A stretch of 64,000 bases of DNA, from positions 169,600 to 233,599 of the forward strand of contig JAHDYR010000007.1 of assembly GCA_019828565.1 (NCBI GenBank), read 5' to 3'. The first letter of the stretch is position 1; every line of letters starts with the position of its first letter. The notes beneath the pieces were generated by a model that was given only the letters and a program-made list of their open reading frames with translations, did not search any database and was not told the origin of the DNA. Below are positions 1-64,000 of this stretch, in pieces. The position numbers and the translations under genes are program-made. The stretch comes from Carpediemonas membranifera BICM. Its lineage: Eukaryota; Protista; Fornicata.

Positions 1-472
1 TGGACAATGGTAGGTCAGCGTGGTTTTTGGCGAAAATAACAGTGCATTGCTGTATTCCAAATGTATGACTTATAGTGCAATGCACTGTTATTTTCGCAGA
101 GCCGAACGGACGTGGCCAGAAACTGACATCGCTGAAAAGCTCAGAGACGTCGTTATATCATCTATAACGGCATCTCTGAGCTTTTGGGCGCACAGTTTCA
201 TCCTGACGTGGAGATTGATGCTTGATAAATTGAAGAATCGACTAGGAGAGCTCTACGCTTGCATGCAGCCTTCTATTAGGTTGTTGATGTTGGTTATATG
301 CTTCTTTTTCGTTCTCGATGCGTGTGGATGAGTATTCTGTTGCAAGATTCATTTTGATGGACTGATGTTGGTTATAGAGGATAAAGGCACCAGAATGGAT
401 CATATGCATGCTATAAACCGTTCTGTGCCGTTGGTCGGACGGCTTCAAAGTCATTGTATAGAAGGAGATCGT

Positions 473-1780
473 TTAATGGTCATCACATACATCATGGTAT
501 TGCGGGGAATCATGGTAGTGAGGTGATTCGATTTCGAGACTCGGTGGTGAACTGCGGACAGGAGATGGAGGCGGACTTACAACAGGCGTGGCGGGGCTGG
601 CGTTGAAGGCGGAGTGGGGGATGGAGACGGGCACGGAGATGGATACGGCGAGCTGTACGGCATACACCTTACTGGAAGCGGCATCTCCGGCCACTTGACG
701 AACCTGCACCGCCGGGCAGTTAAATCTTCAGGCCTCTTCTTGTTCCGTTTTTAGTTTCGTCATCGCTCTGTGCAGAACAAGACGCAATTTTTCGCACAAC
801 ATTTACGTATTTACCCAGTTATGTGTCGGTATATGTTCAAAACCACGGCCAGGCCCCACCGGGGTGAGTGTTGGGCATGCGCCGGTGTTCTTAGGACTCA
901 TGGTTTCGAGTTCAATGCTACGACCCTTTCGAATCGCATCTCTAAACTTTTCCTCCAGGACCCCAGTTGGCAGCAGTCGACCATTCTCTTCGCTGATCTA
1001 CAGAGAGTAAGACCTGTTCAGTGTCATCTAACAGAAGCGGACTCGGCTTGGCGACGCATTCATGCACGCGCATGATGACCTTGAGCTTGTCAAGACATTC
1101 GGCAGCAGTGGGACGCTTCGTTGGGTCGAAGTGGAGCATCTGCATTGCCAGGTCGTACATTCCGAGGCAAGTGGGTGGCGTTGTGCCGCGAATCGGTAGT
1201 GCAGAGTTCACGTTCACGAAGTTGAGACAATCTCTGAGCGGTTCGAGTGTCTTACGTGACAACTGCAACTGCCCACCATAGAAGTGGCACCAGTTCAGCA
1301 AGCTACCAAGCTTCAGCATCTTATTCTTCTTCTTGTTGTCGATCTGCGCCATGTCAGTCACCTTCGCGGCAAAGGGGGACTTGGGGAGACCGTAAAAGAG
1401 CAATGACTACACCGCACGAGTAAATGTCGGAGGCAGGTGTGACGACATGAAGAACAGGCGGGAAGAGCCGATGCAGTCATGCGCGTATGCTTGGAGGTCT
1501 CGTATGGCGCTCGTTGACGGCGGAATGACCGAACACGAACACACTTTGAACATTTCTGGGGGTAAATACCCATGCGTGCCGCGATATTCGGATGCCGATT
1601 TCAGTTCTATGGCCCAGTTCTCGTCGCGACAAGCCGGCTTCGTCATAGCAGAACTTCTTCATCAACGAAGTCTGTGCAGGATATGATTGAAATGATTGAA
1701 AAGAAACAGCCTGACATAAGACCCACCCAACCTTACATGGGTCATTGAAGGGTTGTGTGCCACGCTCTTGGTGCTGTGTC
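473..1780 (-). pseudogene. Fragmented Ser/Thr protein kinase, paralog of 5802..7076
   Basis: ORF pieces carry YRGTHGYLPPE and LAMQMLHFDPTKRPTAAECL, matching MRGTPGFIPPE and LAMGMLSYNPEDRPTALMCA in 5802..7076. N-lobe and catalytic loop not seen; stops and frameshifts present. Confidence 0.65.
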
Positions 1781-1903
1781 ATTGCTGCGTATAAACTGCT
1801 GGTATAAACTGCGTAGAATGCAGCAAGAAAGTGGAACTGTCAACTTTGCTGCGATTGCTTTCCGGAAGAGCTTGCGCGTCGTGTCTATGCAAATTGGGCG
1901 GAC

Positions 1904-2473
1904 ATGGGCGAAGCCGCGATGAAGATAGACGCCTTGCCTTTCGATGATGACCAAATTGTCGAGCTTGACGGCCAATCGCTCATTTCTCTGAAGTGCAGCA
2001 CATGCATGGTGTCAAAGGGCGATGACATGATGTATGGTTTGGTCACGGCTGGCGATGTTGATGAGGGAGAAGTGCTCGGGATTGCCAAGGGTGTTCTTAG
2101 CGATCAGCCTTCTCGGATTCAGCTATCGTCACAGCTGCACCTCATGACTCCTGATGAAGCATGCGTCAACAAGCTTTGCCATCATTCGGCTGCTGGCAAC
2201 TGCAGGTTTGCCCTATTCAAGGTGGATAAGAAGCCGATCTGCTTCTTGGTTGCCACCAGCAAGATCCCAAAGGACAAGGTCATCCTTGAAGGTGGCGGCA
2301 CTGACGATAATGTCTTTGTCGTGGTTAAGCATGCGAGGAATCGTGATGTACCGAAGGACGTGAAGCACTCAATTTCTCGCGTGGTCCAGGAGGATGCAGA
2401 GAAGGCGAAGAAGTTAGATGTAATGAAGTCGAAGAAGAAGGCGAAGGCAAAGAAAAAAAGGAAGCAGACATGA
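1904..2473 (+). CDS. Divergent SET-domain protein with Lys-rich C-terminus (may extend to ~2665 via frameshift)
   Basis: YGLVTAGDVDEGEVLGIAKG resembles GLFAxxDIxxGExIxEYxG; KLCHHSAAGNC resembles RFINHSCxPNC; FLVATSKIPKD resembles FALRDIxxG. The ELxxDY motif is absent. Confidence 0.6.
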   Translation: MGEAAMKIDALPFDDDQIVELDGQSLISLKCSTCMVSKGDDMMYGLVTAGDVDEGEVLGIAKGVLSDQPSRIQLSSQLHLMTPDEACVNKLCHHSAAGNCRFALFKVDKKPICFLVATSKIPKDKVILEGGGTDDNVFVVVKHARNRDVPKDVKHSISRVVQEDAEKAKKLDVMKSKKKAKAKKKRKQT

Positions 2474-2874
2474 CGGAGGAGGAGAAGTACAGATTAGAGC
2501 AGAAGAAGCTAAGAAAAAGCATGCGCCAATGGGAGCTGGGAGCCTTCTAAGAAGAAGAAGACGACTGTGAAGAGAAAGGGTACCAAATCGAGGTTGACGA
2601 AGAAGGACAAGGTGGCCATGACGCACAATGCGAAGACGTTGGACGAGTTCCTTAAACTGTTTTAACCTTTATGTCTCTTCAGCCCGCAGAGACGCCTTCG
2701 AATAGTGGGGTTTAGAGGCGCGCTGATCGAGTCAATGGTCAACAATTGCATCTTTACACTGTAGAGAACATACCGAGCTCTCTTAAAAACTGGTAAATCT
2801 CAACCTCCATCTCTTGACGAGCAATCTGCCGTTCTTCAGTCATGGAAAGATGGTTGCGAAGCTTCTTTCTCTCA

Positions 2875-3612
2875 TCAGACGGCATTGTCAGGCAAGCTTC
2901 GTCGTAGGTGGCATTGCTCGTGGACAGGATAAAAGAAATCAGCATTGATCGCTTCAGGGGAGAAGCAGGAGACAATCTTGTTCCAAGGGAGGTTTGGAAA
3001 CACCTTCGCCAGGTGTTCGCGCAAGGCAGCGCGAAGATTGGTCGAGAAAAACTTCTCGTCACTGCGAGGAAGGCAGTACTTGGAGAATTTCTTCGTATCC
3101 TTCAGCTTCAGGAACCGACGCTGTTCTTCAGGATCCAGGCGAGCATGTGGCACATCTGGCGTTGCGTCAAGAGCAACCGCTAAGGTGTCAAGCAGTGTCT
3201 TCATATCTTCTGTCGCAGCAGTCTCAGGGTCAACGCTGCGGAAGGCATGCAGCGCTGATTGGTAAGCAGCTTCTGCCCGCGCTGCCACCTCGTCCTTCCT
3301 CGATGGGTTCATGTGGACAGACTCGGACTCAGTGTTGAATGCAAGTCGGAAACCAGCTCGTGTTGAATTCTTGACCATCTGCTTGAAGTTGTGCGCCTCC
3401 GTCTTCTTGATGCACGACAGAATAGTTTCTTGGATATCAGCATCAGCCTTTTGCAGGACTGCCGTGCAATTCTCCAACGCGGCCTGAGACAACGGCTTGT
3501 AGGTGCGGTACGACGAAGTATTCGCTCTCCGCGCAGCTATCGCTGCTAACTGCTTGCGAGGCGCCTTTCCACCTTGCGTAGGCCGGCGAGCCGTTTGCTT
3601 TGTTCTAGCCAT
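2875..3612 (-). CDS. Protein with N-terminal histone H3 tail mimic fused to a non-histone helical body (C-terminus may continue to 2754 by frameshift)
   Basis: Begins [30 protein letters not shown]. No histone-fold motif such as LLIRKLPFQRL downstream. Confidence 0.75.
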   Translation of the reverse strand: [245 protein letters not shown]

Positions 3613-3735
3613 CGTCTTCTGAATGCAGAATTATATGCAATACATTTCTCACATAAAGCTGCTTTAAAGTGCGATGCCATTTTCTCACCCTCAATTTGGC
3701 ATTGGCGTCATGAACGACGATCAGACATTTTCAAT

Positions 3736-5355
3736 GCAATGGGGTGGAGAAATCGATATCTGGATGGATCAAAGCTGTTTGAATGTGTCTGTGGGGACAT
3801 CAGTAGCGAAACACGCAACGTCGGTTTTCCCTCGCCATCCCGACGTCACAAGTGCACCCGTACTGCACTGGCGCTGAAGAATACACGTGTCCTCATCGTG
3901 TTCGAGCCAACCTATGGGTTCGTTGCTGGAGATAGCAGGCAGTTTTCGATTGATGAATCTGTCTCCATTGGAGGGCACGCAGAACGCATTCGTCAGATCT
4001 TTGCGGCAATGCATAGCGAGTATACGGTTATCGAGACGGCCCAGTTCGAGAACGAGGACGATTTTTGAGGCGAAAATCAAGGAATTCGGCAAGCTGTATG
4101 GTGACTATGAGACTTTTTTTCATTATCACTGGTCACTCGGACTCTGATGGTCGGTTTGTGGTCGATGCCCGCACGATACCAGCCATCTGGACAACTGCCT
4201 TCGACTTCATCGAGGCAATTCTGAAGAATTATGAGAGTCATGTCTGCAAGTTCGCCCGAATCATGGGTGTGTATATTGCCGCCTGCCAGTCTTCCGCCCG
4301 TGACCCACGGCCGATCTTTCAGTTGTATTCTGGCAAGTTCAAGTTCACAATGCAACGGTGTGTGGTGCTTTTGACACCAGATGAGCTACCCGCCGTCGAA
4401 CTTGCCGCCCATGACGCCACGTGGCTCATCAGAATCATGACTCAGCCAGATCACCTCCATGAGATCGCGCAATTCTGGTTCTGGATGTCCAAGCTCTCGT
4501 ACATGAAGCGAAGAGTCATTATCGCAAGACCTGACGGTTGTGCAAAAGCGAAGATCGTATCGGAGGAAGACGCAAGACTCCCGCCGCGTTGTTATCCTTT
4601 GCTTAACAAGGTTTACCGGCCTGCGTACCCGAACTTCGATTCCACTGCTAAGATCGTCGACTTTCGCTCTCTGCTCTTGATCAAGTCTGAACACGAGTCA
4701 TCTGTGGCCATTGAGTCTCACATCAACAATATGATTGAGAAGAAAGAGATTCCAATCGGCACCAGCGGTCAGCCACAGTCCTTCGTTGAGGAAATTGTGA
4801 ATGGGTTGAAGTCATGGAGGAAATACTCGACACACCGTGATGGCAGCTGTGTTGCGCACTGCTGTTGCATGATTAGGGACGGCCATTTCCGGGATATGAC
4901 CACCCTGACCCACAGAACAGATCTTGAGGCAGCCATGGCTTTGCGTGCCGAGCTGGTGGAAAGCCGGGTGAAGCGGACGGCTCTGACGGAGGATTCCGCT
5001 AAGGCAGAACTTTTTTCCAAGATGGGCTGGCTTACCGATGATGCTGTGCGAGAGTTTTCCATGATCTACATGCGTAATGTCATCATGGTGTGCAACAACG
5101 GTAATAATTCTACAGTGATATTGTTCACACATGGTCACCAGTTTTTGGGGTTTGTACCCTTCTGGCGACTCAGCTGCTGATCGTTGTGAGAATTTCCAGG
5201 TGTTCTGTTCCAGACATGGCATTACCCACTTTATTCTGCTCCAGGACGACCATGCGGAACTTGTCAGTCTCCCAGAGGGTATCAAAAGAAAAGCGCAAAT
5301 ACAGGAAGGCGCTCCGTCATCCACAAGTAGACAAAAAGATGATGAGAGTGATTAA
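3736..5355 (+). CDS. Caspase/metacaspase-like (clan CD) peptidase, frameshifted at poly-T runs
   Basis: Removing one T in each run at ~4063-4067 and ~4113-4120 joins VLIVFEPTY..AERIRQIF..EAKIKEF..TFFIITGHS..GVYIAACQS, giving a His/Cys dyad context like FxYSGHG and DACHS. Start and end are approximate. Confidence 0.5.
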
Positions 5356-5801
5356 CAGTAAGTACAAGATAGAAGCAAAGAAAGTAGTGTAAAGATCATT
5401 CTGGAAGCGCCTTCCACATATTCCTCAGCGGCCGCCAGCTGCTTTTTGCCGGTAGAGTTCCAGGCCATATCGTCCGGTCGGGTCTTCTGCCTGGGTACTA
5501 CAGGAACGAACACTGTATCACAGCCACCCCACTCCAGTTCGATTCGAGCGTCTACTGGACTGATTTTTCGGTTTTAGTGTAAACAACTGGGTATTGTCTA
5601 TAAAGCCAGCGCAAGGCTGCAGCACGGGAAACAAGCTCAGTCCGGGGTCAGAATCCAAGCACCATAAATTTCTTTCTTTCTTTCTTTCTTTTCAAGGCTG
5701 CAGCATATCTCCTTTATATCTGGTCGAGTATGCGGCCTCATCTCTTCTTTGAAGGTGAATGCGATCATCCCATGGTAGTGAGGTGATTCGATACTGGGCG
5801 G

Positions 5802-7076
5802 TTACATATCAATAATCAATGATAGATCACGATGAACCCTCCAAACTCGTCCTCTTCTCTTTGTGTGGGGGTTCATGATGCTTCTGTAATCTTGGTGGTG
5901 TGTCTTGCAAGTTATTGTTCGATTATCGTGAACCGGCATGCCACATGCAATGCATCGGCCAGCAAATCGGGTTTCTCGAAGTGCTTCAACGGTGAGTTTG
6001 GCGGCAGCGAGCGTTTCCTGAGAGATTGTCACCTGGTCGTTGATCATCAGTGGTGTTGATGCGAACGTTGCTGCTAGGGCGGCGATATCGTTGAGATGTT
6101 CAGCGCACATCAAAGCTGTTGGTCTATCCTCCGGATTATAGCTGAGCATCCCCATTGCAAGGTCATAAAGGCTCCTATACTGTGTCGGAGGGCTTCCTCT
6201 CGTGCAGAGAGTCGGATTGATCATCAAACCACGGGCTGCATTCTTCTTCTTGCTGTGTATCGTGATTTCGCGGCCGTAGAAGTACGCCATGTTATATAGA
6301 GCGCCAATATGCTCGTCTGGGTTACTTGGCTTGCCACCATCCACTCTCACAGATCGAAATGGAGACTTATCCAGTCGCAATGCCATCATGAGGACGATAA
6401 CGCCGCAGGAAAAGATGTCGTATGCCGCATCAACTGTGTGCATGTTGGTGTTTCTGGTTGTGGTGTTCCTGGAAGCCTGGAAGGGGTTCAAATTCTGTGG
6501 TTCCCGCATAGCTACTGTACAATGCTTCGATTTCCGACTGAGTTCGTCGGCACGAAGCTCGGGGGGGATAAAACCAGGTGTCCCTCTCATGTCTTGTCCC
6601 ATATACCTGTTAATCCCAGTAGGAGCCTCTATTTTGATGGCAGAGCCGAAGTCAATGAGTAATCCACCGTCTTCTCGGTTGAAAAGGTAGTTGTCGGGCT
6701 TGATGTCGCCGTGGATGAATCCATTCTCATGCACATGGCTGAGAGCTAACAGTAAGTGCCGCAAGTAGCGACATTGATCCGGTACTGGTAGTGCCAGAAC
6801 GTCTCGCCACGACATATGGTCAACAAAGCGAGTGGCAAACGCTTGATCGCTGTCAACAAAGCCCACATCGACGATTGTAACAATAAATGGGCTTTTCATT
6901 GCCTGAAGTATCGTCTTTTCGTGTGTCAGGCGAAGTGTCATACAGTTATCGACCTTGACGACAGTTTTGACCCCGCTAATGTCGGCAATGTACGTATTAC
7001 TGTAGTTAGTCTTGTGTAGTTGCGTCAAATCGGCAGCGGAGAGCTTAAAGACCATTTCCACAGACGTCTGTTGCAA
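5802..7076 (-). CDS. Ser/Thr protein kinase
   Basis: VVK, HEK, IHGDIKPDNYL, IDFGSA, GTPGFIPPE, DIFSCG, PEDRPTA motifs; C-terminal CxxC..CxxH. Start codon uncertain. Confidence 0.9.
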   Translation of the reverse strand: MQQTSVEMVFKLSAADLTQLHKTNYSNTYIADISGVKTVVKVDNCMTLRLTHEKTILQAMKSPFIVTIVDVGFVDSDQAFATRFVDHMSWRDVLALPVPDQCRYLRHLLLALSHVHENGFIHGDIKPDNYLFNREDGGLLIDFGSAIKIEAPTGINRYMGQDMRGTPGFIPPELRADELSRKSKHCTVAMREPQNLNPFQASRNTTTRNTNMHTVDAAYDIFSCGVIVLMMALRLDKSPFRSVRVDGGKPSNPDEHIGALYNMAYFYGREITIHSKKKNAARGLMINPTLCTRGSPPTQYRSLYDLAMGMLSYNPEDRPTALMCAEHLNDIAALAATFASTPLMINDQVTISQETLAAAKLTVEALRETRFAGRCIACGMPVHDNRTITCKTHHQDYRSIMNPHTKRRGRVWRVHRDLSLIIDM

Positions 7077-7586
7077 AAATGACTTTAAAGTGCGTTTTTG
7101 GCAGATTTTGCAACAGACGTCTGTTGAAATTGGTTTTGAGTACGAATTGTGAAATTTTGAGTCTATCTGCTGAATCAGGAGGCCATTTTGAGTAATCTAA
7201 GACTCACCTCGAACATGTGTCAAATCTGGCAAATCAGAAGTCAATAAAAAAAGGGCAGAGAGGAGGAAGCGACCCATAAGGCGTACTTATGGACCATTTC
7301 CTCCCCCCAGCCCGATTTTTGAGTCTGAACTCCCAAGGAATAATTGTCCCTATGTTACTTTTTTCTAGCAGGATTTAAAGCTCAAAACTACGCATGAGTA
7401 GTCCTCATGTGTAGGCATGTATTCAACCTCATTTATAGATTATGAATACAGCTCGTTGTTGATTTATTTTTTTTCTTACCGAGTCGAAATGCTAGGGAAT
7501 TTCCTCGGGGGAAAGCCCGAGGAAATTCCCCTACCCAATAAGGGAAATTCCTGAACCCTGGACAGTATGCAGCCAGGGTCTGCCAG

Positions 7587-8243
7587 ATGATCCGCGAGCT
7601 CAACCTGTCTCGTAAGAAGGGAGACACGCTCTGGGCTCTGGCTGATCCCCAGCAGATGCTCCGCTTCATGCTAATCTGCTACAAAATCACTAAGGATGTA
7701 CCCAGCGACGACGCATACTGGATGGACGAGACCCACGTCGACCCGAGAAATAAGTGGAGGAGAAAGGGCTGGTCGAATAAGGGTCAGAGGTATTACAGCA
7801 AGAAGCATACCGGGAGCCTGACCCAGTCCCGCACCATTCTTGTCTTTATGAACGTCAGAGGCGTACAGCAGTACTACATCGGCGGCCCGGGCGAGACTAT
7901 CGACGCTGAGAAGTTTGAGGGGTATTTACAACGCTTCATTGACTGGCACTGGGCCAAGACAGGTAGGGTTGCCTATCTCATCATGGACAACGCCCCTGTG
8001 CATCAGAGCGACAGTTGTGAGAAGTGCAGAATATTGTGGCTGCCTCCATACTCCCCAATCATCAACCCTTGCGAGAATGTCTTCTCTTGGGTGAAGCATG
8101 AAATCGCGCACCAGCGCGCTTTACCCGATTACCTTGTGCTCCGGAGAACTTTCGCGCGATGCCCCGTTTCTCATCCCACAGTTTTCTCTCTTGTGGCTAC
8201 TGGTGGCTCCATTGAAGCAATAAAGAAGAAGTTTACTGGATAG
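7587..8243 (+). mobile_element. IS630/Tc1-mariner-like DDE transposase (N-terminally truncated)
   Basis: WMDET, IMDNAPVH, LPPYSPIINPCENVFSWVK. Confidence 0.85.
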
Positions 8244-8970
8244 AAGCGTTGTTGAACCGCGTGACGAGCTCAAAGAACTCGTCTTGGCGGTCCTTCTTGA
8301 TCATCACGCTGACGAGGACCGTCTTGGTGGTCTCTTGAGCAGGCTGGCGTCTTGCCCAGATCTCATCGGGGGCGCTAGTTGTCGTTGCCTTCCCATCCTC
8401 AACCAGGACAGCCCACGCAACCGGTTCCCAATGCTGCATGTCCCGGGACTCCACCGGAGAATCACTCATGATACGACCCACTGTAAGGTAAGGTAAGGTA
8501 AGGTAAGGTAGAGCGTCAAGGTTGCCCGCCTCAGCTGCCTCAGTAGTGGACATGGGTAGCTCATCCAGGGACTGCGACAGAGCAGCCGACGACTGGCTCT
8601 GGCTAATCTCTTGCGCCATTAGAACATCAATACGTTCGTTAGCATCCGCGATGATGCGCTGTAGACGTGATGCGGTGTACTTGTGGTGGCTGACTTGTTT
8701 CTCTGTACATGCCTCGGCTGCAGCGACGGCAAAGCTAGTTATACCTTTGAGTAGCTGAAGCTCGAACTTGATTGAGTTGAGCTTGCGTGTTGTTACAAGG
8801 GAACGCTCCTTACGGCCTTCATTCGCCTTACAACTACGAGAATTGTGATCAAAACCTAAACAAACCGTACAAGAGCGAAGCTTTGGAAGCTCAATGCCTT
8901 TTATGGCGTTGTGCACTTCTTCGGGCCAATTTGAGACACTTAGGAAGCTTTTTGCTTCTTTGAGGTCCAT
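8233..8970 (-). CDS. Hypothetical protein with Zn knuckle, convergent to the transposase
   Basis: 245-aa ORF with CTVCLGFDHNSRSC; contains a (GTAAG)n repeat. Confidence 0.5.
   Translation of the reverse strand: MDLKEAKSFLSVSNWPEEVHNAIKGIELPKLRSCTVCLGFDHNSRSCKANEGRKERSLVTTRKLNSIKFELQLLKGITSFAVAAAEACTEKQVSHHKYTASRLQRIIADANERIDVLMAQEISQSQSSAALSQSLDELPMSTTEAAEAGNLDALPYLTLPYLTVGRIMSDSPVESRDMQHWEPVAWAVLVEDGKATTTSAPDEIWARRQPAQETTKTVLVSVMIKKDRQDEFFELVTRFNNASIQ
8483..8510. repeat. (GTAAG) x5.6 microsatellite
   Basis: gtaaggtaaggtaaggtaaggtaaggta read directly. Confidence 0.95.
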
Positions 8971-9334
8971 TATGCTAATTTGCCTTTTCGGGGCTTTTTT
9001 CTCACTCTCTCTGATTTACCTTCTATTAACATGTGGTGATGCCATTAGGTCGATTTTTCATTTAACGGGCAATATGTATATATATATCCCCACCCAAAAA
9101 AATAAATCCTCACTCCTGAAAAAAATCCAGGGCAAATCTCTGACCCTGTAATCGTCCAGAAGTCGGCGGATAGTCCAGGAGTCGATAAATCGTCGAGGAG
9201 TCCGCAACAACGAAGTTCGTCGTCGACATTTCCCTAATGGCGCTTCGGGATGGTTCCTTCCAGCCTTTTCCTACTTACTGAAGTCAAAGTGTCCAAATAG
9301 TCGTCCAGAGCTCTTAGCTGCGCATTCGCCGCGT

Positions 9335-10900
9335 TCAACGGTTCCTTGCCAGATAGTTGAATTTTCCAATGATGCCGCAGAGATCGGTCATGTTGTTGGG
9401 CCTAGCCAGGGCCCCGAGCGAGGCAATCCTCGACTCAGACACGCGACTGCCGGTTCCGTCAATGACGAACACGACCACTTCCACGCTCTTGGCTCCGAAC
9501 GTGCACTTCTTGGGTGCCAGCCTTAGTCTGGTCGCTCTCAAACACTCGAAGACCGTCCGGAGTGTGGCAAGGTATTCCTCTGCCGTCCGGGCATAGTTCA
9601 GAATATCGTCGATGTACACGCAAGCGCCCTTGTGCAAGACTGGTGCCAGGACACGCTGCATCTCCCGCTGGAACACCGCAGGAGCATTCCTCAAGCCGAA
9701 CGGCGTGCGAACAAACTCGCAATAGTCGTCGGGGGTGACGAACCCCGTCTTGAAAACGTCTTCGGGCCGGACCTTCATCTGATGGTACCCTGAAGTAAGG
9801 TCCATACTGCTGAACCACTCAGCACCTGCGGCCTCGTGGACGAAGGACCGCAGGTCCGGCAGCGGGAACCGGTCCGGCTTGGTTTCGTTGTTGACCGCAG
9901 TGAGGTCCACACAGAGTCGAATAGCCCCATCCTTCTTCGTGGCGACCACTATTGGGCTCGCCCACGGCCCACGGCAGTCTCGGATAATACCTTCCCGCTT
10001 CAACCGGCGGACTTCCTGCCGCACTAACTCCCGCTTAGGGGGTCCAAGGTGTCTCGGGCGGCTCTGATGAGCGCGTCTTCGGATGTATCTATGACCATGG
10101 GGCCAAGGGTAGAGCCCTCCGGGGGTAGTCCCCCGAACAGCTCGGCAAACTCCCGGATCAGCGCCCATATGTCGGGGGCTATGTCTGAATCCGGCACAGT
10201 GATGGCCGACAGTGGGTCATCCAACGTATCCTCCACCTGATTAATCTCAACATCAATGTCATCCCCATCGTCGCCATCCTCGGCCTTATCGATGAGCCTG
10301 ATGAAGAGTTCATCGTTCGTCACGACTCCGAGCTCGCGCAGAATGTCTAGACCGACGATGGTCTTGACCGGAGCGCCTGGGAGTACCACTAGCCGTACCT
10401 GTATCTCGACGTCAACCGGCGTCAGCCTCTCCAATATTGTGGCATAGGTGTTTGTCTTCGACACTCGCTGATCAGCGGTCACGTAATGCACCGTTGGCCC
10501 GGTGCAAGTTGGTAAGTTAAATTGTTCCACTGTTCCATCCGTCACCGCTGAGAACGTCGCCCCTGTATCCAAACGAAACGAACACTGCTGGCCATTTATT
10601 TGGCCGGAGGTCATGAGGGGCTTGGCGTTCTCTGGGAGGTTCACCGCGGGCTTGCCTGTCGGTCACTGGGAGTCCCAGTGCCAGCCACCGCAGCTATAGC
10701 AAGGGCGATGGGGAGGCTTCTTGGCCGGGTCGACGTCATTGACGTCGGAGCCGTTGTGGCGGGGCTCGCGACTGTCGGACGGAGAAGGCTTGGAGGTCTG
10801 GCCTCGGGGCTTCTTGGACTTGGTCTTTGCCTGGGGCGGCCTATAATAGCCGTAACGTTCGGCTTCTAGGCGGGCCGCGTCGTCTCGCTTTGCTTCTCGG
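9335..10900 (-). mobile_element. Ty3/Gypsy fragment (gag Zn knuckle, protease, RT), frameshifted and truncated
   Basis: CYSCGGWHWDSQC, LDTGA, WASPIVV, LCVD, DLTSGYHQ, PFGLRNAP, YIDD; related to 41917..45957. Confidence 0.9.
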
Positions 10901-11459
10901 GTGGCTAGGGAATACCTTGTTGGAACCTTGTTGGCACCGGATATGATGTGGTCATGTGTTCGAACCCCTCAGTCGGCAAACTTTGTACACTTGCCATAAA
11001 ATGCGCGACTGTAGGTGGAGCTGCAGCGCCGAACGAACAAAAGAACTGGAAGACGGCGGAAAAATGAAAGTCGTGCTGTTACGGTACACCGTTGCACTGC
11101 GGGTCCTCACGTCGAGTTAGGAGTCCGCAACGGCATCATGTTTAGAATTTCGAGGCGATGAAGACGTTGAAGCCACGAACCTGATGTCTGCAGATGTCGA
11201 TGAAACGCTCGCATAGTGTAGGGCGTAGATAGATAGGTGATGTGTAGTAGTCTTGGTCTGGTCTCGTCCGAGCGGTGGTGCTAGTGTTCTGGGCCGAAAG
11301 ACGTGCAATTCGCGAAATGCCTGCAGAACTGGACGTTGTGGACACAGCTGCTGAAGTGTGTGTCATAAAACGGTGGGACGATGATGGAGTAGTTGTCTGT
11401 AGCTGGTTCCGGGCTGTTCCAGCGTTCTTGTATTCATCAGTGTTAACTGACCGAGTCGG

Positions 11460-14400
11460 TCAGGTCGCCCGGTAATAGGCCTTGCGCCGGGCGGCCCTGA
11501 CGAGCGGAATGAGCTCGGGGTGTGTCTCAATGTACGTGTCAAGCGCTGCAAGTTTGTCGAGGTCTCGATTGAACACCTCGTCTGTTGCCTCGCTCTGCTC
11601 GTAGCCCTGCCACGTGAGGGTCAGGATCAGGCGGCATTTCGGGTCGACGTAGTGGCCCAGCACAGACTCGACTAGGAGCTCGCCTTCGGCGGCCGCGGCG
11701 AGCTCAGCGATCTCGTCGGCAGTGAGCGAGCCATGGAGGAACGGACGGAGGCGCTCTTGGTGTACAATAAACGTATTCAAGGTCCGTAAATCCTGCAACT
11801 CGAACGTATTCGGAGTGTTCCCTGCCCCCACGACGAGGAGGGGACCGCGTACTGGTGTGTTGAGCTTGGAAACATGGCTAGTGGGCGTCAATAAGACCCA
11901 ATCGTCGGCATTAATCTGGGCGTGGTCGTTAGGGCGGTGAGCTTCCACGCTGGCGAGTTTGGCTTGTTGCCATTTTCTGAGGAGGTCTAGGCGTACTTGT
12001 AGTTTGTCGAGTAGGCTTTTCTCGTCGGTTCCTAAGGTTGCCAGCTCGTCTGTGTGGATGGGGATGCGAGAATCCCGGCCGAATAAATGCTCGACGGGGG
12101 TGAGTCCGCTGAGAGTATAGGCTGACTCGTTAATCAGTCGCATGGCGTGGGGAAGCAGGCGGGGCCAGCTGCTGTTGGCTGCCCTGTTGTCGAGCAGCAG
12201 GCAGCGCAGGTGCTTGATGATGCCGGCGTTCGCTCGCTCCACAATACCGTTACTGGCGGGCCGGTACGGTGTGCTGAAGTGATGCGGAATAGAGTAGGCG
12301 GCGGTGACTTGGGCTACTAGCTCGTTGCGATACTGCGAGCCGTTGTCGGTTTGGATAACTCTTGGTCGGCCGAAGTGGGCGGACCAGTCGGTGAGGGCCT
12401 CAGCGGCGGACTGGGAATCGGTGGTTCGGGCTGGGTAGAGCTTGGTGAACTTCGTGAACGTGTCCATGGCCACAATGATGTACTTGAAGCCATCTGGGCT
12501 CGTCGGGAGTGGCCCCAGAGTATCAAGTTGTACCACGCCAAAGGGCTCTTCTGCGGCGGTGCGGTGTTGCTGGTAAGCCGGTGGACGGGTGGAACGTTGC
12601 AGTTGGCACGTGGGGCACTGCTTAAATTATGTACGCACGTCGGCGACCATGCCGCGCCAGCCTCCGTACGTGTCGCGGATGCGACGGACGGTCTCCTTGT
12701 ATCCGAAGTGACCTTCACTGCCGCCGTGAACGGAGGAGATGATCTTGTGGTGGTCATCGTCGGACAGGATCAGCAAGCGACTGAGGGTGTCCGCACAGCC
12801 ATTATCCTTGCCCGCTACGTGAAGGACTGTGAAGTCGTAGCTGTCTACGGCGAGGCGCCAGCGTCTGACTTTGGGATTGATGGACGTGGCCATCCAGACG
12901 AGGTTTCTGTGGTCTGTATGCGCGGTAAAGTGCACGGCCATCAGGTTCTTCGCGAATTTGTCTACGGCGCTGACAAGGGCGAACATCTCTTTTTCTATCG
13001 TGGCCCACCGACGTTGAGTGGATGTGAGGGTCTTAGAAAAGTACTGGACGGGCGTGAGTCTCGTTTGACTGTCAGGACGCCGCCAATACCTATATCCGAG
13101 GCGTCGGTGAACAGGTGGAGGTCGTCGCCTGGCCTGGGGTGCGTCAGAATCTTACCTGACGTGAGCTCTTGCTTGATCTTACTCAGTGCTGTCTCTTGGG
13201 GCTCGCCCCAGGTGAAGGGCACGCCAGAACGTGTGAGATCGATGAGTGGTTCTGCGATATCTGCGAAGGCGGGGATCGTCGGGCGGAAGTAGTTGACCAT
13301 GCCCAATACGGTTCTCACCTCACTGACGTTCGTGGGAGCGCGCATGGCGAGGACTGGTTCCAGCCTCTCTGGGGCAATGCTGTGCCCAGTTGGCGTGACG
13401 TGCCACCCGAGATAGTCAATCTCGTGGGCGGCGAGGATCGTTTTCTTCAAGTTAACGCGGACGTTGGCGTCGTCGAGACGCTCGAGCACGCTGCGGAGGT
13501 TCTTGAGGAATTCGGAACGGGTCTTACCCATGACGACGATGTCGTCGATGTACACCAGGGCGGCCGTGAACAGGTCGGCACCCATTACCTTTTCCAGGGC
13601 ACGCTGCATGTGGATAGCGGCGTTGCGTAGGCCGAATGGCATCCTGCAGTAGTGGTACTTGTGGTTGTCGGCGATAAAGGCGGTGTACTGCCGGGATTCC
13701 GGGTCCAGTGGGACCTGGAGGAAGGCCTTTGACAGGTCGAGTGTGGCGTAGTACGCCGAGCCTTCGAGCTGATCAAGTAGGTCCTCGATAAGCGGCAGGG
13801 GGTGCTCGTCTGGCGCTGTTACGTCGTTAAGACGGCGGAAGTCCAGGCACAAGCGGATGCTGTTGTCGTGTTTGACTACAGCAACGATGGGGCTGTTGTA
13901 GGGGCTATCTGATGACTCTATTATGCCCAAGTCGAGCTGCTGGCTTGTCTGCAGGCGTATTTCATTTTGGACTGCCAGGTAATAGCGGTACGGAGGCGTG
14001 TTAGTCGTTTTCCCCTCAGTTAGATGAATCTTGAAGGCTTCCAGGGCTGAAGGCTCACTGGACAGCGGTTCAAAGACCCTATGATGTTCTTCGACGATTT
14101 TGGTGACCTCCTCGCGGAGGGAAGGGATCTGAACGTTGAGTTCAAGCGGCTCCTCTTCAAGCAGATTAAAATCCACTTCACTGCCTTCGTCGGGTTCTTC
14201 CGCGACGATGTCTGACCCCACGTTAAAAGTGACCAGGCCCAGCTCGAGGGAGGAGGGTAGGCCGAAGATGATGTCGTAAGGTAGGTGTCGCAGGACGAGG
14301 AACTGGTCAATGACCGAGAGTTTGTGGCCAGTTCTGGAGCGGCCAAGGCTCATCTCGATGGTGCAGATGGCCTCGACGTTGACTGCTTGTCCGCTTCCCA

Positions 14401-14614
14401 CACGGACGCGGCCTGAGTAAGGTCGCATGGGCAGCCCTAGTGTCGTCACGAGTACGTGAGACACGATGTTTGCCGTGGCGCCAGAATCAATCAGTGCGCT
14501 GCTGTGTGATACCTGGTGATCGTGCTGGATCTCTACCTCAATCTCGGCAGAGGCAGAAGACTTCCGTCCCGCTCGATCAGTCGCCATAACGTCGCCATAA
14601 CGAGATGGTGACAC
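11460..14614 (-). mobile_element. Ty3/Gypsy pol (PR-RT-RH-IN-chromodomain), frameshifted, gag missing
   Basis: IDSGA, YIDD, TDAS, TDHRNL, ADTLSR, DTLGP/TDNG/NGIVER, RGPL, LLVESVLGH..WQGY. Confidence 0.92.
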
Positions 14615-14648
14615 GCTTCAACAACGAGAGCCTGGATCAATAAACCAT

Positions 14649-15386
14649 TTACAGCCACCAGTAGCCGCACTGGAAGTTCACTGTCGGTCTTCCGAGCGGA
14701 CAGTCACCGAAGGTGCGGTAGAGGTCGGTTACTGTGGGCGTTATCCTTTGCTTGGCGATGTTGCGGAGTACCCAAGCAAACACTTGCTCGCACGGGTTCA
14801 GGACAGGCGAGTATGCCGGCATATACAGTATGCGGCATCTGGTGTCAGAGTAGAACTTGTGTACTGGCGCATTGTCCATGATAAGGACGATTCTGCGTGA
14901 ACTGAACGTGGACTGGATCCATTGTTCCATGTAAGCTGTGAACTTGCACGCATCAATTGTGTCACCAGCACCAGACACAAAGATCTTCTGAACGCCATCT
15001 ATGTTGAAGAAGAGCAACACGGAGCGCGAATGAGTTAAAGACCCGGTGTGTTTGGTGTTCACGTACGTCTCGCCAATCGGAGACCAGCCCTTTCGCCTCC
15101 ATACTGAACGAGCTTTGGATGAGATCCACAATCTCTTCAAGGAAGTAGTCTCTCTGAGGGACTGCTCTTTGCAAAAACTTCCTCACCTCTGCCGCACGGA
15201 ATTCCTGTGGGCGCTTCATCCTCTCTCCTCCTTCTCATCGCCGTCCATGAAGGACAAACGCTTGCGCACATTGGAAACGCTGCCTTGGCCGAACACACGG
15301 CGGCAGGTTCTGGTGATTTCGGAAGGACCTTGGCCTTCGGAGCTCATAGAAGCTATCAAGCTCAGCATCTGTGGCGGATAAACCAT
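14649..15386 (-). mobile_element. Degenerate IS630/Tc1-like transposase, relative of 7587..8243
   Basis: WRRKGWS..KHTGSLT shared with the 7587 ORF; IMDNAPVH, MPAYSPVLNPCE. First Asp region missing; N-terminal part frameshifted. Confidence 0.8.
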
Positions 15387-15654
15387 TATGAATCCTGAGC
15401 GCCTCTCGAATTACTCAAACAAACCAATAAGCCTTATTGCTAAATTCAGGGAAAATCGACCACTGTTCAGATTTTTATGAGCTGAATTAAGTAAAAACAG
15501 ATGAATTTTTAGCTAAAATCAACCGTTTTAAGCGCTTAATTCGGTTGATTTTCGCTCAAAAGTCAGCTTTGCGCAATGTATTCTGAAGACCTAAGGTGGC
15601 GCTGTGTGTTTCTAGCCACCATATGGATGGTCCTTTCGAGAAATAGCCTTAGTT

Positions 15655-16549
15655 ATGCACATTCAGAGCCATACAACTATCAGCCAATGGGTTTCACGAG
15701 CTGAAAAGACAGGAAGTGTTCGTCATACTGACAGAGACAAGCGAAAGCCTCAAGTACCGATGGAAGTCATTGTTTACCTTACAGAGCTGATTAGATCAGA
15801 TCCCTGTTTCTATTTGGACGAGCTTCGAGATAAGATCGTTCACAAGTTCAACCGAAAGATCTCCACCGCCACAGTGTGGCGCATACTACGCTTCAGCTTG
15901 AACATGACACGGAAGAGCCTCGAAAGACGAGCCACACAAGCAACAAGCATGCAGTTTGCCCGGTTTAGTGCCGAGCTCAACGCCGTTTACCACTGTCAGG
16001 ATCAGCTTATATTTGCTGACGAGACGGCAAAAAGACCTTCGTGCTGGGATTAGGCTTCGCGGCTGGGCCACTGTTGGCCAGAGATGCAAAGTCACTCTGC
16101 CTTTCTCCCGCGGCCAGAGGTATAGTGTGTGCGCATGGCTGGGTCATGACGGCATACTAGGGCATACAATAACGCCAGGGACATTCGACAGGCAGCTATT
16201 CTACGACTCCTTTATCGCCAATGTGTATTACAAAATGAATCCATGGCCTGGGCCACGGTCGATCTTAATGCTCGACAACGCCTCAATTCACCACTTTCCT
16301 CAGTTGCAGCAATGTATCGACAACATTGGCGCCAAGATGATCTTTCTGCCCCCATACAGTCCGCACCTTAATCCCATAGAGGTCATGTTCTCCATCATCA
16401 AGTCTCGCATACAGAGAGATCAAGCTGCTTTTGCTCAAGCTCCAGCATCCACACTGAGCAGGCTCTTCGCTGAAGTGACCAACAGTCAATCACACCTTTT
16501 CAGCTCCCATGGCTACCACGACGGGCAGCTGGACATACACTTCAGATAA
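15655..16549 (+). mobile_element. IS630/Tc1-like transposase (HTH + DDE) with a +1 frameshift at A-run ~16030
   Basis: YLDELR..ISTATVWRIL, FADET, MLDNASIH, LPPYSPHLNPIEVMFS. Confidence 0.88.
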
Positions 16550-16558
16550 ACGCTTTAT

Positions 16559-17290
16559 TCAGTCTTCCTGGTGCTCGTAGTCGGGAATGTTGAGGCTGTT
16601 GGGCATGATAGGCGGCGGGGGACGACTGACCGGAGCTGGAGTTGTCTGGGCGCGTCTCAGTAGTGCTCGGACTTCAGTTACACGCTCATAGGGGACTGGA
16701 ACGAGGACATACGCATCCAAGTCGAAGTTGGGAGGCCGTCTAGGATGCTGAGGTGTCTCTGCAAGCTCTTGGCTCGCTTGTGGCCGCTCGTATTGAACGC
16801 CAGCCGGTGGATCAAGGGCAGTGACTCCGTCAACTCCTGACGCCAGGGAGTGAGCCCAACCCATCAGCTGAGATTCGGTCAGGCCAGGATTGGCAGCACG
16901 AAGGATCTCGCGGGCTTCATGCAAAGCCTCTCGGCCGACGAGTGCGTTTCGCGGTTGGTGGACAGGTTGAGATGAAGCTGTGGTCTTGTTGGGGTCAGCA
17001 GTCCACACATATGCCTCAGGCTTGCTGCATCTGGTGAACTTGCTCCAGGCAGCCATAGTAATGTCTTCTAAGAAGACCTTATCATTGGGAAGCTTGTAAC
17101 GTACCTGAATTCTCTGCTTTGCAACGCTCTCTGCAATGTTATACCCCTTTTCGCTGACCAAGTTGCGAATATCACGCACGAAGGCTTCCATAGCTGTCCA
17201 CTCTTGCTTCATCTGCACTATAAACGTGCAAAGTACCTTGTTACGAGACTTCTTCACCTTAATAGTAACATCCGTTCCCTCATCGTCCAT
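16559..17290 (-). CDS. Hypothetical protein convergent to the transposase
   Basis: 243-aa ATG ORF ending 9 bp from the transposase stop. Confidence 0.6.
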   Translation of the reverse strand: MDDEGTDVTIKVKKSRNKVLCTFIVQMKQEWTAMEAFVRDIRNLVSEKGYNIAESVAKQRIQVRYKLPNDKVFLEDITMAAWSKFTRCSKPEAYVWTADPNKTTASSQPVHQPRNALVGREALHEAREILRAANPGLTESQLMGWAHSLASGVDGVTALDPPAGVQYERPQASQELAETPQHPRRPPNFDLDAYVLVPVPYERVTEVRALLRRAQTTPAPVSRPPPPIMPNSLNIPDYEHQED

Positions 17291-17480
17291 CGCTCAATTC
17301 ACCTGTTTTCAGCACTCAAAACACAGTGTTTGATTGCTTAATTCAGGACTCAAAATAAACAAGCTCGTGGTTGATTTAAGGTGAAAAAAGCAATAATTTA
17401 TGCTTATTTTTGATTAAACGCACGATATATCATGTTGAAAAAAGATGATATATGATAACTAGGACATGAATGTCATATAG

Positions 17481-18179
17481 ATGAGATTGACATGCCCAAA
17501 AGTGCTCATTTTCCGACATAGACATTTGTTCAACATGAACACTAGAAACAAGTACGACGACGCATTCAAAGAAGTTCTATTCGAGCTTTTGCTTGAGAAA
17601 AAGCCTTTTTGTGCCAAATGGGGAACAGTTGGTGCCATATACGACGGTTTGTTCACTGATCTTCAACTGCGACTAGATAGAAACATGAAGCTTACTCGCG
17701 CGAAGATCGATCAGGTCATACGTCAATGTCGAGAACATCTGAAGTCCGAATATGCCGAGTTCCCAGCCATTGCTCCAGAGCAAGTCAAAGATCTAATACC
17801 GTGGCAAATGACGGCGACCAAGTACTTTGCGGAGGAAGAGGCGCACCAGCGAGAGCATGCCATCGTCGTCAAAGACAAGGCAGACAAGAAGCAGCCAGTG
17901 AAGGACGATAGCCGCCTGCTAGAGGTGTTCGACAAGGAAGACCTCAACACGTCTATGTCAGGGTCCCAAGGTCCTTCACCATCAACACAGCGAGCCAGAA
18001 AGGGCAAGCGCGACGATGTGGACGCCGTGATCGCAGCTCGGCTGGACATCGACCGGATCAAGGAGGAACGCAAGGCCCGCAAGCTCGAGCTTTATCATGA
18101 GCTAGAGCTCAAGCGCCTCGCAGCTGCGGAAGAGCAGCAGAAGCTGATGGCGCTCATCCTCGAGCGTTTAAGTAAGTAA
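17481..18179 (+). CDS. Myb/SANT-like plus coiled-coil protein (possible Harbinger-type accessory ORF)
   Basis: LFELLLEKKPF..WG..GAIYDGL N-terminus and E/R/K-rich coiled-coil C-terminus. Confidence 0.4.
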   Translation: MRLTCPKVLIFRHRHLFNMNTRNKYDDAFKEVLFELLLEKKPFCAKWGTVGAIYDGLFTDLQLRLDRNMKLTRAKIDQVIRQCREHLKSEYAEFPAIAPEQVKDLIPWQMTATKYFAEEEAHQREHAIVVKDKADKKQPVKDDSRLLEVFDKEDLNTSMSGSQGPSPSTQRARKGKRDDVDAVIAARLDIDRIKEERKARKLELYHELELKRLAAAEEQQKLMALILERLSK

Positions 18180-18429
18180 ACTGCGTGGTGCATGTTGCTT
18201 GGTGCTAGTTCGGAGAAGAAGAACGGAAGCGATTTTAAAAGGCCAATCAACTGATTATGGGGCCACAACAGTGCACTTTATGGCGAGAGTGATTGATGAC
18301 AAGCATAGCAGCGCTAGCGTACAGTTACGGCTGGATTACAGAAGAAGAGTTGCTTCAACTATCAAAGAGGCAGGCGAATTTCGGACGAGAGCGAAGAACT
18401 ATGCATTGTGCGATAAGACTTCACTTCTA

Positions 18430-19010
18430 CAGGATCGAGAGCCAGCCTTGTAGGGGAGAGCTCCCTTCTCGATGATAGCAGCATATTTCTCCGCTCTGCG
18501 GCGTGAGATCGTGAGGTTCTGCTGAGCTGCGTCCAATATCAGTCCAAGGAACTCTATCCTCTGCTGCGGAATGAGGACGGCTTTCTCGAAGTTGATGATC
18601 ATCCCAAGTTGTGCAAATGTCCTCAGTATCGGCTCTATGTTGGCTGCTAGGTGACATTTGTCTCCAATGATTAGTATGTCGTCCAAATAAACAACCACAA
18701 TCACCTTGTGTCTCTTCGCGATGATCTTCGCTGCTTGAATCATTATCGATTGGAAATAGAACGGACTTGCACACCATCCGAAGCCTAGGACGTTGTAGTG
18801 GAAGTAACCATCCCTCGTCGCAATCCCCAGAAGCGAAGAGTCCTTCTTGCATACTCCTACTTGGTTATAGCGTTGATCGACAGGCGCCGCTCGCTCTCGA
18901 ACCACCTTCTTGACCAGGTGATGCTGACTCCTTGCCTGTAGACGCTGGCCCCTGCTGCTTCGAATGAAGCGTCGGACTCGACCCTGACCGAAAAGGTCTG
19001 AGGCATGCAG
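18430..19010 (-). mobile_element. DIRS-like RT and RNase H fragments
   Basis: VLGFGWCASP, VVYLDD, GMIINFEK, EFLGL. Confidence 0.8.
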
Positions 19011-19015
19011 ACCGG

Positions 19016-19873
19016 GTGTGTCATGGGCGTCTCCAGGCGCTTGCTCCACCAAGGACTGTCTCCGAAGATACGCCGACCCTAGCCGAGCTGGTCGGCGTGA
19101 TGTGGGAGGGGTTCTTCAACTTCGTGGACTCCGCTGAGCCCTTGCTCGATGCTCTCAACGGAGGCACGCTCTACAGCGCCGGACATGACCTTGCCTGTTC
19201 CGGACCGACCGCCATTGGTCACCTTTCCCGCGTGGCCGGTGTGCTGTATGCGCGGGCCCGTCGGCAGCATGCCGCCCGTAACGCCGACACCGAGATTGTC
19301 GGTGCCTTTCTGAAGGCCTATCTCGAGTCCCGACGTGGGCTGCGTTGTCCGGATGGTTGGAGTGTTGAGCGCCAACTCAGACCGGACCTTTGGTTTGCCG
19401 TCCTGGCGGGCGGTAATCCCGATCTGTTCCGATTGGCCTTTGGCACCCTATGTCACGGCCTGGCTTGGGCTGACGTCGCCCGTGTCACCAATGCCTGGAT
19501 GCGTGCTGTTGAATCAGCTTGGGACGCTCACCCAACCTTGCCCGTGGACGAACGCCTCGCCACCGCTCTGGGCGAAGCCAACAACGGCGTAGTTGTCTTC
19601 CCAAGCTCGCTCGAACTCAACCCGGGATACGAAGTCTCTCTGCAGACTCTTCTGCGGCAGACGGTCTCCAACCCGGGTGAACGTTATCTCGTCTCGCGTG
19701 TTGTCGGACGGTTCACCGACGGTACTAACCGTCTCCTGGTCGAATACGTCGACTATGAGGACGCGCCGACCATTGTAACCCTCACGCCCGCACTTGTCGA
19801 GACGCAGAAAGTTGTTCGGCATTTTGTTGCCGCAACGCATATTCATGTGCCCTCTACCGCTCTGGCAGCCTAA
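19016..19873 (+). CDS. Antisense ORF of a Gypsy element with C-terminal chromo-like domain (5' truncated)
   Basis: Converges on the integrase stop with a 29-bp gap; RYLVSRVVG..LLVEYVDY; AATAAA at the stop. Confidence 0.6.
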   Translation: MCHGRLQALAPPRTVSEDTPTLAELVGVMWEGFFNFVDSAEPLLDALNGGTLYSAGHDLACSGPTAIGHLSRVAGVLYARARRQHAARNADTEIVGAFLKAYLESRRGLRCPDGWSVERQLRPDLWFAVLAGGNPDLFRLAFGTLCHGLAWADVARVTNAWMRAVESAWDAHPTLPVDERLATALGEANNGVVVFPSSLELNPGYEVSLQTLLRQTVSNPGERYLVSRVVGRFTDGTNRLLVEYVDYEDAPTIVTLTPALVETQKVVRHFVAATHIHVPSTALAA

Positions 19874-19902
19874 TAAATAACAACTGGATGGACTAGGGGC
19901 CT

Positions 19903-20610
19903 TTACCGCTTGGCCTTCAAGTACACATCCAACGCCTCGCACTGGCGCACATTCTCGTACGGTTCCCACGTGTCTTCCGACGGTTCATAGCCTGCCCAAC
20001 GCACGAGATATTGTCTGTCTGAGACCTTGCGTTCGTCAGACGCCCCGATGATGGCCTCGACGACGTATTCCGACTCTGTTGTTGCGGCCAATGTTTGAGC
20101 CATCGACTGAGATAGCTCGCCTTCGAATGCTCGCACTCGTTCGGACACGACTTGGAACTCGTGCTTCGTGTTCACGTCTTGCACAACGTAGGCTATCGTC
20201 AGTCGGTCGCGAACGACAGGTCGAATCAAACGCATCGGCCCGCGCCAGCCAGCTGCTAGTTTCGAAGGTGCCTTGGACGGGTACTTGACGAGTACATACT
20301 CCGATGTGATCTGCGTCTGCTCACCGACTCTCGCCCTAGCGTCGTCCGTCATCGTCTTGATCCTCGCTTCCGCCAGCTGCCGGGCTATCCGTGCGGCCTC
20401 CAAGTTACTCTCAGGCTGCGAAACCTCGTCTGCCGATATGGCGTCTGTGACGTATAGTTGTCCTGGCACTCTGAAGTCGGACCCGAAGATGATCTCTGCC
20501 GGGGATAGGCGTGTTGGGGCATGGGGAGCGGCATTGACGATGAACTGAGCCACAGGTAAGCAATCCGGCCAGGATTCCGTCTGTAGTTGGTACTTCCTCG
20601 CTTTCAGGAT
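19903..20610 (-). mobile_element. Gypsy integrase C-terminus plus chromodomain fragment
   Basis: Close paralog of the 24118..26253 C-terminus; EYVVEAII..YLVRWAGYEPSEDTWEPYEN. Confidence 0.9.
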
Positions 20611-21270
20611 GCGTAGAACGAAAGGCTTGCGGCAGATTGGCTGGAAGGTGCCCAACGTCAAGCCAGCGTCGAACAGGGAAAGCATGGCCAATAGCCAGGG
20701 AGACCCTGACACAGGCCGCGGTGCAAGCAGGCAAGAGCGCCACACCAGCATTGACTCAAGCAATAGCTTTCAGGCTGGTCGGGTTCGCGACAATATCTCG
20801 GTCGGGGGAGATACGGGGGCTCTCAACATCAGACGTCGAACGACACGGCAGGGACATCACCATCACCATACGACGCTCCAAGACATCGGATGAACCCATG
20901 CTAAAGCTGGTCCCTAACGTCCCCGGAGACGACAACCCGGCAGACTGGCTTGCGAGACATATGGAAAACCTCCCAGATGAAGGACCCCTGTGGCGCTCAT
21001 TCGAGGCCAGAGACGCGCTGATCAAGGACAACAGGTCCTCCCTGATGAACAGAGACCACCCCTGGAGAAGATGGGAGATGTCCATGGACCTAGAGGAGGT
21101 GCTGCGCGCGTCGGGCCACTCATTCCGGAGAGGAGGCGCAGTCCACATGATGAAGATGTGTAGCCCCAGCAGTGATCCAAGCAATCGGGGGCTGGAAACA
21201 GCTCGACTCGATGCAGACCTACGTCAGTGAAGCCGTGCGCCTCTCCACGAGCGCTTGGGTGTAGAAGGAC
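20610..21270 (+). mobile_element. DIRS-like tyrosine recombinase fragment
   Basis: TISRSGEI, RRSKT, GHSFRRGG. Confidence 0.8.
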
Positions 21271-22069
21271 GAGAAAGACGGATAATACATAGAATATGAT
21301 TGAATAAGGCCCCAATAGACTGTACAATAGGCCATGTAAGAGTTAAAGATACGATAGAGAGCAGAAGAGAAGGCGGGAGAAAGGAGAAACCGCGGCAGAT
21401 TGTCACAAATGGTTAATAAGATCGATATAACGAAGACTATCGAAGAATTGGCCGGAGAGAGTGAGAAAATGCCGGCGAATGGAAATGGCCAAAACCGCGC
21501 ACAAAGAATGACTATCAGGCTGTGAAAATTTGTGCCTGAGAGATGGGCATCAATAGCATGCTTGGAGGCACAGGAGACCATAGAAATAATTTCTGAAGAG
21601 AAAATTTTTATTATATGATGGCGGGATACATCAATTGGAGACTTCGACCGTAGTCGACTGCAAGTCGCGAGAGAAACAGATTCAGTCTCACCTGTCTCGA
21701 GCTACCAGATTCGAATCGTGGTTCGGTGCCATCTCTATAGCTTATTCCTTTGCCCTTCGTCCGAACTGACTTGCTCGGAGTTGATCTCGATCCTCTTCGC
21801 GGAATCGAAACAGTAAATCGAACCGTATCCGGCGCAGGACCCCTACGTCCAATTGAAGGCGTGCCCCGCCAGTCTGACATGCAGACATTGGGTATGTCAA
21901 ATGTGATATAAACCCATGGGGAGTCCCGGTCGCCAACAACATAAAACTCTCTCAAAATTTATCGCGACCACACTTGGTCCACGCGATAGGGCCCGGTCGA
22001 GGGCGAGGTAGCCTCCCCAGACCACCTGCCCCGACCGATGGGCCCCTTTGCTGCTCTCTTGCAGTCTTA

Positions 22070-23715
22070 TTATTCGAACTTGATCTCGTCTGGCAGCCCC
22101 TGTGCCATGAGCGGTGTGAAGCACTTGGCTGACGTCGCGAGGTCAAGTCTCATCGTGTCGTCAATATACCGGAGCATCGAATTGATGTCGGCCCATGTAC
22201 CCTTGGCTGCGACTACGTGAGGGGAAACGCCAGCCAGGACTAGGTCGGCGGCTGAGCCGCGCCTAAGCCCGTGAGCCCGGATGCTGACTCTGTGGAAGAC
22301 GCCAGCCATGTAGTCTCCAAGTAGGTCGAAGGAGATGGGCGTGGATGAGAGCGAGCCATCGACACGCGGCGCACGCCAGATAGATTCGTTCAGATCAGAT
22401 TGAGGGAGGTTCTGAATGTGACGGGCCAGCCACAGCGCAGGGGAAAGCGGGTGACCCCGCACGTCCGGTACGAGCTTGAGCACGTTAGACCTCCCAGTCT
22501 TGGTCGCCTGAATACGGATCGTTATACCGCGAGCGCCCGCGGGCTTCACGTCTCCTCCTGTCAACCCGAAGATCTCGCCAGGTCTTGAGGCCGTCGAGTA
22601 GGCCACTAGTGAGAAGGCGAAGGCTTGCACCCACGTCTTCGGAAGGGGGCCGGAGACGGCTGCCTCTGACAGTGCCTTGTGGAAGAGTGGCAGTCTTATG
22701 GGTGGGGCCTGACCGATCGGCTTGCCGGCTGCGCCCTTGGCGGCCTCCTTAATGGCCGGACGGAAGTGTTCAGGGAGCTGGATGCCCAAGATGTCGGGCC
22801 CATGAGTGATGATGAGCTGGGCCTTCCGCATGATCGTGGTTTCGCTGCAGGAGGCTCTCTGCTGCCGCACCCAGGTAGCTACCTGCTCTACCGTGGGTGT
22901 TGTTGAGGTAAGGTGACCGTGGGTCTCGACCGTCGAGAGGCTCTGATATACGGGCGAGCTTTGCTAGCACTCGCGGGAGCATGGCCCAGGGAGGCGCCAT
23001 GAAGACCCTGAGGCCCGACCAGTTTGACTGGAGGCCTTGGTCTGAGAACGAGTTGGACTTCTCCGTGAAGCCTGGGAGAAGGAGGTCTTTGGTCGGATGA
23101 CCCGTGACATCGACCTGTACGGGGCCCCAGGCGTCCATGATCCAGGACAGTATGCCCCTTGGGGTCCTCCAGTGCAGGCGCTCGAAGCGAGACAGGGCAT
23201 CTGCTGTGACATTGAGGTGCCCTTGTGCTTGGACCGCCCTGACGGAGATAGACTTGCTTGCTAGGACTGGCCACAGCTGCTGCACTCGGGCTATGACGGA
23301 CTGAGGTGCTCTCGTGGACCCCTGCCTGTTGATCCAGCTGACAGCGGCCGACGAGTCCGAGAAGATCGTGGCCTCGCGCCCGGACGCCGCCTCGTCCTGA
23401 GTTAGCATCTCTAGGGCCTCGCATGCTGCTAGAAACTCCACCTCTGTGATGTGCTTGGAGGAAGACGCGTGGATTTGTCTGGCGAAGGCTTTGTCTGGCT
23501 GTCCGGGCCTCCTGATCACGGCTCCTATGGAGCTCTGGGCGGCGTCGGAAGCTACCGTGATGTCCATGGCTTCTCTCAGACCCCAAAGAGACGCTAGGTC
23601 GTCGAATGATCTGGTAGGCGACTCGCGGGAGATATGGTGGGCCCACTCGCTCAGGGCCGCGAGGGTCTGGGCTTCTAGGCCTTGCTTGTGTGTCTGGAGA
23701 GAGCGTAGCCATGCA
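22070..23715 (-). mobile_element. DIRS-like fragment: RNase H, adenine-methyltransferase-like domain and YR
   Basis: ASDAA, HITEVE, FSDS, ADALSR; WGPVQVD..WSGLRVFMAPPW; YR motifs ASRPGE, AHGLRRG, GTW..MLRY. Confidence 0.85.
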
Positions 23716-23730
23716 CGGCCGTCCGGCCAT

Positions 23731-26700
23731 GCGATGCTGAAGGAAGATCGCGTGGTCGCGTCGCGATCTAACTACATCCCTCACCAGAAGCAAGGCGTTT
23801 TCGACGAGCACATCCGCGAGCTTCTGGAAAAGCGCTATATTGAAGCCAGTTTCTCACCATACTCGTCACCTGCACTGCTTGTGCCCAAGGGCAAGGATAA
23901 GACGCGAATGGTCGTGGACTTCCGGAAGATTAATGATCTCACGGAACCATTTGACTACCCTATCCCTGAGATCAACACGTGCCTGACTCGTCTGGCAGGC
24001 GCGAAGGTGTTTGCGACCCTAGACCTTTCAAAAGGGTATCACCAAGTCGAGATGACGCCGTCCTCACGTCACTAGACCGCTTTCAGCACCCCACGTGGCA
24101 AGTTCCATTACACTGGCATGCCCTTTGGGCTTAAGAATGCCGGGGCGCACTTCCAGTATGCCATGGAGCGGGGTTTCCATGATCTCCTAGGTTCGGCATG
24201 CATTATCTACATAGACGATATCATCATTTTTGGTAGAACCGAACACGAGTATCTCATCAACCTGAGGAAGGTATTGAAGCGAGCAGACGAGCTTCGCCTT
24301 CTTTTGAACCGCGATAAGTCTCACTTTGGACTGGCGGAAGTCGAGTTCCTGGGCTGGGTGGTCTCCGGCTCAGGGTTTCGCATCTCACCTGATAGGATTC
24401 GGGACGTCGAAATGCTACGCCTGCCTAAGACGAGAAAGGCGGCGCAAGCTCTGATGGGCTTTCTCAATTTTATGCGGGACTTTGTCCCAGGCTTCTCTCG
24501 TGTTGTCCGCCCACTGTCTCAGGCGGCATGCGGGAAAGACAGCCCAGACGGCCCTGCGCAGTCTGTAGCTCTGGCAGAGGTCAAAGACCTCCTGTGCAAG
24601 GCACCCGCACTAGAACATTTTGATGTGGAGAAGTCTCATGTCGTCATGACCGACGCGTCGGACGCCGGATTCGGAGGCGTCCTTCTTCAGGATGGCCGAC
24701 CAGTATGCTACATGTCACACGCCTTTACAGATGTCCAGACTCGTTGGAGTACGATCGAACAGGAGGCATTCGCAATTGTCTCGGCACTTCAACGGTGGCG
24801 CCGATTCCTGGTGTGGAAACCATTCACGCTACTCACGGACCACCGGAACCTGACCTACATGTCGCGTTCATCGAACTCCAAGGTACAGAGGTGGTACGAG
24901 TCGATCGCTGATCTTCCTTTTACGATCAAGCATGTAGCCGGGGTCGACAATGGCGCGGCTGATGGCCTGAGCCGGGTATTTGCGGCGTCGTCCGACCCGA
25001 GAGCAGTCGCATCTGACAGGGATATCCTCGACGCTCACCTCCATGGTCAGGCCCACTTGCCGTTATATACAACAATCGAGTGGCTTCGGTCCCGTGGAGT
25101 CCGAGCTCCGGTTGACCGCGTTGCGAAGGTGATCGAACGGTGCCCAATTTGTCAGTTGACAGCAAAGCCACAAGAGACAACTCGCCCGTTCTTGCACACA
25201 GCAAGTGTCCGACCGTTTGAGAAGATCGCCATGGACACGATCGGCCCACTTCCAGAGTCCGGCGGGTTCAAGTTCATCCTCGTTATTATCGAAATGGCGT
25301 CAAGGTGGACAGAGCTCGTCCCGATACAGTCCACCCGCGCCGATGAAGCGGTGCGCGCTTTTACGGATCGATGGTTGCTGCGTTACGGCGCACCGCGGGT
25401 CCTGCAAACGGACGGCGGAAAGCAATTCACGAATAAGTTGTTCAAAGAGCTAGCCGTCAGGGTGGGGTTCACGACCCATGTGACAACACCCTATCATCCC
25501 CAGTCAAATGGGATTGTGGAAAGGGCGAATAGTCGGGTTGAGAGGATCTTGAGATCGCGCCAGTACGAGCTCAAGACTGAACACTGGCCCGAGTCCCTCC
25601 CTGTTGCGCAATACATCGTCAATTCGACACCACATTCGGCCACTCGCCTGACACCAGCCGAGATCATATTCGGCAGTGACCTGCGGGTGCCGGCCGATAT
25701 CTCCGTGGTTGACTGCCTCGATGAGAAGGCGGTGAGTCAGCCGTCCGACAACGTCGCGGCTGCAACAACTGCTAGGGAGCTGGCCGAGAGGAGGATACAG
25801 GCCATGCACGCGGATGCGCTGAGCAAGGTAACCCCTTCAACTCCTATATCTTCGGAGTACGTCTTGGTGAAGTACCCCAATGGAGCGCAGTCGAAGCTAG
25901 CGGCCGGTTGGCGCGGCCCGATGGAACTAGTACGACCGATCTGCCGAGAGGGCCTGGCCGTGGGCTATATCGTCAAGGACGTCAATACGTTTGCGGAATT
26001 CCAGGTCGCATCGGAGCGAGTTCGCCCATTCTTGGGGGAGTTATCTAGGCAGCGGGCCCAGGAGTTGGCTGCTATTACTGTCGCGGAATACGTGGTAGAG
26101 TCTATATACGAGTCGACCCACGAGAGACGGGTCAGGGATCGTCAGTTCCGCGTTCGGTGGCAAGGTTATGAACCGTCGGAAGACACGTGGGAACCGTACG
26201 AGAATGTTAAGGGTTGTGAGGCATTGGATATATTCCTGGGAAGGGCCAAGTAAATGGCGCCCAGAGGTAGTCACAATCATTTATTCAATGGAACCAACAC
26301 TATCACGGAGCGGAATGATGACGCCGTCATGATGCCAGTTCGGACGAACACGACGCCACAAATTATGATCGTTGAAATAGAGGGTAACAGGTACGGTGTT
26401 ACAAAGATCCTTTGTTAGGAAGGTCAGCGACGGCAACGGGTAGCCAGAGAACTGGATGAGTAGGACGAATGACTCCCGCAGATGGTTACTCGAATAGAGT
26501 TCGAAATGTTCTAGGACGTCCACCACACCATAGGTGGCTGAGGTGTCAGTCAGTTGGAGCGTGAATAGATCGCTATCGATGGAGAACTCCATGGCCGGAA
26601 GCTGCTTCAGCCGAACGCAGGTCCAGTATGCCCGGACAAAATTACGGGATTGCGTGGCAGTGAGACGCGAGGTACCGCGATTTTCAGCTGCCATGACAAC

Positions 26701-28531
26701 GAAGAAGAGAGCGGGGTGCTGGCCGGCCATGACCACCCGCTTGAGGAGGTCAATAACGTCCTCGCGCGTGACAGTAGCGTTCGGCGTACGCGCACGCCGG
26801 AGGGTCTGGAGTGCAGACTCTGCCGCGCCGACGTGGTCCGAAGAGAACCGATCGGCCGTCCCACCCTCGACCAGAGCACGCGCGACCGCGCGAGCGCCGG
26901 TAACATTAGCCAGGGAGCGTTGCAGGGCACATCCAATGGCGGTTACCTCGGCAAAGCGACGAAGAAGGTCAGCAGATACGTAGGCGGCAGTGACCTCGGT
27001 CATGGCGCTGTCAAAGAGCTGATTAGTGTGAACACGGTCTAACAGAGCCGTGAAGTTAACCTCCAAACAGTTGGAGAACCGGGCTGTGCAGATGTCATCG
27101 AAGGTGGCCCGGAACGTGGCAATCTGCCGCTGGTCTCGCTCTGTGAGGCCATCCGCGGGCTCCTCGGGCTCGGTCACGGTCACGATAGACCGGGGTACGT
27201 CTACCTGGGCGCGAGCACGCGTCATGCGTTGGAACGGGCGCACGGGGAACTGAACGACCCGCTCGGTGAAAGCTTGGCCGGATTCACTGGTGCGGGTGAT
27301 GGTGATGTGGCGTTCCTCCGGGTGACAGTCGGTAATAGGCCGTCCGGAGCGGCGGGGCGCGATGGTAACAGCGCTGGGGGCCGAAGAGTTGTTGTGTGGC
27401 TGTGAGGTGTCATGAGAGCTCTCGTCATCGCAATTAACTTCGCCTTCCCCCTCAGATTCGCTCGACGAGTTACCATCAGCGCACAACTGAACGTGTTTCC
27501 TCTTAAGTGCATGGAGATCAGAGAAAAGTGCGCCAAATGGATTAGTCTCTAAGTAGTGGTCGATAGCAACAAGAATTTCTTGTTCGGCTCTTGCCATACG
27601 GCCGTTCGGAATCTAGGACGCGTCCTAGATTTGATTTACATGTATACATGGGTTACATAAAAATTAGATTAGCTATTCCCCGCGCCAATCGGCGATGCCG
27701 AGCACGCTTGCATAGCCATTTTGGGCTAGAATTCAGCCGATCGCGCAATTTCTGCCTCATCTTTCGCCGAGACGAGATTTCTATTAGTTGGGACCGGGAA
27801 CTCCACAAAGAGGCGAGAACAAGTAACATTTATCTTTGGAACTCGGTTTTGATGTTGTTTACCGACGTTGAATGCCCTTGTAACTGATGGACAAGGAGAT
27901 GCGGCGAAGAAAACGGAAATTTGGCCGTATCTCGCCAATGAGGCCGAATTGAGGCCAATGAACCTCATTTTCGAGGACTATGTAAGAACAGATGGAATCA
28001 GGGCACGAACTGCCAAGTATTCCGAAACAAGCCGAAGGCAGGACATAACCTGCACGGTTTGATGTGATCAGATAGAGCAATGGTATGTATCGACTATTAG
28101 GAGGGGTAGGATCCCCAGGTAAGATACCCATAACACAGCGCGCTTATCCAGTGGTACCACGTCCGATATTTCCGAATCTTTCATATCTGCAGATAATCTT
28201 TTTAGAATCTCGATGTGGCTGGACACCACACCGGGCGATGGCTTAGGACACGTTGTTGTCAGCCACACCAACGGTTTATTCTCCGGTGAACACGCAAATC
28301 CCGTGTACACTACGGTCTGGCTCCTGAATTGAATTCAGTTGCTGCCCCCGGATCTTTGGCTTTTCCCCAAGGATCAACGGTTGAATGATTTATCTCCTGG
28401 GCTATTCCCCCAGGACTCAGTCAATATGGTATCCCCACTCATGATGCTCATAATGGAGCATGGGGGGGAAGTGTCGGCCATATATATTATTTGGCCACAT
28501 TTAATAGGGTCTTTATTGGTCCATCTCGACA
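23731..28531 (+). mobile_element. 5'-truncated chromo-Gypsy element: pol, antisense ORF, PPT and candidate short 3' LTR
   Basis: RT-RH-IN-chromo over 23731..26253 with an in-frame TAG at 24073-24075; PPT GGGGGGGAAG at 28462-28471 followed by TGTCG...CGACA (28472-28531). The right boundary is tentative. Confidence 0.75.
26281..27597 (-). CDS. Antisense ORF inside the Gypsy element with C-terminal chromo-like domain
   Basis: 438-aa ORF converging 27 bp from the pol stop; TYGVVDVLEH..LLIQFSGY. Confidence 0.7.
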   Translation of the reverse strand: MARAEQEILVAIDHYLETNPFGALFSDLHALKRKHVQLCADGNSSSESEGEGEVNCDDESSHDTSQPHNNSSAPSAVTIAPRRSGRPITDCHPEERHITITRTSESGQAFTERVVQFPVRPFQRMTRARAQVDVPRSIVTVTEPEEPADGLTERDQRQIATFRATFDDICTARFSNCLEVNFTALLDRVHTNQLFDSAMTEVTAAYVSADLLRRFAEVTAIGCALQRSLANVTGARAVARALVEGGTADRFSSDHVGAAESALQTLRRARTPNATVTREDVIDLLKRVVMAGQHPALFFVVMAAENRGTSRLTATQSRNFVRAYWTCVRLKQLPAMEFSIDSDLFTLQLTDTSATYGVVDVLEHFELYSSNHLRESFVLLIQFSGYPLPSLTFLTKDLCNTVPVTLYFNDHNLWRRVRPNWHHDGVIIPLRDSVGSIE

Positions 28532-28619
28532 CTTTGAGTGTCGAGCTTTAGTCTTGTAAACCTTTTGTCCTAAGACAGACCACAGGGCCTGTAGTTCTTC
28601 AGCTACTGGTTTTTCCTCT

Positions 28620-29560
28620 TCAATCAGGTCTTCCTGTATCTCCCAGCGGTACGCCGCTCGTCCGAGCAGGGGGGCATCAGAACGCTCCATCGACAATCCA
28701 TCTGCTTCTGTGCCTCTCCACAGCGGGCCCTCTCCGCTGACGTGTGCCAGGTGTGAAATGAGCCACCTGGTCGGACAGCAGTCGCCACCTGTCTTAGGTA
28801 CCATCTTGGCCACGTTCACGCGGGTCTTAGTTGCCTTAAACCTTACCACCAGATACTCATCGAGCCTGAAAACATCCTCACGTCTCAGCTGTAGGACCTC
28901 GCCGAGCCGGGAGACCGTACTGAAGGTCAGTAAGCAAAGCGCCACCGCTTGTGTAAGGTGCGGGGTCCTCCTACAGCCACTGAACGAGCCCACCCCGGCC
29001 TGGATCTGGGCCCACGTGATGGGGAGTGCCCGGCCCCTCCTCCGGTCCATTGCCTCCTTAGACATGTCGGCTGCCTTACAGATCGCTTTCAGGACATTAT
29101 CGTCCTCCGAGCTCGGCGCCCGAGGCGTGCCAATCGCGCTCAGTCCGCGCATGATCATCCTAAATTTCTCTCTCAGCCGGGGGCCTCCAGCAAACTGCGA
29201 CTCCGTCATTATATAGTTCCAGAGGTAATCTCTGTGGAGGCTAACAATGTCCCAAATCTCTCTCATCTCCCCCGGTAGTTGCGGGCGTTCCACTGGTCCC
29301 GCCTTGAAAGACAAGAAGGCTGTTGTCTCTGCAATCATGTCATCCTTGCTCCTCTTACTTAGCTTCAGTGTCGAGAGGTTCGTCCTTATGCGTCTCTCCA
29401 CCTCGGTATCTGCCTCGGGATCTGCCCATCGTTGGATGGTGTTCCGACGAGGGATGTCCTTGGTTTGACATCAGGCAGTGCCATTAGGGCGTGTAGGACG
29501 GGGTTGCGGTCTGTAGTGGAGCGACTGGGACTCACGCGTGGCCATACATGATCGAACTAG
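28620..29560 (-). mobile_element. DIRS-like YR fragment
   Basis: GRALPITWAQI, TVSRLGEV, KATKT; similarity to its paralog stops at WEIQEDL, before HxxR. Confidence 0.85.
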
Positions 29561-29709
29561 GCGTAAGTCATCAATTAATGTGAGTGAATCGATATCTTGC
29601 CAGTATCATGTTGATACATAAACTGCACGATAATCTTTTGATGGGTCTTGGACCACTACAGCGTCCTGCTTTGCTCCAAGCCACTCGAAGGGCCATATCT
29701 CTCTTTGAA

Positions 29710-32700
29710 TAGATGAGGCGATGTGAGACCATTGAATTGGCAGTGCTCTCCCCTGTCTCCTCTCTAGAGCACCGTCTGTCGTGCTCGCCGCCTTGGCTAT
29801 TGCCTTGATAATGTCCGGGTCCTCTGGCTTCTCTGTCCTCATCTGCCCAACCGCTGCCAGGCCCTTCATAATCCTGGTGAACTTGGTAGATATCCTTGCG
29901 CCCGAGCAGAACTGGGCTTCGCTCATCATGTAGTTCCATAAGTGGTCCCAGTGAATGCTTATCACCTGCCATAGTCTGTCTAGGTCCCCGGGGAGGCTCG
30001 GTATCTCTCTTGCCCCGTTGCTATAGGCGAGGAAAGCCGTTGTTTCGGTAGCGATGTCTCGTCTGACACTAGCTGAGAATCTCACCAGCTCTAACGACCT
30101 GTTCACTCTATCCGAGACGACACGGTCGACCACGATTCCTCTGTTTCTTCTCGAGGGTCTCAGTGCCTCCGAGATTCTTGGTACCATAACCCCGGCAGCT
30201 CTTAGGTCGGTATCCAGAAGACTATGACCTGCACGCGTTGTCTCATGCCTGACAGCGACACCCACTCCTGCGGGGCTCGATCTCTGTCGGTCTTGATCCG
30301 AAAAGAGGCTTGTGCAATCTCTGATAGTGTCTGCCTGTGGTTGTTGAGTAGGTCTATTGTCACCAGCACCACACCCGAGGACTGCAGGGTTGGGTGCCTC
30401 TGGGTCTGCTGGGCCATACTGGCTAATCTCTGGGTGTAAGGGCCGAGCAGGCGGTACTTGGGGCACAGGAGTACCCGGGTTCCCTGCCATGGCGTGGTTA
30501 GGGCCTCTGCTTGCTGCTGGGACCTGTCTACGTCGACCGCGCCCCATCTCTTGGTGGCCTCCAGGAGTACCTCCTCCGTTGGGATGTAGTGCTGGAGGGC
30601 GAAGCTGTCCGGTCTGGATGCCCTGTCCGCTTGCCAGTTGAGGGGACCTGGCAGGTAACGGACGACTAACTTGTGGCCTCGGCTCTCTAGCCAGTCGGCG
30701 AAAGACCTTGCCCTTGCTCTGACAAGTTTCGGGGCCCGCGTCCCCGACTTCGCTACCCACTTGCGTGCTGCGATGTTGTCCGTTGTCAGCAGGATCACCG
30801 ATGATGCGTCGTGTGCCAGGGTGTGCTGGATGGCCTCCATGGCCGCCAGCGACTCTAGGGCTGTGATGTGTAGGAGTCTTTCTTCTGTTGACCATCTTCT
30901 TGACCAGGTGATGCTTAGGCCTCCTTTGAAGACTATCGCCCCTGCTGCTTCGTGTGAAGCGTCTGTCTCCACTCTGACTGAGCAGTTCTTGTTGATGCTG
31001 ATCGGGGATGCCATCGGCCTGGTTAGCTTCTCGCTCCACCACTGAAGGTCTAGTAGAGCTTCCTTGCTCAGCTCTGTCCTCTTGCGGCGTGTTCTTGCTC
31101 TTCCTGGGGTCGCGAGAGCCTTCAGAGCGATGGAAAGTTCTCGAACTCGGACGAGAGCTATTGGTCCGCAGCATATTCTGGTAAACGTTAAGCGCCCTAC
31201 TAGCTTCGATAGATCCGCTAGATGGAACCTCCTCTGTAAAAGAAGTTCGTCTACTTGATGTTTGTATTTCATCCGCTTCTCTTCCGTCAGTTTGATGACC
31301 ATTTCTTCGGAATCTACGATAGCTCCGAGATACTCCACCTGTTTTGCTGGTTTCCATGTGGTTTTCTTGCAATTGAGCACAATTCCCAGCGATGATGCCA
31401 AATTGACCCAGTCCGGGAGTTGCCTCGAAAATTTTTCGGGATCCTGGTCCATAATGATCCAATCGTCCAGATAAACGCAGATGCGTAGGTCCAGCTGCTT
31501 TGCTATGAACTTCGCTGCGTGTTTCGAAATCGATTGAAAAATCTTCGGGGCCGTTGCGAGCCCAAAAGGAAGGGCGCAGAAGACAAAGAACTCTCCTTCG
31601 AACTCGAAACCCGCTCTGGATGTGCTCTCTTCATCGAGAAGCAGCTGGTAATATCCCTTTGACATGTCCATCGTTATCATATAGTCGCCGGGCAAGACAG
31701 TCTCCCGAACCTCTTCTAGGCCCCTCATAGAGAACTTGCTGATAACAAGGCTCTTATTGACCTCTCTAAGGTCGTGGATGAGCCTGTAATTGACGCCGTC
31801 CGACTTAAGCAGCGGGAAGATGGGGCTCACCACCTCTGGTCTCTCCACAACCTTTCTAATGGCTCCGATGGCCAGAAGCTCCTTGAGCTCCTCTCTTAGG
31901 TGTTCAGAGCACCTTGACACGCCCTCTACGGGCTGAGACACCTCATCTGCGTCGATCTTAACGCCCTTAAAAGCAGCAATGACCTCTGCGGGGGGATTTG
32001 TCTTCATCCAAACGTCCGCTTGTCTTGAGATTGAGCCCACGACGGGCTGAGCGTTGAGCTCTATCGCTTTTGCTAACTGGGGCCCCCAGTTCAGTGCGGA
32101 AAGCATCTCACCTAAATCTGCTGGCTAGTGTAATGAGGAAAACAAACAAACATGGCTTAGCGCTTTATCTGGGGATGTTTCTTCCAGCAGCGCTCCTCCG
32201 GGTGACCCGTCTTACCACAGTAGTTGCACTTGGGTCTAAGTTGGCCCATCCGCTTAGGTCCACGTGTCCCGGCGCCAAGTGAGTCTCTAGCAGCCTTCAT
32301 CGCAGCCCGCATGAGCTCTCTTCTTGTAGTAGCGTCTTCAGCTTCCACCAGGAAGTTTCGAGCGGTTCCTTCGTCGTACGTATCCACGACGCGGAGATAT
32401 TCGAGGCGCTTCTCGACTAGGCCGCGCACAACGGCGACAATATCGTCGAATGAGGCTTCGTCAGGGAGCTCAGAAATTCTCTTGCGGTAATCGGTGAAGA
32501 AATCAATCCACGCCGTGAATTCCTTCTTCACGCTTTCGAGATTCTTCGGTGCGCGCTCCTCGAGGTGCTCGTCCTCCTCGATTCCCTCCATGCGAGCGCG
32601 AATGGCCCTGTTCTCCTCTACTGTCTCCTCCAACAGTTTCTTGAGCTCGGCAAACTGCTCCTCGGTGGGCATCGGGATCTGTACTGCTTCTGGCCTTGAT

Positions 32701-32880
32701 CTCGTCAAGACCAATTTAGACCCAACCGGATCTAGGGGATCCCTGAGGTCGGGGAGGCTCCAGGACCTCCCCGGCCGCTGCCGGCACACACAGGCCCCAT
32801 CGGGCCCGAGTGAGGGGGTTGCCGTCCCGGACACCGGACCACGCATGTCCGAGTAGCTGGCTCTGGCCATACCAGCAACG
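29710..32880 (-). mobile_element. DIRS-like element C: gag 32157..32672, RT-RH 30202..32106, YR 3'-truncated
   Basis: Gag CNYCGKTGHPEERC; YLDD, ETDAS, ADRASR; overlapping YR ORF breaks after GRALPIQW. Confidence 0.88.
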
Positions 32881-35743
32881 TGTTGCACACGACTACAACT
32901 GTTCTACCTTTAACAACCCCCAGAAGATGTTTCATCCCATCGCCACGCCAACGACTGTTCCCTAATCGATCGTCAGGTCCACTACAGCCGGTGACAGTCT
33001 GAGGGCTTCTTCACAATATGCAAGTACGCTCTCCTGGGAAGCCCAGGTGCCAAGCGCCTGTATAACCGTTACTGGTATCCCCTTCTTCATCATGGCAACC
33101 ACTGCTCCTCGTCTGAAGGAGTGGAGTGTCACTGGCACATGAAGCAACTCCGTAAGGTCCTCCTGGACCTCCCATCTTAGTATCGCTCTCTCCAAGAGTC
33201 TTCCGCCTGCTAGTTACATCGTGACTCCAGCCAGCGGAGCGCCTCTCCACAGGGGTCCGTCTCTCACGTTACTCAGGTGCCGCAGCAACCAGGCTGTTGG
33301 ACAGTGCTCCTCCCGTCGACTCTGTGGTACCATCTTGAGGACGTTCTGCCGCGTCTTTGTTCTCTCCAGTCGAATGATTAGGTGACCACCCTCCCATGTG
33401 ATGTCGCTCCGTCTCAGAGCCAAGATCTCACCCATTCGGGAAACCGTCGAGAATGTCAGGGTCGCTAGGGCAATGGCCTGTGTCAACTGTGGCGTCTGCT
33501 CTCCGTCATATCGATCTATGGCATGGCATATCTGCGCCCACGAGATGGGGAGGGCACGGCCAGTCCTTCTTAGCTGCGACTCGAGCGACGCTGATGCCTC
33601 CTTGGCGATCGCCTTGATGACCTTGCTGTCATAAGGGTTCTCTCGTCTAGGGGAGCCGAGGGCTCTCAGGCCTATGGTGATGCGGGAGAACTTGGTGGTC
33701 AGTCTTCCGCCGCTCATCTCGAGCGCTTTATGGGTCATGTAGTCCCAAATGGGGTCACCTACAGCTCGGATGGCCTGTCTAATCTTCTCCAGTCCCGCCG
33801 GGAGGGTGACCTCCTCTCGTGGCTCCGTTGCCCACTTTCTGAAAGCAAAGGTCTCGCGTATGATGTCCTCCTTGGTCGTCTGTGCCTTCCCTATCAGCTC
33901 CAGGGACGGTTCTATGCGAGTTCGGAACTCTGCTGGGATGACTAGGTTCCGGTTGGGTCGTCTCTGCACTCGCGGTTGTCCGGTTCGTCTGACCAGGCCC
34001 GCGTCCCTGAAGTTGCGATCCAAAAACACGTGACGCTCATCGACTCTCTCGGACCAAGGATCTTCTCCATGGGACTCCCCAAGCACTGAGTCCTGCTGAT
34101 CTTGTAGGATCTTCGCCGCTGCGACATAGCCGTCAACGTCACATAGTAGTTGGCTTTGACCTGCGGGACTATGATCCAGACCCCCTCCGTCTGCAGAGCT
34201 GGTGGTACTGTTGAGGATCGAGCTATCGTGGCAAGCCGCTGCACTGCCTGGTCTATCTGCTTCATCTGGGGCATCAACAGGAAGCGCCCAGCTGTCCAGT
34301 CTCTCGCTATCGTCTCCGTCCAGGGGGAGTCCGTCAGGACCGCCTCCACCGTGCCCCACCGGGCTGCTGTCTCCAACAGGACTGAGTCTGGTGCCATCCA
34401 GGGAGCAAACGATCCAGTGCTCCGGCGTGACAGATAGTCTGCATTCCAGTTCGTGCTGCCCTTCGAGTAGAATGTCCTCAGCGTCGCTCGTGCTCGTGTA
34501 AGACGAAGCCAGAGGGCTCTCACCTCCTGTCTGACCTCCTTCGGGGCTCTTGTTGAGCTGACCTGCACCCAGGCCTTCGCTGCTGATGTGTCTGTCACGA
34601 GCCATATGCTCCGTGCTCCCGCCTGCAGTGCTGCCTTGACCCCGCGCACTCCCATGAGTGTCTCCTTGGCGGTGATGTGTAGGTGGCGCGGAAGGGATGC
34701 TTCTATCTGGTGTGTGCCTGTCGCCGTGAAGATTACGGCCCCTCCGGCTGAGTCTGATGCGTCTGACTCCACTCTCGCGTCGAAGTTCGGTATTGTCATG
34801 GGGCTCTCGCATCTCGTCTTGAGTTTTGTCTCCCACCACGCTAGATCCGCTCTGGTGGCGCTGTTGAGGGTCTCTCGTCCGAACCTGAAGTCCTTCCTCC
34901 TCGATAGGGCTGAACTCAAAATCATCAGCTCCCGCAGCATGACGAGCGCGGCATCTCCGATGGCGAATCTGGTGAAATTCAGCTTCCCGATAAGCTTCTG
35001 AAGGTCCTTCTTGATAAAGCGCTTGGCTCTCATGAGTTGTTGCACTTCTTGCAGATACTTGTCCCGTTTGTCGTCGGGGAGCACGAAGGTCATGGATTGT
35101 GAGTTCAACATCATTCCGAGGTACTTCACTTGCTTTGATGGCGTCCATATTGACTTGTCCTGGTTCACAGCGATGCCGAAGTTTGTGAGCATCGACAAAA
35201 ACTGCGGAAGAATGCTCTCAAGGTATCTCTGCGAATTGTGCGCTATCAGCCAGTCGTCTAGATAGACGACTATCCTTAGCTGCAGGGACTCCGCAATAAA
35301 TCTAGCGGCATGCTTCGAGACCTGTTGGAAAGTCCGTGGGGCTGTGGAAAGCCCAAAGGGTAGGACCTTGAACTGGAAGAATCTCCCGTCAAGCTCGAAG
35401 CCGGCCCAGTTCTTGGCCTCCTCCTCTAGTAGGAGTTGGTAGTACCCTTTGCGAAAATCCATCGCTATCATCGAGTCGCCAGGTAGTATTGTCTTCGCGA
35501 CCTCTCCGAGGCCCTCCATTCTGAACTTCCTTGCCTCTAGGTAGGAATTGATGCTCCTTAAGTCGTGTATGAGCCTCCATGAGACCTTGTCTGACTTAAT
35601 GATGGTGAAAATGGGACAAATCCCGCTTGGTTTGGATGCTACCTCTTCTACTGCTCCGAGTTCGATCAATTTGCTGACTTCTTCGTGTAATCTGGCTTGT
35701 GCCTGTGCACTGTGCTGGGAGTATTCATGAACCTCCTTCTCTG

Positions 35744-35810
35744 TGTTGCAGCAGGAAACACAGAGAGTGATTTAATTGATCCGGGGTAAATCAGTCATCA
35801 ATTGATTACA
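35744..35810 (-). repeat. 3' LTR, 67 bp
   Basis: Identical to 39960-40026. Confidence 0.95.
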
Positions 35811-38800
35811 CTTCCCCCAAGATCCGGAAATAAAAATTCGGATCTTCCAAAATCTCCAGAACCCCGAAATAAAATTCCTTGGTCCAAATCTTCAGCAGAA
35901 TCTATTCCCGCAGGTTATGTCTCATTGAAGGTCCCCATGCTGAGGACGCATCAAAAACAAACCATCAACGTCGTATGCCGTGAATAACATAACTAATCAA
36001 CATCAAAACCAATGGAATCCAGCTTATTGTAGCTGAACACTGCTCCTTCCCCCATGGGTCCGAAGTTTCCAGCCTTTTCAGCGACTACCGCCTTAGTTCG
36101 CTTTGAACTGCAGCATCTTCCGCTGTGCAGGCAACTTCTTCGCCAAATGAGGTACTTTCTCCAAGTATCTGTCAAGTGCTTCGAGTTTGTCTAGCTCCAA
36201 TGTGAATGGCTCCCACGTGGCTTCCTCAGGAAGGTACCCTTCCCAAATAACATGCAGTAGCAGCTTCCGTCCCTCGAACTTGTGCTCGTTGATCTCCACC
36301 ACGTATTCGTCGTCTCGCTCCGCAGCAACCTGCTTCAGCTGATCGAGCGTCAAGCTTGTCTCGAACACCCTGAGCCTGTCAGCGTGGATGCTGTGGGTCT
36401 TCCCGGACGTCAGGTTACGGACACGATAAACGTTCGGGGACTTGTCTGGGCCTATGCATCACATCGGCCCGAGCAGAGTAGATCTCCTACCGGAGTTCGA
36501 CGCCACCAGGACTGCGGTGTCTTGTAGCTCGATGTGATCGCGACTTGGCGACTCTCCATCACACAGTTGTTGCTGAACCACACGATTAACTTCAATCCTA
36601 CGCCTAAAAAGCTCCAACGAGACTGTATCGTCACTCAACTCGTCAAGCGTCGAGTCTTGCTCCTGGTCGTACAGTACCGTCCACGGGGACATGCCCGTGG
36701 TACTATTCTTCGTCGAGTTAAGGATGAACTGAGCGTGTGGAATCAGTTTCGTCCAGTCACGTGTCTTGCACTCCGTCATCAGGCACTTCAGATGCTTCTT
36801 CAGTTCCGCGTTCTGACGTTCGACGACGCCTTGCGATGCCGGTCGGTACGGCGTACCGATATGATGTTTCATCGATAGCTTCTCCACCATGGTGTCGACG
36901 AGCTGATTTCGGTATTGGGACCCACCGCCTGAATGGATTAAACGGGGTATACCGTAGTGGGCGACCCATTGTAATAGGGCCTCAGCTGCCTCTGCCGCAG
37001 TCGTGGAGTGGGTGGGGTATAACATCGTAAGCTTGGAGAACGTGTCGATGGCCACCACGATGTGGCGGTAACCGCCGTCAGATTCAGGTAGGGGTCCAAC
37101 AGTGTCTACTTGTACTACGTCAAATGGAAGGCGTCCCATCGTCGAATGCCGGTCCTGCGGCACTCGCTCAGCTGTCTGCCGATGGACTTGGCAGACCGGG
37201 CAGGCCTTGACGAACTGTTTCACCTCGTTGTACATCCCCTTCCACGTCTCTCCTCTTTCAATCAGGCGTTGTAGGGTAGCCCGAATGCCCAGATGTCCTT
37301 GTAAACCCCCATGTATGCTTTCGATCAGGTCAGTATGGCTCGTATCGGCACTTTGTAGGTGTACTAGACGGGACAAGCCGTCTGCACCGCCGTTGGCCAC
37401 TCCTGGTACGTGTTCCACGGAATAGTTGAACCGTGCCATGGCCAGATGCCACCTAACCACCTTAGCGTTGGCAGAGGTGGCCAGGTAGAGCAGATTTTTG
37501 TGGTCAGTGCGCACAACGAACTCTCGTCCGATCAGTAGTCGCTCTGCCTTCTGCATTGCGAAATAAATCGCGAACGCCTCCTTCTCATACGTAGACCATC
37601 GGCGTTGGGTAGCGTCGAATGTCTTCGAGTAAAATGCGATCGGACTAGGACCTGACGCGGATTCTTGCATCAGTACGGCACCTGCTGCGAAATCACTTGC
37701 GTCGGTCTGCAATATCAGCTTCGACCCAGGCTTGGGGTGTACGAGCATTCTGTTGTCCAGCAGGCAGGTCTTGACGCGCTCAAATGCGTCTTGTTGGTCT
37801 GGTCCCCACTCAAACTTCCTGTTGGCCCGGGTGAGGGCCGCAAGGGGCTCAGTTATGTCCGCGTAGCGCTCAATCATGGGGCGGAAGTAGTTAACAGTCC
37901 CCAAGAGCGTACGAAGCGTCGACAGGTCACGGGGGGGTGCAAGATCGTGAATTCCTTGCAGGCGATCCTCTGCGATCCTCTTGCCGTCGGCGCTAACAGT
38001 CCATCCTAGATAATCGATCTCGGACGCAGCGAAGATGCACTTCTTCGCATTGAGACGGAGTCCTCGAGTGTGGAGTTTTCCGAGAACGGTCTCCAGGCGA
38101 CGTAGAAATTCGGTTTTGTCCCGGCCGTAGACCACTACGTCGTCCACGTACACCAAACAGTCGGTGTACACGCTGCTTCCTAGCGCTGCCTCCAGGGCCC
38201 GTTGGCAGTACGCTGCAGCATTTTTTAGCCCAAAGGGCATCCTCGTATAACAGTATTTGACACCGTCAACGATAAAGGCCGTCATATCCTGGCATTCGTG
38301 TTTCAACGGGATTTGAAGAAACGCCTTGCTCAAATCAAGGGCTGCAAAGTATGAGTTGCCCTGCAGCCTCTCTACGAGGTCGTCTATTAGAGGCAAGGGG
38401 TGGGTCAGGTCAGTCGTGATCTCGTTCAGACGTCTAAAGTCAAGGCACATGCGACGTGTACGGTCCCGCTTCCAAGCTAACACAACCGGGTTGTTGTACT
38501 GGCTCTCGGAACGTCTTATAACCGCCATGTTGCAAAGCTCCTCGACCTGTCGCTTCATCTCTTCCACTTCGCCCTCGCCGTAGCGGTAGGGCGGTACGTT
38601 GACCACTCTGTCATGTCGAAGGTCCAACCCGAATGGCTCCACATCGGCCGGCTCATCAATACCTCCGAACAACCCCCCTAGCTTCGCTAACACCTCTTCG
38701 ACCTCCACGGTCAGGTCCATTATCACCGGCTTGGCATCATTGGTCTTCTGCGCGCTCGACAGGTAGACTTCTTCGTCAAACTCATCGCCCTCCAGCTCCA

Positions 38801-39959
38801 GGAACGTCTTGGTCCCTTCTCCAGCTGTTGGTAGGTGGATTTCCACCAAGCCCAAGGCCGTTAGCGTCGGGAATCCGAACACTATCTGCGGCTTAAGCCT
38901 CGGTAGGATGTAGAGTACTAGCTTCGCCGTAGTACGGCGTCCTGTCTTCGGAATAACTCCTAGATCGATGTTGACTTCGATCTTCTCATGCACGTTGTAA
39001 ACCGTCCCGCCTTGCAATCGAACCTTCACGTTTGTGGGGATAATTTCATCCGCGAACCCCAACTCGTCGATCAACGTCTTGTCGACAAAATCTGCGTCGG
39101 CCCCGGTGTCTAGCAATGTGTTAACGTCGCGACCGTCTACACACACCACGGCTTCAGGACGCTTCGCGGTCCCCTGGGCGACCAAAGAGGAAGAAGACAG
39201 AGAGAAACAAGCCTGAGTATTTACACCCTTCTTGCGTTCGTCCCTCTGCTTCTTCCAGCACTTTGTGGCATCGTGGCCCACCTTGTTGCAGTAGGGGCAC
39301 TTGGTAGACGCCTTGTCTTCATGCTTCTTCTTGGTCTTCTCGCCCTTCGACTCAACTGACTGACGCTGCGCCTCACGTCTACCCTTCTCAGCCTCCAGGG
39401 CTTGCTCAAAAGCCACCTTCATGGTCTCCTCCAGATCCTTGCTCTTCTTCTTGGCGCCGATTCGCTCTCTCAGGACTTGATAGCGGACTCCAGCGACGAA
39501 CGCCTCCACGAGTTGTTTGGCTTGAGGCTGCAGCTCGCCGAAGTAGGAACACGTCTCCTTGAATGTCAGCACGTAATCGGCCATGTTCTCGACGAGATTG
39601 CCCGACTCGGGGCAATTCAGCTTCTTCAGCCATTCGATGGCCTCTAGCTCGTCGAGAGGTTGGAACATCTTGTTAATCAGGTCGATAAACTCCTCGTTCC
39701 ACTCCGTCTCACGATCGGGGTCATGCTCATCCATCGGTTCATCCACCACCTGGAGAAAAGAGCCCAGCATGGGAGAACGGCACTTAAACGTTTCGAGCAC
39801 TTCGTTTGACACCAGGTCGAAAATAGCAATCGGATCACGGCACCTAGCGGCATAAGCACGCCAGGACTTAACCATATGGCGCCACTCCGCCACAGAGACC
39901 TTATTAAGGTAGGGTGCGTAGTTCAGTACTGTTTCCGGTACTACCATGGCAATATATAT

Positions 39960-40026
39960 TGTTGCAGCAGGAAACACAGAGAGTGATTTAATTGATCCGG
40001 GGTAAATCAGTCATCAATTGATTACA
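39960..40026 (-). repeat. 5' LTR, 67 bp
   Basis: Identical to 35744-35810. Confidence 0.95.
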
Positions 40027-40882
40027 CTCTGGAGATCGCGACTCCTTTGACAGCTTCTAAAACCTCTGCTGGAGGGCGCGTGCGCCGCCATGTCTCCAAC
40101 CGGGACGAGATAGAACCTACAGTAGGTAAACTTGCGTTCAATGATAGGGCTTCTTGAAGCTCACGCTCCGTCATCGCCTTCTCTTCTCGTCCTTAACCTG
40201 CGTAAGACAAAAAACAGAGCCAACCTTTACTTCTGGTTGGACGACTGGCTGCGCCAGCACTCGTGAGCGGAGTGTCCTCTGCGTCTGCACACCGTGCAGA
40301 ACTTAGAGCTACCGCCGTGAGGTCTCTTGGTGATCGGTCTGGCGTTGAGGTTCTTGGCGGCCTTCATCGCGGCACGCGCGAAGTCCTTCTTGCCTGTCAG
40401 ACCTTCGGCCTCGACAAGGTACACTGCAGCCACAGCATCTCCGAAAGTGTCGACTGTTCTCAGGTACTCGAGGCGCTTGTCGATCATCGCCTTAGCGGTG
40501 TCGAATACGTCTCCAACAGACGGTTTCTCTGTACGGCCCTTAATATCCGCCTTAAAATCAGCAAAGAACTGCTTCCAAGCGCGGTACTCCTTGATAACAC
40601 CATCAAGTCTCTTAGGTTCTCTTAGATCTTCTTGATTCTCCTCCTGCTCCGCCATTCTGGCGGTTAAAGCTTTAATAAGCTTGTCCTGCTTGTCAATCTT
40701 CGCAATAAGCTCCTCGTTGGCGTTGGCCATTTTGGCGCGAATTCTGAGGCGTTTTAAGGCCTCGCATTTTAAGGCACCAGATGGCCAACACCAGGATGGC
40801 GCGCCTCCGAGACAGATGCGCGTCCATCGGGCTGGGAAACGGGGCTCCAAGCCCCAAGTGCTCCCGCACGTCCGGGCACCCT

Positions 40883-43800
40883 TGTGCCGTGCCTTTGGGG
40901 CGTGCTAGCAAAACCTGGTGAGGAAGTATTTAATAGATTGCGATACGGTGCCGCGGGCCAGCCGGGACCGTATCGTATCGGCTAAAAATAAATACTGATC
41001 GAGCCTAGAGTGGCATCAGCCATGACACTACCCCTCCCAGAGCGTCAGCTCGCATGTGCATTGGCATCTCTGGGCGCGTTGGGCTGTTACATGTTTTGTC
41101 AGGTTAGGCTAAAGTGCAGGCTAAGGTTTCGCAACGGGGGGCATACGAAGGTGGGGACAAAAAAAATGAACAGCAGGGCAATCCGTCTAGGCTTGTGTTG
41201 TAGTGCTGTGGTGACGTAGATGGTTCTTGGTTGGGCCTGTAGCTCGAGTGAGTGACGCTAGCGTCGTCGATGATGAGTGAGGTGAACTCCTAGAAACCTC
41301 GTGGAAGTTGAAGTAGATAGTTCTAGTAAAGGTACTGTATCTAGTTGCGTTGTTGTTCTCGTGATCCGAAGGGTATTTGCTGAGATATTCGACGTTTTGT
41401 CAAATTTTGCTGAGAAAATGGGAAGATGAGGTCGCTATGAGGTTGGTGATGGAGATAGGGGAAATGTGATCGTGGATTTGAGAAGTAATTACTTTGTTGT
41501 ACGGTTCTCCATGACCTTTTCCGCGTCAAAGGGCGTATAGCTTGTGGGGTGATGATCGTTCGATTCTGGAAATGAGCTCGTCATGCGTCAGAGTCGATTC
41601 ACGATGAGAGCAGTAAGAGACCGGGGCATACGAGCTGATTGCCGGTCCTGGACCGGTTGAGTGCCCCTTTGGGGGGTATTTTGACCAAGTCGGAAAGCTT
41701 CGAAATGGTTCAATGACGGTGGTGTAGTGCGGTAATGTGGCTTAGAAACCGTTGTTGAAGGTGAAACGTCTTGATTAAATGACATTTGTTGTGTTTGTCT
41801 GCTTCTGGATGGTTCTTCAGCTCCAGAAATAAAGTGTTGTGTGAGTGAGAATAAACGAGGGCCTTTGGGGCCGTTTCATGAGTGATTTGTGATTGTTTTG
41901 GCGGCTTTATGTACACTTACGCTTGCCAGCCTTTCTTTTTGATGTATCTGTTGATCTTTGGTGCCTCTGAGGGGTAGGACTTGAGATATGAGTCAAGGGC
42001 CTCGAGACGTGAGTTTGCGTTGTTGAGCGGGATGTCACTGTCCTCGGCCGTCTCGTAGCCGAGCCAGTGGACTCGCAGGTTGTAACCGCGGCTCGTCTTG
42101 ATCACATCCACAATGCTTTCGACAATGTACTCGTCCTCGCCCTCGGCTTGGAGTTGGAGTAGCTCGGCGTCGCTGAGCGTGCCGCGTATGAATGGCTTCA
42201 GGCGATGAGTGGCGACTGTCATGGCGGCCTCAGGGTCAGATAGGGCCTCAATCGTCGTGGTGTTCGAGACAGTGCCCGGGCCACGTACCTTGAAGGGGCC
42301 GCGGTAAGGCCGTTGGAGCTTGCTGAACTTGATTCGTTTGAGCAGGACGAGGGAGCCAGCCTGGGGTGCCCAGTGTCCCGTGGGTGCCTTGCGCTTGGCT
42401 GCTGTGGTGTATTGAGCGATGTTGTCGCGTACCGCACGCAGTATGCCCGTCAAATCCTCTCTTCTGGCCTCATAGTGCGTGTGTTCGAGGTGGGGGAAAA
42501 GGATATTGAGTGGAGTGCGTCCCGTCGTCGATGATGCGGTGTTGTTGATGATGAGCTCGACTTGGGGAAGTAAATCAACCCAGTCGCCGTGGTTGAGCAG
42601 TGGTGTGAGGTGCTTGACGATCTCTGCGTTCATTCGCTCTACTATGCCATTGGCTTGCGGCCTGTATGGAACTGAGAAGCGGTGGTTGAGCGTGAGCCTC
42701 TTCGTCAACTCGGCAACGAGCTTATTGTCATACTGCGGGCCGTGATCGGTCTGGATGGCGCTCGGGACGCCAAAACGGCCGCAGAACTGGTAAATGCTCT
42801 TCGCGGCGCTCGCAGCATTCGTAGTGTGTGCCGGAAATAGTGAGACGTGCTTGCTGAAGCCATCTACTGCTGCGATGATGTATTTTAACCCGTCGGCCGA
42901 CTCAGGAAGCGGCCCGAGTGTGTCGATAAAGACGACCTCGAACGGGTTGGTGGGCTGAGTGCTATGGTATGGGACGTCTGTATCAGCGGTGTGTCTCAGC
43001 TGGCATGTGGGGCACGCTTGGATGAACTTCTTTGCGTCTGACTGCATCCCCGACCAGTTGTGTCCACCGGCGCGGATGGCCTGTACGGTCCGCCGGATGC
43101 CATGGTGACCGACAGCGTCGTTGTGCGCACCTTGCAGGATGTGCTGGTGGCTGTCGTCGAGCGCGGAGACCTCTGCGTCGGTCTGAGGAAGGGCGCGGGA
43201 GAGAGTGTCCGCAACGACGTTCGACGCGCCCTCAATGTGGACGATCGTGGGGTTGTAGTCGCTCAGGATCATCTTCCATCGCGCGATCTTCGCGTTCGAG
43301 GCTGACTTTCGGAACAGGTAAGTGAGGTTCCTGTGGTCCGTGAAGACCTTCCAGTCTTGTTTCAACCGTAGGATAGCGGAGAAGTCCGGACGCGTGAGTG
43401 TATATAGGATCGCATAGAGTTCCTTCTCGTACGTCGTCCAGCGTGTTTGCGGGCCCGTCAGCTTTTTGCTAACGAACGTGAGGATCTGACGAGTCTCGCC
43501 CTTGAGTTGGAAAATGACGCCGCCAATCCCGTAATCACTCGCATCGGTATAAACCTCCCAGGGGAGCGACGGGTCGGGATGTGTGAGTTCGATGTGCTTG
43601 GTAATGGCGGCTTTCAGGGCCTGCAGTGCGGCGTCTTGCTCGTCAGTCCACGTGAGGCGGGCGTTTTTCGCACCGGTCATGAGTCGGGTGAGGGGCTCCA
43701 TCAGCGTTGCGCTAAAGGGGATGAATGACCGCAGGTAGTTGAATTTTCCCACGATTCGGCGTAGCTCCGTGACGGTCTGGGGGACCGTGAGCTCCTTGAG

Positions 43801-46130
43801 GGCGGCGATCCTGTCCGGGTCGATGCGGATGCCGTCAGCGGAGAGGATGAAGCCCACGACCTTGACGGATCGGCTGCCGATCGTGCACTTCTCGGCGCTG
43901 AGGCGTAGGTTCGCGTCCTTGAGGAGTTGTAGTGTCTTTTGGAGACAAGCGAGGAATTCAGCCTTTGTGCGGCCATATAGCAGTATGTCGTCGATGTAAA
44001 CCGCCGCGCCTCGGTGGAGTACGGGTGCGAGGACTTTCTGCATAGCTCGCTGGAAGGCCGCGGGGGCTGTTTTGATTCCGAAGGGTACGCGGCAGAATTC
44101 CACGTAGTCGTCCGGGGTGACAGTTGCTGTGAGTGCGATATCATCAGGGTGGACTCGCATCTGGTGATAACCTGAGCGCAGGTCTAACGAGGCGAAATAC
44201 TGAGCGCCGGCCGCCTCCCTGGCAAACAGTCGTAAGTCGGGGAGGGGGAAATGATCATCCTGGATGTACGCATTGATTCGGGTGTAGTCAACGCACACGC
44301 GGATCTTCCCAGACTTGTGGCCGTGCTTAACGATCACGATGGGGGCAGAGAAAGGGCCTTCGGAGTCTCGAACGATACCTTGCGAGCGCCAGCGCTGGAT
44401 TTCAGCATGTACTTGCGCTCTGAGAGCTGGATCAGCGATAGGGCGTGGCTTCGCCTGTATGAGGACGTCATCCGTGAGCCTGATGTGGAGAGGATCGAGC
44501 TTGGAACCTTCTGAGGGCAGCTCAGGCTCGAATACTTGTGAATGCTCTCGGAGAAGGGGCAGAATGTCCTCCTTGAGCTCCGGGACTGTTACTGCTTCAT
44601 ATCCTCGGGGTGCAACGTTGTCGACGGCTATATCGTCATCGTCGTCGGCTGAAACAGCGGTATCGGATGGGAACGACAGGCTCAGGGAATCTTCGGTGAG
44701 GATCCCAAGTCTGCGGAGTACGTCCGTTCCTAATAGGAACTTTGGCACATCTCCTGGAATAATGAGGGCCAGTAGCGAGATCTCAGTGTCGTAGCCCGCG
44801 GGCCTGGGCAGGGCAACGGTAACTCGGAGGTATCTGTCGCTAGTGAATGAGTCGCCGGTTGCGACAGCTGCGGAGGTCTTTCTGCCTGTGACGACTTCGC
44901 AGCTCGTGCGTTGGTATAAATGCTCTGCTAAACCACTCGAAACGCATGTGACTCCCGCCCCCGTATCAATAACAATCGGATACTCCAGGCCATTTATATG
45001 GCCGTTCAGGGTGAGCGGGCCCTGCTGGGGGGTGTGCGCGTCGACTGTGTCTACACGCTCCTTACGGGGAGAATTGGGGCGCAGACGGCCGTTGTCACGC
45101 GTGAACTTGGGTTTGAAGGCAGGCTTCTCGGCAGTCGGACACTCGGAATTCCAGTGGTTGCCACCGCACTTCTCACAGGGAGCAGGAGGGGCGCGGTTGC
45201 CCGGATTGACGTCGTTTGCTCGGGCTGGGGGTGCGGTGTTCTTCTTGACAGCAGGCTTCTTAGGCTTGGAAGGGGCCTCATCGTCGTTGTCCGCGTCCTT
45301 CTTCTGCTTGATGGGAACGAGCTCGTAGCCCTTGATCAGGGCAGTCTGGGCAAGCTCGTCTTCTTCATCGGCGGCCTCGAGGGCGAGAGTGATGGTGTCT
45401 TCGAGCGAGAGGGTGGTGGCGACCGCTAATTCGGTCTTCAGGCGTACGGCGCGTTGTAGGGGGTACGGGCGCAGGTTGTTGATGAAGATCTTGGCGGCCT
45501 TCTTCTCAGGCTTGTCGACCTTCTCGTCGTCATCGTCATCGGTGTCGTCCTCCTCCGGTTGTTCCTCATCGGGGAAATCTACCTCAGTGCGGGAGGCGTA
45601 GACGGCGCGGAATTGCGTGGCAAATAAACGGACGGTGCCTCGACGAGTGACTTTGGGCGGAGCGAGCGTGGGCATGGTGCAGCGAGTGTGCTGGAGTTCT
45701 CTGACCCACTCGTCGGCGTTGCGGGGAGCAACAAGAGCGTCGAGGGCTTCGGAGACCTGGTCATCAGAGAGGTCTTGGATTTTTGCGTCAGTCTGTCTCT
45801 CAACGGCGTCAATATACGTCTCATCAAGGAAGACTCGGTAGTTCGCATTGGGGAAGAAGACTTTCAGTCTGTCAACTTCTTGGCGATAGGCTTTCACCCC
45901 GGAGCGGGTGAGCTCGCGGAGCTTAGGGAAATTGCTGGTGCTGATATTGCTGAACATGGTGGTTGTTGTGGACTAGTTTTAAAACTGTGCCGTGCCTTTG
46001 GGGCGTGCTAGCAAAACCTGGTGAGGAAGTATTTAATAGATTGCGATACGGTGCCGCGGGCCAGCCGGGACCGTATCGTATCGGCTAAAAATAAATACTG
46101 ATCGAGCCTAGAGTGGCATCAGCCATGACA
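40883..46130 (-). mobile_element. Complete, apparently intact chromo-Gypsy LTR retrotransposon with 145-bp LTRs
   Basis: Identical LTRs at 40883-41027 and 45986-46130; TSD CCCT at 40879-40882 and 46131-46134; PPT GGGAGGGGTAG at 41028-41038. Confidence 0.96.
41917..45957 (-). CDS. Gag-Pol polyprotein (CCHC, PR, RT, RH, IN, chromodomain)
   Basis: Uninterrupted 1346-aa ORF: CEKCGGNHWNSEC, IDTGA, YIDD, TDAS, DTLGP, RGPF, EYIVESIVD..VHWLGY. Confidence 0.95.
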   Translation of the reverse strand: MFSNISTSNFPKLRELTRSGVKAYRQEVDRLKVFFPNANYRVFLDETYIDAVERQTDAKIQDLSDDQVSEALDALVAPRNADEWVRELQHTRCTMPTLAPPKVTRRGTVRLFATQFRAVYASRTEVDFPDEEQPEEDDTDDDDDEKVDKPEKKAAKIFINNLRPYPLQRAVRLKTELAVATTLSLEDTITLALEAADEEDELAQTALIKGYELVPIKQKKDADNDDEAPSKPKKPAVKKNTAPPARANDVNPGNRAPPAPCEKCGGNHWNSECPTAEKPAFKPKFTRDNGRLRPNSPRKERVDTVDAHTPQQGPLTLNGHINGLEYPIVIDTGAGVTCVSSGLAEHLYQRTSCEVVTGRKTSAAVATGDSFTSDRYLRVTVALPRPAGYDTEISLLALIIPGDVPKFLLGTDVLRRLGILTEDSLSLSFPSDTAVSADDDDDIAVDNVAPRGYEAVTVPELKEDILPLLREHSQVFEPELPSEGSKLDPLHIRLTDDVLIQAKPRPIADPALRAQVHAEIQRWRSQGIVRDSEGPFSAPIVIVKHGHKSGKIRVCVDYTRINAYIQDDHFPLPDLRLFAREAAGAQYFASLDLRSGYHQMRVHPDDIALTATVTPDDYVEFCRVPFGIKTAPAAFQRAMQKVLAPVLHRGAAVYIDDILLYGRTKAEFLACLQKTLQLLKDANLRLSAEKCTIGSRSVKVVGFILSADGIRIDPDRIAALKELTVPQTVTELRRIVGKFNYLRSFIPFSATLMEPLTRLMTGAKNARLTWTDEQDAALQALKAAITKHIELTHPDPSLPWEVYTDASDYGIGGVIFQLKGETRQILTFVSKKLTGPQTRWTTYEKELYAILYTLTRPDFSAILRLKQDWKVFTDHRNLTYLFRKSASNAKIARWKMILSDYNPTIVHIEGASNVVADTLSRALPQTDAEVSALDDSHQHILQGAHNDAVGHHGIRRTVQAIRAGGHNWSGMQSDAKKFIQACPTCQLRHTADTDVPYHSTQPTNPFEVVFIDTLGPLPESADGLKYIIAAVDGFSKHVSLFPAHTTNAASAAKSIYQFCGRFGVPSAIQTDHGPQYDNKLVAELTKRLTLNHRFSVPYRPQANGIVERMNAEIVKHLTPLLNHGDWVDLLPQVELIINNTASSTTGRTPLNILFPHLEHTHYEARREDLTGILRAVRDNIAQYTTAAKRKAPTGHWAPQAGSLVLLKRIKFSKLQRPYRGPFKVRGPGTVSNTTTIEALSDPEAAMTVATHRLKPFIRGTLSDAELLQLQAEGEDEYIVESIVDVIKTSRGYNLRVHWLGYETAEDSDIPLNNANSRLEALDSYLKSYPSEAPKINRYIKKKGWQA

Positions 46131-46161
46131 CCCTTGCCCGCTTCTTGGACAGTGGTCCGCA

Positions 46162-46175
46162 GGGCGTGTAGCTCA
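46162..46175 (+). repeat. Target-site duplication equal to tRNA-Ala nt 1-14 (also at 50172-50185 and 54193-54206)
   Basis: GGGCGTGTAGCTCA occurs at all three junctions, each preceded by A. Confidence 0.95.
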
Positions 46176-49100
46176 TGAAGTTTGCCAAAAGCGCAATCCA
46201 GGACGCTTTAGCTTCAGGAGGCGTTGTAAGCACCCTTCAAGAGCCGTCAGACGCGATTTTCGCGTTCCTCCGTGCGACTTTGCTTCGATATGTGCCGCCG
46301 TCGCTAATGCGGGAACATGCGTCGACAAGACAGCGTTTCAAACGAGCATTGTGCTCGAAGAACGTTATCTCGATGCTATTTACTGCTGATGCCAGCGCTA
46401 AGAGCAAGCGTTTCAACGTCGCCGTCGCGAACGAAATCGTGTACTTCCTGTCGCCGCTATTCAACGCTCATCCTGTCCTGTTCGACAAAAAGGACTCCAT
46501 TGACCGGATATCCGCTGGTCTGGAGCGCATCTGCCTTCACGTTGAACAGATGAAGCTTTCTCCGACATCTCTTCGTCTCCTTATTCTCAAGCTCGACACG
46601 CGAGTGCTGCTGGACTCCTCTGGCACACAGAGCGTTCTTCATGAGAGTAAAAGAGACGATTTGATCGACGAGTTGCTTTCCATGGGGTGCCCAATCAACA
46701 CAATGGGCCTCCTGCCGTCGGATAGTCCGACTGATGTCAGCGGAACTCAGGCCGAACCGGTTAGTGTGCCTCAGGAGGCATCGTTGGCTGTGACGGACTC
46801 CCCATTCCCGCCGAGGAGGCCGAGTTCGAGTCTGCCTCGCCCAACCCGCCCCCGACGAGGTCATCCGCAGTGATTGTACTCCCCGGAGTCACCACGTGCA
46901 GGTAGCCAGACATCTGAGGCGGGTGGTGCCGTCGCCCTGGTCGACAGAGTTGTAGGTGTTGAGTCACCTTACGGCACCGGGGGCGAGGCCTCTAGTCAGG
47001 ATACCTCGGCACCCACGCAACCGAGCTCGAGCTCGGACAGCAGCCCTGCTGCTGTCATCAGGGCCACCTTTGACGAGTGGGTCCCCGACGCCATGCGCGC
47101 CGACCACTGGACCACTCCAGAGCAGGTGACGGCCACCCTGTGCGACCCAGCCCTCGTCCGGGCCCTTATGGACGAGTCCAACCGTGGGTCGGCCACGGGT
47201 CGATTCAGCCAGAGTCGGCTCCGGCAGCTCTGTGAGGCATTGAGGGGCTTTGTCCCCGAGACCGTCAGGTCGACACTGCCAGTCCTGCCCAACGGCGGTA
47301 GGATCTTCACCAAGCTGCCCCCGGTGGTTGCCAAGATCGCCCAGGCCTGCTTCGGGTCAGTCCCGCAGCCGGCGCCCCGGGTGACCTGGGTACCTGATGG
47401 GGCCGCACGCCAGCGCAGTGTCCCCGAGCCGTTCTTGCCAGCTCACAGCGCCATGTTTGTGGGGAAGTTGCTCCCCACGAAGAGGGCCAGACTGGCATGG
47501 GCGAAGAGCTTTGTCGCGCTGCTCAATGAGTACGCCGCAGCCCCGGCCCACGGGAAGCCCGACGTTGTCCGCCGCATCTTGACCTTCGCGCAGGGTCTCT
47601 ATGCTCCTCCGGAGCGGACCACCGAGCAGCCCCGGCTGAAAGCCAGTGCGCGCGCACTCAGGTTGGGACAACGAGGCTTCTATTCTCGCGCCACGCAAGC
47701 TCTCTCCGCCGGAGAGTTCGCTGGGGATCGCGCGTGGGTGGAGGCCAGGCTCTGTGAGAGCCAGGTGCAGCCGTCTGGTAGTCGGCTGGCAGCAGTGTCG
47801 GGTCCCGCGTCCACACTGAACCACTGCCAAATGACTGTCCCTGCGGTGAAGAAGGCACTTAAGAGCCTCAACGCCGAGTCCGCACCGGGTCCTTCAGGCC
47901 TATCTTACCTTCATCTGAAGGCGATGGGCCGGGCCATCGGGTGGAATGAACTCGCCGCGGCTCTTGTGCCCCTGCTCGAGGATATGCTCGAGGGCGTCGC
48001 CTGCCTGGAGCCATTTTCCCACTGCATACTTGTGCTGATCCCGAAGAAGGATGGCAAGCCGCGCCCCGTCTCAATAGGCGACAGCCTTCGTCGTCTCGCA
48101 GCGAAGGTGGCAGTTCGTCAGGCTGCTGCCCGGCTGCGGGACGACAAGGCGTTGCCGGGTCAGTATGGCCTCGGCGAGAAGTGCGGGCTCGAGGAGCTAA
48201 CCAATCTTGTGAGGGAGCATCATCGTGGCGGTGGTCAGGTGATCGCTTTGGATCTTACCAACGCATATGGATGCATGAGTAGATCTCACCTTCGCGATGC
48301 GACAGCTGCATACAGCCCGTCGCTTTCCGAGTACCTCGAACTGATGTTGCTTAATCCAATGCTGTTCTCAGCAACCGGGATGGTCCTCAGATCACTCGAA
48401 GGAATTCCGCAAGGAGATCCTACGAGCCCGCTGCTGTTCAGTTGCGGCATGAAGCCCCTTTTGGACGATCTTCGGACCGAGTTTCCAAACTACGCATTTT
48501 ATGCCTATCAGGATGATGTCTACTGCCTGATGCCCAAGGACGCTACAGAGAGTGAGACGAACACGGTCATCATGACCGCGACGTCCAATTTCGCCAGAGT
48601 CGGGTTGAAGGTCAACGAGAAGAAGACTGTCATCGCCGGGCTGGGTCTAGTGGCCAGTGAATCCTCGCTTGCGCCGCGCGGCGAGGCTTTCAAGGTCCTG
48701 GGCACGCCGGTGGGGCCGGCTGCGTACGTCAAGGAGCAGGTCTGCAGGCAGTTCGAAGGCGTCAGCGAGCAGGCTGGACGCGTGAGCGACATGGTGGCAG
48801 ACGTAGGGCCCACGTCTATCATCGTCGCTAACAACATGACGCGTGCGTGCCTGCTGCCCAAACTGTCGCACCTCTACCGCAATGTGTGCCCGACGTCCGA
48901 CCTCGTCGGCGTTGGGCGTCGCTTTGAGGAGGAGACGCTCGTTCCATTGCTCTCCAACCTCGTTGGTGCCGATGCAGTGATTGGTACGCTCGAAAGAGCG
49001 GGCCTTAGCATCACGCAGGGAGGTCTTGGATGGGGATAACCGTCCATCGTGTGGCCGGCGGCATATCTCGGTGCCGTGAAGCAGCTCTTTGACCAAAACA

Positions 49101-50171
49101 TCTCACTGAACGTGCCCAATGAGGCATTTCAGGCGGTTGGTGCTGCTGGTGGTCCGCAGGACGTGGATGCCCTGAAGAAGTGGAAGACTTCGACTCCGCA
49201 GTTTGAACTGACGACGAAAGTGCGGGAGTTCAAGCAGAAGGAGCTTACGGCGAAGAGATCGTTTATTTCTGAGCCTTATGTGCGTGCAGTGTCCACATTG
49301 ACGCCGTTCGATCCCGTTCTTTCGGGTTCCGATTTGGCAACTGCAATTCTCCGCCTACACCTGTCTCTTGACCCCTACGTGATAGACAAAGCCAAACCAT
49401 GCCCCCTGTGCGGCAGATCTGTTGCGGATTGGTCTCATGGACTCTCTTGTGTTCGCCTCAAGGGCGGTGCCCGGATCGAGCGTCATAACGGCGTCAGAGA
49501 CGCCATCTACGACGTTTGCTCGGAGCAGTTCGTCCCCAAACGGCGCGAGGTTCCGCTGGATCACACCAGTATGGCCTACATGCCCAACGGGACGGGCCCG
49601 ACGGAGGTGAAGGCCGATCTGCTCATGCTAGCGGCAACGTCAGCTGATGGAACGCCCCTCCACGGCGATATGATCGTCGATGTGGTCGTCTCACAGTCGA
49701 TCAAGGATGGGATCCGTGACAAGGCCGCTCAGTACTCGAGGTTCGACTGCGAGCTCATCGCGGCCAGCTGTGACCTCGTTGGCAACACGAGAGCTGACCC
49801 CGAGGACCGCAAGTCGTGCTGGGTGTGGCGTCTGTGCGAGAGGCTCGGTCTGAGCGCGGAGGTCCGTCGGGACCTGCGCAGTCGGGTCGTCTTGGCTGTG
49901 TGGGCTGGGAACGCGGCGGTCATCCGTGACTACCGCGAGCAGTGCCGCGTGGCACAGCTCTAACTGTGGTGTGCCCTTCGCGTGTGAGAGAGGCGTCGTA
50001 GTCGAGCCAGTCGAGACATCCGAGATTTTTGCACATGTGCAAAATTTCGATTTCCCGAAAGCGACCCCGCCGAGGCTTACGACTCCGACTACATAACCCA
50101 CGAGCTCTACTAGGGACCCCCACCCTGCTGACCCTCTGCGCGCGGTAAGAACGTTCTTTCAGATGATTAAA
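46176..50171 (+). mobile_element. RLE-type (CRE-like) non-LTR retrotransposon, copy 1, in the tRNA-Ala target
   Basis: RT motifs SAPGPSG, PRPVSIG, LDLTNAY, QGDPTSP, YQDD, LGTPVG; CPLC..H..C, RHN, KADL..IVDV..K..QY; in-frame stops at 46871 and 49037. Confidence 0.93.
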
Positions 50172-50185
50172 GGGCGTGTAGCTCA

Positions 50186-53100
50186 TGAAGTTTGCCAAAA
50201 GCGCAATCCAGGACGCTTTAGCTTCCGGAGGCGTTGTAAGCACCCTTCAAGAGCCGTCAGACGCGATTTTCGCGTTCCTCCGTGCGACTTTGCTTCGATA
50301 TGTGCCGCCGTCGCTAATGCGGGAACATGCGTCGACAAGACAGCGTTTCAAACGAGCATTGTGCTCGAAGAACGTTATCTCGATGCTATTTACTGCTGAT
50401 GCCAGCGCTAAGAGCAAGCGTTTCAACGTCGCCGTCGCGAACGAAATCGTGTACTTCCTGTCGCCGCTATTCAACGCTCATCCTGTCCTGTTCGACAAAA
50501 AGGACTCCATTGACCGGATATCCGCTGGTCTGGAGCGCATCTGCCTTCACGTTGAACAGATGAAGCTTTCTCCGACATCTCTTCGTCTCCTTATTCTCAA
50601 GCTCGACACGCGAGTGCTGCTGGACTCCTCTGGCACACAGAGCGTTCTTCATGAGAGTAAAAGAGACGATTTGATCGACGAGTTGCTTTCCATGGGGTGC
50701 CCAATCAACACAATGGGCCTCCTGCCGTCGGATAGTCCGACTGATGCCAGCGGAACTCAGGCCGAACCGGTTAGTGTGCCCCAGGAGGCATCGTTGGCCG
50801 TGCCGGACTCCCCGCCGTCCGTTCCCGCCGAGTTGGCCGGGCCGGAGAATGCCTCGCCCAGCCCGTCTCAGACGAGGCCAGCCGCAGTGATTGTGCGCTC
50901 TCCGGAGCCACCACGTGCAGGTAGCCAGACATCTGAGGCGGGTGGTGCCGTTGCCCTGGTCGACAGAGTTGTAGGTGTTGAGTCACCTTACGGCACCGGG
51001 GGCGAGGCCTCTAGTCAGGATACCTCGGCACCCACGCAACCGAGCTCGAGCTCGGACAGCAGCCCTGCTGCTGTCATCAGGGCCACCTTTGACGAGTGGG
51101 TCCCCGACGCCATGCGCGCCGACCACTGGACCACTCCAGAGCAGGTGACGGCCACCCTGTGCGACCCAGCCCTCGTCCGGGCCCTTATGGACGAGTCCAA
51201 CCGTGGGTCGGCCACGGGTCGATTCAGCCAGAGTCGGCTCCGGCAGCTCTGTGAGGCATTGAGGGGCTTTGTCCCCGAGACCGTCAGGTCGACACTGCCA
51301 GTCCTGCCCAACGGCGGTAGGATCTTCACCAAGCTGCCCCCGGTGGTTGCCAAGATCGCCCAGGCCTGCTTCGGGTCAGTCCCGCAGCCGGCGCCCCGGG
51401 TGACCTGGGTACCTGATGGGGCCGCACGCCAGCGCAGTGTCCCCGAGCCGTTCTTGCCAGCTCACAGCGCCATGTTTGTGGGGAAGTTGCTCCCCACGAA
51501 GAGGGCCAGACTGGCATGGGCGAAGAGCTTTGTCGCGCTGCTCAATGAGTACGCCGCAGCCCCGGCCCACGGGAAGCCCGACGTTGTCCGCCGCATCTTG
51601 ACCTTCGCGCAGGGTCTCTATGCTCCTCCGGAGCGGACCACCGAGCAGCCCCGGCTGAAAGCCAGTGCGCGCGCACTCAGGTTGGGACAACGAGGCTTCT
51701 ATTCTCGCGCCACGCAAGCTCTCTCCGCCGGAGAGTTCGCTGGGGATCGCGCGTGGGTGGAGGCCAGGCTCTGTGAGAGCCAGGTGCAGCCGTCTGGTAG
51801 TCGGCTGGCAGCAGTGTCGGGTCCCGCGTCCACACTGAACCACTGCCAAATGACTGTCCCTGCGGTGAAGAAGGCACTTAAGAGCCTCAACGCCGAGTCC
51901 GCACCGGGTCCTTCAGGCCTATCTTACCTTCATCTGAAGGCGATGGGCCGGGCCATCGGGTGGAATGAACTCGCCGCGGCTCTTGTGCCCCTGCTCGAGG
52001 ATATGCTCGAGGGCGTCGCCTGCCTGGAGCCATTTTCCCACTGCATCCTTGTGCCGATCCCGAAGAAGGATGGCAAGCCGCGCCCCGTCTCAATAGGCGA
52101 CAGCCTTCGTCGTCTCGCAGCGAAGGTGGCAGTTCGTCAGGCTGCTGCCCGGCTGCGGGACGACAAGGCGTTGCCGGGTCAGTATGGCCTCGGCGAGAAG
52201 TGCGGGCTCGAGGAGCTAACCAATCTTGTGAGGGAGCATCATCGTGGCGGCGGTCAGGTGATCGCTTTGGATCTTACCAACGCATATGGATGCATGAGTA
52301 GATCTCACCTTCGCGATGCGACAGCTGCATACTGCCCGTCGCTTTCCGAGTACCTCGAACTGATGTTGCTTAATCCAATGCTGTTCTCAGCAACCGGGAT
52401 GGTCCTCAGATCACTCGAAGGAATTCCGCAAGGGGATCCTACGAGCCCGCTGCTGTTCAGTTGCGGCATGAAGCCCCTTTTGGACGATCTTCGGACCGAG
52501 TTTCCAAACTACGCATTTTATGCCTATCAGGATGATGTCTACTGCCTGATGCCCAAGGACGCTACAGAGAGTGAGACGAACACGGTCATCATGACCGCGA
52601 CGTCCAATTTCGCCAGAGTCGGGTTGAAGGTCAACGAGAAGAAGACTGTCATCGCCGGGCTGGGTCTAGTGGCCAGTGAATCCTCGCTTGCGCCGCGCGG
52701 CGAGGCTTTCAAGGTCCTGGGCACGCCGGTGGGGCCGGCTGCGTACGTCAAGGAGCAGGTCTGCAGGCAGTTCGAAGGCGTCAGCGAGCAGGCTGGACGC
52801 GTGAGCGACATGGTGGCAGACGTAGGGCCCACGTCTATCATCGTCGCTAACAACATGACGCGTGCGTGCCTGCTGCCCAAACTGTCGCACCTCTACCGCA
52901 ATGTGTGCCCGACGTCCGACCTCGTCGGCGTTGGGCGTCGCTTTCTGAGGAGGAGACGCTCGTTCCATTGCTCTCCAACCTCGTTGGTGCCGATGCAGTG
53001 ATTGGTACGCTCGAAAGAGCGGGCCTTAGCATCACGCAGGGAGGTCTTGGATGGGGAATTCCGTCCATCGTGTGGCCGGCGGCATATCTCGGTGCCGTGA

Positions 53101-54192
53101 AGCAGCTCTTTGACCAAAACATCTCACTGAACGTGCCCAATGAGGCATTTCAGGCGGTTGGTGCTGCTGGTGGTCCGCAGGACGTGGATGCCCTGAAGAA
53201 GTGGAAGACTTCGACTCCGCAGTTTGAACTGACGACGAAAGTGCGGGAGTTCAAGCAGAAGGAGCTTACGGCGAAGAGATCGTTTATTTCTGAGCCTTAT
53301 GTGCGTGCAGTGTCCACATTGACGCCGTTCGATCCCGTTCTTTCGGGTTCCGATTTGGCAACTGCAATTCTCCGCCTACACCTGTCTCTTGACCCCTACG
53401 TGATAGACAAAGCCAAACCATGCCCCCTGTGCGGCAGATCTGTTGCGGATTGGTCTCATGGACTCTCTTGTGTTCGCCTCAAGGGCGGTGCCCGGATCGA
53501 GCGTCATAACGGCGTCAGAGACGCCATCTACGACGTTTGCTCGGAGCAGTTCGTCCCCAAACGGCGCGAGGTTCCGCTGGATCACACCAGTATGGCCTAC
53601 ATGCCCAACGGGACGGGCCCGACGGAGGTGAAGGCCGATCTGCTCATGCTAGCGGCAACGTCAGCTGATGGAACGCCCCTCCACGGCGATATGATCGTCG
53701 ATGTGGTCGTCTCACAGTCGATCAAGGATGGGATCCGTGACAAGGCCGCTCAGTACTCGAGGTTCGACTGCGAGCTCATCGCGGCCAGCTGTGACCTCGT
53801 TGGCAACACGAGAGCTGACCCCGAGGACCGCAAGTCGTGCTGGGTGTGGCGTCTGTGCGAGAGGCTCGGTCTGAGCGCGGAGGTCCGTCGGGACCTGCGC
53901 AGTCGGGTCGTCTTGGCTGTGTGGGCTGGGAACGCGGCGGTCATCCGTGACTACCGCGAGCAGTGCCGCGTGGCACAGCTCTAACTGTGGTGTGCCCTTC
54001 GCGTGTGAGAGAGGCGTCGTAGTCGAGCCAGTCGAGACATCCGAGATTTTTGCACATGTGCAAAATTTCGATTTCCCGAAAGCGACCCCGCCGAGGCTTA
54101 CGACTCCGACTACATAACCCACGAGCTCTACTAGGGACCCCCACCCTGCTGACCCTCTGCGCGCGGTAAGAACGTTCTTTCTGATGATTAAA
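50186..54192 (+). mobile_element. RLE-type non-LTR retrotransposon, copy 2
   Basis: Near-identical to copy 1. ORF 50185..53984 has one 2-nt insertion at ~52945; corrected length 1265 aa. Confidence 0.93.
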
Positions 54193-54265
54193 GGGCGTGT
54201 AGCTCAGTTGGTAGAGCGCGTGCTTAGCATGCACGAGGCCCTGGGTTCAAATCCCAGCTCGTCCA
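54193..54265 (+). tRNA. tRNA-Ala(AGC)
   Basis: 73-nt cloverleaf with a G3:U70 pair, anticodon arm CGTGC-TTAGCAT-GCACG (AGC at 54226-54228), T arm CTGGG-TTCAAAT-CCCAG, discriminator A, and TTTT at 54268-54271. Confidence 0.96.
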
Positions 54266-54283
54266 CATTTTGCCAGCGCCTAA

Positions 54284-57200
54284 CGCTAGACTAGGCTAGC
54301 CACCTAACTCATACTTCCACAAAGTGTGGCTCTATAACAGAGAGCCCTCCTCTTAAATCCAACCAAAATGGGACAATCCCGCAAGACGTCCCTGTGGGAC
54401 TAAAGCTTTGGGCCGGCGAGTCTATCTCGCCTCGACCGTTCCCCTCGAACGCGGATGTTTAATGGAGGGGGTGGTTAAAAGTGGGGCCCGAGAAGGCTGA
54501 GGTTCATCCTCCTGGTGAGGTCCTCGTTTGTTCTGATGGCGTCAGCGACATAGCTGCGGAGGGAGGTGACGTCCTTCCATGTGCCCATTGAGAGGATCAC
54601 CTCCAGCGGGACTCCTGATAGAGCCATCTCCGACGCTGCCCCCTTACGGAAGCTGTGGAGACCCGTCCGTGGACCGAACAACGCCTTCACGACTCGTCGG
54701 AGGTGTGCGGCTGTGAGCGGTTTGTCTCTGCTCAGGCGCCCGTTGATTATGACTCGCCAGATGGGGGTGTCATCAGCCAGGTAGTGTGTGCCCTCGACCC
54801 AGCGTCTAAGTGCCAAGGCCGGGTTGAAGGCGGCTGATAGCCATACGTATGGTACGCGCTTCTTAACTCCCGTTAGGATGGTCTTGGTCCGCTGAATGTG
54901 TAGGAGAATGTCGCCGTTCTTGAGTAGCTCCAGGTCGGCCGGGCATAGGGAGAGTATCTCGATGCCTCTGGACACCGTCAGATAGGCGACTGCCCCAAAG
55001 AGACATGCCTGATATGACTCAAAGTCGTCACTCCGGCGCCCCAGTGCCTCGATCATCTCAGCCTTGGTGATGGCGCGCGAGCCGCCGGTAGTTCCCGCCG
55101 TGCTGGCGCCCTTAGCCGCCTGCTTAACGATGTACTTGGAGTTGGCGGGCGGATGCCAGTCTTTGAGGAACTCCTGTAGCTGAACAATCCAGTAGCCCTT
55201 CCTCGCCACGTTCGATGGCCCGCAGAAGGAGCCTTCGTCCTTGAGGAAGGCTACAAGCTGGTCTCGATCCGACAGGCTGCGATCGCGAGAGCCTTCGAAC
55301 CTGGCCACCCAGCCGGCCACCGTCCGAGCAGACGCGTGATTAAGGTGAATCACTCTGTCCGACCTGAGGACTCTGTGGAAAACGTCCTGAACGCCATCAC
55401 ATTGAACCGTAGGCGTCCTCTGTCCTGTAGGTGAAGTAGGTGGGCCAGATCTGAGCTCGAAGCCGGGACGGAGAGACGGAGTTTCCAGGACGTCCAACTC
55501 TTGAGGAGTCTCATCTCCGGCGCTTGAACCTCTGGGTAGAGGAGAAAGACTGCTGAGGTCCAAGACCTCGGGTGTCCAGTCTGAGTCTGAACTCTCGCTG
55601 TCGCTATCTTCTGGACTATGGCTGCCATAGACGAATTGGGGGCCCAGAGGACGCGACATCCAAGCCTTACGTCTACGTCCGCTGAGACTGTCTGGACTGG
55701 ACCCCACTCCGCGAGGACAGATTCCATGCTGGACTCCAGAGAGGAAGGGAGTCGTGAGAAGCCTCTGGACAGCCGATCTGCTGCCAGGTTGATGATGCCC
55801 GGAGTGTGTAGTCCACGGAGTGTCAGGTTCCGGTCCTCCGCCTCCTTCTGGATCTGGGCTAGAATGTGCAGGGCCTGAGGTGGAGCCTTCGTAGACCCCG
55901 CCTTGTTGAGCCAGGCCAGAGCTGATGTGTTGTCTGAGAAGATCGATAGCTCGCGTTGGGAACTCTGTCTGCCGATCAGACGGATGCCCTGTAGGATTCC
56001 CGCGAGCTCCTTCACGTTGATAGATTCTGCTCTTAGTTCTGGAGTGAACGTGCCCGAGGCTGAGGTCCCATACTCGCCGTGCACGGCTGCTCCCCACTTG
56101 ACTCCAGATGCGTCTGTCGATACGACGAGGTCTAAGGAGGGGTGAGCGCCCCAAAGCGACTGAAGTTCTCTGATGTCTCGGACTGGGCGCTCTCTTAGCA
56201 GTAGCAGCCACTCTTGCAGTAGCTCCTTGGAGAGTGGGTCCTGTTGAAGGTGTCTCAGCCGGAGGAAAGCCCCGTGGGCGGTTGTAGCGAAGTAAGTCAG
56301 TCTCCCGAGGATCTTGGCCCAAGTCTCCTGATCGATGGTCTTGCCTGCCAGAGCCTGATGAATGTGAGAGGAGTAACGTTTGGCCTTGTCCGCCGGGAGG
56401 CGTATTGTAAAACTCGCGGAGTCTATCACGAGCCCCAGATAGACCAATGACTGAGTCGGTGCCCATTCTGACTTCTCCTCTGAGGTGAGGACACAGAGGT
56501 CGGCTAGAGTCCGCCTGATGCGCGGCACCGCCCTCCTCAGGATTTCTCGGTCGCGGTGAAATAAGAGGAAGTCGTCGAGGTAGACAACGATGGTAAGACC
56601 CGTCCGAAGGGCTAGTATCTTGGCGAGTTGGTTGGTGATCGTCTGAAACACGAACGGCGATGCGCGCCAGCCGAAGCCTAGCACTCTGTACTGAAACGCT
56701 CGTCCGTCTGGAAGATAGACTCCTAGCAGCTTGCGGTCCTCCTTCCGTACTGGTACTTGATGGTACCCGGACTTGAGGTCGAACTTGACCATCCAGTCGC
56801 CCCTCTGGAGAAGGGAGAGAGCTCTGCGCAGACCGTAGAGCCGGAAGGATGAGCGCTCTGCCGAGCAGTCGTTCAGTATCGTGAGGTTGTGAATGATCCT
56901 CTTCGACTCGCCCTTCGGCACAGTAAACAGCGAGGCGGTGTGTCGCAGGGAAGAGGGATTCACTTGCTCTATGACGCCTGTCTCTATCAAGGAAGGAATC
57001 TGCTGGACAATGAATGGGTCGACTGTCGGCTGTTGCCTTGGTGCTGGTGGTTGACTTCTCAGACGGATCTCGACCCCGTATCGTAACCAGTTGATCACCC
57101 GTTGTGATGCTCCCAACCTCTGCCACTCCCTCCACGCCGCGTTCATGCATGGAAAGAGGGTTAGGTGTGGGCTCTCTTGCCGGAGGATCCTGTCTGAGTG

Positions 57201-57865
57201 CGACCTCGGTCCTGAGCGCGGCCACCGCGGCGAAAATTAGCGTCGCGCTTATCGCCCTTAGACTTGGCGCGGGCCGCCAGTTCCAGGACCTCGTCGCGAT
57301 CAGGCACGCCCTTCGCCTTGCAATAGTTCTCGAACCGCTCTGCAGTAGCGTCAGTGTACACGTCCTTGATTAGAAGGTACTGGATTCTTGCAAAGAGAAT
57401 GTTCCCGATCTCCTTCATCTTTGCGCCGTTCTCGATCCTATTCATGGTCTTGTATACGAATCTGGCCTCATCTTCGAGGCCGAACCTCTTTGGCATCTCC
57501 AGGAACAGTGGACGGCGAGCTGCTTCTGCTTGCTGCTCCAAAATTGCTTCCGATTGTATCTTAACCAAGCGCTCCAGCTTCTCGATACGCTTGTTAAGCT
57601 CATCGGGACTGTCTTGCGGCGGCAGGTCTTCGTTATCAGACATCCTGCCGATGCGTTTCGAAGTGTGACCTAAAGTGCACATTGATCGGCGCGCGCAGGT
57701 GCCAGTGATGGTCCTGTGACAGGAGTAAAGGATTTATTCTTCTCGGGCTCCTTTAGGCCCGATGTGCCTTCGGGCATTCGAAATTCTGATGCCATAAACT
57801 GCACGTTTCCGTGCGCCCTCTCGGGCGTCTCAGCACCCCGGGTGCCAATGGGCTCGAGTGGTGCT
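54284..57865 (-). mobile_element. DIRS-like element E with open ORFs: gag 57161..57643, RT-RH 55350..57146, overlapping YR ORF ending at 54475
   Basis: DLKSGYHQ, YLDD, STDAS, INVKEL, ADRLSR; YR motifs VSRGIE, LHSFRKG, GTW..LRSY. Confidence 0.9.
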
Positions 57866-57897
57866 CGCTAGACTAGGCTAGCCACCTAACTCATACT
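57866..57897. repeat. 32-bp direct repeat (other copy 54284-54315)
   Basis: CGCTAGACTAGGCTAGCCACCTAACTCATACT is identical at both sites. Confidence 0.92.
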
Positions 57898-58430
57898 CCC
57901 AAAGGGGAACACCGTCCGCAGCTCTGAGGTAAGTAGAGTAATTACAGTGGAGTATGGCGGCTCCATGCCTGCCTCAAGTGCCAGCAGCTCCTTGCTGCTT
58001 TCGGCTGGACCGGGCGTCTCCTTGACGGCCTCCGGTGCGATGGTTTATGGTGTTAGAATGGGAACAGGGTGTTTGCAGTTTGTCGGGTTTGACGAGGGTG
58101 GTTGCGGATAGCCTCCCCGATGTAAGGCCGGAGAGAGTTGCCGTTAGCCCAGGTTCCGAGTTGGAGTAAGGTCTCTATCGGTGTGCCTGCTAGTGCCAGT
58201 TCAGAAGCCGCTCCCTTGCGGAAGCTGTGTAGGCCAATCCTGTTGTCGTGGAAGACTGTGCGTAGCTCCTCTCGCATACGTCGCATTGTGCACGGGGTCT
58301 TACGGCTGACCTTCGATGAGGATGTGATCGCGCGCCAGATGCAGGCGTCCGGTGGAAGGTTCAAGCCTCGTACCCATCTCTTCAGGGCCAGCGCTGGGTT
58401 GAATGGGCCTAGTAGGGTGTTGGGGTACAC
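57898..58430 (-). mobile_element. 3' part of DIRS-like element F (YR C-terminus), cut off at the LINE start
   Basis: FNPALALKRWV, GLHSFRKGAASE, GTW..LRPY; paralog of the element E YR. Confidence 0.85.
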
Positions 58431-61400
58431 AAAATTTTCCGCACCATGGGCAAAAGTAGTTCTGGCTACAGAGGCCCAATCTTAGCGAAAGACACTGGTC
58501 CGCAACCACAAAGTACCACTGCTGCTCAAAGCAGTATCGCCGACCAACGCTTCCTGACGAGGAAGCACCTCAAATATGTTTCATCCGCCCCTCCTGTCCT
58601 CAAAAGACAACTACTAGCAGGCATTGCCTTTATTGGGGACCCCGTAATCATCCATCCCTTCAAAACTGAGCTTGCAACACACTCATCGACGGGCAATTTC
58701 GTCTCGGTGGCAATCCCAAACCTAAAACGGGACAACGCCCGCTATAAGCGGGCTAAGGATGCCTGTAATGACCTACTCCAAGATGCTGAGCACCTTGCAG
58801 CTGCATTTGGGCTCTCCATCCGGGAAGGTATCCTCAAACTCTTTCCCCTCATTGCCTATGATCTTGTCCACACGGTTGGAACGCTTAAGGCTGCCCTAAT
58901 CCACTGCAGGTTCACGGGACTCCCCCCAGCTAGCAGCATGGACTGGAGCAAGTTCGCAGATTTCATCTCCGCCAGATGCCCTACAGTGTTAGACCAACGG
59001 AACGATCCTTGGCCTCCAACCATATCCACTGTCCCGAACTCTCCGAGCCTGACATGGCAGGCAGTCGGTCAAAGAGAGCCTCTTGGTCCCCGCATCGCTC
59101 ACTCCGGCCGGCCCGGCCCCATTGTATCTCCGGATGGTCTCAACCTCACGCCGTTCATGGGCCTCGAGGTAATCCACTTACTGTATGGCGCCTCTCCCGT
59201 GTTGGGAGGACATGCGATGACTGAGCTTTATGCCGAATGGGGTGGAGCCACAGCGGCCGACCTTCAGTCTTCCTTATCGAATACCTTATCAGACAGCCTT
59301 ATCTCTCCCATTCGCCGGAAGGCCTATCCAGTCGATGACTCTACTATATCCATAAGTTCCTGTTCAAACTCTGATGTTGAGCTCGCAAGCCCGATCCCTG
59401 TTAGCGTGGAAGAGGTTGCGCGGCAGATTCGGAAAGAAATATCGTCTTGCGAAGAGAACAGCATTTATCCATCATCCCCGATCGTAGCTGAGGAGCCTAA
59501 CGCCCGTTGGGGCCCTCTCATGAGCATCCCAGTTCACGCCGACGGCAACTGTGGCCTTCACTCACTTGCTGTCTCTCTGGGTATGACGGGCCTGACGAGA
59601 CGAGAAGCCGTGTCGAAACTTGCCTCCGCCATCCAGAATGGTACAGTGGATCTTAACTCCTCGTGGAGATCCACGGTGCGCACTTTAACCACACACACCA
59701 CCGCTAGCGACATTGGTAGTGCCTTCCTATCCACCACAGACCTCCGCAATATTGCATCGCTCTTCGGAAAAAATGTGCTTATTGCTCATCGATATGATGC
59801 CAACACAGTCTCAGTAACCATCCCAGCATTATCCGAGTTCTCTACACTTCCTCTCAATATTGACGCGCTCAAAACGATGCTCAAAACCGATTACATCCTC
59901 ATTAGACTGAGTGCTCTGCACTTCACGCCTCTTTTTCCGTCTGTGAGGAGCGCAGAAGCAAGGCGCCTGCAATATGCTGAATATCGTCCAAGAAGAGCCC
60001 CCTCTAGTGTGGCTCGCAACAACATCGCCGCTGAAGGCCTCGATAGCGCCCCCCTCTAGTGTGGCCCGCAACAACATCGCCGCTGAAGGCCTCGATAGCG
60101 CCCCCCTCTAGTGTGGCTCGCAACAACATCGCCGCTGAAGGCCTCGATAGCGCCCCCTCTAGTGTGGCCCGCAACAACATCGCCGCTGAAGGCCTCGATA
60201 GCGCCCCCTCTAGTGTGGCCCGCAACAACCGTGATGGCGTCCATGGCGCTCTCATAGGCTTGTCTGGCAAGAGAGAGGGTCCTGTTTCTCATATCCTAGT
60301 GGTCGACTTTGAAGGACTAGGAACTGCCGTAGACCGCAGAGCCACCAAACAGAGTCGCGTCTCATATCCCGTAGAGGCCGGCGCCACACTCCTAGCCTGC
60401 GTCAAGGATCCTGAAACGGGGATAATGATGTGGGACGTCGCAGGGGTCCACTGGGGCGGCTTAGAAGTTGATATCCCAGCGCAGTTAATGCAGACAGCTT
60501 TATACCAAGCGGCAGTTGTTCATGGGTGTCCTCCCATGAGCTTCAGAGTACACCCCGACCACCCCGGGATCTCATTCCCCAGCCCGACCGACTGGCTTCA
60601 CCACCTCACGGTCATAGTGAGCTCCCTCCCGAACTGCATCATGGTCGCCAAAGACCCGAGACTTGAGAACTCCGTCCTAGAGTCATGGGTCTCGGAAAGC
60701 GATGCCCCCTTCCTTGACAAGGTCTATGACATAAGTGATCTAGAGTCCATAGACAAAAGATCCTTTGGGCATATCCATGACTACTGCCGTTCACCCGAGT
60801 TCTCTGAGGCGATGTCGATAGCCCAATGTCTCACAATGGTGAAGTGCCCCTGCCCGTACCACATTGGAACAGATCCAGGCTACCATTGTGCTCTCAGTGA
60901 CACTGTAGCTTTCGCGGCGGTACTGCACACAGTCTCATGTCTCGACCGAACATCTAGGGGAGCTATCACATCCACGTACTCTGAAATCACTGATGCATGG
61001 AGGAAAGACTTGGATGTCCTCATCGGCAACTGGTCCTCTCTCCTGCCCGACCTGGCCGTGCTACTACTCCAAGACCTCCACCTGCCAACGCTTGAGGAGC
61101 TGCACCACATCCTCAAGGAGTACGTAATAGCACCTAAGGGTGGCTGCTCCTTCCCCACAGGTGATAGGGCCAGACAGGCTATGACGCGCCGTCAATTTAT
61201 TGCAGTGCGGAGCCCAGCTCGGCGAGGGTGGGAATGGTTTGATCCTCTTGCCAAGATGATAGCGGTGGCGGATGCGGCAGGCATAGTCCCTCCAAACAGC
61301 CTAGAACAGCCATTCATCAGGATAGCGACGGTGAATAACGACAGCTCCTTCAGCAATCAGTTGACGGCTCAGCAAGTTTACTGGGAGTGCCCTCCTCACC

Positions 61401-64000
61401 GAGACCTACCGCAATCTGCTGCAGAGCTTCTGGCTCTCAACGTTCCTCCCTCGGCAGACAACTCCAAAGGAGTAGTCAAGAGGTCCTACAGAGCGCCGGA
61501 TCATTGGTTTCTAGTCCCGAGAATCCCCAACAAGCCAGTGCGAGGGCTCCGCAAAGTCAGACTGAGAGGGCCCATGACTCGAGGAGACATGGATGCCCTC
61601 ATACAGAAGGCAGAAACAGCATGGGTCAGCGAAGCGTGGGACCTTTCTCCGGTGTTCAAAGCTCTCCAGAGTGCCCGAGCTCACGACGGTAACTGGAGTA
61701 AGGTTGAGCCACCGGCTTCTTCCATGCCAGCTCCAAGCTTAGCCACGCGAGTCTCGCCTGCGACCTTCAGGAATCAGAGAGGGCGAAGTCAAGCAGGTAG
61801 ACGACCAGTAAATGGTCACCTCTACTCGTGGAATTGCACATCACTCAACATCACCAAGATGACTCTTGCTCTAGTACAAGACGTGGACATCATGGCCATT
61901 CAGGAGCTATGGTGGTGGGCCCAGTCCCCGGAGCTGCCCACAACGAATGACAAGGTCCTGCTATACCACGGAGTGATCAAGTCAGAGTCCGAGACAAAGC
62001 ATCTAGGCGTAGGCATCATGCTGAGGAAGGAATTAGCTGAGCTCTGCACATACGTCGAGAACCAACCCCACTCTCCAAGGTTGATTCAAGCTGACCTAGG
62101 CTGCGTGTTTGTAACAGCTGGCAAACTGAAGGTCCGTGTCATGTCCATCTATAGTCCATGCACGGGAGCACAAGCCAAGAAAGAGTTCCACACTCTACTG
62201 TCCTCCGAGGTGAAGAAAGCTATTGAGCAAGGGCTCCAAGTTCTTGTCATGGGAGACTTCAACACGAACCTACTAGATCCATCGACGCTGTGGGCTACCA
62301 CCCTAAAGGAGTGTGGCTTGAGACTGGTAGTGCCCGACGGCCCGACCTTCATGGACAGAGTAATTGATGGCATCGCAGCAACACCTAAGCTGGCTGATCT
62401 CATCGAGAAGCCGCTCACAGTATCCCCTTGAACCCAAAGGACACAGAGCGGTTGTAGCAAGATCAGGCATAACGGGTTACTTTCGCACGAGGAGCAAGGC
62501 AACAGCAGTCCTCAACGAAAGACATGTGGCTAACGTACTTGAATGCAGCAAGGATCATCGAAAGGCGAGGACTCTCCTGAGGAACATCAGCCACCTTGAT
62601 GTCGACCAAGCCTTTCAAAGCCTGACGTCGACTATCAACCGATGGGCGTTGGTGGACACTGCGGCCTCACATGAAGTGAGAGAAGTCGAGAGAGCAGAAG
62701 ACTACGACCACTGGTTTGTCGCCGGAGAGCAGATCGGTATTTCCCCTGAACGGCTCTATGAGCTCATCATTGAGGATCATCGCCACCAACATCAGCTCAA
62801 GGAGAGGACGAGCAGAGGCCCCAAAGCTCTCGTGTGCTCTGAGCTATCATCAGCAATGCTATCAGTAGCGTTAGCATCCTCGGAGAGCCACGCCCACTCA
62901 ACACTCAAAGCCTACCATGCCCGAGCCAAGCGAGTCTCTGAGAGCATGGATGTCATGTCCCCTGAATTCTTTAGATACGTCCATTGGAAGCTTTTTGAAG
63001 GGGCAGGCCAGAGTGTCTGGTCTTCGCAGAGACCTGGAAGGCTTACTCAGAGGACCCGGCCTTCCTGCTACCACCACAGTAGGAGGCAGAGTGATCACCA
63101 ACCGAGAAGAAGTAGCCAAGGCCTTCGAGGAGTGGTATGCGTCAGTATCATATGTGGCAGGAGCAGTAGAACCATCCATCTCTCGCCCCGATATAGAGCT
63201 CGAAATCACGGACACTCTCCTGGAAGGGGCTCTCAAATCTGCCAAGAATAGATCAGCCCCAGGCAGTGATGGACTAACCCCGGCAATTTTCAAATATAGC
63301 CCAGTCCTCAAGGAGGCGCTCAAGACTCTGCTACAGAAGTGCATTGACCAACTCAAGACCCCAGCAGAGTGGCATACCGCCGTGGTAATTCCATTGAAAA
63401 AGCCCGGCTCTACTAGCGATGCTCCTGTGGCGTTCAGACCTATCTCCCTACTTTCCACAGCCCACAAGGTGCTCGGCACAATGATGATCCGCACGATTGA
63501 CCGAGACAACCCTCTTCCCCCCTGAACAATACGGTGCAAGGCCGGGTGTTTCATCGGTTGATGCACTATGGGCTATTGAGCACGCGAGACGTGGGTTCAA
63601 AGCGACCCACATTGGGACTCTGGACGTGGCTAAGGCCTTTGACTGTGTCCCGAGGAGAGATGCATTGGACTCGTTGAGGGGGGAACAGAAGGGCCATTGA
63701 GATGTTGAAGGAGATGCATTTGCACACAAGGATCTCTATGCGAGGTAGCAGCACTAGCGCCGCTACCAACACAGGAGTACGGCAAGGATGCACCACTGCT
63801 CCCTTCATCTTCACAAGATACCTTGCGGAAGTCCCTCACATCATTGCAAGCTTAACCGCTCTAGGGAAGGAAGCAATTGAGAAGCTTCCTCCCGACATAG
63901 AGACCCTGAGACGAGTGGCAGCAAGGCCGTGCGTTCCCTGGATTGTCACAGTCCTGTTCGTTGATGACATTACAATAGTAGCTCCCTCCCTTAAGTGGTT
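58431..64000 (+). mobile_element. APE-type non-LTR retrotransposon with an OTU + DEDDh/Maelstrom-like + APE + RT polyprotein; runs off the window
   Basis: ATG at 58446; ADGNCGLHSL..LHF; VVDFEG..PVE..CPYH..HCALSD; SWNC, AIQE, MGDFN; SAPGSDG, FRPISLL, LDVAKAFD, RQG, FVDD. Frameshifts at C/G runs. Confidence 0.9.
59997..60229 (+). repeat. Coding minisatellite, 51-bp unit x ~4.5 (APSSVARNNIAAEGLDS)
   Basis: Units start at 59997, 60048, 60100, 60152 and 60203; units 2 and 3 each carry one extra C. Confidence 0.95.

Follow-up and report, generated by a model that had tools for sequence, protein, structure and literature searches.

Tandem copies of an RLE-type non-LTR retrotransposon at the 5' edge of tRNA-Ala(AGC) in Carpediemonas membranifera, and a probable target-regenerating mode of insertion

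Two element copies in front of an intact tRNA-Ala gene

In the window, namely the 64,000-nt stretch of Carpediemonas membranifera DNA analyzed here (contig JAHDYR010000007.1, positions 169,600 to 233,599, forward strand), the 14-mer GGGCGTGTAGCTCA occurs at 46162-46175, 50172-50185, and 54193-54206, whereas none was expected by chance from 100 shuffles. This 14-mer corresponds to nt 1-14 of tRNA-Ala and brackets two 4.0-kb copies of an element (hereafter, the Ala element) that are ~99% identical to each other. The single tRNA found by ARAGORN in the window is tRNA-Ala(AGC) at 54193-54266, which is intact. The features of the locus are as follows.

46162-46175, + strand: first 14-mer, the presumed target-site duplication on the 5' side of copy 1
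46176-50171, + strand: element copy 1 (3996 nt), the copy farther from the tRNA; its one reading frame is interrupted by two in-frame stops
46737-46933, + strand: patch of divergence confined to copy 1 (~30 substitutions plus gaps of 7 nt and 2 nt)
50172-50185, + strand: second 14-mer, the sole bases between the copies; its last A is the A of the copy 2 ATG
50186-54192, + strand: element copy 2 (4007 nt), adjoining the tRNA
50185-53001, + strand: 938-aa open frame of copy 2, with an N-terminal region, a low-complexity linker, and then the reverse transcriptase
52057-52722, + strand: reverse transcriptase core (Pfam RVT_1, residues 625-846 of the 938-aa frame)
52866-53984, + strand: 372-aa second open frame of copy 2, encoding the C-terminal portion with the CCHC motif and the nuclease
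53421-53471, + strand: CCHC motif (CPLC...HGLSC), invariant in seven aligned relatives
53502-53756, + strand: restriction-like endonuclease core, comprising RHN, the invariant E, KAD, the invariant D within VDVVV, and the K within RDKAAQY
53985-54192, + strand: 3' untranslated region (208 nt) ending in GATGATTAAA, with no poly-A
54193-54266, + strand: tRNA-Ala(AGC), intact; its first 14 nt are the third 14-mer
54267-54271, + strand: ATTTT run after the tRNA, of the RNA polymerase III terminator type

Both copies end in GATGATTAAA, which is joined straight to GGGCG, and the junctions as read have no poly-A at either 3' end. The 3' untranslated region (53985-54192) gave no Rfam match, and its fold was no better than those of shuffled sequences. 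The ATG that begins the long open frame takes its A from position 14 of the 14-mer, and there is an in-frame TAG two codons before it. The 14-mer is preceded by an A in every context, so that the length of the duplication could be either 14 or 15 bp, or 13 bp should the first base of the ATG be the element's own. The layout proposed in the initial annotation (14-mer, copy 1, 14-mer, copy 2, and intact tRNA-Ala(AGC)) was confirmed by the 14-mer search, ARAGORN, and the alignment, and its further statements, that the 3' ends join tRNA +1 without a long poly-A and that the tRNA retains its terminator, agree with the junctions of both window copies and with the ATTTT directly after the gene.

The two copies differ in 44 alignment columns. 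Copy 1 is the most diverged copy of the Ala family and has in-frame stops at 46871-46873 and 49037-49039. Its private patch agrees with a tract at 243.4 kb of contig C67 at 21 of the 24 differing sites and is a tract of recombination or conversion rather than a product of hypermutation. In copy 2, the frame is broken only once, by a 2-nt insertion at 52944-52945 that is present in no other copy. Nearly all of the private changes and both stops thus fall in copy 1, against one private insertion in copy 2, which fits the earlier suggestion that copy 2 is the younger. Each of the nine assembled copies is frame-broken at least once, the positions differing from copy to copy, and the frames together span ~1265 codons; many of the frame-breaking indels fall in homopolymers and may be assembly errors. 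Since no assembled copy is free of a frame break, any present activity of the Ala element is hypothetical.

Domain content and class of the encoded protein

The protein carries, in this order, a non-LTR reverse transcriptase (RT), a CCHC motif, and a PD-(D/E)xK nuclease. The RT matches Pfam RVT_1 with an E-value of 4.8e-17, and the family profile of the RT scored 3e-25 to 6e-16 against R2 proteins, 1e-12 against LINE-1 ORF2p, and 4e-9 against a group II intron RT. The C, C, H, C, E, and D residues of the CCHC and nuclease are invariant in seven relatives. A fold search with the nuclease, the structure model of which has modest confidence (pLDDT 61), placed R2Tg on top (E 2e-4), followed by R2Pm and R2Bm and then by PA-N, AvaII, and T7 endonuclease I; the profile also aligns to the nuclease region of R2Tg (residues 989-1154). 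The N-terminal region is all-helical, and in the 620 residues before the RT neither a Cys/His zinc-finger pattern nor a Pfam domain was found. Pfam searches on all frame pieces gave RVT_1 only, with no APE domain, and neither LTRs nor terminal inverted repeats were found, the copies abutting head-to-tail with 14 nt between them.

From these sequence and modeled-fold comparisons, the element is best classified as an RLE-type non-LTR retrotransposon of the early-branching R2/CRE/NeSL group. The RLE assignment made in the initial annotation holds, given the CCHC and RHN/E/KAD/D-V/K motifs, the fold search topped by R2, and the profile match to the R2Tg nuclease. As for the individual clades, members of the CRE clade (CRE1/2, SLACS, CZAR, GilM/GilT, and MoTeR) have a spliced-leader or telomere target, whereas the target here is the 5' edge of tRNA-Ala(AGC). 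The one to three N-terminal zinc fingers of the NeSL/Utopia lineage were not found in the Ala element, and the R2 clade is marked by a 28S rRNA target and an N-terminal zinc finger and Myb, as against a tRNA target and an N-terminal region with no detected domains in the Ala element. A type tethered by polymerase III, such as TRE5 and Ty3, does not match the single exact junction at one tRNA species. A paralogous family in the same genome bears the automatic NCBI label 'SLACS', the sole hint toward the CRE clade.

Occupancy of tRNA genes across the genome and sister families

The census covered the C. membranifera assembly (24.2 Mb, 69 contigs). All six tRNA-Ala(AGC) genes, which are identical to one another, have the element directly at +1, and no empty tRNA-Ala(AGC) site was found in the genome. 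The exact 14-mer occurs 15 times in the 24.2 Mb, that is, at the six tRNA starts and at nine element 5' flanks; all of the full-length 5' ends (9/9) carry it, and 11 of the 12 element 3' ends are joined to tRNA nt 1, belonging either to a whole gene or to the following copy's 14-mer. On contigs C8, C4, C6, and C68, copies are arrayed head-to-tail with a spacing of exactly 14 nt. Two short Ala copies are without the 14-mer, and both are bounded by other transposons; no clean copy truncated by target-primed reverse transcription was found within the Ala family in this census. The two tRNA-Ala(CGC) genes, which carry a single mismatch within the 14-mer (one difference in nt 1-15), are empty of the element, as is tRNA-Ala(TGC). 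The tabulation of flanks and the survey of tRNA-Ala loci proposed at the outset thus revealed no unrelated junctions and an occupancy confined to the AGC genes.

Three unrelated contexts were observed upstream of the element, which follows a unique flank, the terminus of a 40-copy element, or the 3' end of another Ala copy. That 40-copy element is itself found directly next to many tRNAs. In C. membranifera, several classes of transposon are found at the same tRNA genes. The tRNA does not appear to be cargo of the element, because the downstream flanks differ between loci from the first base past the T run (~18 nt are common to C26 and C6) and because stacked units are spaced by 14 nt rather than by a tRNA. 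Within arrays, the distal copies on C4 and C6 are those broken by other transposons. Array-mates also share private variants, the two C8 copies having T, A, and T at alignment columns 739, 740, and 2487 and the two C4 copies having common variants at columns 3231 and 3578; given these, unequal exchange or conversion may also be shaping the arrays.

A sister family, with an RT identity of 39-41% to the Ala element, occupies the 3' edge of tRNA-Thr in antisense orientation and is accompanied there by a 12-bp duplication. A 134-nt, 5'-truncated sister copy sits between an older copy of a different family and tRNA-Thr and keeps the duplicated 12-mer, though it is without the element 5' end. This argues that the duplication is a real target-site duplication and that stacking is stepwise; for the Ala family, the same would hold by analogy with a relative of only 39-41% RT identity. 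Two families (~58% identity in the nuclease to 70% in the RT) are interleaved in one sister array, and the arrays of the sister families reach up to a dozen units.

Mode of insertion and comparison with known systems

We consider it very probable that the Ala element is a young, sequence-specific RLE non-LTR retrotransposon integrating by target-primed reverse transcription at the 5' edge of tRNA-Ala(AGC). This mode of reverse transcription is suggested by the domain content, the exact 3' junction, and the 5'-truncated sister copy. From the observed anatomy, census, domain content, and family context, we infer the nick positions and the order of events as follows. The nuclease would nick the bottom strand between positions -1 and +1 of the tRNA gene, and the freed 3' end would prime copying of the element RNA, which would have no poly-A tail. 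The top strand would then be cut 14 (possibly 15) bp further in, after A14, and repair would duplicate tRNA nt 1-14, giving a 14-nt stub upstream, the element, and a complete tRNA gene. The rebuilt gene would keep its internal promoter boxes and terminator and again be a target, so that later insertions would land between the older copy and the tRNA; stacks would grow on the tRNA side, with the distal copies being the oldest. Recognition would lie in the tRNA sequence or in factors bound to the tRNA, not in the upstream flank. The staggered-cut, target-regenerating mechanism put forward in the initial annotation is thereby supported, in particular by the 12-bp duplication kept in the truncated copy of the tRNA-Thr family, with the nick positions themselves being deduced.

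The 14-mer might, on the other hand, be part of the element, namely a tRNA-derived leader on its RNA, with blunt insertion at -1/+1 and no staggered cut. Since the ATG consists of A14 and TG with the in-frame TAG two codons upstream, the mRNA does need leader bases from the 14-mer or from further upstream, and a full-length 5' end follows each of the nine element-flanking 14-mers, whereas neither short Ala copy has the 14-mer. These short copies are, however, uninformative either way because of the bounding transposons, and the truncated sister copy retains its 12-mer in spite of the missing 5' end. A leader and a staggered cut can furthermore coexist, as a leader copied from the donor's duplication would aid 5' joining. 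We therefore regard blunt insertion as unlikely. Still less probable is a single insertion per locus with stacks grown later by unequal exchange or replication slippage; the variants common within the C8 and C4 pairs and absent elsewhere would be in line with it, but reinsertion of RNA from a local copy at a neighboring position would give the same pattern. Exchange cannot produce the interleaved sister families or a truncated copy nearest the tRNA, and the private patch and stops of copy 1 show separate histories of the window copies. It is highly improbable that the tandem is an artefact, one copy having been written twice by the long-read assembler. Private homopolymer indels do suggest residual errors in this long-read assembly, but the 44 differing columns include a 170-nt tract of different origin, the 14-nt head-to-tail junction recurs on four contigs, and arrays with as many as a dozen units exist in the sister families.

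Targeting of multicopy RNA genes is a known habit of such elements; what is new is the sparing of the tRNA gene. Site-specific RLE retrotransposons such as R2 are under development for targeted gene insertion, and those known to us split their target gene. The Ala element and its sister families would represent a natural target-sparing solution, with one nick at the gene edge and the second 12-14 bp inside. Because tRNA-Ala(AGC) is essential, all six of its genes are occupied, and the genome has no other such gene, insertion must presumably be compatible with tRNA expression. To our knowledge, the start of tRNA-Ala(AGC) is highly conserved among eukaryotes, and the target would therefore exist in many organisms. 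The families with different tRNA targets also provide a comparison set for how an RLE protein without zinc fingers reads its site, and the system bears on transposon tolerance in compact protist genomes. More tentatively, and with some doubt on our part, these families might constitute an RLE radiation in Carpediemonas, in which zinc-finger-free targeting modules each place the first nick at the outer edge of one tRNA species (5' sense or 3' antisense), the gene is regenerated, and every gene copy becomes filled, so that tRNA-Ala(AGC) and tRNA-Thr(AGT) are all element-flanked and host and element are mutually dependent. If so, the element ends would serve essential tRNA genes as an upstream control region (Ala) or a T-run terminator (Thr), and the families would amount to a naturally occurring collection of gene-sparing integrases, re-targetable, for conserved tRNA sites.

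Among known systems, R2 (R2Bm and R2Tg) resembles the Ala element in that a single protein carries RT followed by CCHC and PD-(D/E)xK, poly-A is absent, the 3' junction is exact, and insertion occurs at one fixed site of a multicopy RNA gene. R2 proteins are the best solved-structure matches for the RT and nuclease, although they are only remotely similar in sequence, at 14-17% identity in the fold alignment. R2 interrupts the 28S gene and thereby inactivates it, makes almost no duplication, and carries N-terminal zinc-finger and Myb DNA-binding domains, which are absent in the Ala element. In Utopia, an RLE element specific for U2 snRNA genes, reptile families make 20-bp target duplications, Utopia-1_NVit is sometimes in tandem, and in Phytophthora, U2 sequence follows all copies whose 3' end is intact; the U2 genes are, however, left without their first 38 bp, with disrupted genes outnumbering intact ones, whereas the Ala element disrupts no target gene. 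Arkhipova and Morrison are said to have described GilM/GilT of Giardia as head-to-tail arrays in 2001. Set beside the Ala element by description, GilM/GilT likewise have a fornicate metamonad host and are RLE-type, belonging to the CRE clade by RT, but they are telomeric and not at tRNA genes (PMC10088271).

RLE families specific for tRNA genes have in fact been published, namely the NeSL-related NeSL-1_TV (tRNA-Pro), LIN15_SM (tRNA-Arg), and LIN25_SM (tRNA-Glu) (Kojima and Jurka 2015, PMC4640811), and the background assumed in the initial annotation, that RLE elements were unknown at tRNA genes, was wrong. Of the candidate new site-specific system that it proposed, the gene-sparing geometry stands as new, whereas tRNA targeting by RLE elements was already known. 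These families share sequence-specific RLE insertion in tRNA genes with the Ala element, and one of them comes from another metamonad, Trichomonas (PMC4640811). The 3' end of LIN15_SM meets only the 3' part of the tRNA, so that the gene is cut (PMC4640811), whereas the Ala element joins nt 1, a contrast that is drawn, among the published tRNA-specific RLE families, from the LIN15_SM junctions. Compared by features rather than phylogeny, the NeSL/Utopia lineage typically has one to three N-terminal zinc fingers, which the Ala element lacks, and some members have a Ulp1 protease (PMC4640811).

Dictyostelium TRE5/TRE3, DGLT-A, Dp_NLTR-A, and yeast Ty3 also treat tRNA genes as safe places to land within a compact genome, and the tRNA remains intact, but they employ APE nucleases or integrases and land in windows 2-100 bp outside any tRNA gene, probably guided by polymerase III factors (PMC5006619). 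The Ala element differs from these types in its RLE, its one exact nucleotide position, and its one tRNA species. In bacteria, integrative elements and phages at tRNA 3' ends duplicate the gene end upon insertion and restore a complete gene, using tyrosine recombinases and carrying the duplicated piece in attP. In the Ala element, by comparison, the duplication would be made by staggered nicks during retrotransposition.

Arrangement of the Ala element at tRNA-Ala(AGC) genes

The 14-mer GGGCGTGTAGCTCA, corresponding to nt 1-14 of tRNA-Ala(AGC), occurs at exactly three sites in the window, with none expected by chance, and delimits two units of the Ala element, a non-LTR retrotransposon of about 4.0 kb with a reverse transcriptase (RT) and a restriction-like endonuclease (RLE):

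46162: first 14-mer
46176-50171: copy 1, distal to the tRNA (3996 nt)
50172: second 14-mer
50186-54192: copy 2, proximal to the tRNA (4007 nt)
54193-54266: tRNA-Ala(AGC), starting with the third 14-mer (54193)

The positions in the sequence thus confirmed the order described in the initial annotation: namely, 14-mer, copy 1, 14-mer, copy 2, and 14-mer with the rest of tRNA-Ala(AGC). This tRNA is the sole one in the window and is directly followed by ATTTT. The two units differ in 44 alignment columns, and both terminate with GATGATTAAA, which abuts GGGCG without a poly-A tail. Since an A precedes the 14-mer in all contexts, the duplication is either 14 or 15 bp. At the 5' side, the final base of the 14-mer is the A of the ATG opening the long ORF, with an in-frame TAG two codons upstream; the start codon is hence formed at the junction, so that the mRNA would have some target-derived leader, which could aid joining of the 5' end. 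Very short mRNA leaders are known in Giardia, a related organism, and a start codon built at the junction is compatible with them. No Rfam family, ribozymes included, was hit in 45900-54192, and the 3' UTR folded no better than its shuffles (z -0.5).

We searched the whole assembly (24,237,836 bases in 69 contigs) for the Ala element at the DNA level; the published assembly of C. membranifera is 24.2 Mb in 69 contigs with an N50 of 905.8 kb and a GC content of 57.1% (PMC8516963). Copies with 99-100% identity were found on contigs C4, C6, C8, C26, C48, C63, and C68, and old fragments on C36, C63, and C67. All of the six tRNA-Ala(AGC) genes, which are identical over 74 nt, have the 3' end of the element at their first base. 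Also, the exact 14-mer is present 15 times genome-wide, at six tRNA starts and in nine 5' flanks of the element; the genome has exactly nine 5' ends of the element, and no orphan 5' end was found there. Among the 12 element 3' ends, six are joined to the tRNA, five to the 14-mer of the next copy, and one to other sequence. In terms of copies with unrelated flanks, therefore, the check gave the 14-mer at 9 of 9 5' ends and tRNA sequence at 11 of 12 3' ends. The single exception among these 3' ends belongs to an old copy (C63:20872-28804), which is disrupted by nested LTR-type insertions with a 5-bp duplication (GAGGT, element nt 3574-3578) and reaches its 3' end at nt 4005, followed by unrelated sequence. 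Two short copies of the Ala element, on C6 and C26, were considered as TPRT (target-primed reverse transcription) truncations without the 14-mer, but both are bordered by other transposons and are uninformative.

Stacks of the Ala element with 14 nt between units
C8: two copies
C4: a partial copy and two copies
C6: a partial copy and one copy
C68: one copy and a partial copy

The partial copy on C68 stops at element nt 2698 (C68:695198) and that on C4 begins at nt 2697 (C4:5417), and both adjoin inverted ends (CATACTGTCCAGGG...) of the same foreign element. The shared breakpoint and the same foreign element indicate that a single copy was interrupted and that these are its halves; the loci thus number six, as do the tRNA-Ala(AGC) genes. 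The C68 half is 32 kb away from that contig's end and the C4 half 5.4 kb from its contig's start; the split reflects either an insertion of very large size or, between the contigs, a rearrangement or a break in the assembly.

The encoded protein and the state of the copies

Among Pfam families, RVT_1 alone was hit by the Ala-element protein. Against solved structures, a profile of the RT region with its relatives scored highest for R2 proteins (E 3e-25 to 6e-16), ahead of LINE-1 ORF2p (1e-12) and group II intron RT. The C-terminal part contains the motifs CPLC...H...C, RHN, an invariant E, KAD, an invariant D in VDVVV, and K; its predicted fold (pLDDT 61) has R2Tg, R2Pm, and R2Bm as the top matches and then PD-(D/E)xK nucleases, and its profile aligns with the nuclease region of R2Tg. 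In the 620 residues before the RT, no zinc-finger pattern, Pfam match, or usable Atlas match was found, and the single-sequence fold of the N-terminal region (pLDDT 43) gave no confident structure. Given the RT and nuclease matches and the N-terminal 620 residues without a match, the Ala element is an RLE-type non-LTR retrotransposon with a putative targeting region to which no domain is assigned.

Word-based searches at the protein level gave 7 and 4 proteins, without any named clade reference among them. Two proteins from outside the genome, P0008 (1100 aa; a Logan SRR31444219 contig) and P0010 (1141 aa; GCA_002919055.1, PPCM01001310.1), have about 40% identity and the RT-CCHC-RLE layout without zinc fingers. 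No tRNA was found within the 340 nt available around them on these short contigs; PPCM01001310.1 has a second RT gene just 5' and an adjoining chromovirus.

No assembled copy is free of frame breaks, which fall at different positions in each, and the private 1-nt indels of all nine near-full copies are mostly located in homopolymer runs (A, T, G, or C). Many of the frame breaks may be assembly errors, i.e., residual long-read errors, and the homopolymer location means that repeats here should not be called dead on frameshifts alone. Copy 1 keeps a single frame, interrupted by two in-frame stops (46871-46873 and 49037-49039), and copy 2 carries one 2-nt insertion of its own (52944-52945). The most diverged member of the family is copy 1, whose private changes are concentrated in a patch (46737-46933) that matches a tract on C67 (243.4 kb) at 21 of 24 differing sites. 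This agreement points to conversion or recombination, and not to hypermutation, as the source of the patch. On C67, the tract is limited to the protein's low-complexity linker (residues 198-312), with unrelated sequence around it.

Target recognition, insertion, and sister families

The survey of tRNA-Ala genes for occupancy, which had been proposed in the initial annotation, found all six AGC genes filled, while tRNA-Ala(TGC) and the two CGC genes, the latter with one mismatch to the AGC genes in the first 15 nt, are empty. Upstream of the 14-mer, three unrelated types of sequence occur: in the window, a flank that is unique; at other loci, the end of an element with at least 40 copies; and, within stacks, the 3' end of the Ala element itself. 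What precedes the 14-mer is hence irrelevant to targeting, and recognition must, as judged from these flanks, reside inside the tRNA gene or in the factors bound to it. Because all genes of this essential isoacceptor are filled, furthermore, we infer that the last bases of the Ala element must serve as the upstream flank of tRNA-Ala(AGC).

The sequence 5' of the 14-mer on C63, C68, and C48 was considered as a relic of an older insertion but is the end of the separate element with at least 40 copies, which preceded the RLE element at three tRNA-Ala loci. This repeat (e.g., C68:688082-688468), often represented by its last 230 nt alone and perhaps a short LTR, adjoins diverse tRNA genes, stopping 0-1 nt short of their first base (e.g., C6:356940, C3:124132, C11:373965, and C5:363886). 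In the window, a tyrosine-recombinase element (54284-57905; ORF 54475-57225, minus strand, with a weak Phage_integrase match) lies just 3' of the tRNA, and the end of a Gypsy element is about 31 bp 5' of the 14-mer; at several loci, tRNA-Ala is followed after 15-35 nt by repeat ends of the GCTAGCTGTCCTAGCC or GCTAGACTAGGCTAGCC type. Several transposon classes thus converge on the same tRNA gene.

Genome-wide, at least 146 regions match the RLE nuclease domain (26-35% identity); most of them recur every 4.0-4.6 kb in head-to-tail arrays, the largest of which are on C39, C7, C24, and C44. When nuclease matches were compared with Rfam tRNA positions, from coordinates alone, several RLE families were found to end at tRNA genes.

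Examples of RLE families in the genome
C39:754250-797852, C7:400015-408586, C24:282720-291341, C65:588421-634443, C6:1742091-1778982: arrays or matches
C6:1779199, C11:65388, C26:1140701: sense-oriented family, tRNA about 215 nt past its nuclease match
C5:395071, C24:44532, C26:1243865: another family, antisense, adjoining a 74-nt tRNA

Family T, a sister family at tRNA-Thr(AGT), shares 39-41% identity with the Ala element in the RT; its long arrays are mixed, also containing a second family (nuclease identity 58%, RT identity 70%). Both are antisense at the 3' edge of tRNA-Thr(AGT) (e.g., C39:28055-35181 and C19:41704-44758), where the 3' end of the element provides the T run that follows the tRNA, and each unit has at its 5' side a duplicate of the tRNA's final 12 nt; all five of the tRNA-Thr(AGT) genes seen are occupied. 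On C19, a 5'-truncated T copy of 134 nt lies between the tRNA and an older second-family copy and keeps the 12-mer at its 5' side. In this sister system, therefore, each insertion makes the duplicated tRNA edge, insertions are independent, and new copies enter at the tRNA side; given the homology and the identical geometry, the same probably holds for the Ala element.

In the proposed TPRT, the first nick would be made in the bottom strand at the tRNA -1/+1 boundary and the second in the top strand after tRNA nt 14. Such staggered nicks would give the 14-bp duplication and restore both the gene and the target, and stacks would accordingly extend on the tRNA side. This interpretation, already offered in the initial annotation, is supported overall by the junctions, the census, the RT and RLE matches, and the truncated sister copy. 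Alternatively, the 14-mer might be carried by the element and the insertion be blunt, which is unlikely in view of the truncated sister copy. Growth of the stacks by unequal exchange alone is less probable still, in view of the mixed arrays and the truncated tRNA-proximal copy; variants common to the copies of one array nevertheless suggest that local processes act too. That the tandem is an assembly artefact is scarcely credible given the differences between its units and the four independent arrays, as assembled. A tRNA that is part of the element, or its cargo (3' transduction), was ruled out by the tRNA flanks and the 14-nt spacing of the units.

Comparison with known systems

Retrotransposons and tRNA are not mentioned in the genome paper of C. 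membranifera (PMC8516963), and nothing relevant was found in the literature on Carpediemonas and non-LTR elements. The initial annotation had proposed a candidate new site-specific system, but RLE families specific to tRNA genes have already been published, namely NeSL-1_TV (tRNA-Pro), LIN15_SM (tRNA-Arg), and LIN25_SM (tRNA-Glu) (PMC4640811); the part of the proposal that stands is the gene-sparing geometry. Only the 3' part of the tRNA follows LIN15_SM, the gene being cut (PMC4640811 supplement), whereas the Ala element leaves the tRNA whole. Utopia can have 20-bp duplications and occasional tandems, yet leaves U2 genes without their first 38 bp (PMC4640811), and dictyostelid and yeast elements, which use other enzymes, spare tRNA genes by landing outside (PMC5006619). 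What is new is an RLE element with a cut geometry that leaves the tRNA gene intact and rebuilt; this element also saturates all copies of that gene and stacks.
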